NCBI RefSeq assembly: GCF_006345805.1
Contig: NC_043000.1
Coordinates: 5,146,001-5,210,000, forward strand
Reading direction: 5' to 3'
Length of the DNA: 64,000 nt
Source of the DNA: Octopus sinensis
Lineage: Eukaryota
In this document: in pieces, positions 1 through 64,000 of the stretch
How the letters are laid out: the number at the start of each line of letters is the position of its first letter
How positions within the stretch are numbered: the first letter of the stretch is position 1
Made by a program: the position numbers and the translations under genes
Notes under the pieces: model-generated
Told to the model about the DNA's origin: nothing
Seen by the model: the letters and a program-made list of their open reading frames with translations, nothing else
Database searches by the model: none

Positions 1-879
1 CAGCACAATGTGATCTTGAGGAAAACACTTCATTTCATATTTACTCCAAGCCATTCTGCTGTAAATAAGTAACCCTGCAATGAACTGGCAGCCTGTCCTA
101 GAAAGGATGTTGTGATCTTGGTCACTTTTACATCATGGAAACCTGGTAATCTGCCCTATGAGTCCCAGAACTCAAGACAGAAATATTCAGAGGACTCACA
201 TATTTTCACAAGAATTCTCACTTTTGTATGCATGACATTGTTGAAGTAGAGTTGGGTAGAGTTTTGCCAGATAAATTTCATAAAATTGAGAACCCAAAAT
301 TTTCAAAAAGTAATGAATTATGTTCAAAAGCATCACAAAATGGAAATGTTTTATGGTGGCTTAGAAAGAATATATTGTATTTTGTAATATGGAAGATACA
401 CTTTTTTGTAAAAAAATATTACATTGAAAATTACCATGATGCTAGTTGAGAAGTTGTTGCTATGGTTTTCTGAAATTAAGGGAGTATTGTCAGAAGTTAC
501 AGTCTAGCACCCAACTATGATTGCTTGGCATCAAAATGAGTTGGTTGAAATATGTGCAGCGGAAAGGAAGAGTATGGTACTTTGGACAAGTGATGTAAAT
601 GGACCTATATGGGCAAAGTGTAAAGCAGTTAAAATAAAAGTTGGAAGAAGTGGTAGGGTTCAGGTCTGAGGGTGATGTGTTTTGCTAAAGAGTTATGGTG
701 ATATAAATCAATTGCAGATCCATCCATCCCAATTTAATACAGAAAAACAATGAAAATGGTCTGGTAATAATGGACTTTAGTTAATAAGATTTGAACTCAT
801 AACAACATGGTCAGTAAAACAGTGTCTTATCTTTATAGTTTTTGAATTGCATCATTGAAAAACAAAAAAAAAAGGATCA

Positions 880-1110
880 AAGTCCTTTTTGAGGCATAGA
901 CTCATAAGGCCAATTTCCAGAATTCTGCAGTATTTATTTTCCTCCTGGATGGGTTGCCAGTCCACTGTAGGCTTACTCATTTTTGCCAGATGAGGTGACT
1001 AGAGCATTGTGAAATGAAGTGTTTTGCTCAAGAACACAATGCAGAAATTGAAACTATAACCTTACAATCATGAAGGCAACACCCTAACCCCTAACATGTG
1101 CCTCCACAAT
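880..1110 (-). mobile_element. tRNA-derived SINE family D (diverged)
   Basis: Reverse complement of the GTGTTCTTGAGCAAAACACTTCATTTCACAATGCTC core shared with copies at 13.0, 37.3, 58.5 and 61.1 kb. Confidence 0.65.
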
Positions 1111-1507
1111 GCATATTTTGTAAACACAAATATCAAAATTCTTTGAACCATCATAGAATTAGGGCAAATATGCAAAAGTGGGGAAAATGAGTGTATAGTG
1201 ATGATGAAAGAGAAAGGAATCTAATCTTTGGAATAGATCAAGGGGTGGTGGCATGTGATAAAAATAAAATAAAATGAAAAGCTTGACCTCAAAGAGTAAA
1301 ATATATTCTCTGTGTGCATATTGCTAATTAAAATTTGGAAGTCATGTCAGCGTATCAAAACCATGACATCATCAAGTATATCTGAATGAGTATGATTCAT
1401 TACAAGTAATTAATGACCATTCTTTAATGTTATCGTGGTTATCATAGGTTAGAGAGAGAGGAAATGAAAGAGGAAAAAGAAACCCTTCTATAATAAGCAG
1501 AAGAATG

Positions 1508-1960
1508 CTTGTGTGGTTAGGAAGCTTCACTTTGCAGCCACATGGTTTTAGGTTCAGTCCCATTGTGCAGCACCTTTAGTATGCGTCTTCCACTGTAGCC
1601 TTGTGCTGACTGATGCCTTGTGAGTGAATTTGGCAGCTGGAATTTGGTAGCTGGTTTTAAGGGGATCACAAAAGGCCCAACCTTCCAAGTTCTTTTACAA
1701 GGTTTAGAAAAACTGAAGGACTGCAGTGATAAGGACATGAATCTGAAAGGGGAATATGCTGAATATAATCATAATTAACTGATCCCCTTGTATTTTCTTT
1801 TATCCAAAGCCAGAAACTTTTCAGCACCCTCTTGTATATATGTGTACACATGTGTCTTGATGTCTGTGTTTGTTCCCGCTACTACCACCACTCGACAACC
1901 GGTGTTGGTTTGTTTACATCTCCATAGCTTAGTGGTCTGGCATAGTGGCCAATAGAATCA
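1508..1960 (+). mobile_element. SINE family A copy, interrupted by a mariner-type MITE
   Basis: 5' head TGTGTGGTTAGGAAGCTT...GGTTCAGTCCC and 3' half GACAACCGGTGTTGG, separated by the MITE at 1651-1834. Confidence 0.65.
1651..1834 (+). mobile_element. Mariner-type MITE, left TIR truncated
   Basis: Aligns to the reverse complement of the 45822-46028 MITE; ends AAAGCCAGAAACTTTTCAGCACCCTC then TA. Confidence 0.7.
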
Positions 1961-1963
1961 GTA

Positions 1964-2165
1964 CATCATCATTGTTTAACTTCTGTTTTCCATGATGGCA
2001 TGGGTTGGATGGTTTGACTGAGGTCTGGAGAGCCAGCAGCTGCACCAGGCTCCAGTCTGATCTGGCAATATTTCTACAGCTGGATGCCCTTCCTAACGAC
2101 AATCACTCCAAGGGTGTAGTGGGTGCTCTTTTACATGCCACTGGCACAGGAGCCAGTCAAGCAAG
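1964..2165 (-). mobile_element. Family B retroposon 3' fragment with (GAT)n tail
   Basis: Reverse complement of AGGAAGGGCATCCAGCTGTAGAAA...CCAACCCATGC...GTTAAAC(GAT)n. Confidence 0.8.
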
Positions 2166-2382
2166 CTTGGCATCATTCAGTTGGCATCAACTGGTACTTA
2201 TTTTATCAATTCCAAAAGGATGAAAGGCAAAGTTGACCTTGGAAGAATTTGAACTCAGAACATAGCGACAGGCAAAATACTGCTAAGCATTTCGTCCAGT
2301 GCATTAATGATTCAGCCAGCTCGCCACCTTACTAAATAACAATAATAATAATAATAAAAAAAATAATAATGATAATTATAGT

Positions 2383-2810
2383 GGCGCAGGAGTGGCTGTT
2401 TGGTAAGTAGCTTGCTAACCAACCACATGGTTCCGGGTTCAGTCCCACTGCGTGGCATCTTAGGCAAGTGTCTTCTGCTATAGCCCCAGGCCGACCAATG
2501 CCTTGTGAGTGGATTTGGTAGACGGAAACTGAAAGAAGCCTGTCGTATATATGTATATATATATATATGTTTGTGTGAATATGTTTGTGTGTCTGTGTTT
2601 GTTCCCCTAGTATTGCTTGACAACCGATGCTGGTGTGTTTACGTCCCCGTCACTTAGCAGTTCGGCAAAAGAGACCGATAGAATAAGTACTGGGCTTACA
2701 AAAGAATAAGTCCCGGGTTCGATTTGCTCGACTAAAGGCGGTGCTCCAGCATGGCCGCAGTCAAATGACTGAAACAAGTAATAAGAGTAAAAAAAAGAGT
2801 AAAAAAGAGT
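2383..2810 (+). mobile_element. Full-length tRNA-derived SINE family A
   Basis: A-box-like TGGCTGTTTGG, B-box-like GGTTCAGTCCC, central (TA/TG)n, tail GCAGTCAAATGACTGAAACAAGTA plus (AAAAGAGT)n; more than 20 full or partial copies in the window. Confidence 0.9.
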
Positions 2811-2992
2811 ATAGTTTTAAAATTATTGCAGAAGGTCAGCAACTTGAGTAGGTAGGGGTTGTTTAGTTGATTATATGACCCCCGCAAAAGTATGAATGTC
2901 GAAGTTGACCTTGGTGGGATATGAACTCAGAAAAATAAAGAGCTGAAGGAAATGCTGCTGTGAGCAATTTTTTCTGATGTGCTAATGATTCA

Positions 2993-3247
2993 GCCAACTC
3001 ACTACCTTAACAAGAAGAAGAAAAAGAACAATAACAACAATAATAATAATAATAATAATACTAATAATATTATAATTAATAATAACAATAATAATGGGTC
3101 GATTCAATTGATTATGCCAACTCACTACCTTAACAAGAAGAAGAAGAAGAACAACAACAACAACAACAATAATAATAATAATAATAATACTAATAATATT
3201 ATTATTAATAATAACAATAATAATGGGTCGATTCAATTGATTATGCC
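2993..3247. repeat. Local tandem duplication, about 125 bp x2, containing AAG/AAC/AAT tracts
   Basis: GCCAACTCACTACCTTAAC...GGGTCGATTCAATTGATTATGCC present twice head to tail. Confidence 0.9.
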
Positions 3248-3343
3248 CCCCTCCTCTCTACCTTTGTCACCTTGTACCAATGTAAGAAATCAATATTATA
3301 AATCAAGTCATGAAATAATTGCTGAAGATTTAAACAATAAAGA

Positions 3344-3383
<40 letters not shown>

Positions 3384-3520
3384 ACTCTATTTCTTTCTCT
3401 CCTTTCCTCTCTCTCTCTCTCTCTCTCTCTCTTTTTCACTCAGATGCACACACACGCACACATGCATACACACACACATGCATACACACACACACACACA
3501 CATGCATACACACACACATG

Positions 3521-3563
<43 letters not shown>

Positions 3564-3770
3564 TGCTGTGTTAATAGAAACAGACACCCAAACATATTGA
3601 TTCAGTTCCTGATTTGTTAATTTAATTTCAAAGTGTTAAATAAAGATTTAGGATTTCATAGGGAAAAAATTATATTATATAACCACTAGAAATAACATTT
3701 CGAAAAATTTCCACACTGCTTCATTTAGCTGAAGCAACAAATATAATCTTCATTGCCATTATGTCATCTC

Positions 3771-3817
<47 letters not shown>

Positions 3818-3874
3818 ACTATGGCAATATGGTAGAGTACTATTATTAGATCTTGTTTACAATTTATTTATTTA

Positions 3875-4070
3875 TCATCATCATCGTTTAACGTCTGTTT
3901 TCCATGCTAGCATAGGTTGGACGGTTCAACAGGGGTCTGGGAAGCCATGAAGCTGCACCAGGCTCCAGTCCGATCTGGCAGTATTTCTACACACGCCAAC
4001 CACTACGTGAGTGTAGTGGGTGCTTTTTACGTGCCAGGCGAGGTTGGCAGTGGCCATGATCGGTTGGTGC
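3875..4070 (-). mobile_element. Family B retroposon fragment
   Basis: (CAT)n then CGTTTAACGTCTGTTTTCCATGCTAGCAT, same family as 6585-6910. Confidence 0.8.
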
Positions 4071-4356
4071 TTAAAATAAAATAAAACGAAAGAGAGACAG
4101 TGAAAGAGAGAGAGAAAGAGGACATAATTATTGTGAGATTAAGTTACTGGACAGCTGATTGCCTGGTCAAGAGATGAAACCTCACCACTGTCTATGATGT
4201 TCCATTGGGCAAGATATAGTTGTATTACTCTTTCGTTTTCTTCAATTTGCCTAACTGACAGAATATAAAAAAAAAGTGGGGTCCATGTCATTTTCACATC
4301 AGAGAGGTTACTCTTTTACTCTTTTACGTGCTTCAGTCGTAACATATACATATATA

Positions 4357-4512
4357 TGACGGGCTTCTTTCAGTTTCTGTCTACCAAATCCACTCACAGG
4401 TCAGCCTGAGGCTATAGTAGAAGACACTTGCCCAAGATGCCACACAGTGGGACTGAACCTGGAACCATGTGGTTGGTAAGCAAGCGACTTACCACACAGC
4501 CACTCCTACACC
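4357..4512 (-). mobile_element. SINE family A 5' half
   Basis: Reverse complement of the family A head and body up to GAAAGAAGCCCGTC. Confidence 0.85.
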
Positions 4513-4599
4513 TGTTAAATTTTAACAAAATATCTTATATGAACCCCCATGGGCCATATGGACTCTGGTTAAGAACCACTGCTCTACACAGTCATCCAA

Positions 4600-5900
4600 T
4601 CCATTTGGAGACCATTTGTTTGTTCTGTTATTAAGGACAAATTGCCAAACACAGAAGACAGTGTTAGCTATGTCTAGAGATTTGATCAAATGAAGAGACA
4701 TTTCAGAAATATGTTTAAATGAATATGATATTGTAATATGAGATGTTAGTCTTCTTGGTATTGTGTTCAAATCAAATAAAGACACACCATTGGTTATTTG
4801 AGCTGTACAGTACACATAATTCTACAGATGCCTTATAGTTCTCCTATCTGTTACAGAAGAAATACCTTGATCATGTGGGAATGTTACCCAAGATAGAGAT
4901 ATTTCTCATCCTAATATAAAGCTATGCAACTGAGGACTAAGCATCTACCATTAAAAGCACTTAGGGGCTTAAGAAATATTAGCATTTCACAAATGTTAAA
5001 GTACAAGCTAACCTTATAAAATAAAGATTAAATGTTGACCTAGGCTAACGTTACATTGAGCGAGATGATTGATGGCTACCATTATTATTGCTGCTGAGTA
5101 GTTCTTATTATCACTGCTTCAGTAAATATTTGGCACTGATATGTTCCACAGATGAAGTATTCAATGAATATGTCTTGTTACAATCATCAATCTTAACTGT
5201 AGAACACGATGTCCTGAAATTAACGACCTAAATCACAGTCTTCATTATAACGATGACATTGAGTTTGTTGAAGGCATTCACTGGAAATTCTTTTGGAATA
5301 TTTTCTCGAAGGGTGACTTTAATACCATAAGTCTTCTCAAAGAGAGTAACCTATGTGATTAAACAACAACAAGTCTAAATATTAACAGAGCAAGTCAGAC
5401 AAGAACGAGAGACAATAAGTAGTTGGCAAATGCTAATTCCTCTAAAGGCAATACCAAAAATATGATTAAGCTTATAAAAGATAAATATAACCATGGGTAG
5501 GTTGCTGCTCAACTCATTATAGGTAACATACCCAAATGTTGGTACCTATTCTCAATGACGAAGGGAATTAAGTCCACAGAATTTAGCAGACTACCTCAAA
5601 ACAAACAAGAAATTTCTTCAGTAGATTTAACCCTGTAGCATTACTCTATGTAGAAATTACTCTATCAAATGTAAGGCTTTATTAAATATAAGTTATTTAA
5701 GTAGAGAGTGATATCACTTAACAAGAGATTAGAGGTAGAGTCTAATTACTGTCAATAGAAAATGTTCCTTCTGGACTGTTTCCAGACAACTGAAAGTCCA
5801 AAGCTTATTTATTGATATTCAAAAGAATCAGATTTAGAAAGATGACAATAAGTCTGGGGAGGGTAGGTTTCTTTTACACTATAGGAGTTAAACCAGTTAT
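4600..5900 (-). pseudogene. Heavily decayed LINE ORF2 (reverse transcriptase region, CR1/Jockey-like)
   Basis: ORF 4522-4815 contains IKSLDIANTVFCVWQ, resembling the RT motif IALDISKAFDRVWH; upstream is multiply disrupted, so extent is approximate. Confidence 0.45.
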
Positions 5901-6584
5901 ACATTTGGCCTGCCAGGTATTCAACCTCATGACCCGTTTTGACCAATGGGAACTTGATTTGCTAATTTAGTGTATTGCAGACACAGCTTCATTCACCATG
6001 TATTGTCAGACTGTTCGCATACATATCTTATGTGTGTTCTGTGAGACTCTAAGAAATTCTCAATGAATTTAATCAGTCTGCCTTAGTAAGCTCTGTCTGA
6101 CCCATACAAATACAGGAAAGTAGATTTTAAAACAATCACAATGATGAAACAATGATAACGATGATGATGCTGATGGACCATGTCTCTAAAAAGCATTGGA
6201 GCCTCATTAAAAGAATTGGTGCCACATAAAAAGCACCCTGTAAATTGGTTGGTGTTAAGAAGGGCATCCAGCCGTAGAAACTAGGCCAAAGCGGGCAATG
6301 GAGCCTTCTCAACCATCCAACCCATGCCAGCATGGTAGAAGGACATTAAATAGGGATGATGGTGATGATGATGATGATGATATATATCATACATCCTCCT
6401 CCGCATCATATATATGTATATATATATATTCTAAAGGCGGTGCTCCAGCATGGCCGCAGTCAAATGACTGAAACAAATAAAAGAGTATATGTATATGTAC
6501 GTATGTATGTATGAGGCAAGTGAAAATGGACAAAATGGACAAAATCAAAAGCAAACTCGATGAACATTAATGGAATTTGTAGTT

Positions 6585-6908
6585 TTGTGGTACCAGTGCC
6601 GGTGGCACATACGAAAACCATCCGAACGTGGCCGTAGCCAGTACCGTATTGACTGGCCTCCGTGCCGGTGGCACGTAAAAAACACCATCCGAGCGTGGCT
6701 GTTTGCCAGCCTCGTCTGGCACCTGTGTCGGTGGCACATAAAATCACCCACTACACTCTCGGAGTGGTTGGCGTTAGGAAGGGCATCCAGCTGTAGAAAC
6801 ACTGCCAGATCTGACTGGCCTGGTGCAGCCTTCTGGCTTCCCAGACCCCAGTTGAACCGTCCAACCCATGCTAGCATGGAAAGCGGACGTTAAACGATGA
6901 TGATGATG

Positions 6909-6910
<2 letters not shown>
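6585..6910 (+). mobile_element. Family B retroposon with internal GCCGGTGGCACGTAAAAAGCACC sub-repeats and (GAT)n tail
   Basis: Sub-repeats, conserved GGAGTGGTTGGCGTTAGGAAGGGCATCCAGC block, ends GGACGTTAAAC(GAT)n; short tandem tails are typical of RTE-clade-mobilised elements. Confidence 0.85.
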
Positions 6911-6946
<36 letters not shown>

Positions 6947-7404
6947 GTATATATATCATCATATGTGTGTGTGTGGGTGTGTAGTTAAAAGAGACACAGA
7001 AATTGGAGATAAGGAAGATAACAATTATTTATTATTAACAAGTTAGATATAAACTATATGCTTAATATATACCAATTGCTTTCAGGCAATTTCATTTCCC
7101 AACAGCACTAGGTATTGAACCAGTATTTCATGACGTTAACAATACTTTCTAGTTCCAAGATCATCTACTGACAAGGTATACTTAGCCAGTCAGTCTACTA
7201 AGATTGATAAATTGACGAATTATGAAACAGAAGACATAGTAAATACACTGGGTGGGCTGGAGTGGTAGAATGGAACTCAATCAAATATATACCTCCTCAC
7301 AAAAGAGAAGGTGGTCTTTGTGTGCCTCAAAAAGAAAATTATCACTAGTTCAATATTAATCAGTGTTCATGATAGCAATTTCCAAAATATTTAATACACA
7401 CACA

Positions 7405-7440
7405 CACATGTATGTATGTATATATGTATTATGTATACAT

Positions 7441-7501
<61 letters not shown>

Positions 7502-8379
7502 ATATATATATATATATAAATATATATATTTATGTATGCATATATATATATATATATATATAAATATATATATTTATGTATGCATATATATGTGTGTATA
7601 TAAATGTACACAAACATATATATGCATATGTGTATGTATACAAATATATATGTACATACATATGCATATGTATATGTGTATGTGCACACACACACACACA
7701 CACACAAACACGCATATATATCAAAGAGAAGAGAAAGGAAAGCATCTTTATCATGTATGGCATCTAAAGATACCTATTTGTTTATTTTCACACCTACCCC
7801 ATCCATGCAAAATCACACCCGCACGCACACACAATATGTATCTCGAGCAAAAAATATATACATAAGAGAGAGAAAGAAGTTGAGATGAGTCTGTAACTTT
7901 GTCCTTTCAGTGTTTAACCTTGAACTAAAACCAACTTCTGTCAGCTTTATTCTTGACCTTATTGATAGCGAGTTATTTTGATTAGCTCCAGAAAGAAAGT
8001 TATAGGAGAGAAACTGAGAATTAGATAGATAGCTGGATAGATAGACAGACAGACAGATCGATAGATAGAAAGATAGATAGATGGATGGATGGATGGATGG
8101 ATGGACGGACGGACGGATGGATGGATAGAAAGATATGTTTCTTTATTAGCCACACAGGGCTGCACACAGACAGGACAAAATTACAAGGTAGAGCTTTTCT
8201 TTTGGGGGTAAAAAAAAGGGGGTTTGGTTTTCGATCAAAAGGGATCGTAAAGGGAAAGAAAGAGGACAAAAAAAGGGGAGGATAAAATTTTAAAAAAAAG
8301 GGGGGGGAAGACAGATAGATGGATAGATAGATAGATAGATAAACAGATAGATAGCTAGATAGATAGATAGATAGATAGC

Positions 8380-8457
<78 letters not shown>

Positions 8458-8505
8458 GATAGATAGATAGATAGATGGATAGATAGATATGGATAGATAG
8501 ATAGA
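7405..8505. repeat. Compound microsatellite field (CA, TA, GGAT, GATA)
   Basis: Directly visible; explains the cluster of spurious Y/I/H/T ORFs. Confidence 0.95.
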
Positions 8506-9187
8506 GGATGAGTGAGAGAGACACACAGGCAGACAGAGGGGTAGTGTCTTTCATAAAAGTTACCCAGTCTATGGCTATGAAACCTACCTAGGTGTTTTAG
8601 TGTAGGTGTGTATTTTGTTTTTTGTTTTTTTCTTTTTGATTCTCCTCCTTCTGAACTGGTTCTTTCTTGTTGAGCAAATGAAGCTGTTTTCTATCACATC
8701 GCTTTTAAGTATTGAGATAATCTTCTCTTACGATGCCCTCCTCTTCACCCCCCATATGGCTATAGTCTGATGACTGGAAGCAGAAGATAATTAAAGAAAA
8801 AAAAAGCAATTATTTTGAAGAACAAGGGAAGTTCTGTAGATTTTTTTTGTTTCTTTATTGTTGGTGTTATTTTTCACCATTACTAAATTAAAATTATCAT
8901 CACAATCTGATGAGGGTTAATACAGTAGAAAATAAATTTAAACAGTTCCTGGCTGGTTGCTGCTAGAAAGGGCAAAATGGGTTGCTTGGGAACAGCCAGA
9001 AGTGGAGGGCATATGTGAGGCAGAAAGAGCCCCCACCCCTGACTCCAAAAGGCCTATCAAGTTCAGAATTTGGTAAACAGGAGATATTGTGAGATTAACA
9101 GACAAATAAGAGATAACTACAGCAGGTATGTTTAGGAAAGTGTGAAACACATTCACACAACCAGATTTATTTTTTATCCCCATAGTG

Positions 9188-9345
9188 ATAGGTGTGGCTG
9201 TGTGGTACGAAATTTGCTTCTCAACTGCATGGTTCTGAGTTCAATCTCACTGAGTGGCATCTTGGTCAGTGCCTTCTATTATAGCTCTGGACAGACCAAA
9301 ACCTTGTGAGCAAATTCTGAAGATGGAAACTGAAAGAAACCTACG
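9188..9345 (+). mobile_element. SINE family A 5' half
   Basis: GGTGTGGCTGTGTGGTACG...GGAAACTGAAAGAAACC followed by (TA)n. Confidence 0.8.
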
Positions 9346-9346
9346 G

Positions 9347-9424
<78 letters not shown>

Positions 9425-9569
9425 TATGTGTATATATATATATATAATATAAGGGATATTAGCCAACCGAATATGGCTAGGGACAGGGCAGGGTGGTGGG
9501 GGTGTCACTGTTGCATTTAGCCCCAGGCGAACATCAACGTCACCAGATAGGCCTGACGCCATCACGACG

Positions 9570-9712
9570 TCCTTTATCTTGCAAAGGGAGATCACTCACC
9601 AACAAGCCGATACCACACACGGACCTAGGTTTCAAGGTGTGTTGCCTATTATCAACGTGTGGTAGGCATCGCTTCTCGATGAACGACCAACTTTGCAAGA
9701 TACATATAAGGA
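9570..9712 (-). ncRNA. Type I hammerhead ribozyme, U3-A8 core variant, extended stem I
   Basis: CACACG-UUGAUAA-UAGG CAACACA CCUU-GAAA-C CUAG G-UC-CGUGUG; predicted cleavage between 9622 and 9621; stem I extends about 50 bp with G.U pairs. Confidence 0.8.
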
Positions 9713-9808
9713 TTCTATTATAGACAGTGACTGCTCCGTAATATAAGGGATATTAGCCAACCGAATATGGCTAGGGACAGGGCAGGGTGGTGGGGGTGTC
9801 ACTGTTGC

Positions 9809-9850
9809 CACGTTGATAATAGGCAACACACCTTGAAACCTAGGTCCGTG
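9809..9850 (+). ncRNA. Second copy of the same hammerhead, 5' arm of stem I truncated to 4 bp
   Basis: CACG-UUGAUAA-UAGGCAACACACCUU-GAAACCUAGGUC-CGUG; predicted cleavage after 9846. Confidence 0.7.
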
Positions 9851-10066
9851 TGTGGTATCGGCTTCTTGGTGAGTGATCTCCCTTTGCAAGATAAAGGACG
9901 TCGTGATGGCGTCAGGCCTATCTGGTGACGTTGATGTTCGCCTGGGGCTAAATGCAACAGTGACACCCCCACCACCCTGCCCTGTCCCTAGCCATATTCG
10001 GTTGGCTAATATCCCTTATATTACGGAGCAGTCACTGTCTATAACTCATTTAGAGATTTATTATTG

Positions 10067-10147
<81 letters not shown>

Positions 10148-10228
10148 GTATATATATACATATATAATGATGATGATGATATATATGTGTATATATATAT
10201 ATATGTATGTATGTATATATGTATATAT

Positions 10229-10386
10229 CAGGAGTGGCTGTGTGGTAAGTAGCTTGCTTACCAACCACATGGTTCCGGGTTCAGTCCCACTGCGTGGCAC
10301 CTTGGGCAAGTGTCTTCTATTATAGCCTCGGGCCGACCAAAGCCTTGTGAGTGGATTTGTTAGACGGAAACTGAAAGAAGCCCGTC

Positions 10387-10419
<33 letters not shown>

Positions 10420-10644
10420 CGTGTATGTTTGTGTGTCTGTATTTGTCCCCCTAGCATTGCTTGACAGCCGATGCTGGTATGTTTATGTCCCCGTCACTTA
10501 GCGGTTCGGCAAAAGAGACCGATAGAATAAGTACTGGGCTTACAAAGAATAAGTCCCGGGGTCGAGTTGCTCGATTAAAGGCGGTGCTCCAGCATGGCCA
10601 CAGTCAGATGACTGAAACAAGTAAAAGAATAAAGAGTAAAAGAG
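10229..10644 (+). mobile_element. Full-length SINE family A
   Basis: Near-identical to 2383-2810. Confidence 0.9.
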
Positions 10645-10674
10645 ATATATATATATATTTGTATATATATATAT

Positions 10675-10723
<49 letters not shown>

Positions 10724-10989
10724 CATAACAATCTAATGAGGATTAAATAGTCCCTGGCTGGTTGCCGTTAGAAAGGGGAAAATGGGTTGCATGGGAACAG
10801 CCAGAAGTGGAGGGCATATCTGTTTAGTTGCAGGATTCATTAGAATCCAGGTATATCAACATATAAGGCACCAGGATATTTCTGGTTTACCTGATGGTGG
10901 CAGATTTTTGCCATTATGTAATCTAAGAATGCATAAAAAAATACTACCTAAACAGCTGTTGTGAATTTTAAACCCAGCTTGTTTTCTTC

Positions 10990-11031
<42 letters not shown>

Positions 11032-11261
11032 CTTAACATATAACATCTGGTGTTGGTTTGTTTACAGCCCTTTAAGTTAGACATTTGGCAAAAGAGACCA
11101 AAAGAATAGGTACCAGTCTTTAAAAACAAGTCCAGGGATCGATTCTTTTGACTAAAACCCTTCAAGGTGTTGCCCCAACATGGTTACAATCAAATGACTG
11201 AAAAAAATAAAGCAAAACAAATAAAGAACGGGTAAAATTACTAATAGAGAAATGAAAATAA

Positions 11262-11571
11262 ACTTTGGAAACAGCAACGCCACCATAGGTTATGAGGAAA
11301 CGATGAACGAGTTTTCAAGGGAGATAATTAAAGAACGTAACATTATAAAACTTCATGTAAAGTAAATATAACAAATGATAAATCCTTCAAGAATCCATAA
11401 AAATTCCTGGAACACTACCAAAATTTCCTCATCTGTACCTTGTGTCATTACCAATTTTTCCTGCAAGTTTCATCTGCAAGTTCACAACTTTTTGAGTTAT
11501 TTTGCACACAGACGGACAGACGAAGAAACCAACACTGATGAAAACATAACCTCCTTCCTTGGCGGAGGTAA
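11262..11571 (+). mobile_element. Helentron-type non-autonomous element (HINE-like)
   Basis: 3' end ACAGACGGACAGAC...GAAAACATAACCTCCTTCCTTGGCGGAGGTAA with terminal ACCTCC/GGAGGT hairpin; 5' boundary uncertain. Confidence 0.6.
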
Positions 11572-12094
11572 AAAGTCAATAACCTAACAGAAGTTCTTCA
11601 AGTTGATTGATTTCTCTAGTCTGTAAAGGCCTGATAAGTCCGTAAAGACCTGATCTCTCTCGTCTGTAAAGACCTGTGATCAACATTAAGCTTCATCATC
11701 TTACCAACTAAATAATTAAAGAGCCATAAAACAGCTAAACCAAAACATTTGTGTTTTCTACCCCCAGAGCTCTACCCTCAAACTCTGCAATCTGAGTTCA
11801 AATGCAGCTGAAGTTAACCTCGCCTTTCATCATTTTGGGAAGGTCAATAAAAAGGAGACCATTTCAAGGTGATGGTTTGGAGGAATTGTTCGAGTGTCAG
11901 ATGGATGCCTTGTGATCTCTGTTCTCATTTCATGCATTCTGGATTCAAATATCATGCCTTCTGCAACATTGCTGAAAAATGGTGACGCTTCTACTGGAGT
12001 AGGGACTGGTTGATAATATCAAGAATTTGGGGGGAAAAAAATAAATAATGGAAATTATAGTTTCTTTGTTTTCATGGAAGACTGACTACCATTA

Positions 12095-12290
12095 CCTCTA
12101 CCAACACTGCCACCACCACCACCACTACCACCACCACAATCACCACCACCACCACCACTACCACCACCACCACCAACATCACCACCACAAATGCTACACC
12201 ACTACCACTGCCATCACCACTAACACCACCACAACTAATCCACCACCACCATCACCATCATTACTACTGCTGCCGCTGCCACCACCATCG
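12095..12290. repeat. (CAC/CAT)n low-complexity tract
   Basis: Directly visible. Confidence 0.9.
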
Positions 12291-13025
12291 AAGGAGCAGA
12301 AACTTGAAGACTGCAATGTCTTCTGAGGTACCTCAACACCTCAATATGGTTACAGGACAAGCCTGGTATCACTGCTAGCAAAGCTATTTTTAAATAGCAC
12401 TGAAATAATTTTGATGGTAAATATATCACCAAACAGTCCTGATTCAGTAGCAGCGGCAAATTATTTTACCATTTTTCTTTTTAAATATATTTTTACTTTT
12501 ATTTTTTGCTTTAAAAACACAAAAATCTAATGGTTATCTGTTTATCAATGAAGATCGAAATCTGGTATCAATCATATTTTCTTTCTTATCTTTTCACACA
12601 CACACACACACATGCAAATATGCACACAAGCATACACACATATCCACACACATATACACACACACAAACACACACATTCACACATACAGAAGCAAATACG
12701 TTGAAACATATTCATACACATACATACACTCGTTTTTTCTTTTTTTTTTTATCATGAAGGTGCTCTACATCTTTGAGTGTTATTCCTGGAATTTAGAGGA
12801 GCAAAAAAAAAAAACCGTTCTTAGAATGACAACAGTAGTGACAAAAATAACAACAAAAAAAAACCACAACAACAATAGCAGCAATGATGACACCGCTGAA
12901 GAAGGGTGATGTTTCTTGCAGCAACTATACTGGCTAGGAAACAAGAAAGAACACTACAAAGGAAAAATTACCATGGCCAGTGAATATATACATCTGTGTG
13001 TGTGTTTGTGAGTGTGTGTGAATAT

Positions 13026-13260
13026 TAGTGGTTAGGGCATTGAACCCGTGATTGTAAGATTGTGGTTTCGATTCCTGGACCGGGTGATGCATTGTGTTCT
13101 TGAGCAAGACACTTCATTTAACATTGCTCCAGTCCACTTCGTTGGCAAATATAGATTAGTAATCCTGTGATGGCCCAGCATTCCATCTAGGGTAGGAGAA
13201 TATATATAAGCCATGGAAACCAGGAACCCAGCCCTATGAATCTATAGGACTCAGGCAGGA
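13026..13260 (+). mobile_element. tRNA-derived SINE family D
   Basis: AGTGGTTAGGG head, GGTTTCGATTCC B-box, GTGTTCTTGAGCAAGACAC core, tail GGAAACCAGGAACCCAGCCCTATGA. Confidence 0.8.
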
Positions 13261-13335
13261 TTATATAGATATATATTACGTTTATCTATTTATTGGCTAA
13301 ACTGGCAACATGACCATTCCTAAATACAACAATAT

Positions 13336-13495
13336 ATCATCATCATCATCATCATCATCGTTTAGCGTCCGCTTTCCATGCTAGCATGGGTTGGACGGTT
13401 CAACTGGGGTCTGGGAAGACAGAAGGCTGCACCAGGCCCAGTTTGATCTGGCAATGTTTATACGGCTGGATGCCCTTCCTAACGCCAACCACTTT
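13336..13495 (-). mobile_element. Family B retroposon 3' fragment
   Basis: (CAT)n CGTTTAGCGTCCGCTTTCCATGCTAGCATGGG. Confidence 0.85.
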
Positions 13496-13943
13496 ATATG
13501 TGTGTGTGTGTATATAATAGAAATATGTTACAAAAAGAAAATAGAAACTACATGTGGAAATGTAAGGGGAAAGTAAGAAGGAAATTAAGTGAAAATGCAC
13601 ATTGGAAATCGAAAGGGTAAAAGCTTTTTATGAAAAATAACGATTGATATATACAATTAGATGAACTGAGATAGGAATAAGAGTAATAAAAGTCATTATT
13701 GTGAATTGTTAAAGAGATTTAGAAGCATACTGGTTACATAAAATTACTAATCATAGCTTTGAATGCACACCGATTACTGAGCGCTGTCAGGTCTACTATA
13801 CAAAGTATGGGGGTTTAGTTCACAGGTGATCTAAACGATTTGGTATGCTAGGTAAGTACTGTAAAGGATTACTAGGGCTCCAAGGTATAACCGAGACGGT
13901 AGTTATGGAGCCATTGCAGATTTTCGATGCAGCAGATATATAC

Positions 13944-14163
13944 TTGTTAAAAGGACAACAAACATGAAGGCAAAGCAAACATCTCAAGTTGTATATGATG
14001 TTATTATTGGAAAAAATTCAAAGTCTTACAGCTGTTTCTGGGATATCTCTGAGCACGGGATATTCCATCATTACAGCTGTATGACTTTGAATTTTTTCAA
14101 TAATAACATCGTATAAGACTTGAGAAGTTTGCCTTGCCTTAATGTTTGTTGTCCTCTTTAACA

Positions 14164-14164
<1 letters not shown>
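13944..14164. mobile_element. Palindromic element (about 90-bp arms, 37-bp spacer) with a broken hammerhead in the centre
   Basis: Left arm TTGTTAAAAGGACAAC...ACAGCTGT matches the reverse complement of the right arm; minus strand centre reads AUGA-UGGAAUAUC/GAUAUCCCA-GAAAC-AGCU-GUA. Confidence 0.75.
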
Positions 14165-14198
<34 letters not shown>

Positions 14199-14263
14199 AT
14201 ATATAATATATATATATATATGTGTATATGTATATGTTATATATATATATATATATATATATC

Positions 14264-14295
<32 letters not shown>

Positions 14296-14369
14296 ATATA
14301 TATATATATATGTATATAAATATATACACACACACACATACAGACACACACACACACACACCACATATA

Positions 14370-14606
14370 CAGGGTTGGCTAAAAGTCACCTGACAGTAAA
14401 TCAAAACCCACTTAATTCCAAGATTAAAACAAAAAATTATTCCATATGAGATTTCACTAATATATAGACAAATGTTGAAAAAAAAAATGATTTTAACTCA
14501 CAGCATTCAATTATTAAACATTCATAACTGGAATAAGAAAATATAATTGAATATTAAGTATTTATGGAATTTTGATTTACTGTCAGGTGACTTTTGGCCA
14601 AGACTG
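14370..14606. mobile_element. Tc1/mariner-type MITE, 237 bp
   Basis: About 37-bp TIRs CAGGGTTGGCTAAAAGTCACCTGACAGTAAATCAAAA / TTTTGATTTACTGTCAGGTGACTTTTGGCCAAGACTG, TA on both sides. Confidence 0.9.
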
Positions 14607-14829
14607 TATACACACACACACACACACACACACAACACACACACACACACACAGAGGCACACATACACATATATAAGACAAAGTATAAATAATGGTTATT
14701 ACATATATTCCCTTTATTGAAATAAATTTGGCTTATATTTGTTTCCAGTAGTCATACAAAAATGAAAATAAGATTGACACCGCATTTAACAGATATATTT
14801 GCCAAAATTACATAAAAATATCTTAAAAT

Positions 14830-15296
14830 ACTAATGAGTAAATTTATTCAATAAAATCACAATTGACTTCAACCACAGTCGACCTTGAAATCTCCTGCAA
14901 CTCTTCTGGGCAGTCTCCTTGTTTAAATTGGTGAATGCTGCCATAATCCTTGCCTTCAGTTCATGTTTGATGTTACAAGGAGTTTTGTTGGTCCCCTGCT
15001 CAACTGCACCCCACACATAATAATCAAGGGGGTTGCAGTCTGGGGAGTTAGGTGGCCAAATGTTAGGTGTGAAGTGGTTGCAGAAATTGTCTGACAGCAA
15101 TGACTAGGTTCTCCTGCTTGTGTGGCATGGTGGAGAGTCCTGTTGCCAAACATAGGGTCTTCCAGCAGCCACCCTCTTGACCCTGGGCAGCACTACCTCT
15201 TTCAGGCACTTGATGTAGGCCTCCATGTTGAGTCTGATGCTGTATAGGAAGATGAAAGGAGGCATAATGTCACCATCACTAATGATCACCCCAAAC
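14830..15296 (-). pseudogene. Tc1/mariner DD37D (maT-type) transposase C-terminal remnant
   Basis: WQQDSPPCHTSRRT*SLLSDNF...WPPNSPDCNPLDYYVWG: 37 residues between the 2nd and 3rd catalytic D; in-frame TAG; 5' part lost at a SINE A fragment. Confidence 0.9.
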
Positions 15297-15530
15297 ATAC
15301 ATGTATGTGTGTATGTATATGTTTGTGTGCCTGTATTTGTACCCCCTAGCATTGCTTGACAACCGATGCTGGTGTATTTACATCCCCATAACTTAGCGGT
15401 TCGGCAAAAGAGACTGATAGAATAAGTACTAGGCTTAGAAAGAATAAGTTCTGGTGTCAATTTGCTCGACTGATGGCGGTGCTTCAGCGTGGCCACAGTC
15501 AAATGACTGAAACAAGTAAAAGAATAAAGA
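15297..15530 (+). mobile_element. SINE family A 3' half
   Basis: CCCCTAGCATTGCTTGACAACCGATGCTGG...GACTGAAACAAGTAAAAGAATAAAG. Confidence 0.85.
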
Positions 15531-15817
15531 ATCAGAATTAAAAATGATACTGGACATTCAAAGATTTTTTTGACAAGATGACATATAATAATGAAAGCTT
15601 AGATTAAGTGTTTCAGAAAAATTCAGGTTTATTAACACTTCTCAGTTATAAGTCTTGATGAGAGATAAAGAAGAACTGATAAGAGTTTAAAAGATATTTT
15701 GTCTTCTTTTATCTGTAAGTTCTATTATCAATTTTTGAGCTCAAGTAAAGATGAGGGTGAGAGCAAAAAGCGCACTTATATGGTTTCAGTGTTTGTACTC
15801 AATAAAACCAAAACTTT

Positions 15818-16190
15818 GGAATGGCTGTGTGGTAAGAAGTTTGGTTCCAAATCACATGGTTCCAGGTTCAGTGCCACTGCATGGCATCTTGGGCAAGTGT
15901 CTTCTGCTATAGCCTTGGGTTGACCAAAGCCTTGTGAGTAGATTTGGTAGATGGAAATGAAAGAAGCCTGTTGTGTGTGTGTATATATGAGTGTGTGAGT
16001 GTGTGTGTTTGTTAGTGCCCCCCACTGCCACTTGACAACTGGTGTCGGTGTGGTTACATCCCTGTAACTTAACGGTTCAACAATGAGAATGATAGAATAA
16101 GTATCAGGCTTAAAAAGGAAATAAGTACCAGGGTTGATCAGTTTGACTAAAGTTCTTCAAAGCAATGCCCCAGCATGGCCACAGCCTAAA
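15818..16190 (+). mobile_element. SINE family A (diverged, near full length)
   Basis: Head, central (TG)n and 3' half all recognisable. Confidence 0.8.
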
Positions 16191-16424
16191 TAAATAAATA
16201 AATAAATGAATAAATAAGTAAACAGTGGATCATTTTTATCTTTTACTAGTTTCAGTCATCAGACTGTGGCCATGTTGGGGCCCTGCCTTGGAAAGTTTAG
16301 TTGAACACATCAAGTTCCTTTTTTGCTGAACCTCTAAGTTATTGGGAATGTAAACAAACCGATACCAGTTGCCAAACAGTGGATGGGGAGGACAAACACA
16401 GACACTCACACATTTATTCTTTTC

Positions 16425-16790
16425 TATTCTAGGCACAAAGACCGAAAATTTTGGGAGGGGGTTATTTGATTAGATCGATCCCAGTACGCAACCGGTACTT
16501 AATTTATTGGCCCTGAAAGGATGAAAGGCAAAGTTGGCCTCAGTGGAATTTGAACTCAGAACATAAAGACAAACGAAATACCACTAAGCATTTTCCTTGG
16601 TGTGCTAATGTTTCTGCCAGCTCACCACCTAAATATTCTTTTCTACTCTAGGCACAAGGTCCAAAATATTTGGGGAGAGCAAGGGCAGTTGATTAGATTG
16701 ACACCAGTATGCAACTGGTGGTTAATTTATCGACCCTGAAAGGATGAAAGGCAAAGTCAACCTCAGCAGAATTTGAACTCAGAACGTAAA
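16425..16790 (-). mobile_element. Two tandem copies of SINE family C
   Basis: Reverse complement of GTTCTGAGTTCAAATTC...GAGGTTGACTTTGCCTTTCATCCTTTCAGGGTCGATAAATTAA; this central block resembles the Meta/MESC SINE domain (from recollection, unverified). Confidence 0.8.
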
Positions 16791-17668
16791 GAGAGATGTG
16801 TGTATATATATATATATTGTTTGTCATAAGAATTTTATAAACTTGACAACCACTGTTCGTTTGTTTACACCGATGGATCTTGTAACTAAGCAGTTCAACT
16901 AAAAGTGACCAATTGAATAAGTACCAGATTTTAAAAGAATAAGCATTGAGATCAATTTCTGCAACTAAACGTTTTCCAGTGATGAGCGTCCCAGCATGAC
17001 CGGAGTCCTATGACTGAAGCAAGTAAAATACTAACTTTGGCATCTAGTATTTTTGTATCAGTAATACCAATGCTACAAGACGGTTTATTTGAGTAAAAAC
17101 AATCTGACTATCAGTAGTGAGGAATGCAAGGAGTAACAGAACCATGATATATTCAGCAGCATTCAGCCTGATGGTTAGCAATGTGGCATACATTTCAAGC
17201 AATCTGCACTCACTAAGAATCCTCAACTCTGATTGGTTAATAAACCATAAAGTACAAGAATGCAACTGTCTCGAGTATTAACTGTGATGCTGACTAACCG
17301 ACTAAATTATTTACAATAAAAAAGTACGTGACTGCATATGTCTTGAGTAAATATCAAGTAGAGATCTTGGTGTTCTTAGAGGCCTGGTGTTTGGATCCAG
17401 CCTAGTCTCAGGGATCCCAGGAGATGAGATAGAAATTCTCCACTTGGCAGAATGTTAGTCTATAACAGATAACATTCCGAGATGGGCTGGCAACTATTCA
17501 TACTGACAACAGTTATGCAAACTGAAACTTGCAGAGCTGAACGTGCCAAAAATACAAAAAGAAAAAAAAGGGGAAAAGAAAAACAAAGCTCTAATAAACA
17601 TTGAAATCCTGCTGTGAACTTGAACTCAAAATCTCTGAGTTGGTAGTCCAATGGTGTATCCACCATGC

Positions 17669-17948
17669 CAGTGGTTCCTAAACTTCATCAGGCTGCTGCC
17701 TCTTTGGCACTCGAGCCACAGTCATAACACCCCTTCCCACTCACCATTACAAATATCGACCCCTTTCTGAAGTGAACTCAAAACAGACTGAACTTAACCT
17801 GATTTACCTATTATTTTGTTGATTTTTACAGCCATTGTCCCCTTTTGGCCACCCCATTATTGCCCCACTTTTCATCAATATGCTCTTGGACCTTTCCAAC
17901 GTCCCCAGGGAGGTGAGAGGACAGTACCACCCACTTTGGGAACCACTG
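17669..17948. mobile_element. hAT-type MITE, 280 bp
   Basis: TIRs CAGTGGTTCCTAAA / TTTGGGAACCACTG; 8-bp TSD CACCATGC / CACTATGC (7 of 8 match). Confidence 0.85.
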
Positions 17949-18664
17949 CACTATGCTATTTTGCTTATAAAGTTGTTGGTTTTGTTTAGCTCCAGGTCAG
18001 CCCTGATCAAAGACACACCAACCATGACCATCCAATCTTTTATTTAGACACAATGTATTTTAAACTAGGTCATCCAATGTGTCCTTTTGTTTTCAAAAAA
18101 ACAAAAGGATGTGAAGTGGCACAGATTTAGCTGTTATTTCTATCAAGTCAAGTAACAAGTAGACATTCTTTCATTGACTTTGTCTGCTTTAGCAGTTGTT
18201 GCTGTTGTTGTTTCAATCCTGATTGAGCAAATCTAACATCAAAAGCTTTGAAGCCATCACAGTCTAGTATTTTATTTCATTTATTTATTTATTTTTGCAA
18301 TCAGCATCCATCAAGAATCACACAATCTAAAGTTCTTTGTCTTTTAAGAGAAATTTAAAGAGACAGTTTCTATTTCTAGCAAATTGAACAACTTCATAGA
18401 GGCCTCCTTATTTGAAGTGGTTGACTGCTTATCCATTGTGCTGAGTCATCTAAGACAGTCTTTCAAATGGACATTTGTGTATACATTTCTATTCAGACAC
18501 TAACAACTCTGATGATTATTGTGAAGATTTAACTATTTCTCTCTCTATATATCTCTCTATATATATTTATATACTGTGTGGAAAGCAATCACTTCAATCT
18601 CTGACAAAATGTTTAATATTTTGTTAAAATTTCTGTGTCTTTCTTACTTTATTTATTTATATAT

Positions 18665-19058
18665 ACTAGCAGTATTGCCTGGCGTTGCTTGGGTTTGTTT
18701 CGACCCTTTAGAATTGGAATTTTTGAAAAGTAAAAATTGTGCATTATGTAGCTTGTTATTTTCTTTAAGTGCACATTTTACTGCTTGAAATACACCAAAA
18801 AATGGCGACACAGCAGTAAAAAAATCGTAAAAAATAGGGATTTTCATAGAAAAAAAGCACCTTTTTGATGTAAATAATTTTTGGTGTTAACATGGTCCGA
18901 TTTGAATTTTATCTTCTACGGAATGAAGAGCAGGCCTTCTTCTATCACACTTTCAATTTTGGTCAACATGCACAGCAGGGTCTCGGAGGATATAGTGTTA
19001 GTTGAAGGCTACCAAACCTGCCATACACAGACAACTTCAGCTTTATATATATAGAGAT
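18665..19058 (+). mobile_element. Non-autonomous Helitron-like element (Lep1-like termini)
   Basis: 5' ACTAGCAGTATTGCCTGGCGTTGCTTGGG and 3' ACAGACAACTTCAGCTTTATATATATAGAGAT; same termini as 55316-55757. Confidence 0.7.
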
Positions 19059-19124
19059 TTATATACTGTGTGGAAAGCAATCACTTCAATCTCTGATAAA
19101 ATGTTTAATATTTTGTTACATTTT

Positions 19125-19155
<31 letters not shown>

Positions 19156-19656
19156 ATTTATTTATCTATTTATTTATTTATTTATTCAAGAAGCAATCCA
19201 TGTAAAGGCATAAAAATATGTAAAGCATAGACATACGGAAACGTTATTTCCATATGAATATAAACATGATTTAAATCCCAATTTCATGGAATGGCAAATA
19301 AGCTATTTAAAAGAATAAACTAAATTTTCGCTATTAAGAGTAAATAGTCACTTGAAATGTTGATGTTGTCATCCAGTCCCACCCTGCACCACCTTCAATA
19401 GAATTTAAACAAAATGACATTTGTTTTGGGGTGGGGGGTAGGGGTGAGGTAGGAGCAAGAATTAATTGAAATGGAAAAGAAGGCTGTTAAGAGGTCAATG
19501 GGTCAACCGTTTCTTGTTTTGCTTTGGTAATGGAAATTCTGCAGGTTTATGTCAACAGCAGATTTCAATGTTGTTCTAAAATGGTCTGCTATAGTCTAAA
19601 GGTACTGGAGGAGATTTATTGTAATAAAAGAGCAGCCTGTCAGACACATGAGGAAC

Positions 19657-19843
19657 GGTGATGATGGTGATGATGATATGATGATGATGTGATGAAGATG
19701 TTGATGATAATGATGATGACAATGATGATAATGATGATATGATGATGATGCCAATGATAATGTTGATATGATAATGATGATGATGATGATGATGATGATG
19801 ATGGTGATGATAGTGATGATGATGACAACAACGACGATGATTG
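19657..19843. repeat. (GAT)n low-complexity tract
   Basis: Directly visible. Confidence 0.9.
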
Positions 19844-19989
19844 ATTTTGAGTGCTAGGGTGTTGCACTTGTGATTGCAAGATCACAGTTTAGATCCCTGG
19901 ACCAGTCAGTGCATTGTGCTTTTGAGCAAAGCCCTTCATTTCATGTTGCTCACCCAGATGTGTGTTGTTGCAAATTGCCTTTATGCTGG

Positions 19990-20410
19990 TAATTTCATTG
20001 CTGTAAATTCTCCATGAATTACATCACAGTAAATATATTGTTTCCACCACAAGGCCCAGTCCTTGCCACAGTACAGTGGCTTGTGTGCCTCTACTTTGAG
20101 AACAATGCCAGCAGATTGCAAGCTCCTTGTAGGGTCTCCCAAGATAGACAGGTTCAAGGATAGAGGCCAGACTAATATGGACCACCTCTTCCCAGAAGTG
20201 AAAATGGGTTTGTGTAGGGCCAGCACCTCTACTTAGAAAAAAGTTAAGTTACAGAAGAATCAATAAGAATTCAGAACCAACAAGACTTGGGAGTGGAGGG
20301 CCTTCCCACAAAGAAGCATGAAATTGGAAGGACAGTTATCTTGAGAATAGTGGGAAAAAGTCGTTGATGGCCTGATACTCCACAGGGAATGAAGTGAATC
20401 AAGTAAGTAA
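19990..20410 (+). mobile_element. Possible RTE-clade LINE derivative (internally deleted)
   Basis: Ends GGCCTGATACTCCACAGGGAATGAAGTGAATCAAGTAAGTAA, resembling RTE 3' ends with (TAAG)n; no intact ORF. Confidence 0.35.
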
Positions 20411-21289
20411 ATACATTGCTTGTAATTTCATCAGAAAGTAATTCCATTGTGAGCCAACTTATCATCAGTAAATTTATCCTCATAACAAATACATACTCAA
20501 TATATTCCTTGACATGCTTTTTATCGACAGTATAAATACATCAGTAAACATTATTTTAAATTTTTATTCACAGGGTAAATGTGTCACGTTTCATTAGCAA
20601 TGAAGAAAAAAAAAGTACTTCAAAAACAAAAGAAAAGAAAAAGTTACAGAATTTTCTCAAAATATGCATGAAAAAAGTTTCATTTCAAAGTTACTTTTCG
20701 AAATAAAATCACAAAAGAATTCAGTAAAAAAAATTTCACAATTTTAAATTGAAGAAGAAAAGAAATATTTTAAAAGAAAGTAAAAAAGGAGCAATGCCTC
20801 TTAAATAATCCAGTATTTCACCATCCATTTTGATATTCTTTGATGATGCAGTAAATTCTCAATGCACCACATTTATATTTCTTTTCGTGATCTTCAATTT
20901 CTACAGCAGCAATATAGTGTTTGATTATTTCTCCATTTTACTTGATTTTTTTTTTTTTCAAGATTTCCGAAAATTACCAGATTGTACAATGGAACTTTCG
21001 TCTTTGAATTTTATTCAATTTTTTTTTTTTTTACAATTAATGAAATGCAACATATTTATTCTGTGAGTAAAAACTTTAGATTATTTTTCGGGATGTATAT
21101 ACTCCACTGAAAAAATTGCATGACCATAAAGTTGTCGATGATATATTTGACACAATGATAAATTTACACATAGAATAAAGGCTCACAATATAATTACCTT
21201 ACAATGAAGGTATAAGCAATATATTTACTGCTATGTAATTACTAGTGATAAATTTAGTTACTGAGGTATGTCATGAGCCCTAGAACCCA

Positions 21290-21545
21290 TAAGAGCAGAG
21301 CTCAACCCAGTTTCTGTAGCACTTAAGTGATTGAGGTTATAACATTCCTCTCTGAGGAATGGTCTGTTTCAAGGTTAATATCCCAGCTATGGCTGGAACT
21401 CATTTACAGCTAAGCAGACTCAATGGAGCAACATGAAATGAAGTGACTTGCTCAAGAACATAATACAATGCCTGGTCTCAGAATCAAAATTATGATCTTA
21501 CAATAATGAGTATGACACCCTAATTACTAGGTTACATGTTTTTCA
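21290..21545 (-). mobile_element. SINE family D (diverged)
   Basis: Reverse complement of the TTCTTGAGCAAGTCACTTCATTTCATGTTGCTCC core. Confidence 0.6.
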
Positions 21546-22509
21546 CACAGTAATAAATTTACTACAATGAATTTACAGTGAACCAGCTAAAAAGGGCCAG
21601 CTTGATACCAATGTCACTAGCAGTAATTGTTGTTTCTCCTATCTAAGTATTGCACCACTATTCTGTAGACAAGCATGTTATGCATATGTCAACCCTGCCT
21701 GACTTTTCTCCTCATCCATAATCATCATCATCATCGTTTAACGTCTGCTTTCCATGCTAGCATGGGTTGGACGGTTTGACTGAGGGCTGGCGAATCAGAT
21801 AGCTGCACCAGGCTCCAGTCTTGAAATACTACTCCTGTTAAGGAAGAATACATCATGCTACACTCTGGCCAAAGTTCTTTCAAACTTTTCTTTTGAAGGA
21901 ATATGGAAAAACCCTCTGATTTCTGAAATTTGGAGAAATGTCACTTACCCCTTGACTCTTTCTTATGACTCTTTCTACAAGCCAGGAGACACCCTCCTTC
22001 CAGACATACTCCTTCGAGACACCCTCCTTCGAGACAAACCCCTTCCACTCTTTTTCTTTTCACTGAAGCTGACTCTTATTGAACGCCTCTTTATGGCTCA
22101 TGATTCAAGCAAAAACTGAGTTGCTGTTTTAGTGATTTTGCTGTTTTATCTTTTTATGTGCATCTCAGATTGTAGCTGTTTTTTTTATTATATATTTATT
22201 TAATTGTAATATTTTCTAATTTTCTGCCGTGAGCTCATTAACATACACATGTGCAGCTCTATTCATGTGGCAAGTTTTCTGCAGCTTGATGCCCTTCTTG
22301 CTGCCATGCTAGGCAAAATGCTGAGTGGCATTTCTTCAGGCACTTTACATTTAATTCACATCCTACTGAGATCAACTTTGTCTTTCATTCTTCCAAGGGT
22401 GATAAAATAGAGTACCAGCCAAAAACTGGTGTGGGGGGGGGGGGTCAGTGTAATCAACTTGCCCTCTTGTCTCAAAATTAGTGGCTTGAGCCAAAATTTG
22501 AAAGCACTA

Positions 22510-22710
22510 CTACCCAAGGGCGGTGGCTCGGCAGAATTGTTTGAGCATCAGAAAAATAGCTTTGCAGTATCTGTTCTGGCTCTCTTTATGTTCTGAGTTC
22601 ATATCTTGGTACGGTTAAATTTGCCTTTCGTCTCTTTGGAGTCAATAAAATAAAGTAACAGACAAGTACTAGAATCAATGGTAGCAGCTAACTACCCCCC
22701 CCCCCTTATC
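22510..22710 (+). mobile_element. SINE family C
   Basis: GGCTCGGCAGAATTGTT...GTTCTGAGTTCA...TTTGCCTTTCGTCTCTTTGGAGTCAATAAAATAAAGTA. Confidence 0.7.
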
Positions 22711-23459
22711 ATTGTTGACTAAATCAGAAACAAATATTATTGTATAGATCTGGATTTTAGTAAGCTTAGCACTGCTCTTCTCATAAATAAAGAACACAGC
22801 ATCCATATTTACTTGTTTATGTTATTGTTGCTGTTGCTTGATATAGTTTTGTTTTATTTAATTTTATCATTTTTTTTTTGGTGGTTCTTTATTTTCGTTT
22901 TTGCTCTCTCTCTTTTGTTATCGAAATTGCTGTTGCTGATGATGCAAAGATATCAGGCTGTGCTGACAGTCAGCATAGGATCTCCCAGCATGAAAGATTG
23001 AAATAATGTTTGAGCGAGATTTATGTGATATTCTTATTGTTAACTTTGAAGTGTTCAGGTTAAAGAAGGAGAAAAAAAAAAAAAGAAAAACAATGAGAAA
23101 AGGAAAATAAAATAAAAAAAAACGAAACAAATTTATGTACAACAAGGACAGAGAATTATGTAATTTTAATGATATGCATGGAATTTCTTGCAAGTTTGAG
23201 GAAATAAAGTAAAGGTGTAAATAACGCATGAAATAGGATGAACATGTTCCTTTCCAAATGCTTAAGCTGAACCATCGCTGATTAACCTTTCATGGCAATC
23301 ACATGTTCTTGGCTAAGACAGATTAGGTTTTCCTTTTTCAGAGTTAGGAACATATTTCAGCCCTCAAACTTGCTCTTAATTTTATACAGTGAATCAACAT
23401 ATAGAGTTCGTTATTGCTCATATATTAGGAATTAATGTATTCACAATGTTCTTCCTGTG

Positions 23460-23748
23460 GAGGCGCAATGGCCCAGTGGTTAGGGCAGCGGACTCGCGGT
23501 CGGAGGATCGTGGTTTTGATTCCCAGACCGGGCGTTGTGTGTGTTTATTGAGTGAAAACACCTAAAGCTCCACGAGGCACCGGCAGGGGGTGGTGGTGAC
23601 CCCTGTTGTACTCTTTCGCCCCAACTTTCTCTCACTCTTTCTTCCTGTTTCTTGAGTAATGATGCGATGGACTGGCGTCCCATCCAGCTGCGGGGGGGTA
23701 GGGGAGGGGGACACATACGCCACAGAAACCGGGTAACGGGGCCCATAA
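23460..23748 (+). mobile_element. tRNA-derived SINE, family D-related subfamily
   Basis: GGAGGCGCAATGGCCCAGTGGTTAGGGCAGCGGACTCGCGG head (A-box TGGCCCAGTGG); same head on minus at about 45395-45488. Confidence 0.85.
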
Positions 23749-24124
23749 ATAAAATGCTCTTCTTCTACATTCTGGATGTGATTAAAAGGTGATTCTGGGC
23801 TGCAATTTCTACAAAATTTAACAACCATGTAGAAGTTCTCTTGTTAGGGATTAACAGATTTCTGAGATATTAGGATACTAAAAGCAGGCTGAGAAATCAG
23901 TGAGTCACATTTTATTGAGAGTTTTGAGTGGTGTCCAAGATGCCCAGCTCTCAAATGGCTCAGTTTATTAAGCTGTAAATAGCTGCCAATCTCAGCCAAG
24001 ATTATACCCAATAGTCTTAAAAAAGCAGAAAGATATTTTGATGATGTTATCCAAGACAGAACTAATGAATGAAGTTATGGATTCTTATGGCTGGGAGGTA
24101 AAAACTGATCAGTAAGTACAGCCT

Positions 24125-24401
24125 AGAAATATATACATGCACACACACACACACACACACAGACGCACACACACACATTACATTACATATATGCACACAC
24201 ACTTACACATATATAAACACACACACACACACATACAAATAGGAAAGAGAGAGAGAAAGAGAAAGAGGGAGAAAACTAGATAGATAGACAGACAGACAGA
24301 CAGATAGACAGACAGACAGACAGATAGGTTGGCAGGCAGAGAGAAATGTAGGTAGGCAGATAGACAGATAGATAGATAGATGAATAGATAGACAGACAGA
24401 C

Positions 24402-24476
<75 letters not shown>

Positions 24477-24545
24477 AATAGATAGCTAGCTAGCTAGATA
24501 GATAGAGAGAGAGAGAGAGAGTGAGAGATAGGTAGATGGATAGAT
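24125..24545. repeat. Compound CA / GA / GATA / GACA microsatellites
   Basis: Directly visible. Confidence 0.95.
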
Positions 24546-25360
24546 GAACAATCAGACAGGTGTATAATTAAACATTTGTTTTAGGTGACATTCAGGCCAA
24601 AAGCTTTAATGGAAGATAAATAAATAAAGATGGAATAAATTCCTCCAAAGAATATATAGATTTGAAGGATATTTCTATTGTTTGCTCAATTGTTAGAGTA
24701 GAAAGAAAAGAATAAATATCTTCAACTTTGTCTGTAGTCTGATATTTGGTAACTCAGTGCTTGTCTTCTTAGACCAAGCAACAAGCAATAGACAAGCATA
24801 CAAAAGAGAAAGGTGGAGAGGGGGAGAATTAGAAGGTGGGGTTGGAGATTTTGTATAGAGAATGTAAGACAGCTTTAAATGTGGAGAGCAATACTGGAAG
24901 TGGAAGATCTTTTATTTTATTTTATTTCATTTATATTTCTTTGAATTCTAAAGATCAAAAGCATTTTGATATAAATCAGATCTCTTAAAGCTTGCAGGTG
25001 TACTTTGTAACACTTGTGCTTGAATTCTACGAAATTAAGCAAAAAATTCCATAGCATTGCTTATTACTCTGCTTTAATGCCAAGCTTATTTGTGTCTGGA
25101 ACTTATGATTAGAGTCATTTTTATACCCCTTATTTGTTTTTTTTCTAAAAAAAGGCTCGGACACTTAATTATTTCTTGTTCAAATTTCAGATCATGAAAC
25201 TAATGAAGTATTTGCTGATGCTGTTGTTGTTGTTGTTGAAAATCAGATTAGCACAGATAGGGATAAACCTTTAATTCTTTCTACTATAGATACAAGAATT
25301 GAAATTTTGAGAGAGGGGGAAGACTCAATTACATCGACCCTAGTGTTCAACTGGTATCTA

Positions 25361-25555
25361 TTGGGTTGTCCGGAAAGGTCGATAAATACTTGCCATTACA
25401 TTTTTATCAACCAAATATGAACCTTTTTGTTGCACAATGTGTCTCAATCTTTCCTTTAACTTGAAAATACCCTCTTCCCAGAATTGAGGTGCCTGGGAGG
25501 GTAAGTCGAAAGGTAAGCTACTATAAAATCGGCATGAACTTTCCAGACAACCCAA
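25361..25555. mobile_element. Mariner-type MITE, 195 bp, inserted in a minus-strand SINE C
   Basis: TIRs TTGGGTTGTCCGGAAAG / CTTTCCAGACAACCCAA with TA duplication; removing it restores the SINE C sequence. Confidence 0.9.
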
Positions 25556-25763
25556 TATTTTACTGACTCCAAAAAGGTGAAAGGCAAAGTTGACCTTCAC
25601 AGCAAAAACAAATGCCCCTAGGCATTTTGTTCGGTTTCCTAATGATTCTGCTAGTTTGCCATTTTTTAGAGGTAAACCTATAATGAAAATCATTTTAATA
25701 TGGACAAATCTTATTTTTCTTTTCTTTTTCTGAGGCTGTGAACGTCCTTTTACCACATGCTAA

Positions 25764-25802
<39 letters not shown>

Positions 25803-26060
25803 GATCATAAGAAGCACGTGATTTGTGGAAACATATGTAGTGAGGCATTAAAATATTTATATATTCCATCCATGGATTATTATTATCCAGCTTCCATGAA
25901 AATATATCCAATCACCAAGGGGAAAACTTTACCTTGCTTGGAAGCAACAGGCAAGGATTAGAGACAGGAAGGGCATCCAACTGCAGAGAAACCTGCTTTA
26001 AAGAATTCCATTCCACGGGAAACATGGTAGTTTGGTTAAGTGGACATTAAAACAACAGCA

Positions 26061-26091
<31 letters not shown>

Positions 26092-26542
26092 CAATGACGA
26101 TGATGGCAACGATGACGACAGACAGTGATGACGATGCTGACAATGGTGATGGTGATGAAACACCATATAAAGAGGCTGCCTTTTTGCGATATTCTCTTCC
26201 TTTAGCTTCCCAGTCAATCTATGCCAGTCTTAAATCTGTGACCTGTACCACACACACACACACTTCACTTTTACTCGTTGATGTCTTCATTAAACATCTG
26301 ACTAACCTTATTGACTTTAAAGCAGATATAATGTTCTGTGGGTGATTCACATCATAAGAAATTCAGATGGTTGTTTTTTTTTGTTTTCTTTTTGGTTCTA
26401 TCTTTTTGTAGGAGCATATATTTATAGCAAGAAAATGTGAAGAATTTACTGCGATGAGCAAAATATATGTTGAAGTATCACTGTTATTATATTAATGTGT
26501 TACGTGTAGTAAGTGTGCTTGTTTGGCAGTAGCGCTGCTTTG

Positions 26543-26768
26543 ACTCTTTACTCTTTTAATCTGTTACTTGTTTCAGTCATTTGACTGCGGCCATGCTGGA
26601 GCACCGCCTTTAGTTGAGCAACTCGACCCCGGGACTTATTCTTTTGTAAGCCCAGTACTTATTCTATCGGTCTCTTTTGCCGAACCGCTAAGTAACGGGG
26701 ACATAAACACACCAGCATCGGTTGTCAAGCAATGCTAGGCGAGAAACACAGACACATTAACACACGCA

Positions 26769-26820
<52 letters not shown>

Positions 26821-26998
26821 ATATATACATATATACGACGGGCTTCTTTCAGTTTCCGTCTACCAAATCCACTCACAAGGCTTTGGTCAGCCCGAGGCTA
26901 TAGTAGAAGACACTTGCCCAAGGTGCCACGCAGTGGGACTGCACCTGGAACCATGTGGTTAGTAGACAAGCTACTTACCACACAGCCACTCCTGTGCC
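26543..26998 (-). mobile_element. Full-length SINE family A
   Basis: Reverse complement of 2383-2810. Confidence 0.9.
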
Positions 26999-27534
26999 TT
27001 ACTGTTAAGACTTATATAATGCATTTGAAGGGGTGTTCAACTTCAAGTTAATACCAGAAGAATGGAATGAGGGGCAACGATGACATTACAGGGCTCTGGA
27101 AACATACTCCAGTTGAACTTCAAACAAACTGCAAAGGGTCAGGATAGGTTAGAGACTGCCTACAAAGAGCAAGGGTTAAAATATGAATGGGCCACCATTA
27201 CCACTACCACTACTCCCACCATTTCCATCGTCATCCTCCTCCTTCTCATCATAATCATCAACAAACATCCATTTTCCAAACTGGCTGCAGTTGGAAAGTT
27301 CACCAATATCTGAGAGGCTGGAAGACTGTGGTAGACTCCACAATCTACTTCGGAATGGTTTCTACAGCCAGATGTACTTCCTAACACCAACTACTTTACT
27401 AAATGTGCTAAATGCTTTATTTTTTTTTTTTATGTTGTTGTTGTTATATGAGCACTAGTGTGATTGTTTTGCAAATAAGATTAAGGGCCTAAAAGGGCAC
27501 CTATTACCAAAGGAAACTAGAAGAGAAAGGTATA

Positions 27535-27634
27535 TACATTACTTACATTCGACAGATATTTGTCCTCATCTTGTTTGTTATCTTGGGGAAATTTTGAACC
27601 TGGGTTCTCATTCCCAAGATATTTTTTGATGTTG

Positions 27635-27666
<32 letters not shown>

Positions 27667-27995
27667 GTTCGGAATCTTGAGTTTGGTAGCCCGCACTCTT
27701 AACCACTATGCCATAAGCCCGTGGGCAATTATGGAGTGAATTTTAGGGCTTATAAATCTTATCTTTTTCTATCCTTCCTTAATATCGGTTTCTATATGCT
27801 GCTTGTATCTGCATTCAGTCTGCTTAGGAGGTTATTGTGTCCTAGCATGTGTGCTGCTTTTTATAGTTTCCGTATTTTCCAGTGGTGTTCTCTGTGTATT
27901 ATTTTAACGTCATCCCACAGGGGGAGGTGGTCTCCATTTTTCCTTACATGATCAGCTATACCTGATTTATCAATATCTCCTCATGTCGCAGCTTT
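27535..27995 (-). mobile_element. Penelope-like element 3' end (ORF end plus pLTR)
   Basis: GIY-YIG-type C-terminus followed by a tRNA-like segment, (AAT)n and pLTR; TA-rich flanks. Confidence 0.75.
27759..27993 (-). pseudogene. Penelope GIY-YIG endonuclease C-terminal remnant
   Basis: GDIDKSGIADHVRKNGDHLPLWDDVKIIHREHHWKIRKL*KAAHMLGHNNLLSRLNADTSSI*KPILRK: S-G-I-A-x-H...H...W...R...E-type pattern with in-frame stops. Confidence 0.7.
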
Positions 27996-28240
27996 ATATA
28001 TAGTGAGAGTGTACAATGGTTCTAGGTGGGGCAATGACAAAGAGTAAAGATTGATGAGAGGAACAGATTTTTCCAGCATTCAGTTCTCACCTCAGCACTT
28101 TCTTTATTGAGCAACTGCAATGCTCTGTTCTTCAATTACTCTTTGATCAACAAATTCAAACTTAGTCTTGGAATTAGCAACCTTTTGACCAAGATCAACA
28201 CTCAAACTTCAAATCACTTCCTCTTTGATTTACTTCAATA

Positions 28241-29006
28241 GGCGCAGGAGTGGCTGTGTGGTAAGTAGCTTGCTTACCAACCACATGGTTCCGGGTTCAG
28301 TCCCACTGCATGGCATCTTAGGCAAGTGTCTTCTGCTATAGCCCCGGGCTGACCAATGCCTTGTGAGTGGATTTGGTAGACGGAAACTGAAAGAAGCCTG
28401 TCGTATGGAAATCGATCAATGGAAATTGCAGATGTGTTACCAGTGCCGGTGGCATGTAAGAGAACCTTCCGTTTCGCGACCGTTGCCAGCACTGCCCCGT
28501 TTCGTGTCCGTTGCCAGCCTCGCCTGGCACATAAAAAGCACCATCCGTTCGTGGCCGTTTGCCAGCTCTGTCTGGCACCTGTGCGGGTGGCACGTAAAAA
28601 GCACCCACTACACTCACGGAGTGGTTGGCGTTAGGAAGGGCATCCAGCCGTAGAAACACTGCCAGATTTGACTGGGCCTGATGAAGCCTTCTGGCTTCAC
28701 AGACCCCAGTAGAACCGTCCAACCCATGCTAGCATGGAAAACGGACGCTAAACGATGATGATGATGATGATGATGATGATATGTGTGTGTGTGTGTTTGT
28801 TTGTGTGTATGTGTTTGTCCCCCTAGCATTGCTTGACAACCGATGCTGGTGTGTTTACGTCCCCGTCACTTAGCGGTTCGGCAAAAGACACCAATAGAAT
28901 AAGTACTGGGCTTACAAAGAATAAGTCCTGGGGTCGATTTGCTCGACTAAAAGGCGGTGCTCCAGCATGGCCACAGTCAAATGACTGAAACAAGTAAATG
29001 AGTAAA
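28241..29006 (+). mobile_element. SINE family A with a nested family B element (about 28407-28779)
   Basis: A 5' half, then B with (GAT)n tail, then A 3' half. Confidence 0.9.
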
Positions 29007-29590
29007 TACTTAATCCTCACACCAACAACATATTGATCTACTTCTTCATCCCCAATCCCCTGGGTCTCAGATTGGTAATACCTTGACATTCTTATATACC
29101 TGATCTTCAAGTCAGGTTAACAATCCTCAGACTGACACTCAACTAGCAACTACCATATCTAACCAACCAAACTCGCATCAACTCAGCATCTTTAGCTCTT
29201 GTCATCATCTTTTCTCATCACATGTCAGTGGTAACCTAAATATTTTAAGATGCATAATTGCTAAAAAGAAAAAGAATATATATATAACAAAATAACATAC
29301 ATAAATAAAAAGTGAGAGCAAAAAACAAAAAAAATATGTAATTAGCAGGCTTTACTGAAATTCTTGGTCTGGAAACAACCAATAACAGAACTCAGAGTTT
29401 TCAGTTTAGTAGATGTTGCTGGGTTGATGGGGGTGGTTACAAAAATAGTATTACTGACAAACAGCACCTGAGTAGTCAGTCAGCTAGTGAAGAGTAAGAA
29501 GTGAAGTCTGAGAATGGTATATGAAGACACCCTGGTTGTCTACACATACAAGTATTCACATAAACAACACATACAGATGTAAAAGGATAT

Positions 29591-29628
<38 letters not shown>

Positions 29629-30278
29629 AGATAAAACCCTGATCTGTCTTGCACAGCAAATGAACATAACACAATGACATATGTCCACCGTCTACCCCAC
29701 CCCATATAAATATTTATCAGCAACTGCACCCCCTCCCTTGTAAATTATTCTGTACATTCACTTACACCCCCATTGTCTCTAACCATCTGTCACACTCCTC
29801 TAATACTCTTGTGAACTTATCCACCACCCCTAATCCTGATCCTTTATCTGAATTCTCTCTTATACTCACTTTCTTGTACCTCTTATATATTGTCACCAAC
29901 ATCTCTTTCCCCTTTTCAATTATTTCCGCACGTCCTTATATAACACAGAATGCAAAACACCAGTGCTTGTTCCTCTATTGTACATTAACCTCTCAATATC
30001 TGGCATAAAAGCCACTACCCACCTCTTCTACTACAACCCCATCCTGTTGTGGCAGGGGGTTCTTTCTTTTCTATCTTGTGCCAATGTCATGGAAAAAGCA
30101 CCAAGTATATTCAGTAAAGTGGTTGGCTTTAGGAAGGACATCAAGACATAGAAACCATACAAAAGAAAAGACTGGAGCTCAATGCAATCCCTCAGCTCAC
30201 TGGATTCTGTCAAGAAAGCCACCGACCCATGCCAGCATGGAAAAACAAATGTTAAATGATAATGAAAATGATAATATA

Positions 30279-30320
<42 letters not shown>

Positions 30321-30497
30321 TAGATAGATGGATAGATATACATATATATAGATATATATATATATCTATATATTTATATATCTGTTTGTGTGTATGTATG
30401 TGTGTGTGTGTGTGTGTGTATACACACACACACGCACACATACACTCATATATATATAGTGGTGGGGGCGACGAACACAAACAGAAATACACACACA

Positions 30498-30567
<70 letters not shown>

Positions 30568-30790
30568 ACTAGAAAACAAAAAGGGATTTAAAAATCCTGG
30601 CAGATATCAATAGACCACTTAGTATTAAAAGAATTGGGTTAATAATATTCAACCAACAGACACCAGCAAAGGTAGGTAAATCCTCATACATCTCAGGTAA
30701 ATCCAAATATCCTTTGGCACAATTTCAAGAATTTCAGAGTGACAACAAAAAATATGCATAGAGAGACTTTTATCTTTATTATAGATCGCA

Positions 30791-30835
<45 letters not shown>

Positions 30836-30891
30836 TATATGTATATATATATATGTATATATATATATGTATATATATATATATACATATA

Positions 30892-30952
<61 letters not shown>

Positions 30953-30956
<4 letters not shown>

Positions 30957-31815
30957 TCCTGTGTCAGGCCGAAGAACGAAATGTTCCAAGATAAGAGTCT
31001 TTCTAATCTAATGTTGTGGTTGAGCTGTTTATTATTATTATTATTACTATTATTAGTAGTATTAGTATTGTCCCTTTGATCCTCGGTCGAAAATTTGCTT
31101 ATCATTATTATTATTATTATTATTTATTATTATTATTACTATTTTCAGCTTCGCCTTGTATTGCATATTATTCTCCATACAGGGGTTTTTTTCAATGGCG
31201 GCCCATTTTCGCGGGGTTCCACTATTCCCTTCTCTCTCTCCCTCTTTTACGTTGTCTGCCATCCCCCCCTCTTCCTTTGCTAAGAGCATTTTTAAGCCAG
31301 CCCGTCATATTCCTGTGTCAGGCCGAAGAACGAAATGTTCCAAGATAAGAGAGTCTTTCTAATCTAATGTTGTGGTTGAGCTGTTTATTATTATTATTAT
31401 TACTATTATTAGTAGTATTAGTATTGTCCCTTGATCCTCGGTCGAAAATTTGCTTATCATTATTATTATATTATTATTATTATTATTATTATTACTATTT
31501 TCAGCTTCGCCTTGTATTGCATATTATTTCTCCATACAGGGGTTTTTTCAATGGCGGCCCATTTTCGCGGGGTTCCACTATTTCCCTTCTCTCTCTCCCT
31601 CTTTTACGTTGTCTGCCATCCCCCCTCTTCCTTTGCTAAGAGCATTTTTAAGCCAGCCCGTCATATTCCTGTGTCAGGCCGAAGAACGAAATGTTCCCAA
31701 GATAAGAGAGTCTTTCTAATCTAATGTTGTGGTTGAGCTGTTTATTATTTATTATTATTACTATTATTAGTAGTATTAGTATTGTCCCTTTGATCCTCGG
31801 TCGAAAATTTGCTTA

Positions 31816-31852
<37 letters not shown>

Positions 31853-32023
31853 TTTCAGCTTCGCCTTGTATTGCATATTATTTCTCCATACAGGGGTTTT
31901 TTCAATGGCGGCCCATTTTCGCGGGGTTCCACTATTTCCCTTCTCTCTCTCCCTCTTTTACGTTGTCTGCCATCCCCCCTCTTCCTTTGCTAAGAGCATT
32001 TTTAAGCCAGCCCGTCATATTCC
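30953..32023. repeat. Tandem triplication of an about 355-bp unit
   Basis: Units start ATATTCCTGTGTCAGGCC at 30953, 31307 and 31663; array ends with ATATTCC at 32017-32023. Confidence 0.95.
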
Positions 32024-32272
32024 CGGTGCACCCGCCCTTGCCCACCCCCACCACCAATACCGGATATCTCTATATTTTTGCTCCATCTATACCGGATGTC
32101 GCTTCTCCCACCACCATTATAGGTGTCTACTCTTCGAACCCCCCTCTTCAATACGCTATTTGACCATGCATTACCCCTCTCTTGATATCCTACGTTCTAC
32201 TTGCCTAGAACCTGTCATCATTTCTCTGAACCACCCCTCCCCACTGGTGCTCCCCTATATTTCTCCCCCCCA

Positions 32273-32508
32273 CATAAAAAGCACCATCCGAACGTGGCCG
32301 ATGCCAGACCCCTCTGGCACCTGTGCAGGTGGCACGTAAAAAACACCCACTACACTCGCGGAGTGGTTGGCGTTAGGAAGGGCATCCAGCTGTAGAAACA
32401 CTGCCAGACTAGACTGGAGCCTGGGGCAGTCCCGAGCTCCCCAGACCCCGGTCGAAACCGTCCAACCCGTGCTAGCGCGGAAAACGGACGTTAAATGATG
32501 ATGATGAT
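32273..32508 (+). mobile_element. Family B retroposon
   Basis: Conserved block plus (GAT)n tail. Confidence 0.85.
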
Positions 32509-32529
32509 ATATATATATATATATATATA

Positions 32530-32680
32530 GGCATGGTTGTGTGGTAAGAAGCTTGCTTCCCAAGCACATGGTTTCAGGTTCAGTCCCATTGTGTGGCACC
32601 TTGGGCAAGTGTCTTCTACTATAGCCTCAGGCTTCCCAAAACCTTGTGAGTGGATTTAGTTGAAGGAAACTGAAAAAATC

Positions 32681-32712
<32 letters not shown>

Positions 32713-32999
32713 AATTAATCAAAATAAAAACATGATGCCAAGAATTCAGCGGTACATATGTTTCGGGCTTTTATTAGAAGGATTTATAACAATGCATAAT
32801 GTGTGTCTATGGCCTTCTTCAGCCGCGCACAATTACTACTTCAAGGACATGTATTACATCATAAATTCTACGTTGGGGATGCAAATCCTCACAGTTGCGT
32901 ACGACATAGTGGGGCACCAGCACAAAAATGAAGCGTCCATCTCGTCTTTCACTCAATGTATATATACAGGTGCTTACAATTATCAAGTACTCACCCTGG

Positions 33000-33039
<40 letters not shown>

Positions 33040-33185
33040 GTGTTTATGTCTGTGTTTGACACCACCCCCATCGCTTGACAACTGATGTTGGTGTGTTTAC
33101 ATCTGTGTAACCTAGCAGTTTGGCAAAAAGAGACTGATAGAATAAATACCAGGCTTACAAAGAATAAGTCCAGGGGTCGATTTCT
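32530..33185 (+). mobile_element. SINE family A split by a Penelope-like HHR insert
   Basis: 5' half 32530-32685, 3' half 33035-33185, insert between two (TA)n runs. Confidence 0.75.
32749..32826 (-). ncRNA. Minimal type I hammerhead ribozyme (Penelope-type, palindromic stem III)
   Basis: GCGG-CUGAAGA-AGGC...GCCC-GAAAC-AUAU-GUA-CCGC; predicted cleavage between 32753 and 32752. Confidence 0.75.
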
Positions 33186-33629
33186 CTTTCTCTTTTTAAT
33201 TTGGAGTAAATTTTGACCAGACTCCAACTTTGGAGCAAGGTTGTGAAGGAAAGTATCTTGATTTAACTGTCATCCTCTGAATCTTCAGAAGATCTTGCAG
33301 ATTTTTATAGTTCCAGATATTATATCTGGGACTATACATACTAATGTATGTATGTATGTATGTATGTATGTATGTATGCAAGCATACATACGCACGTACA
33401 TATGTATCTTTTTCTCACTTGCTCTCTCTCTCTCTCTCAAAAAAGAAAGATAGATAGATAGATAGATAGTTAAGCCCAGGTGTGAGCATGAACTGTTGGC
33501 TCCCCTGTGTGTATACATGTATGAGTGTGTGTATGTGCATGCACGCATGTGTCTGTGTACATAAATGCATGCATGCATGCATGAGTGAGAGCATGTGCAA
33601 ATCTCATCTCTCCTTCTGACTCACACACA

Positions 33630-33670
<41 letters not shown>

Positions 33671-34110
33671 TACGCACACACACACAAGCACCTATCAACC
33701 AATCTCTTTACCTCACTACAGATTTCTCATATTTCTTGGAACATGAACACTAAACAAATAAATGAAATACAGAAAAATAATAATAATAATAATAATAAAA
33801 TAGCCAAAAAAAAATATATATAAAGAAGAAAGACACACAAAAAAAAACAACAACATACGAACATTAAAACAAGTGTCAAAGGAGAAAAAAATGTAAAAAA
33901 CAAACACTAACAAATAACAAAACAAAACAAACAACACCTAATGATATGAAATCTATCTAGCTTTGGTACTGGAATTTCACAGAAGTCTCTTGTTTTATAT
34001 AAAGTTCTACCCTTCACCTGACTGTTCTGTTTTACTATTCCCTTCTCTCTCTCCTTCTTTCATTTCCCCCTCTCTGTCGCTTTCTCTCATTCCCCATCTC
34101 TCTCTCTCTC

Positions 34111-34153
<43 letters not shown>

Positions 34154-34297
34154 TCACATTCTTTCTCTTTGTATATGTGTGTTATACATATATTACCATA
34201 ACTTACATTCTCTCTTTCTTTTCACATGAATTTAATATATGTATATCTATCTATCTATCTATATACCATAACTTATATATATATACTATATATATAT

Positions 34298-34350
<53 letters not shown>

Positions 34351-34447
34351 GTATGCATGTATATATATATTAATGTGGCTCACATTCTCTTTCTATCTAG
34401 GTAGTTGTGTAGTTCTACATTTGTGTCTTACTCTCACTTTTGTTCAG

Positions 34448-34478
<31 letters not shown>

Positions 34479-35294
34479 CTTTTGGTCTTTTATTCTAGTA
34501 AAACAGCAAACAACCAAGCCCTACCTTTACTTCCCTTCGGCTCTCCCCCTTTTTTTTTCTATCTCCCCTACTTGAAACACCAGGTTCTTTTTTCTCTTCC
34601 TCTCTAAACTCCTGTTGCCTTTTTATTTTATCCCCTCCATTTCATCATCTTCTATTCTCATTCAATGCTTTCATCAATACACTTTCTTATTTCCCCTGTT
34701 TCTCTGTCCCCTTCTCTAAGCTCCTGTTTTTTTTCTTCTCTTTCACCTTTGCCTTCACTCTCCATTTCATCTCACTCCTCTACTTCTGTTCCTCTCCCTC
34801 TTCCCTACTTATACTTACTGCCTCATCTCACTCTCCCAGTCCAGTATCACCAACTTCAGCACCTAGTAATTTTTTCTTCTGGGATCCTTCATTACTGCAT
34901 AGTAACTCCTTTTCATTATTCCAATTGCATCACACAGAAACCTCTATATATACACACAGGCACAGGCATGGCTATTCTATAAAAAAGTTTGCCACTGTGT
35001 GGCACCTTGGAAAAATGTCTCCTACTACAGCCCCAGAACAACCAAATCCTTATGAGCAGATAAATGAGTGTGTGTTGGCATTTGTGCTCTCCAAAACTCA
35101 TGAGCTACATGTAGTGATGTTGGTGTCTTCTGCTGGCTTTGTACCTTCAAAGACGTAAAATAGGAGATCCCTTTCATGAAAAACAAGTGAGGGTTATTGA
35201 TGGGAAGAATATTCATTTGTAAAACAATACCTCAATAATACATTCACTTAACCAATGCCATCATGGAAAACAGGGGTAAAAACTAATGAACATA

Positions 35295-35718
35295 TATGTG
35301 GTTGGGTGGTAAGAAGCTTGCTTCCCAACCACATGGTTCCATGTTCAGTCCCACTGCATGGCACATTGGGCAAATGTCTTCAACTATAGCCTCAAGCTGA
35401 CCAAAGCCTTGTGAGTAGATTTGGTAGTGAGAAACTGAAAGAAGCCTGATGTATCTATCTGTCTGTCTGTCTGTCTGTCTGTCTGTATGCATGTATGTAT
35501 GTATGTATGTGTATATCTTTGTGTGTGTCTCTTTGTGCCTGTGTTTGACCCCCAATCACTGCTCTTGACAACTGGTGTTGGTTTGTTTATGTCACTGAAA
35601 CTTAGCAGTTCAGCAAACAAGAAGAGATAGAATTAAAACTGATAGGCTTAAAAAATAAGTCCCGGGGTCGATTTGTTCGAGTAAAAATCCTTCAAGTCAT
35701 GACCAAAACAAGTAAAAG
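35295..35718 (+). mobile_element. SINE family A
   Basis: Head, central microsatellite and 3' half. Confidence 0.85.
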
Positions 35719-37280
35719 ATTATATACATATTTATTGAAAAAATTTATTGAATGGAGAAGGTAAAATCCAGGTTATGTATGCTTCCTTACTAACAGAACC
35801 TCAGAAGTATTAATTTTATTCCCATACACAGCAACTCCAATGGTGAACTACAAAAACGAATTTTTCCAGCTTATTAAACCTTGATATGAGTAAAACTTAC
35901 AACTGTCTATGTCAATAAACCACTATAGTTTCTAAAAGTTGTTTTTTATACTTTCTATGAACTGCTTGAAGCTTACCAACTTCCTACACCTTGATTGTTC
36001 ATTCTTATCTTTACATATATTATATATAATATTAAATATGAATAGATGTACAGCAAAATACTTTGATACTTTATTTCATATATTATTAAAAAAATATAAC
36101 AAAAGTGCCTGTAATTGAATATGGGTAACATGCATGATTATATTCACAAGGGATGGCTTTAATCTAACCATATTCAATAATCTCTACAATCACCTTTCCT
36201 TATGGCCATCCAGCATTCCCTCTCCATCAGGTCATTCATTATTGACACCCATTATCTCTCTCTTACCATCATTCATCTTTACTCCTCTCCATAATTTTCT
36301 CTCCCTCTCTCCCTCTCAATCTATCAATGTCCCTTTCTCATATTATTTCCTCCCCTATCACTTATTGTTGAAATATTTCATTCTTTTTTCCCCCACCACA
36401 TTTATCCACTGCCATTATTTTTTTATTTTTGTTCCTATCATGCTCTTCATGCTGCACTTATCCTTACTAGCAAACAACATGTTGTTGCCATCACTGTCTT
36501 TCTTATATTACTCCCTCCTATCACACTTTCTCCCACCATTCTGTCTCTTCTTTCACTCTGTTTTTTTTTGTCATCGTTCTGTTTTCTATTCAGCCCCTTG
36601 AGTAAATGGTGTATTTTTGGGGTCATTTAGGAAATATGACAATCTCTTTAGTGCTGGTGTCATGATAAAATGCTCTCAGTATACTTACTAAGGTAACTGA
36701 AACTAGGAAGAGTATTTAACCACAGAAACTATGCTGTATCAGCCTTTGCCTTACTCTTGGATAACATCGGTGGCATGATGAGGGGAGGCTGGTAGGCATG
36801 GGCGACTGCTGGTCTTCTATAAACAACCTTGCCCAGACTTATGCTTCAGAGGGTAACTTTTTAGATGCAATCCCATGGTCATTCATGACACAGAAGGGGG
36901 TCTTTAGTACCAATCCTCCAAAAGAGGACAGCCGTACAGGGCAAATCAAATAACCTTACAAATTTCCTGATTGTTTTTCAAACCACAACCAGAACAGGTG
37001 CTTTGTTCCAAGCTTTGGATAATAGTAGCAGTAATAGTATGGGGGCATGCACTGTAACAGTGCATCACTGCATCCACCATTTGTTGGGGATTCCAATGTT
37101 GTCTGAGGAAAGGCAAAGGGGCCAATACAGCTTGGCACCAGTGACGTCGCAACTTATTTCCACTGCTGAGTGAACTGGAGCAACGTGAAATAAGTGTCAC
37201 AACATGCAGCCCAGTCTGAGAATCAAAGTCACAACCTCATGATTGTAAGCCCAATACACTAACCACTAAGCTATGCACCT

Positions 37281-37586
37281 TAGTGGTTAGGGTATTTGGC
37301 TCATGATCATAAAGTCATGAGTTCAATTTCCAGCAATGCATTATGTCCTTGAGCAAGACACTTTATTTCACATTGCTCCAGTCTACTCAGCTGGCAAAAT
37401 GAGTAGTGTCTGTATTTCAAAGGTTCAGACTTGTCACATCCTGAGTCACTCTGAATCTCCCTGAGAACTACATTAAGAGTATGCAGGTCTGTGCAGTGCT
37501 CAGCCACTTGCACTTTTATTTCATGAGCAAGCTGTTCCATAGATCAGATCAACTGGAAACCTCATTGTCATGACAGACGGAGTACC

Positions 37587-37590
<4 letters not shown>
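37281..37590 (+). mobile_element. SINE family D
   Basis: AGTGGTTAGGGTATTTGGC head to GACAGACGGAGTACCAG plus (AGT)n tail; reverse match at 45112-45300. Confidence 0.85.
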
Positions 37591-37624
<34 letters not shown>

Positions 37625-37789
37625 AGCTGTTTTGGACAGATTTTTTTATCAATGAATAATTTAGTTACCACATGAAAAAACCATTTCCTTCAGGTAAAAT
37701 TTAAGATTTGGTTGGTCAAAAAATACTAAGTTATGGAATGTGGAAGAATGACACTCGCATTTTGGGATCAATGAAGAGAGAGATGAGAG

Positions 37790-37819
<30 letters not shown>

Positions 37820-37820
<1 letters not shown>

Positions 37821-38295
37821 GCACACACACACATGACTTTTCTTTCTTGGTTTGACTACCATCCGTGCAACATCTGTATTCCTTCCCATGTCTGTCATCT
37901 CTTATGTCCCTGCCATAAGGCTTCACTTCCACACACGCCAGCTTAATTTAATTTGTCCTTAGTCGAAAGACACCTGTTGTTAATGTCCTGTCGCTTGCAT
38001 TTGTATTTGTGTCACATTTCTCTGTTTTTTCCGTCCTTTTTTTTTGTATATATTTGCTGCTTTTCTCCAAAATATCTAGAGCTCTTAGCTTAGTTTTTCC
38101 TTGGGGCTGGCCAAATTAGAGCAGTCTCAAGTATAACCAGCTGAAACTGCAAAGATAATCTGGAACTCGACTGATGAAAGAAAACTCCGAATGACACATC
38201 CTTGGTTTTCTTCCTTGTCCTTTTTTGTATCACCTGACTGTCTGGATGTCTTGTTGTCACCTGTTGCATTCTTGTCCCATCTTTTGTTTTCTTAT
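37820..38295 (+). mobile_element. (TA)n-flanked interspersed repeat, possibly a Penelope pLTR remnant
   Basis: Contains degenerate CTGATGA-AAGAAAACTCC-GAA at 38171-38191; no intact HHR. Confidence 0.35.
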
Positions 38296-38297
38296 AC

Positions 38298-38331
<34 letters not shown>

Positions 38332-39215
38332 TTAGAGAGAGAGGGAGAGAGAGAGAGATGTGTATACATACATACATATATATACATATACATATATATA
38401 TGCATATTTAAGTATGTTTATATATATATATATATAGATGTGTATACACACATACATATACATATATATATATATATATGCATATTTAAGTATGTTTATA
38501 TATATATATATATATAAATAAATATATATATACATATATATATAAATACATATAAATACACTATCATATTTCCCTCAATCTCTGTTTGTCATACACATAC
38601 CTATGCACACACGCATGTGCACACACATACACACACATACACACACAAACATACATACACATAAAAACCATTTATCTCTCAAACTATTTATCATTTCTTA
38701 AACAGTTAATTTCTAAAATACTCCATCATCCCTTTCTCATTCTTTCTCTCTCTCTCTCTTTCATTCTTTCTCTCTCTCACTTTCTTATACCCCTCTGTTT
38801 CTCTCCTACCCACCCCTCTCCTTTAAATAAACCATCCCTGCACTTCACTTCTCTAAAATCTGCTCTCTCTCTCTCTCTCTCCTTCCAAACTTCTTATTTC
38901 TTATTTCTTCTCTCCATCGTTTCTTTCTGTGTTTTCTCATCACCAGATGGTAAAAAGAAAAAAAATTAAGATAGATGTATAGACAGAAATAATGGAGAAA
39001 GAAGAGAGAGAGAGAGAGAGACAACGATAGGTAGAAAGAAAGAGATAAAGAGACAGAGAGAAAGATGTAGATAGAGAGAAGAAAAAAACAGATTGCAAGT
39101 ATAACAAGCAAGCTAGCTATACTTAGAACTTCAGGTGAGAGCACTAGCAAGGTAAATCTAACTTCTGGAGAATGAAACAACTTAAAAGCTAATGTTAAGC
39201 CTTCAACCAATTCTA

Positions 39216-39333
39216 CCTCCTCCCCACCTCTTGACTGCCTCCTACCCACCTCTTGACTGCCTCCTCCCCACCTCTTGACTGCCTCCTCCCCACCTCTTGA
39301 CTGCCTCCTACCCACCTCTTGACTGCCTCCTAC
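39216..39333. repeat. 22-bp minisatellite x5 (CCTCCTCCCCACCTCTTGACTG)
   Basis: Five near-perfect units with an A/C variant. Confidence 0.95.
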
Positions 39334-39664
39334 GCTCACATCTTTACCAATTCATTTTTTTTATATTTGGTCTTTTTGTTTATGATTATTTTTCTCTTCT
39401 GGGTGCCTGCTTCTCTTATTACAAGGTAAAAAAGAAAATGAAACAAAAATGTGTGCATGCGTGTACATGCGTGTGTGTGTGTGTTTGCGTGTGTGTGTGT
39501 CTGTGTGTGATGGGTTTTCAGAAATAGTAAAATAAATAAATAATACAAACCAATAAGCAAATGATGTAAAAATAACCAACGTGGGGTGCCAGCTACGAAC
39601 TTACTCTGTAACTACATTTATGTCCATAACAGAGACAGCACCTAATATTTATGGTCAGCTTTTG

Positions 39665-39875
39665 GGCCGTGAGCTGGCAGAACAGTTAACACATTGGGCA
39701 AAACAGGGGCTTTCTGTCTGTCTGTCTTTACGTTCTGAGTTCAAACGTTGCCGAGGTGAACTCTGCCTTTCATCCTTTCAGGATTGAAGACAGGGGGGGG
39801 GGGTGTCGATGTAATCAACTTATCCCCCTCTGTCGAAACTGCTGGCTTTGTGCCAAAATTTGGAGCCAATATTTA
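39665..39875 (+). mobile_element. SINE family C
   Basis: GAGCTGGCAGAACAGTTAAC...GTTCTGAGTTCAAA...TGCCTTTCATCCTTTCAGG...GTGCCAAAATTTG. Confidence 0.8.
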
Positions 39876-40624
39876 TGCTCAGCTCACCAAAGTTGCACCA
39901 CACCCGCTTGACACAAGATGAACCAACAAGCAAGGGAGGCCCCAGATCAGGCATTGGAAACCGTTTCCAAAAGGAAGGCCCCACGTGAGACATGACAGAA
40001 TGGCAATGCTGCTTCGAAAATTAAAGATAATTTTGCATTCAACATGCAATTCAAAAAGTCCCATTGGCTGCAGGTACCCCAGGACTGCTCTAGATGACCA
40101 TTCAATTTGCTAGTTAAAGTAGCCTAATCTTCTGTAAGTCATACATTTGCTTGTGTCTTAGAATAAAACTAAAACGGACTAAAAGGGATATGCTAGGTGA
40201 TGTGATTTTGGGTTCACAGCACATGGGGGGAAAAAAACGTGATGGCTATGGCTGGAATGTCTTGATCTTATTTCTACTTGATAAGTACTGACTGAGGGCT
40301 ATGTAACAACAACAACAACAAAAGAAGTATAAAGAAACATTATATAATTATATAATTGATTGTTTTTACATAGGCACAATGCCAGAATCTATTTATTATT
40401 ATAATTATTGGTTGGCAGAACCAATAAAACGCTGGACAAAATGCTTAACAGCATTTGGTCGGTCTTTACATTCTGAGTTGAAATTGCACTGAAGTCAACT
40501 TTGACCTTGTGCCCTTTCAGGATCAATACAATAAGTTGAGCACCACCAGGGTTGATGTAACTGACTTGACCCCTCCCCAATACTACAAGCCCTTATTATA
40601 ATTATTATTATTATTATTATTATT

Positions 40625-41081
40625 GAGTGAGAGAGCAGTTCATGCCATCAAAGTGACACTGGGGTAAAATATACGAAGCCCAGTATACCCATCATGACTA
40701 CCCATCTGATAAGGGTACACCGGGCACATGCATCACAACCATATGTGCGCGACATGGTGATCTCATATCAAGATAAACAGCACATGACCTTGCAGGTGGG
40801 GCCCAGTTAGAATTTTCTTCTCCTCGAGTAGCCCATCCTGCTCAAAAGGTCCCTGAATAAGGGTTGTTTAAGGATGTTGAAAGAACCACCCATGTTTCCA
40901 GAGGTGAATTATTCAAATTCCAAAGAATCCCTCTCAACACATGGCTATGATGCTCCCCCACTACTTCTGCTCGTGATCAGAGATATACATATCGTCAGCC
41001 ACTAAGGGACATGCTCAACTGGTTAAGCTCAAACAACTGACAAGCAAATCTGTGGTATTGAGCAGAATATTTGCTGTAGCC

Positions 41082-41163
<82 letters not shown>

Positions 41164-41620
41164 GAGTGAGAGAGCAGTTCATGCCATCAAAGTGACACTG
41201 GGGTAAAATATACGAAGCCCAGTATACCCATCATGACTACCCGTCTGATAAGGGTACACCAGGCACATGCATCACAACCATATGTGCGCGACATAGTGAT
41301 CTCATATCAAGATAAACAGCACATGACCTTGCAGGTGGGGCCCAGTTAGAATTTTCTTCTCCCCGAGTAGCCCATCCTGCTCAAAAGGTCCCTGAATAAG
41401 GGTTGTTTAAGGATGTTGAAAGAACCACCCATGTTTCCAGAGGTGAATTATTCAAATTCCAAAGAATCCCTCTCAACACATGGCTATGATGCTCCCCCAC
41501 TACTTCTGCTCGTGATCAGAGATATACATATCGTCAGCCACTAAGGGACATGCTCAACTGGTTAAGCTCAAACAACTGACAAGCAAATCTGTGGTATTGA
41601 GCAGAATATTTGCTGTAGCC

Positions 41621-41622
<2 letters not shown>
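40625..41622 (-). mobile_element. Two tandem 459-bp copies of a (TAA)n-embedded retroposon fragment (R4/Dong-like 3' end)
   Basis: 40625-41083 and 41164-41622 differ by about 4 transitions; each is flanked by (TTA)n; orientation inferred from insertion in TAA arrays. Confidence 0.65.
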
Positions 41623-41659
<37 letters not shown>

Positions 41660-42329
41660 CATTATTATTGTTAGATGGTTATAATTTAGATGAATGTATA
41701 GAGTACCAATATTTGATTAGTACTTTATTTTACTGAATCTGAAAAATCAAAGATCATGATGATGTGATTTGAACTCAGATGTTACAGGATGTAATGAAAT
41801 ATAGTAAAGCATTTTGCCACTCACTCCCACTCTAATGGTTCAGACATTTGTCTTCTACCCCAAATACTATTCATCTCCTACCCTCGCTCCAAGACTTTTG
41901 CCTTAATTGTGTGCACAACTAACAAGTAATTTGTCAGCTCATCAGTTCAAGTTACTTCACAGACCTAATGCTCAATATAGAGTAAGTAAGCTGCACAAAA
42001 AAAATAAGACTTAAACCAAGTGATTCCCAAGCTGTTTATTTTCATCAATCAACTCAGCTCTTGATTTTGAGCTAAATGTTATTTTACTTTCACAAAGATC
42101 TTCTGTGCCACGTTAGTTTATTGGGCCTTTTTTCTTTTGTTTTCTTTCTCTCCCATTCAATAATATCTAATGTTCATATAATTCTAAATACCCACCTTAA
42201 TTTGCTTGAATTTTGATAATTACCTCTAATAACTTAGGTTCATTTAACAGACCTTATTAATTTTTCTGTTACTGTTTTATTGCTGTTGTTTACATTAAGC
42301 CATATTTAATTGAAGATAATTAAATCCAT

Positions 42330-42670
42330 AACGCAAATGCTTCAAAGATTCTCACTGAAAATTCTTGAATTAAATGCATTACACAAAGTAGATCAACATG
42401 TACATAAAAAAATTTCTGAATTAAATGTGTTACAAAAAATTCCTAAATTAAATACATTACACAATATAGTTCAAAGAGTCTTGTGAAAAAAAAATTCCTG
42501 AATTAAATGTGTTACACAAAATAGATCAAATTTTACATATAAAAATTCTTGAATTAAACGTCTCACACAAAAATAGTTGAACAGATTCTCACGTAAAAAT
42601 TCCTGAACTGAACATGTTACACAAAATAGCTCAACGGATTCTCATGAAAAAAATTCCAGAGTTACAATGG
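42330..42670. repeat. Degenerate about 50-bp AT-rich minisatellite
   Basis: Recurrent AAAAATTCCTGAATTAAATGTGTTACACAAAATAG, about 7 units. Confidence 0.8.
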
Positions 42671-43600
42671 AACATTATATAACAAATTCAAAAATCAAAT
42701 TTTTGTTTAATTATATAAAAACCAGTAGTCGCTGAATATACAAAACATTTTCTAATAAATTAATCTTTCTTTAATGAAACTGATAAGGAAAAGCAATAAT
42801 TTCTTTAGAAAAAGTAATAAAAGAAAGCAAAGATGGAAAAAGAGAATTTTTGTTAGAAATATTTATAACAGTTGAAATATTTCTGAAGTATATTAAGTTT
42901 TTCTTTTGTTTTCTTTTTTGTTTGCTTTTTTTTTTAACATGAGTTTGAAATACATATCAATAACATCAAGGAAAATAATTGTTAAGATTTCATTTGAAAG
43001 TTTCAAGTTAAAAAAAACTGGTAGACTTTTTAACTAAGAACAAAAGTGGGTACATCTTTTCAGGAAGGTAAGAAATTAGAAGTAGTAATGTAAAAAAACG
43101 TCATAGTTCGAAGACATTATTAGCAAGGTAATAAGGGAAAGTGAAATGAGATTCAACGAAGTATTACAAATCCACATCAAGTTAATGTTACTATAAAACA
43201 AAATAGACACAAAAAAAGACACCAAAAGAAAAAGGAAAAACCCACTAAAAAAAAAAAAACAATCCATAAGTCACTTTGTTCAGGAATAAGAGTAGAGTAG
43301 AATCCAAATGTTAAACCAGGTAATGAAACAGAATTAAAAATAATAATAATTAAAATAATAATAAAATTGATGTTATTTTTTTTAGGTTTTCTGGTTTGAG
43401 AGAAAGAGAAGAGAGAAAGATGGAGAAAGGAGGAGAGGAAAATTATTATTCATTGTTTTGAGGTCAACTTTACCCATCATCTTTCAGAGAGAGGGAGAAT
43501 CATTAAAATAATTAGTACCAGTGAAACACTGGAGTTAATTTAATCAACAAACTCCCTCTCCACTCAATTTTAAGCCTTGTGCCCAATAATAATAATAATG

Positions 43601-43661
<61 letters not shown>

Positions 43662-43664
<3 letters not shown>

Positions 43665-44337
43665 GTACTAAGAACAAACTACATAAAATATAAAATAGAC
43701 AACAGCACAAAGTGACAAGTGCAGAATTTGTGGACAAAATGGTGAAATCGTATGGCATATTACCAGCCAATGTATGCCACTAGCCCAGAAGGAATATAAG
43801 AGATGCCTTGACAATATAGCCAGGCTTGTCCATTGGACACTCTGCAAAAAATTGGTACGACCACAAACCTGAAAGCATTGTTGAAAATAGAAATGCAAAG
43901 ATCCTATGGGATTTTAGGATTCAATGTGACCATGAGATAGAGAATAGGAAGTCAGACAGTTTTGAGAAAGAAAACATATTATGCTGGATCATAGACATAG
44001 CAAACCCAGCTGACAGCAAGGTATGCAATATGGAAGAAAGAAAAGTCGATAGATATGACAGGTCAGCTTGGGAGGTTAAGCAGTTGTGGTCAATTGAAAA
44101 TGTAGCAGTAGTACCAATAATTGTTGGAGCCCTGGGAACAGTGAGCAAAAATCTCAAGAAGTATGTGGAACAAATAGGGGCTGCAATTAGGGTGGAGCAC
44201 TTGCAGAAAACAGCATTGCTTGGAACTGCTCGAATACTCTGGAAGGTGCTCGAAAAATAAGAGGTGTTACCTTAGTTCACTGGTAGTGAACAGCTGACAC
44301 TGTAGTACATTTCCAGCGTTAGAAGCTGTGCAAAGGC
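43662..44337 (+). mobile_element. 5'-truncated R4/Dong-clade non-LTR retrotransposon in a (TAA)n array
   Basis: CCHC knuckle CRICGQNGEIVWHITSQC, then the restriction-like endonuclease ILWDFRIQCD...IIDIANP...VVPIIVGALG...LQKTALLGTARILWKVL; frameshifts; (AAT)n on both sides. Confidence 0.9.
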
Positions 44338-44361
44338 AATAATAATAATAATGATAATAAT

Positions 44362-44634
44362 AACCCCAAAATGGCAGAAATTCAAGAGATAGTGCTCATG
44401 GCAACTGCTCATATCCTACGCAAAATACTCTCTATGTAATCTCAAGGTTTAAAACAAACAATTTTTTTATTTATTTATTTATTAGACATTCACTAGTACA
44501 ACATAAAAAAAACCCCAAATATATGGCACACTAGGCATAACAACAACGTGAACTTCCAACCTGTTGTCTCTTGAGGTCTCTGGGTGACACTTGGAGCCAA
44601 CTTGTACAAACATAAAGCAAAAGTCAAACATAGA
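44362..44634 (+). mobile_element. Second R4/Dong-like 3' fragment, different family
   Basis: PKMAEIQEIVLMATAHILRKILSM* resembles the preceding C-terminus, then 3' UTR and (AAT)n. Confidence 0.7.
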
Positions 44635-44647
44635 ATAATAATAATAA

Positions 44648-44860
44648 TCCTTTCTACTAAAGGCACAAAGCCTGAAATTTTGATGGGGAGGGGATTAATT
44701 GATTACATTGGCCCCAGTATTTCACTGGTACTTAATTTATTGACTCCAAAAGGATGAAAGGCAAAGTCGACCTCAGCAGAATTTGAACTCAGAATATAAA
44801 GACAGATGAAATGCCGCTAAGCATTTTGCCTGGCATGCTAGCAATTCTGCCAGCTCACCG
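44648..44860 (-). mobile_element. SINE family C
   Basis: Reverse complement of 39665-39875 type. Confidence 0.85.
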
Positions 44861-45111
44861 TCTTCAATAATAATGATAATGATGATGATGTTGATGCTAA
44901 TGATAATACCAATAATAACGCTAATGATAATTTTGTTGTTTTCTCGAGGGTGAAAAATAAGAGGAAATTTCAAGGACAAATTATGGAAATAAGAAAGTAA
45001 AAAAATTAAACAGAAGACTATGTGTGTGTGTGCATGTGTGTATATACATATGTATATAAATATCAAGTATACACACGCACACACACAAATATATATAGTG
45101 TATGGATGGAA

Positions 45112-45488
45112 GCACTCCGTTGGTTACGACGACGAGGGTTCCAGTTGATCCGAATCAACGGAACAGCCTGCTCGTGAAATTACCGTGTAAGTGGCTGAGC
45201 ACTCCACAGACACGTGCACCCTTAATGTAGTTCTCAGGGATATTCAGCGTGACACAGAGAGTGACAAGGCTGGCCCCTTGAAATACAGGTACAACAGAAA
45301 CAGGAAGTAAGAGTGAGAAAGTTGTGGTGAAAGAGTACAGCAGGGATCACCACCATCCCCTGCCGGAGCCTCGTGGAGTTTTTGGTGTTTTCGCTCAATA
45401 AACACTCACAACGCCCGGTCTGGGAGTCAAAACCGCGATCCTACGACCGCGAGTCTGCTGCCCTAACCACTGGGCCATTGTGCCTCCA
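45112..45488 (-). mobile_element. SINE family D (young, CpG-rich copy)
   Basis: tRNA-like head as at 23460, tail as at 37281-37590. Confidence 0.85.
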
Positions 45489-45821
45489 CATATATAGTGT
45501 ATAGAATGAGTTACAATCCAAGCTGTGTTATCTGAGGAGTCACAGTTTAGGAGATCCTCTACACATTTTCTACTCATTCATAGCTTTTATAAATTTTTTG
45601 TACATACTGTAGTATTATTATTATTATTAATAGTATTATTATGAAACATGTGTAACATGGGATTAAAAATATTCCAAATTTTCCAGTCTTTGTTTTTACA
45701 CACACACACACACACACACACATACGCTCGCACGCACTCACACGTATAGATAGATAGATGGACAGATAGGCTAGATGGGTAAATTTAGATATATATACAC
45801 ACACACAAATGAATACATATG

Positions 45822-46028
45822 TGAGGGGTGCTGAAAAGTTCCTGGCTTTGGGTAAAAGAAATATACAGGAGGATGGGTTAATAATGATTTTATTCAACAA
45901 ATTCCCTTCTCAATTATTGTAGCAGTCATTCAGTTTTTCTAAGCCCTGAAAATGAACTCAGAAGATTGGGCCTCCCACCAGACCTTTCATGATATCCTTA
46001 AAACCAGGAACTCTTCAGTAACCCCTCA
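45822..46028. mobile_element. Mariner-type MITE, 207 bp
   Basis: TIRs TGAGGGGTGCTGAAAAGTTCCTGGCTTT / AAAACCAGGAACTCTTCAGTAACCCCTCA; TA on the right, TG on the left. Confidence 0.85.
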
Positions 46029-46062
46029 TATACACATATGTGTGTATGTGTGTGTGAGTGTG

Positions 46063-46118
<56 letters not shown>

Positions 46119-46174
46119 TATACACACTTACAGTATTATATAGATATACATCAAAATAAAAATCAAATGGAAAT

Positions 46175-46476
46175 TGTAGTCATTATACCTGTGCCGGTGG
46201 CACGTAAAAACCACCATCTGAATGTGGCTGATGTCACCCTGACTGGCTTCTGTGCCAGTGGCACATAAAATGCACCAACCAATCATGGCTGTTTCCACAT
46301 AAAAAGCACCCATTACACTCACGGAGTGGTTGGCATTAGGAAGGGCATCCAGTTGTAGAAACACTGCCAGATCAGACTGGAGCCTGGCGCAGCCTCCTGG
46401 CTTCCCAGACCCCGGTCGAACCATCCAACCCATGCTAGCATGGAAAACAGACATTAAACGATGATGATGATGATGA
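46175..46476 (+). mobile_element. Family B retroposon
   Basis: Sub-repeats, conserved block, (GAT)n tail. Confidence 0.85.
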
Positions 46477-46724
46477 TACACATACACAAATATATCTATA
46501 TATATAAACAAAAAAAAACTATTATGAGAATTTTTGCCGGTAATTAATTCTATAAGAGTTTCCTTTTTGTGATATAACATTACGTACTGTGATGTGATCA
46601 TAATAACGAATCTATGAGTTCAGGAACAGCAAGAGGTGATACAAATGAAATGCGGCTTACATGCTCAAGGTCACCACGGGTAAAGTGAACCTGAACATGT
46701 TCAAACTTCGTCAGACTTTGGTGG

Positions 46725-47410
46725 TGGTGATGGTGGTGATGTTTATATAGAGAGGAGGAAGGATTGAGAAAAAAGATGAGAGTGTATGGGGAGGGGGGAA
46801 AGAGGTGCTGTTCTTCATTTCTTTGCTGAATGCGTTCAATGGCTTGAATAACTTGTTAATGCCAAATCCATAAACAAACTTTAAAAATGTAGGAAAGGAG
46901 GAAGAAGGTAAATGAAGGTGAGCCTTGAGATGCAATTAGTGATGACGCTAGACTCGACATTTACAGACTCACCATCTGCTCTGCTCCACCTATCGGTACA
47001 AATTCGTAATGACAATGATGATGGCACTAAAGAAGACGGCGATGATGATGACAACGACGATGTAGACGATGATGGTGAGGATGACAATGGTAGTAGTAAT
47101 GATGATAATAGTGATGGTGGTGATGACAATGGTGATGATGAAGAGGTGGTAGTGTTGATGATGATGACAATGGTGGTAGAGGTGGTGTTGTTAGTGGTGG
47201 TGCTGGTGGTGTGATGATGGTGATGATGATGACGATGATGATAGTGATGGTAACAATGGTGGTGATGGTATAGTGGTAGTTGTGGTGATGATGATGCTGA
47301 TGATCATGATCATGATAATGATGATAGTGACAGTGATGATGAGGCAGTGGTAGTGGTGGTGGTGGTGGTGATGGTAATGATGATGAAGGCAATGATGAGG
47401 AATGCGGATG
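46725..47410. repeat. Large GAT/GGT trinucleotide low-complexity region
   Basis: Directly visible; source of poly-D/H/S/M pseudo-ORFs. Confidence 0.9.
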
Positions 47411-48383
47411 ATCATTATCAAATAGTGGAGGAACTAACACAAACACACATACACACACACAACATGCTTCCACACAGTCTCCATGTACCAAATTCACTCA
47501 CAAGGCATTGGTTGACCCAGGCTATAGTAGAAGTCACTTGCCCAATGTGCCAAACAGTGAGACTGAACCTCAACCCACATGGTCGCAAAGTGAGATTCTT
47601 AATCATAAAGCCAAACCTGTACTTATCTATTTGAATATATACATCAGGTAACTTGTATGCATTACCTCAAATGCCTTGTTTCTTTAATGCCACGAGTTAC
47701 ACCCTTGGAAAGTTTTACACATATGTACAATCCCATTAATGGTTTGTAATTATAAATTCTTAATTAACCTTGTCCTTTTTAGTTTTGTGAAGCCCAGATT
47801 TTCAAGATTACTACTGAGTCAGTCAGTTACATAGCCAAATGCCACCCCAACCTAATTATATGGCATTGTAGCTTTGGTAGGAACAGAACTGAGCTCAATT
47901 CCTCTTTCTTTCTGTATCAATTTAGTTGATCAAGTAAGATATCAATTAGATACACATACTGCAACATGCAACAATTTGCTTACGCCATTCTATTTGAAAC
48001 GTATGTAGCTGATTAAATCATTGATAAATCTTCATTCTTGGTATCTTATATATATGTTATTTGCACTCTGTGTTCTATTAATATAAATATCTATACATCT
48101 ATACTTAAATATTCATTGTCTGAGAGTCATCACTATTTGCTTTCTCTCGTCTTACATGTATACACATACACATATTTTGTATTTCATGCCCAAACTGCTA
48201 TATTTGATATATCTAATTTATTCATCCACATAATTGCCCCCATATCTGTTCAACTTGATCCCTCTTATAGCCATTCTTTGCCCCATGGAATTAATCCCCT
48301 GTAAAGATATCGGAATCTAAGTTTGAATCATTTGAGCACAACTAAGTGTCTTCTATACTGAAAATCTCCAGATCTCATCTGTG

Positions 48384-48424
<41 letters not shown>

Positions 48425-48785
48425 TAATATACAGAAAGAGAGAGAGAGAGAGAGAGTTATAGCCCATGTGTACTATCAACAGAGATGCGTATAAACAAGT
48501 ATACATAGGTATATACAGAAACAAATTAAAAAAATAAACGTCCTGTTAAAATCAGGTTGTAATATATATTGAGTATATATTAATGTATATATGTCAGTCA
48601 TTTTGCCAGTGAGAATTAATTGGTGGAATTGATTGTGTGTGTGATGTGTGTGTATACATGTTGGTGTTTTAATTCTTTATTTTGCTAAATTTTTTCTCCT
48701 GCTAGCCATGATAAAGTGCAAGAACATACATACTCATATGTGTGTATGTGTGTGTGTTTGTGCATATATATACATGTGCATATGC

Positions 48786-48818
<33 letters not shown>

Positions 48819-49106
48819 CACACACACATACATATATATGTATATATATATATGTGTGTATGCATATATATTTATATATATGTGTAGATGCATATATGTG
48901 TGTGTGTGTGTACCCACACTCACACATACATATATGCAGATACACACACACACACACACATATATGTGTAATTAGAAGTTTAATGAGGCAATTAAATATA
49001 AATATTACATCAGTAGCTTGTAATAGACCATCCATATATTCACTTCAGATACTGTCAAGTAAATAATATTTTTTTTATTTCATTCTATTTTTCTGCCTCT
49101 CACATA

Positions 49107-49510
49107 GGCGCAGGAGTGGCTGTGTGGTAAGTAGCTTGCTAACCAACCACATGGTTCCGGGTTCAGTCCCACTGCGTGGCATCTTGGGCAAGTGTCTTCT
49201 GCTATAGCCCCGGGCCGACCAATGCCTTGTGAGTGGATTCGGTAGATGGAAACTGAAAGAAGCCTGTCGAATATATATATATATATATATGTATGTGTGT
49301 TTGTTTGTGTATCTGTGTTTGTCCCCCTAGCATTGCTTGACAACTGATGCTGGTGTGTTTATGTCCCCATTACTTAGCGGTTCAGCAAAAGAGACCGATA
49401 GAATAAGTACTGGGCTTACAAAAAGAATAAGTCCCGGGGTTGAGTTGCTCGATTAAAGGCGGTGCTCCAGCATGGCCGCAGTCAAATGACTGAAACAAGT
49501 AAAAAGAGTA
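49107..49510 (+). mobile_element. Full-length SINE family A
   Basis: Near-identical to 2383-2810. Confidence 0.9.
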
Positions 49511-49891
49511 ATAATACCAAGCAGTGCAAGATGGCGGTGATGTGACACTTTTCTAATAAATTATTAAAATGGATTTATCTTCAGGGCTCCATGCATTTCA
49601 TGTTCTGTTTTCTAAATCTATCTCATATTCTTTCATTTATTCTATTTTGTTAATGCATTTGCTTACAATAAAATGTTTTGCTTGTTGCCATTATTATTAT
49701 TATTATTATTATTATCTTCCTTCTGGTTATTATTTTCTTCTAATAGTCTTGCATGGCATTATTTGCTGTGATATTTGTAGAATTCTTTTGTACTTCATTC
49801 GAAGATGTGTGAAATCTGAATAATAGCCTCACTGGGTTTTTAAACCTATTTAGACTTTCACAAATCATTATCAAAATTCAAGCATCTGTGT

Positions 49892-49926
<35 letters not shown>

Positions 49927-50276
49927 TATATTATATTATATATATATATATGTATGTATGTATATATGTATGTATGTATATACATGCACACATGTACATA
50001 TATATTCATATATATGTATATATATATATTCATATATATATATATCATCATCATCATCATCATACATGCATACATGTACATATATATACAGAAAAAGAGA
50101 GGAGGCATACATACACACACATATTGAGAGAGAGAGAGTTATAGATTTATATACATATATGTATTATATATTTATATATACGTATAAGTGTATATATATC
50201 TATGTAAATGAATGCTAAATGATGATGAAGTTGATCATATGTATGTACCAATATATATGTGTGCATATATATTATC

Positions 50277-50315
<39 letters not shown>

Positions 50316-50984
50316 GATAATATATGTATGACACTTATTCAAGGTATCATGCAGTGGGAGTGAACCCAAAACCACAGGATCAGAAAGCAGACTTCTTAAC
50401 CACACACCCATGCCAGTGAATGCTTTGTAAAAAAAAAAAAAACAGATTTCATTAACATTAACGAGTTCAAATGCAAATCTGACTATAGTGCTGTTTACTC
50501 TTATCATTAATTTCTAAACATCTACATATTTATATTGTAATTATCAGCATATCCTCACTATATCTATAAAAGCCTTGTTTCATTTGTGGCATAAATTGAA
50601 GTATAATTTTTTTTCCGTGTTATACATGTAAACGTCTGTAAATGTAGATTCCAAATGGTTTTCTATAATAATGCCATTAAAATGAACAGGGAATTGTGTT
50701 ATGGAATATTAATAATATATGTTGTGCAAAATTTTGATAGCTTTGAAGTTATTATGTGAAATGTGAAAAGGAGGTTAGTTGGTGTAAAATATTTTCACAT
50801 GTTACTGAGAACATTCAGTGATGTATGTGATTTTTTGCCTTCTCTGATATGTTTGGCTGAACAACTTAACCAGATTTAACATGCTGCAACCATTGGCTCA
50901 CGTGTACCATGTTCCAAACATTATATACAAATATATAATCTATATATGTATATAATATGTGTATGTACATATAATGTATATATA

Positions 50985-51590
50985 CTTTTTTCTTCTTTTA
51001 GTTTCAGTCCGAGGACTGCGACCATGCTGAGGCATCACTGCTTGCTTTGCTACACTTTCACTAAACCTCCTCTGATGTCTGACATTTGGTGGATGAGGGA
51101 GTTTGACGATGCTGCCCTCATCTGTGCTTCTTGCCTTGAAGTAGGTTCATCCAAAACTCATGACAGAAGGAGATCTAGTCTTGTTTAGAAAACACCTATA
51201 CCCACACTATACAAGTCTCTCAGGTTTTGTGGAAGGATATTGAAGAGCTGTGGGCCCTTGAGGCCCAAGCTGATACAGTATCTGGTCCTTTATTCTGATC
51301 GCAATGTTGGGATTTTTGGTACTATGCAGTGGTGCTCTGTCCTGCTGTTTGTGTAACTGACAATGCGAAAGTTTGGTGCAAGATTTTCTAGGATTTTCCA
51401 ACTGCATATTACAACATATCCTTCCAGCCTTTGTCCTGGGGAGTAGAGTCTTAACTCTTTCAGTCTCTCCCAGTAGCTGACATGTCGCATTGTGTTGATC
51501 TTCTTTCTGTAGCTTTGTTGGATCACCTTGAGTTCCATTGTTAATTTTACACTGTTTCGTGACCACAGTTGGGAGCAGTATATCATATAT
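50985..51590 (-). mobile_element. CR1/L2-group LINE 3' end (ORF2 C-terminus plus 3' UTR)
   Basis: YCSQLWS...YWERLKELRLYS...WKILENLAPNF, typical of CR1/L2-group ORF2 after the RT; frameshifted; tail homologous to SINE A. Confidence 0.85.
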
Positions 51591-51843
51591 TATATGTATG
51601 TATGTAGATATTATATATATTTAAATATATATTACATATCCATCCATCCATCCATCCATCCATCTCTCTATCTATTTATCTATCTATCTATCAATCTATC
51701 TATGCATAAGGCATGAAACTCAAGACAACAGATAAACATCCAATTGCAACAAATTTTTTACTCTGCGTGTATTGAACTCTCTTCTCCCATTTGTTTAACA
51801 CATTTCAGCATTCATTTACATCATACACAGCAATCTACCTACC

Positions 51844-51910
<67 letters not shown>

Positions 51911-51912
<2 letters not shown>

Positions 51913-52395
51913 CACCCACTACACTCACGGAGTGGTTGGCGTTAGGAAGGGCATCCAGCTGTAGAAACACTGCCAGATCAGACTGGAGCCTGGTGCAGCC
52001 TTCTGGCTTCCTAGATCCCCGGTCGAACCATCCAACCCATGGAGAACAGACGTTAAACGATGAGGATGATGATATATATATATATATAGACGTAGGAGTG
52101 GCTGTGTGGTAACTAGATCGCTTATCAACCACATGGCTCCGGGTTCAGTCCCACTGCGTAGCTCCTTGGGAAAGTGTTTTCTACTATAGCCTCAGGCTGA
52201 CCAAAGCCTCGTGAGTGGATTTGGTAGACGGTAACTGAAAGAAGCCTGTCGTATATATGTATATATATATGTATGTGTGTATATATGTTTGTGTGTCTGT
52301 GCTCATGCCTCCAACATTGCTCGACAACCGATGCTGGTGTGTTTACGTCCTGTAGCTTAGCAGTTTGGCAAAAGGCACCGATAGAATAAGTACTT
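51911..52395 (+). mobile_element. Family B fragment followed by SINE family A
   Basis: B block plus (GAT) tail to 52073, A head from 52089. Confidence 0.85.
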
Positions 52396-53445
52396 TATCA
52401 ACATGTCAACAAGACAATTAAAGGAGATTCAGCTGCTATTTCTACTAAGCTAAGAAGTGTTATAGAAGCATATTTTCTCAGCTTGTCCCTTCCTATATTT
52501 TGTTAGAAGCTCTGACCTATAAAAGTTTAATTAAAATAGCTCCTCCTCTGACAAATTAATTACAAATAAAATAAAGGTAACACAAAATACAAATATATAT
52601 ATATATATATACACACGCATGAATATATACATATGTGTGTGTGTTTATATATGTATATATATATATTTATATATATATTTTCACTGCTAAATGATATAGA
52701 GATTGAAAATGTTGGTAAGATTAATTGGAAACTTAATGAAATATGCCAAGTGAGACAATATAACAAAGTATATCTTTAATATACCTCATACACTTGAAAA
52801 AAACCAAATCAGTAATTAATCAACTTTTAATGAAACGTTCATGAAAAGTAATGTAAGTCATACACGTAAGAGAGATACTTAATGAAGCTTCTCTTTGCAA
52901 AACACACACAAAAACACATACACCTCTCCACATATATATAATTATACATACATATAAATGTACACAGACATATACACATATGGGTGTGCCTGTATTGATA
53001 TTATATATTATCCCTTGTGTACAGATAAGATACTTGCTGGTAGTAGTTGGCAGTGACATCAGTCCATCTTTGTGTTATGAAAGAAATAATGTTCCAGCCT
53101 TTAGCAAAATATTATTATAACAAGAAAGCATGGTTTACTGTGTAAGTCTTTAATGAAGGCTCTTTGCATGCACTTCATTCCTGCAGTCCTTTAGTTCGTA
53201 AATATCCTCAAGCTTTCAGCTGATGAGGTGAAATCGCTACTAATTTTAGCAGCACACCTGGCTACCCATGTGGTGACCAGCTTCTCTGTGACAATAAAAA
53301 AGTAAAGAATATATTCTTACCATTCAATGTTATGTTATTGAACATTTTGTCAACATGCTAATGGTTAGCTAATTAAGTTGAAGACCAACTTAATGATGGG
53401 TTATTTTGCTAATTCTTCATTATTTTAAAAACTAACTGAAACAAA

Positions 53446-53865
53446 GGTGTAGCTGTGTAGGAAGAAGCTTACTTTCCAAGCACATGGTTCTGGATTCAGT
53501 CCCACAGCTTGGTACCTTGGGCAAGTGTCTTCTAACACAGCCTTGGGCCAACCAAAGCCTTGTGATTGGATTCGTTAGACAGAAACTGAAAGAAGCCTAT
53601 CATATATATATATACATACATATATATATGCATGTATATATGTGTGTGTGTCTTTGTGTCTGTGTTTGTACCCCCACCACTGCTTGAAAACCAGTGTTGG
53701 TGTGTTTACATCTCTGTAAAATAGTGGTTTGGCAAGAGACCAATAAAATAAGTACTAGGCTTTAAAAGAAATAAGTCATGGGGTCGATTTATCTGACTAA
53801 AAAACTTAAAGATTTTGCCCCAGCATAGCCGTAGTCAAATGACTGTAACAAGTAAAAGAATAAAG
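53446..53865 (+). mobile_element. SINE family A
   Basis: Head, central microsatellite and tail. Confidence 0.85.
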
Positions 53866-54499
53866 AATAGAAGACTAAAAGGCAGTGTATTTCAACAGAA
53901 ATATGGTAACAAAAAAGAGGTTAATGCTCTTTGTACATTGATCTGTATAATTAAATTCCACTGAAGTCAGCTTTACCTTCCATCCTTTTGAGATTGATAA
54001 AATAAGTACCAGTTGGACACTGGGGTCAATGTAATCAACTTTTCCCATCCCTAAAATTGCTGGGCTTATGCCAAAGTTTAAAACCATTTCTAAGTTGGTC
54101 TTCAGAACATAAATGAAAATGAAGTTTTGATGAGAGGTTTAAATTTAGAATGCTTTCTTTGAAACAGGATGCTTGTATCATGAAGCAAAGGAGTGTTCTC
54201 AGACAGGTTGGTATCAAAAAGGTTAAGGGAAAGTCATTATCCTAAAGCATTATTCTACGCAGTTGAAACGTGATTCATTCTTCAAGCCAGTTCATCCCAT
54301 CCTTACTGATTTTATTGATGACCAGCCTGCAGCTGACTCAACTCTGTCTCAGTTACTTCAGCTTTTTATGTATAGGAGGTAAAGGCCAGTAGAACATCAT
54401 AGATCAACGGAATTGATCCACAAAATCAAGCTCAACTGTCATCTACCACAAGTAAATGAGATTAACAATTTATGGTATTAATACATTTAAAAAAAATAT

Positions 54500-55005
54500 T
54501 TTTATATAATCATTTCTTTATTGCCCATGGGGGAGGGGGCTAAACATAGAGGGGACAAACTAGGACAAAGGGATTAAATTGATTACAATGACCTCAGTGC
54601 TCAACTGGTACTTATTTAATCAACCCTGAAAGGATGAAAGGCAAAGTTGACCATGGCAGAATTTGAACTCAGAACTTAACAGCAGACGAAATACCTATTT
54701 CTTTACTACCCACAAGGGGCTAAACACAGAGAGGACAAACAAAGACAGACAAATGGATTCCCAGACTGGGCATTGTGAGTGTTTATTGAGCGAAAACACC
54801 TAAAGTTCCACGAGGCTCTGTCATGGGGTGGTGGCGAACCCTGCTGTACTCTTTCACCACAACTTTCTCTCACTCTTTCTTCTGTTGACCTGCTCACTTA
54901 GCCAGCATGGTGGCGTCGTTTGAAGGCCAAAACAATGCGAAACGCATTGTGACCAGCGATGTGTAGCAACATCTGATAGCCTGGTCAGTCATGGTGATCA
55001 CGGTG
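54500..55005. mobile_element. Composite of SINE C (minus, partially duplicated) and SINE D (plus)
   Basis: GGGGCTAAACA(T/C)AGAG(G/A)GGACAAAC appears twice; D-type body from 54760. Confidence 0.7.
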
Positions 55006-55315
55006 ATATATATATATATTCAGTGCACAATAAACATACATATATAAAAGAACAAAAGAAGGGCAATTATAGATATTATATATAGTGTCTCATATAAATA
55101 AATTCCTACCATCTACAATAGTTTCTCCATCTTTTGTCTCATTATTAGTTGCTCAAGCTATGAATTTCTTATAGCCAGCTATTGTTCTGCAAGACTAATT
55201 TACCCTAATTAGGAAGTTGGTGTTTAAGAATCCAACCAGTCCAAGTACTAATTTGATGGGTACTTATCTATTCTATGCTTATATTTACAACTTCCCAGAG
55301 TATTATATATATATA

Positions 55316-55757
55316 CTAGCAGCATAGCCCGGCGTTGCCTGGGTATGTAAGAGCCCCTAGTAGGCAACGACTAATCCCAATCTAGTCCTTTCCTTCTAGG
55401 GAACGAAGGCGCATGTGTAGGTTGCAATGTCTTCTCTTCACTTGAATACTTCTGTGTATACAATATTCCTAGCTGTCCCTTTGGGCGATAAAAAGGTCGA
55501 GTTGCATCCCCTAGACAGAAAATGTGTTGCATATAAAAAGCTTAGATTCTCGACCCCATGTCGAATTTATCGATTTTTTTTCAGAACTGGGGGAACTTTT
55601 CAAAATTTTTGCTACGTTAGTTTTGAATTATGACATTGGGCTATGTGTGTGTCAAGTTTCATCAGAATCGGTTGAAAGCCGTGGTCAGGGTGAGGGTACA
55701 ACCTGACAGATACACAGACACACAGACAGACAAACTGCCGTTTATATAGAGAGAGAT
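55316..55757 (+). mobile_element. Non-autonomous Helitron-like element (Lep1-like termini)
   Basis: 5' ACTAGCAGCATAGCCCGGCGTTGCCTGGG and 3' ACAGACAAACTGCCGTTTATATAGAGAGAGAT; different interior from 18665-19058. Confidence 0.7.
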
Positions 55758-56039
55758 ATATGTAAATATATGATGATGATGATGATGATAATGATGATGC
55801 TATGTATATATTATTTTAAACTGTTTGATTCAGCTCCATGTGACAAAGTTTTGTGAGCTGCGAACAGAAACCTGTCTCTTTCAGGTTTAAGTTACTGAAT
55901 ATATATATCTGCACCATCAGATGCTCTTGAACCAGTTGTTAAGTATCCCACCTGTGAGGAATTGATGGGAGATGTGTCGAAACAATTGTTGGGATTAATG
56001 AAAATTCCCGTCCCCTCATCTTCAATCTCACATTTACCA

Positions 56040-56410
56040 TATACATATAGACATGCACGTGCACACACATACATATATATATATATACATATATGTACAT
56101 ACATATACACATATATATATATACATACATGTACATACATATACACACATATATATATACATGTACATACATATACACATATATATATACATACATACAT
56201 GTACATACATATACACACATATATATATATATACATACATACATGTACATACATATACACGTATATATATATACATACATACATATATATATATATATAC
56301 ATACATACATATATATATATATACATACATACATATATATATATATACATACATACATATATATACATACATACATATATATACTACATACATATATATA
56401 TTATATAATA
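56040..56410. repeat. TA/TACA compound microsatellite
   Basis: Directly visible. Confidence 0.95.
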
Positions 56411-57035
56411 GATGCCAATAACATCGCTACAAGTTTCCCCCCCCCTCTTTCGTTCCTTTTTCTCTCTCTTTCCCTTTCTTTCGTTCCCCCTCCTTGCTCA
56501 GTAATTGAGAATTGCTACATAGATGAATTTTAGCTTGCGTGCGAGACGGTTTTGCGTGGAATATATGTACACCTGCTTTTATGTGAATTTTAGATTCATA
56601 TCATACGTCTGTATATGTATGTATGGCGTTTACGCGCATCCTTTTGTGTATGTTGATATTATCTGTGGATTTAATATAATAGTATTGCAGTATTTATACA
56701 GGTTTTAATTTCTATGCATTAATTTGTACTGTCTTCATTAACGGCAATAGGTTTTTTCCTCGGTTTTTTTCCTCGGATTTTATAATTTTTTATAATTTTT
56801 ATAAGTTTTTTTATATATATATACATATATTTTTGACTTTTGTTATCGCTCTGAAGATTGACCGTTTTTTTTCTAAAGGGCCAATCAAACAAGTCCATTT
56901 CTTTTAAAGGTGTAGCGTTTGGTAAGAGTATAGATTGAATTAATATATATGTCCATTCTAGCAAAACTGTCTGATGAACGCAACGAGAACTCAGAGTAAC
57001 AGATTTGTTGAATTTTCTGCTTGCTTAAAATAAAG
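56410..57035 (+). mobile_element. Penelope-like pLTR remnant with degenerate HHR motifs
   Basis: CTGT-CTGATGA-ACGCAACGA-GAA-CTCAGAG-TA-ACAG at 56967-57002 and CTGAAGA-TTGACC...GGCCAA at 56851; (TA)n flanks. Confidence 0.5.
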
Positions 57036-57082
<47 letters not shown>

Positions 57083-57592
57083 CATACATACATACATACA
57101 TACATACATCATACATACATACAACATACACATACACTACATATATACATACATACAGCTTTAATTACTTGAAGTTTGGTTGGTATACCACATGTCTACT
57201 TCAAGAGATATTTGGCCGCAGAGTGGAAAGAGTTTAAAAGAAATTGAAAAAGGGTTCCTAGGTATTTACAACCCTGTGAAACAGTGCAGGGCTGTGGTTG
57301 GTTTTGCTATCATACCAATAACTGGTGTGTTGGTCTGTTAGCAAAGACAACTTGTGTGTTTGAACTTATCACTTGAGACTTCTGTACATAGAAGCCCTTT
57401 TGAATTTCTTTTAAATTTTTTTAAGGTCTCTTTATAAACACTTGATGAAGTGGACATGTCCTATGCCAGTGTATATTCAAGTAATATGGAACCGAGTAAT
57501 GGTTGGGCATGGAGAAAAACAACGAAGATACTGGAATACAGGGGTTGCTACATAAGAAGAAATGTATTGATATAGCTTTAGTCTATATATAA

Positions 57593-57648
<56 letters not shown>

Positions 57649-57653
57649 ATATG

Positions 57654-57693
<40 letters not shown>

Positions 57694-57766
57694 AAAGGGT
57701 TGGTGTTTTGTTCTGATGAGTAGTGTGTTAGTCATGTGTGTGTGCATGTGGTTGTGTGTGTGTGCA

Positions 57767-57812
<46 letters not shown>

Positions 57813-57835
57813 GTGTATGTGTGTTTTATATATGT

Positions 57836-57950
57836 GTGATCATTGATGTAGCATCGATTATGTATCTAACATGGATCACGAAACAGCTGTCAACTAATGG
57901 AATAAACATCTATTCTCTCCCTTCACTTTTCTTATTTGATCAATGCAGAG
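57836..57950 (+). mobile_element. Truncated HHR-bearing fragment
   Basis: GTGATC...GATCAC stem II, then GAAAC-AGCT-GTC; the CUGANGA core is replaced by microsatellite. Confidence 0.55.
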
Positions 57951-58464
57951 ATAGAGACAGACAGACAGACAGAAAGACAGACATAGATAGATAGGTAACA
58001 ATAATGATATAGATATAGGTTGCATAGTCATTTGCACATAGTAAAGTCCTGGTCTGCAGCATTATGATAGTGAGGACTTCACTAAAGTCACTCAATAATG
58101 TGCTAGCAAGGTGTTAAAAAGGACGGATTATGTATGTGAACATACATAAGTGTTTAAAAGAGAAAGAAAGAGAGAGCATGTACAGTATGTGTAAGTTGTG
58201 TTTTGTGTGTATGTGTTGTTGTTGTTGTTGTTGTTGTTAAGCAACAAGACAGGTAAGGGTGATTAGGTTATGGTCTAGGACTTAGGGGTGGGACACCCCA
58301 GACCATGGAAAAAAAAAATTTGGGTGTCTTGTTGTAGTCGAGGGCTCTTCATTGACGCCCAACACCACTGAGAGGTGGCCCTCGAACTCACTGGAAATGG
58401 AGATCTCCAGGTCTAAATTCTTGGACAGCTGTGTGCATGTGTGTGTTGGTGTGTTTGTGCTCTC

Positions 58465-58757
58465 AGTCATTATGTAGTGAGTTCAATTCCTGAACTGGGC
58501 TGTCTGTTGTGCTCTTGAGCAAGACACTTTATTTCACGTTGCTCCACTTCCCTCATCTGTAGAAATGAGTTGCAATGTCACAGGTGCCAAGCTGTATTAG
58601 CCTTTGGTTTTCTCTTGGAGAACAGAGGTGGCGCAGAGAGGAGACGCTGGTGTGCATGCGCAACTGCTGGCCTTACATAAACAGCCTGACCCGAAATTGT
58701 AGAGTAACTTTCTAGGTACAATCCCATGGTCAGTCATGAATGAAGGGGTTCTTTACC
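58465..58757 (+). mobile_element. SINE family D subfamily
   Basis: GAGTTCAATTCC B-box, CTTGAGCAAGACAC core; tail shared with 36730-36905. Confidence 0.75.
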
Positions 58758-58811
58758 CTAAACCTTTATGTAGAGATAGAAAGAAAATAGAGACACAAAG
58801 ATTATATTCAG

Positions 58812-59218
58812 CATGGCTGTGTGGTAAGAAGCTTGCTTCCTAACCACATGGTTCAGGTCTCAATCCCATTGTGTGGCACCTTGGGTAAATGTCTTCGATT
58901 ATAGCCTCAGGCTGAGCAAAGCCTTGTGAGTGCATTTGATAGAATGGAATGGAAACTGAAAGAAGCTTGTCATATATATATATATATCTGTATGTGTGTG
59001 TGTCTTTGTGTCTGTGTTTCTCCACACCCCCACGCTACCATTTGACAGCTCGTATTGGCATGTTTAAGCCCTGTAACTTAGCGGTTCAGCAAAAGAACTG
59101 ATAGGATAAGTACCAGGTGTAAAAAAAAAAAAAACTGGGCTTCATTCATTCAACTAAAAATCCTTCAAGGTGGTGCCCCAGCATGGCCACAGACTAATGG
59201 CTGAAACATGTAAAGAAC
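58812..59218 (+). mobile_element. SINE family A
   Basis: Head, central microsatellite and tail. Confidence 0.85.
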
Positions 59219-59439
59219 ATAAGATGCTTGTGTGGGAATTCGTGTAAATTATTGTGTAAAGAACATGTAGCCTGTGTGTGTGTGTGTGTGTGTGGATAGT
59301 GAGGAAATGTAAAGAGAAAGAAAGAGAGAAAGGAGATGTGTAAAGAGAGAGAGAGAGAGAGTGTGAGTAATGTGAGTGATGAAGATGGGTTGTAGAGAGA
59401 TTGAGGAGAGAAATGAATAAGTATTCTAAGGAAAAACAC

Positions 59440-59544
59440 CAATGTTAGAAATATGTACGTGTGTGTGTGTGTGTGTGTGGAGAAATGTGTTTGGAAAACG
59501 GAAGAGTGCATGTGTAAGAGACTAGTGTAGAAAAACTAGTGTGC

Positions 59545-59579
<35 letters not shown>

Positions 59580-59760
59580 AATGTGTGCAGAAAATGGAAG
59601 AGTGTGTGTATAAGAGACTAGTGTAGAAAGACTAGTGTGTGTGTGTGTGTGTGTGTGGAGAAATGTGTGCGGAAAATGGAAGAGTGCATGTGAAAGAAAT
59701 TAGTGTAGAAAGACTAGTGTGTGTGCGTGTGTGTGTGTGTGTGTGTTTGTGTGTGTTTGT
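59440..59760. repeat. Three imperfect 80-100-bp units with (GT)n spacers
   Basis: GGAGAAATGTGT...GGAAGAGTG...GACTAGTGTAGAAAGACTAGTG repeated. Confidence 0.85.
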
Positions 59761-60366
59761 GGGTGAGTGGGTGTGAAGAAAGGATTAAAGGTAGACAAAC
59801 AGATATTTGTCAGTAAAAACCAGTATTAAAGGAGGGAGGGGAGAGGGAGAGAGAGGAAGAAAGAAATGCGCAATGTATGTGTGGAGAGAGAGAGAGAGAT
59901 AGAGAGACAGAGAGAAAGAGAGATACATAGTGTGTGTGGAAAAAGACAGAGAATGTGAAAGAGATAGACAGAGTGTGTGGTGAGAGATAGAAAAAGATAG
60001 ACAAAGTATATGGAGAGAGAAAGAGAGAGAGAGAGAGAGAGATACACCAAGTATGTAGAGAGACAGAGAGAGGGTGAAGGAGAGTTCACTTGTATGTATA
60101 GTAGTGTATAAAGATTTGCGTGGGGAGGGGAAGAGAATGTGTGTGTGTTTGTGCAAACTGGTAAGATGATGTATTCAGGTATCTTAAAATAGATAGATAG
60201 ATAGTTAGAGGGAGGGAGAGAGAGAGAGAGAGAAAGAGAGAAAGGGAGGGAGGGGTTGTGAGTAAAGAGAGAACACAGAAATTTGTGAGTTAAAAAAAAT
60301 AACCCAATACAATAATAAAAAATAATATTAACAAGGAATGCAAATATAAATGACCAAATTACATAC

Positions 60367-60445
60367 CTGTCTTAGTAGCAGGTAATAAACCAAAAGAGAA
60401 GATCAATCATTTTGAACTTACCTGTAATAGAAGAAAAGGTAAAAT
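60367..60445 (-). promoter_or_regulatory. Candidate recursive splice site (AG|GTAAGT) with a 55-nt cryptic exon
   Basis: Minus strand CTAAT-TTTACCTTTTCTTCTATTACAG|GTAAGT; 55 nt later CAG|GTATGT. Confidence 0.55.
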
Positions 60446-60605
60446 TAGAGAACATGTATAAGATGTTTGTACATATTGAATTTATAAATACAGGTGACAA
60501 AGTTAATACATAATATTTATAAATGCACATGACATGATGTTATTATATAATCGGCGAACAGGTGAACACAGGTGTCCATATAAAAATAAATATGAATATA
60601 TTCAA

Positions 60606-61022
60606 TAAGAAGCATGCTTCTCAACCACATGGTTCTGGATTCAGTACCATTGTATGGCACAAGTGTCTTCCACAATAGCCTCGGGCTGACCAAGGCCTTG
60701 TCAGTGGATTTGGTAGTCAGAAACTGAAAGAAGCTCGTTGTGTATATGTGTGTGTGTGTGAGTGTGTGTGTGAATATGTATATATGTATGTAGGTAGGCA
60801 TTTGCATGTGTGTGTCTGTATTTGTCCCCACCACACTGCCATCACTTGACAACTGATGCTGGTGTGTTTATGTCCCCGTAACTTAGCAGTTCAGCAAAAG
60901 AGGCTGATTGAATAAGGACTAGGCTTACAAAGAATAAGTCCTCGGATTGATTTCTTCAACTAAAACCCTTTGAAGCAGTGCTCCAGCATGGCCGCAGTCA
61001 AATGACTGAAACAAGCAAAAGA
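60606..61022 (+). mobile_element. SINE family A
   Basis: Body and tail match family A. Confidence 0.85.
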
Positions 61023-61064
61023 ATGTATTCATATATATGAAGTGCCAATCTCTAATTGTGGAGG

Positions 61065-61600
61065 ATGCACTCATGATTGCAAGATTGTGGTTTCAATTCC
61101 TAGACCAGGTGGTGTGTTGTGTTCTTGAGCAAAACACTTCACCGCCCGTTGCTCTACAATCACTTCAACACCTGACACCTGACATGCTGTGCACCTGTCC
61201 AGACAACATTGATTTGATGGAGAGGGTGAGCAAATATATGGCACGAACATTCGACCATCATAAACGAATTATTTGTTCAGGTCGTTCAACAAAAACTGAA
61301 CCCTTCTATGTTGTCTTTGAAGGGAGAGTCCCTCCTCATCATATATCATCATCATCATTGTTTAACGTCCGTTTTCCATGCTGGCATGGGTTGGACGGTT
61401 CGACCGGGGTCTGGGAAGCCAGGAGGCTGCACCAGGCTCCAGTCTGATCTGGCAGTGTTTCTACAGCTGGATGCCCTTCCTAACACCAACCACTCCGTGA
61501 GTGTAGTCGGTGCTTTTACGTGCCAGGGGAGGCTGGCATCGGCCACGTTCAGATGGTGCATTTTACATGCCACCGGCACAGGTATCATGACTATAATTTC
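61065..61600. mobile_element. SINE D (plus, to about 61320) followed by family B (minus, 61340-61600)
   Basis: Family cores as above. Confidence 0.75.
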
Positions 61601-62079
61601 CATTTGATATTTATTTTGATGTTGATGTTCTTGACTCAATATATGTAATGATTTTGCTTAGGAATATTAAAATACTTATACTTAAAAGTAAACCGTCAGG
61701 TGAGTACAGAGTGTAATATCAATTAATGAATGACAAAAGAACAAGGGTTACATAATCACTTTCATTAGCTTACAGTTGTTTCATTAGCTTAAACTTCATG
61801 TAAATGGCTCTGAAGAAGCTATAACATGTGACACGATCTCTTAGCACAGAGTGCAATGCTTCTTATGTAAACTAATAAAAATGATTACTTAACTGCTGGG
61901 GGTGGGGGAGGATTTTGTTTTTCCTAACTCTGAAGTTTTTTTTAACACTATATATCTTTTAAAAGGAGATTTCCCAGGTGAAAAAAACCCCACAGCTTCT
62001 GGCGTTTAAACAATACATGTACATAAAATATGTGATATTAACAATGTTTGCATTATAGAGCTGCTTCTAATAAATAATT

Positions 62080-62368
62080 TCAATTTATACATACATACAT
62101 ACATACATATGTACAGACACATATATGTATGTTATGTATTCAGATATTTATGTGTGTGTGCATATATTATATATAGATAGATATAGATATATACTTATAT
62201 ATCTATATATATACACATACATTCATGTATAGATATATATATATATATATATATATATGTACGCATAGATATATATATATATATATATACACACATACAT
62301 ATATGTATATATATACACATACATATATGGATATATACACATACATATATATATACACATACATACAA

Positions 62369-62399
<31 letters not shown>

Positions 62400-62436
62400 C
62401 ATATCTATACATACATATATATACATACATCTATAT

Positions 62437-62495
<59 letters not shown>

Positions 62496-62610
62496 CCTAT
62501 CTATCTATCTATATATATATATGTATATATATATTACATATATATACACACACATACGTACATATATATATGTGTTCACATACATATATATATATATACA
62601 TATATATGAA
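62080..62610. repeat. TA/TACA microsatellite field
   Basis: Directly visible. Confidence 0.95.
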
Positions 62611-63087
62611 TTTACCATTTCTTTTCTTTTTGCCTAGACACAAAGAGTAAGCAAATGTTTGTGTCTGTGAGGACACTTACCATAAAATAAACAAGATGAA
62701 GTCATACAGGAAGCAAGAATGGTTTGATTGAAAACATAGGTCAGTATTTCTTTGAGGGAAATAATGAGAATTTAATATTAATGTCTTCCATAAGAAACTG
62801 CATTGTTTTATTATTAAATTATAAAATGTTCTGTGTGGTTTGGGCTTCTAGAAAACTTGGCTGAAACATAATTTCTGATAAGTCATATAAACATTTATTA
62901 CGCATTACACATGTGTAATAAATGTGGGACTCTTTTTGTGGTAGTTTAAACTTGTTAGGAATAGAAATAGCAACCAAATCTCCCTCCAAAAATACATTGC
63001 ACCCTATTTTTTTTAAACTCTTTTATTACTATGTTTCTGTTGAGACAAACACAAATGCAGAAACATACACACGTACATGCATATAGG

Positions 63088-63504
63088 AACAGGAGTGGCT
63101 GTGTGGTAAGTAGCTTGCTTACGAACCACATGGTTCCAGGTTCAGTCACACTGCGTGGCACCTTGGGCAAGTATCTTCTACTATAGCCTTAGGCCAACCA
63201 AAGTCTTGTGAGTGGATTTGGTAGACGGAAACTGAAAAGAAGCCCGTCGTGTATATGTATACGGACGTTAAATGATGATGATGATGATGATGATGATGAT
63301 GTATATGTGTGTTTGTGTTTGTTCCCCTAACATCACTTGACAACCGATGCTGGTGTGTTTATGTCCCCGTAACTTAGCGGTTCGGCAAAAGAGACCGATA
63401 GAATAAGTACTGGGCTTATAAAGAATAAGTCCTGGGGTCGATTTGCTCGACTGAAGGCGGTGCTCCTGCATGGCCACAGCCAAATGATTGAAACAAGTAA
63501 AAGG
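63088..63504 (+). mobile_element. Full-length SINE family A with a short family B tail in its centre
   Basis: CGGACGTTAAAT(GAT)n at 63262-63300 inside the central microsatellite. Confidence 0.9.
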
Positions 63505-64000
63505 GTATCCATACATACATACAGGCCTACATAAATGTATACAGACATAGGTGCATGTTTTAGTACAAAACATCCACCCCCAACCTATTGACAGATATGC
63601 AGTTCACACGTATTGGCATATTGGCATAAACAGTTATTGGAACTAATATCTCTGTTATCACGTAGCTAATTAGTATTATTTATATGTTGTTTCGAGACTA
63701 ATATTGAATTTTTATTGCATATTTATACATTTATGGCTGTTGCATATGAGAAATACGTGGGAGAATTTGTGTATCTTTACATGTGAAATAGAATAGATAC
63801 GTTTATCTGTGATGTATCTTAATTTTCATGTGTGTGTGTTAGTGTGTGTATGTGAATATGTGTGTGTGTGTGTGTGCGTGTGTGTGTGCATGGGGTTATA
63901 TGTGAGTGTAAATGTGCGAGTGTGTATGTGTAATTGTGTATGTATGTATGTGTGTGTGTGTGAGTGTGTGTGCATATACATGTGTTTGTGTTTGTGGATG

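What the first reader, a model, noticed from the sequence alone, without database searches (positions are those of the whole stretch)
60361..60445. Recursive-splicing (ratchet) signature with a poison RS-exon
The minus strand has a branch point CTAAT about 23 nt upstream, an AG-free pyrimidine tract TTTACCTTTTCTTCTATTAC, then AG|GTAAGT, a perfect donor regenerated at the acceptor (60422/60421). A second donor CAG|GTATGT follows 55 nt later (60367/60366). The 55-nt exon has stops in all three frames. This acceptor-donor-cryptic-exon architecture is established for recursive splice sites in long Drosophila and vertebrate introns. Together with the lack of coding exons in 64 kb, it suggests a giant minus-strand intron removed stepwise; I am not aware of this being characterised in cephalopods.
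Basis: partly seen in the sequence, partly recalled or inferred. Interest (0 to 1): 0.7.

Follow-up and report, generated by a model that had tools for sequence, protein, structure and literature searches.

The report
Candidate recursive splice site in octopus
A short stretch of octopus DNA matches the sequence pattern of the "ratchet" sites that flies use to remove giant introns stepwise, more closely than chance readily explains, but without RNA data or related genomes its use is unproven.

Summary
On the minus strand there is CTAAT (branch A at 60445), a 20-nt pyrimidine tract, AG|GTAAGT (junction 60422/60421), a 55-nt segment, then CAG|GTATGT (60367/60366).

The octamer alone is at chance level (2 seen, 2.4 expected). 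"Stops in all three frames" is uninformative, because 21% of all 55-mers in the window show it.

The composite is unusual. On a matrix built from 36 validated Drosophila ratchet points the site scores 24.8 bits, within the range of real sites; the next-best AGGT in the window scores 8.2. Three null models give 0.0003-0.002 chance cores per window, about 10-90 per 2.7-Gb genome. A second donor this strong 30-100 nt downstream adds a factor of about 0.005. These are also the only two strong donors on the whole minus strand.

The window is octopus DNA, and no coding exon was recognised.

Whether the minus strand is transcribed, whether this lies in an intron, and whether the core is conserved could not be tested. 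No orthologous locus or RNA data was retrievable. Strand asymmetries hint weakly at minus-strand transcription.

Verdict: a good in-silico candidate, not a demonstrated recursive site. P(real recursive element) about 0.45, chance about 0.25.

The parts
60444..60448 (-). Branch-point-like CTAAT; the branch A at 60445 lies 23 nt upstream of the acceptor junction.
   Evidence: Read directly. An exact CTAAT at a suitable distance has a probability of about 0.05-0.07 by composition (my estimate).
60424..60443 (-). Pyrimidine tract TTTACCTTTTCTTCTATTAC (17 of 20 pyrimidines, no AG), with TT at -5/-6 and C at -3.
   Evidence: TT at -5/-6 is present in 196/197 and 36/36 fly ratchet points.
60424..60616 (-). 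A 193-nt AG-free zone upstream of the acceptor. It is not a microsatellite and is T-rich and G-poor on this strand.
   Evidence: the previous AG is at 60618; composition is T 87, A 56, C 33, G 17.
60416..60423 (-). Ratchet-point core AG|GTAAGT: acceptor AG at 60423-60422, with the regenerated donor GTAAGT at 60421-60416.
   Evidence: 24.8 bits on the fly ratchet-point matrix; the next-best AGGT in the window scores 8.2 bits.
60367..60421 (-). Putative cryptic recursive-splicing exon of 55 nt. The length is not a multiple of 3 and there are stops in all three frames.
   Evidence: [quoted passage not shown]
60361..60369 (-). Downstream exon donor CAG|GTATGT, matching the consensus at 8 of 9 positions.
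   Evidence: It is one of only two donors matching at 8 of 9 or better on the whole minus strand; the other is the ratchet point 55 nt upstream.
60606..61037 (+). Flanking SINE-A copy with a tRNA-like head, in antisense orientation relative to the proposed minus-strand transcript. It marks the upstream edge of the single-copy island.
60187..60253 (.). Flanking (CT)n/(GA)n microsatellite, marking the downstream edge of the single-copy island 60254-60605.

Best explanation
The site is a genuine recursive splice element of the Drosophila 'ratchet point plus cryptic exon' type, lying in a long intron of an octopus gene transcribed from the minus strand.

Inferred mechanism:
1. The 55-nt segment is recognised by exon definition, through its strong acceptor (CTAAT branch point, pyrimidine tract, first AG in 193 nt) and its downstream donor CAG|GTATGT.
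2. It is joined to the upstream exon, which lies outside the window or is unrecognised.
3. That junction regenerates a near-perfect donor, xxx|GTAAGT.
4. This donor outcompetes the exon's own donor, so the 55 nt are removed together with the rest of the intron and the mRNA keeps no trace.
5. Occasional use of the downstream donor would instead insert 55 nt, shifting the frame and introducing a stop.

What is shown: the sequence pattern and its statistical rarity. What is inferred: transcription, intron context, and every splicing step.
For: - Every motif feature is present at the stated coordinates.
- The site scores 24.8 bits on a matrix from 36 high-confidence fly recursive sites. The leave-one-out interquartile range of the real sites is 23.1-28.6, and 11 of 36 score lower. 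The next-best of 367 AGGT sites in the window scores 8.2 bits.
- It shares the fly hallmarks: TT at -5/-6 (36/36; 196/197), C at -3 (33/36), and a pyrimidine tract of at least 15/20 (35/36).
- Chance rate of such a core per 64-kb window: 0.002, 0.001 (this null over-predicts weaker sites, 18 expected against 5 seen), and 0.0003. That is about 10-90 per 2.7-Gb genome. A second strong donor 30-100 nt downstream multiplies this by 0.005, or by 0.05 for a 7-of-9 match. At most about one or two chance look-alikes are therefore expected per genome.
- The cryptic exon length (55 nt) and its out-of-frame, non-coding character match fly cryptic recursive-splicing exons.
- Predicted U1 pairing is -12.1 kcal/mol for CAG|GUAAGU against -9.9 for the exon donor. 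This fits the rule that the ratchet donor is usually the stronger one.
- The acceptor is the first AG in 193 nt.
- No exon was recognised in 64 kb.
- Weak strand hints favour minus-strand transcription. SINE-A copies run 18:3 antisense to the minus strand (p = 0.0015). Donor-like 9-mers in unique sequence run 41 (+) to 20 (-) despite symmetric base composition (p about 0.01).
Against: - There is no RNA evidence, no conservation evidence, and no proof that the minus strand is transcribed or that this is an intron.
- Recursive splicing has not been described in any mollusc in the literature searched, so the number of true sites in octopus, which drives the posterior, is unknown.
- In human, only 342 of 36,870 conserved strong-acceptor AGGT sites had junction support in the three cell lines studied, and 16 showed a saw-tooth pattern. 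Motif alone over-predicts heavily there.
- The acceptor half of the site (13.8 bits) is below the fly median (19.5).
- The donor-like strand asymmetry is larger than expected for long introns, loses significance against an order-3 model (p = 0.12), and comes mostly from CAGGT rather than GTAAGT.
- The second SINE family shows no orientation bias (6:8).
- My thresholds were chosen after seeing the site. Under loose definitions the architecture is expected 0.01-0.1 times per window.
Confidence: 0.45

Rival explanations
1. Chance. This is an unused sequence coincidence in T-rich non-coding octopus DNA, either intergenic or on the non-transcribed strand, with no function.
For: - The octamer is at chance frequency, and stops in all frames are common.
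- The local sequence is T-rich and G-poor, which raises the local chance rate of a core about five-fold (4.3e-8 against 7.9e-9 per position).
- Under loose definitions the architecture is expected 0.0085-0.096 times per window, so a scan of many windows would turn some up.
- In human, about 99% of motif-and-conservation candidates lacked junction support in the three cell lines studied.
- No transcription evidence exists.
Against: - Three independent nulls give 0.0003-0.002 per window for the core alone.
- The second strong donor adds a factor of 0.005-0.05.
- There is a 16.6-bit gap to the next-best AGGT in the window.
- The two strongest donors of the whole minus strand lie 55 nt apart.
Confidence: 0.25
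2. A conventional short non-coding exon that is not spliced recursively. Two forms are possible. It could be a 55-nt cassette, UTR or lncRNA exon that happens to begin with GTAAGT. Or it could be a first exon starting downstream of the TATATAA at 60549-60543 and ending at 60422, with two alternative donors 55 nt apart.
For: - A strong acceptor and a strong donor lie 55 nt apart.
- Hundreds of annotated exons in deuterostomes begin with a donor-like sequence and are nevertheless included.
- TATATAA lies 121 nt upstream of the junction on the minus strand.
- The CAG|GTAAGT in the unspliced RNA is itself a 9-of-9 donor.
Against: - My rough count of how many real exons would combine all these features by coincidence is at most about one per genome. 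This is inference, not a tool result.
- An internal exon ending at 60422 would need an acceptor more than 193 nt upstream, inside the SINE, where no pyrimidine tract precedes the AG.
- TATATAA is common in this AT- and microsatellite-rich DNA.
Confidence: 0.2
3. A relic. These are genuine splice signals inherited from a decayed gene copy or carried by a low-copy mobile element, and they are no longer used.
For: - The window is dense in transposable-element remnants; 45% of it matches other parts of the window.
- The island is bounded by a SINE and a microsatellite.
- A low-copy repeat cannot be excluded with only 84 kb of octopus sequence in hand.
Against: - The 352-bp island has no other copy in the window or in L002.
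- Both donors, the tract and the branch motif are intact, which would not be expected after long neutral decay.
Confidence: 0.1

Closest known systems
Drosophila intronic ratchet points with cryptic recursive-splicing exons (Ubx, kuz, Bx, luna; Hatton 1998, Burnette 2005, Duff 2015, Joseph 2018/2021, Pai 2018)
   Same: - A juxtaposed acceptor|donor with a strong pyrimidine tract, TT at -5/-6 and CAG|GTAAGT.
- A short (about 50 nt), non-coding, out-of-frame cryptic exon ending in a second donor.
- A ratchet donor at least as strong as the exon donor.
- A matrix score within the range of real sites.
   Different: - The organism is a mollusc, and no recursive splicing is described there.
- Intron context, ultraconservation of the core and RNA intermediates, all of which define the fly sites, are untested here.
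- The acceptor half is weaker than the fly median.
Vertebrate recursive-splicing exons in long neuronal genes (Sibley 2015; Zhang 2018; Blazquez 2018)
   Same: The exon-definition model, in which a cryptic exon starts with a partial donor, the reconstituted and downstream donors compete, and inclusion introduces a premature stop.
   Different: - Vertebrate sites were defined by junction reads, saw-tooth coverage and conservation in introns of tens to hundreds of kb.
- Repression of the regenerated donor by the exon junction complex is a deuterostome feature whose status in molluscs is unknown.
Intronic pseudoexons, meaning unused acceptor-donor pairs (Sun and Chasin 2000, as cited)
   Same: An acceptor-like and a donor-like site at exon-like spacing in non-coding DNA, with no coding potential.
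   Different: Ordinary pseudoexons do not carry a perfect donor immediately at the acceptor. That extra coincidence costs about 3e-5 per position in real octopus sequence.

Membership tests
Recursive splice site (ratchet point) with cryptic recursive-splicing exon | Juxtaposed acceptor and donor around AG|GT, scoring like known sites. | tested here: met
   24.8 bits on a matrix from 36 high-confidence fly sites. Leave-one-out interquartile range 23.1-28.6, minimum 13.6.
Recursive splice site (ratchet point) with cryptic recursive-splicing exon | Prominent pyrimidine tract with TT at -5/-6 (196/197 fly sites). | tested here: met
   17 of 20 pyrimidines, no AG, TT at -5/-6, C at -3.
Recursive splice site (ratchet point) with cryptic recursive-splicing exon | A downstream donor defining a short cryptic exon of about 50 nt. 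| tested here: met
   CAG|GTATGT (8 of 9) lies 55 nt downstream. Probability 0.005 by chance.
Recursive splice site (ratchet point) with cryptic recursive-splicing exon | The regenerated donor is generally stronger than the exon donor. | tested here: inconclusive
   GTAAGT against GTATGT. U1 duplex energy is -12.1 against -9.9 kcal/mol if the upstream exon ends in CAG. The real upstream exon is unknown.
Recursive splice site (ratchet point) with cryptic recursive-splicing exon | The cryptic exon is non-coding or out of frame. | tested here: met
   55 nt, with stops in all frames. This is uninformative, because 20.7% of random 55-mers show the same.
Recursive splice site (ratchet point) with cryptic recursive-splicing exon | Lies on the sense strand of a very long intron. 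| tested here: inconclusive
   No exon was recognised in 64 kb. There are weak hints of minus-strand transcription. The window could not be placed in any annotation.
Recursive splice site (ratchet point) with cryptic recursive-splicing exon | The core is strongly conserved between species while the flanks are not. | not testable with these tools
   No orthologous locus was retrievable: a protein-based search gave 0 hits and a metagenome scan for the 24-mer core gave 0.
Recursive splice site (ratchet point) with cryptic recursive-splicing exon | RNA intermediates: exon-to-site junction reads, lariats starting at the site, and saw-tooth intron coverage. | not testable with these tools
Poison cassette exon (regulated unproductive splicing) | Regulated inclusion in mature mRNA that leads to nonsense-mediated decay; usually highly conserved. 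| not testable with these tools
   Only the presence of stops is shown, and that is at chance level.

The most novel reading that the evidence does not exclude
Fly-type zero-nucleotide recursive splicing operates in the giant introns of a cephalopod, using the same pattern: TT at -5/-6, CAG|GTAAGT, and a cryptic exon of about 50 nt. The ratchet-point mechanism would then extend to Lophotrochozoa. It would be either ancestral to bilaterians or evolved repeatedly wherever introns became very long.
Probability: 0.4. Interest if true: 0.6.

Novelty: new member of a known kind. Interest (0 to 1): 0.45.

Why it matters
Recursive splicing is documented in insects and vertebrates. The literature I could search has nothing on molluscs.

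Octopus genomes are large, SINE-rich and have long genes, so how they remove long introns accurately is an open practical question. A validated site would show that the ratchet-point pattern is shared across the three major bilaterian branches.

The fly-derived matrix separates this site from the next-best candidate in the window by 16 bits, so it would also give a ready search tool for finding more sites.

On its own, this is one unvalidated in-silico candidate. Its value is as a specific, cheaply testable prediction.

Tried and rejected
1. Treating the octamer as significant. Rejected: 2 observed against 2.4 expected.
2. Treating stops in all three frames as evidence for a poison exon. Rejected: 20.7% of 55-mers have them.
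3. The idea that the site sits in a repeat. Rejected at the sensitivity available: the island 60254-60605 has no other copy in the window or in L002.
4. Structured RNA or tRNA. Rfam and ARAGORN found nothing in the window.
5. Retrieving the same or an orthologous locus. This led nowhere by any route: exact look-ups of 13 window ORFs, a homology search with the frame spanning the SINE and the unique flank (0 hits), and a metagenome scan for the 24-nt core (0 hits).
6. The ENA contig L001, reached through a LINE ORF, lacks the octopus SINEs and is a different genome.
7. Looking for coding exons. Six-frame ORFs gave only SINE frames, microsatellite frames and mobile-element remnants, and Pfam found nothing in the ten most protein-like ORFs. 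Short exons would escape this search.
8. Poly(A)-signal strand asymmetry as a marker of transcription. None was found (84 against 90).
9. An order-5 Markov null. Discarded because it overfits a 64-kb training sequence.
10. Sibley et al. 2015 could not be read.

Full report
THE OBSERVATION

On the minus strand the sequence reads ...ctCTAATtttaccttttcttctattacAG|GTAAGTtcaaaatgattgatcttctcttttggtttattacctgctactaagaCAG|GTATGTaa.... The coordinates are:
- CTAAT at 60448-60444, with the branch A at 60445, 23 nt from the junction
- the 20-nt pyrimidine tract at 60443-60424
- the acceptor AG at 60423-60422
- GTAAGT at 60421-60416
- the 55-nt segment at 60421-60367
- the second donor junction at 60367/60366

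All three frames of the 55 nt contain stops. Every statement in the finding about the letters is correct.

WHAT KIND OF DNA THIS IS

The window is 36% G+C and rich in microsatellites, with no Rfam or tRNA hit. About 45% of it matches other parts of the same window. Two short interspersed repeats dominate:
- A roughly 420-bp element with a tRNA-like head, which I call SINE-A: 23 fragments, about 21 copies.
- A second family, famB: 14 fragments.

A mariner/Tc1-like transposase remnant has its highest-identity hit (75%) in a hypothetical protein of Octopus vulgaris. The 20-kb locus around that gene is L002, from chromosome OX597814.1 of GCA_951406725.2. It carries both SINE families at the same density and has the same G+C content.

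Six-frame ORFs show only SINE frames, microsatellite frames and mobile-element remnants. Pfam finds nothing in the ten most protein-like ORFs. Short exons would escape this test.

The finding lies in a 352-bp island (60254-60605) that has no other copy in the window or in L002. The island is bounded by a (CT)n microsatellite and a SINE-A copy.

IS IT MORE THAN CHANCE?

- AGGTAAGT occurs twice on the two strands against 2.4 expected.
- 20.7% of all 55-mers in the window have stops in all three frames.

The composite is a different matter. I took the flanking sequences of 36 high-confidence Drosophila recursive sites from the first 36 rows of S1 Table of Pai et al. 2018 and built a 37-position matrix from them.
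- The octopus site scores 24.8 bits.
- The real sites, scored leave-one-out, have an interquartile range of 23.1-28.6 and a minimum of 13.6.
- Eleven of the 36 real sites score lower than the octopus site.
- The next-best of the 367 AGGT sites in the window scores 8.2 bits.

The site also has each hallmark the fly sites share. TT at -5/-6 is present in 36/36 here and in 196/197 in Duff et al.. C at -3 is present in 33/36, and a tract of at least 15/20 pyrimidines in 35/36.

Three nulls estimate how often a core this good arises by chance:
- A Markov-3 simulation gave 1 hit in 60 Mb, which is 0.002 per window.
- An exact score distribution averaged over the local composition of 200-nt tiles gave 7.9e-9 per position, which is 0.001 per window or about 43 per 2.7-Gb genome. 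This null is conservative, since it predicts 18 sites of at least 4 bits where 5 are seen.
- A model-free product of the empirical frequencies of an equally good acceptor half (13 of 168,492 positions) and donor half (5 positions) in real octopus DNA gave 2.3e-9 per position, which is 0.0003 per window or about 12 per genome.

A second donor matching the consensus at 8 of 9 positions, 30-100 nt downstream, has probability 0.005 (0.05 at 7 of 9). These two donors are the only ones at 8 of 9 or better on the entire minus strand, whereas the plus strand has seven scattered ones.

The full architecture is therefore expected at most about once or twice per octopus-sized genome. My thresholds were set after seeing the site. 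With deliberately loose definitions the expectation rises to 0.0085-0.096 per window.

OTHER SEQUENCE FEATURES

The acceptor AG is the first AG in 193 nt of non-microsatellite sequence. That would favour its use, although the stretch is locally G-poor (9% G), which explains part of it.

Predicted U1 pairing is -12.1 kcal/mol for CAG|GUAAGU and -9.9 for CAG|GUAUGU. The regenerated donor would thus equal or beat the exon donor, as in most fly and 67% of human sites. This depends on the unknown last bases of the upstream exon.

The site's acceptor half (13.8 bits) is weaker than the fly median (19.5). Its donor half (11.1) is slightly above the fly median of 10.1.

IS THE MINUS STRAND TRANSCRIBED?

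This cannot be shown here. Three asymmetries point weakly that way:
- SINE-A copies are 18 plus to 3 minus (p = 0.0015), so they lie antisense to a minus-strand transcript. FamB is unbiased (6:8), and SINE-A in L002 is 5:3.
- Donor-like 9-mers (7 of 9 or better) in unique sequence are 41 plus to 20 minus, although base composition there is symmetric. This gives p about 0.01 against an order-1 expectation and 0.12 against order-3.
- T-runs are commoner on the minus strand.

Depletion of G|GTAAG-like motifs on the sense strand of introns is an established signature. However, it is strong only in short introns (Farlow et al.). Here it comes mainly from CAGGT rather than GTAAGT. Poly(A) signals are symmetric. 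I treat these asymmetries as hints only.

WHAT COULD NOT BE DONE

No orthologous or independent copy of the locus could be retrieved:
- Exact look-ups of 13 window ORFs failed.
- A homology search with the frame that spans the SINE and the unique flank returned nothing.
- A metagenome scan for the 24-nt core returned nothing.

Conservation and RNA evidence, the two properties that define real sites in the literature, are therefore untested. The human experience is a warning. Of 36,870 conserved intronic AGGT sites with strong acceptors, 342 had junction support in the three cell lines studied and 16 showed a saw-tooth pattern.

WEIGHING THE EXPLANATIONS

Chance look-alikes of the full architecture number about one per genome. 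Ordinary exons or first exons that would show all these features by coincidence are, by my rough reckoning, similarly few.

True recursive sites of this quality would number tens if octopus resembles Drosophila, which has 200-500 sites. They would number few or none if it resembles human, or if it lacks the process. That unknown dominates the uncertainty.

My estimates are:
- about 0.45 for a genuine recursive element
- 0.25 for chance
- 0.20 for a conventional non-coding exon, including a first exon downstream of the TATATAA at 60549-60543
- 0.10 for a relic of old splice signals

COMPARISON WITH WHAT IS KNOWN, AND NOVELTY

In pattern this is a Drosophila-type ratchet point with a cryptic exon, and it fits the exon-definition and donor-competition model shared with vertebrates.

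Membership is not established. Four motif features are met, the donor-strength and intron-context tests are inconclusive, and conservation and RNA intermediates could not be tested.

A full-text search found one paper holding both "recursive splicing" and "cephalopod", each only once in passing. The evolutionary survey in Blazquez et al. included no mollusc. If validated, this would be a new member of a known kind in a new phylum. That is moderately interesting and directly testable with public octopus RNA-seq and genome alignments.

Noticed in passing
whole window; SINE-A copies listed (e.g. 2404-2786, 10246-10630, 49128-49504, 60606-61037, 63107-63517): The roughly 420-bp tRNA-headed SINE is oriented 18 plus to 3 minus (binomial p = 0.0015). 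The second SINE family is 6:8, and the same SINE in an O. vulgaris locus is 5:3. The bias is local to this window and unexplained. It may reflect a long minus-strand transcription unit.
   Followed up: partly
whole window, unique (non-self-matching) sequence: Donor-like 9-mers (at least 7 of 9 matches to CAGGTAAGT) are twice as common on the plus strand (41 against 20), although base composition is strand-symmetric. The effect comes mostly from CAGGT, not GTAAGT.
   Followed up: partly
9445-9659 and 9809-10023; also 9718-9808 and 9954-10044: Perfect (100%) inverted duplications of 215 nt and 91 nt, separated by about 150 nt. Such identity suggests a very recent palindromic duplication or an assembly fold-back artefact.
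   Followed up: no
30953-32023: A tandem array of a 356-bp unit, 3.0 copies, 97% matching.
   Followed up: no
40631-41541: Two near-identical ORF pairs 539 nt apart (40631-40807 with 41170-41346; 40832-41002 with 41371-41541) indicate a tandem duplication of about 540 bp. That is beyond the period limit of the tandem-repeat tool.
   Followed up: no
14834-15598 (minus strand): A mariner/Tc1-like transposase remnant in two frames, with a SINE-A fragment at 15297-15525. The highest-identity hit (75%) is a hypothetical protein of Octopus vulgaris, and a relative carries Pfam DDE_3, PF13358. Pfam did not match the remnant itself.
   Followed up: partly
43820-44257 (plus strand): A 146-aa open frame resembling the C-terminal part of a retrotransposon protein. 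It has 35 unnamed relatives on large ENA eukaryotic contigs, the best at 66% identity, and no Pfam match.
   Followed up: partly
60543-60549 (minus strand): TATATAA lies 121 nt upstream of the AG|GT junction. If it were a promoter element, the segment ending at 60422 could be a first exon with two alternative donors. The motif is common in this AT-rich DNA.
   Followed up: no
13850 (plus strand): The only other AGGTAAGT in the window. It has no pyrimidine tract upstream and serves as an internal control showing that the octamer alone is unremarkable.
   Followed up: yes
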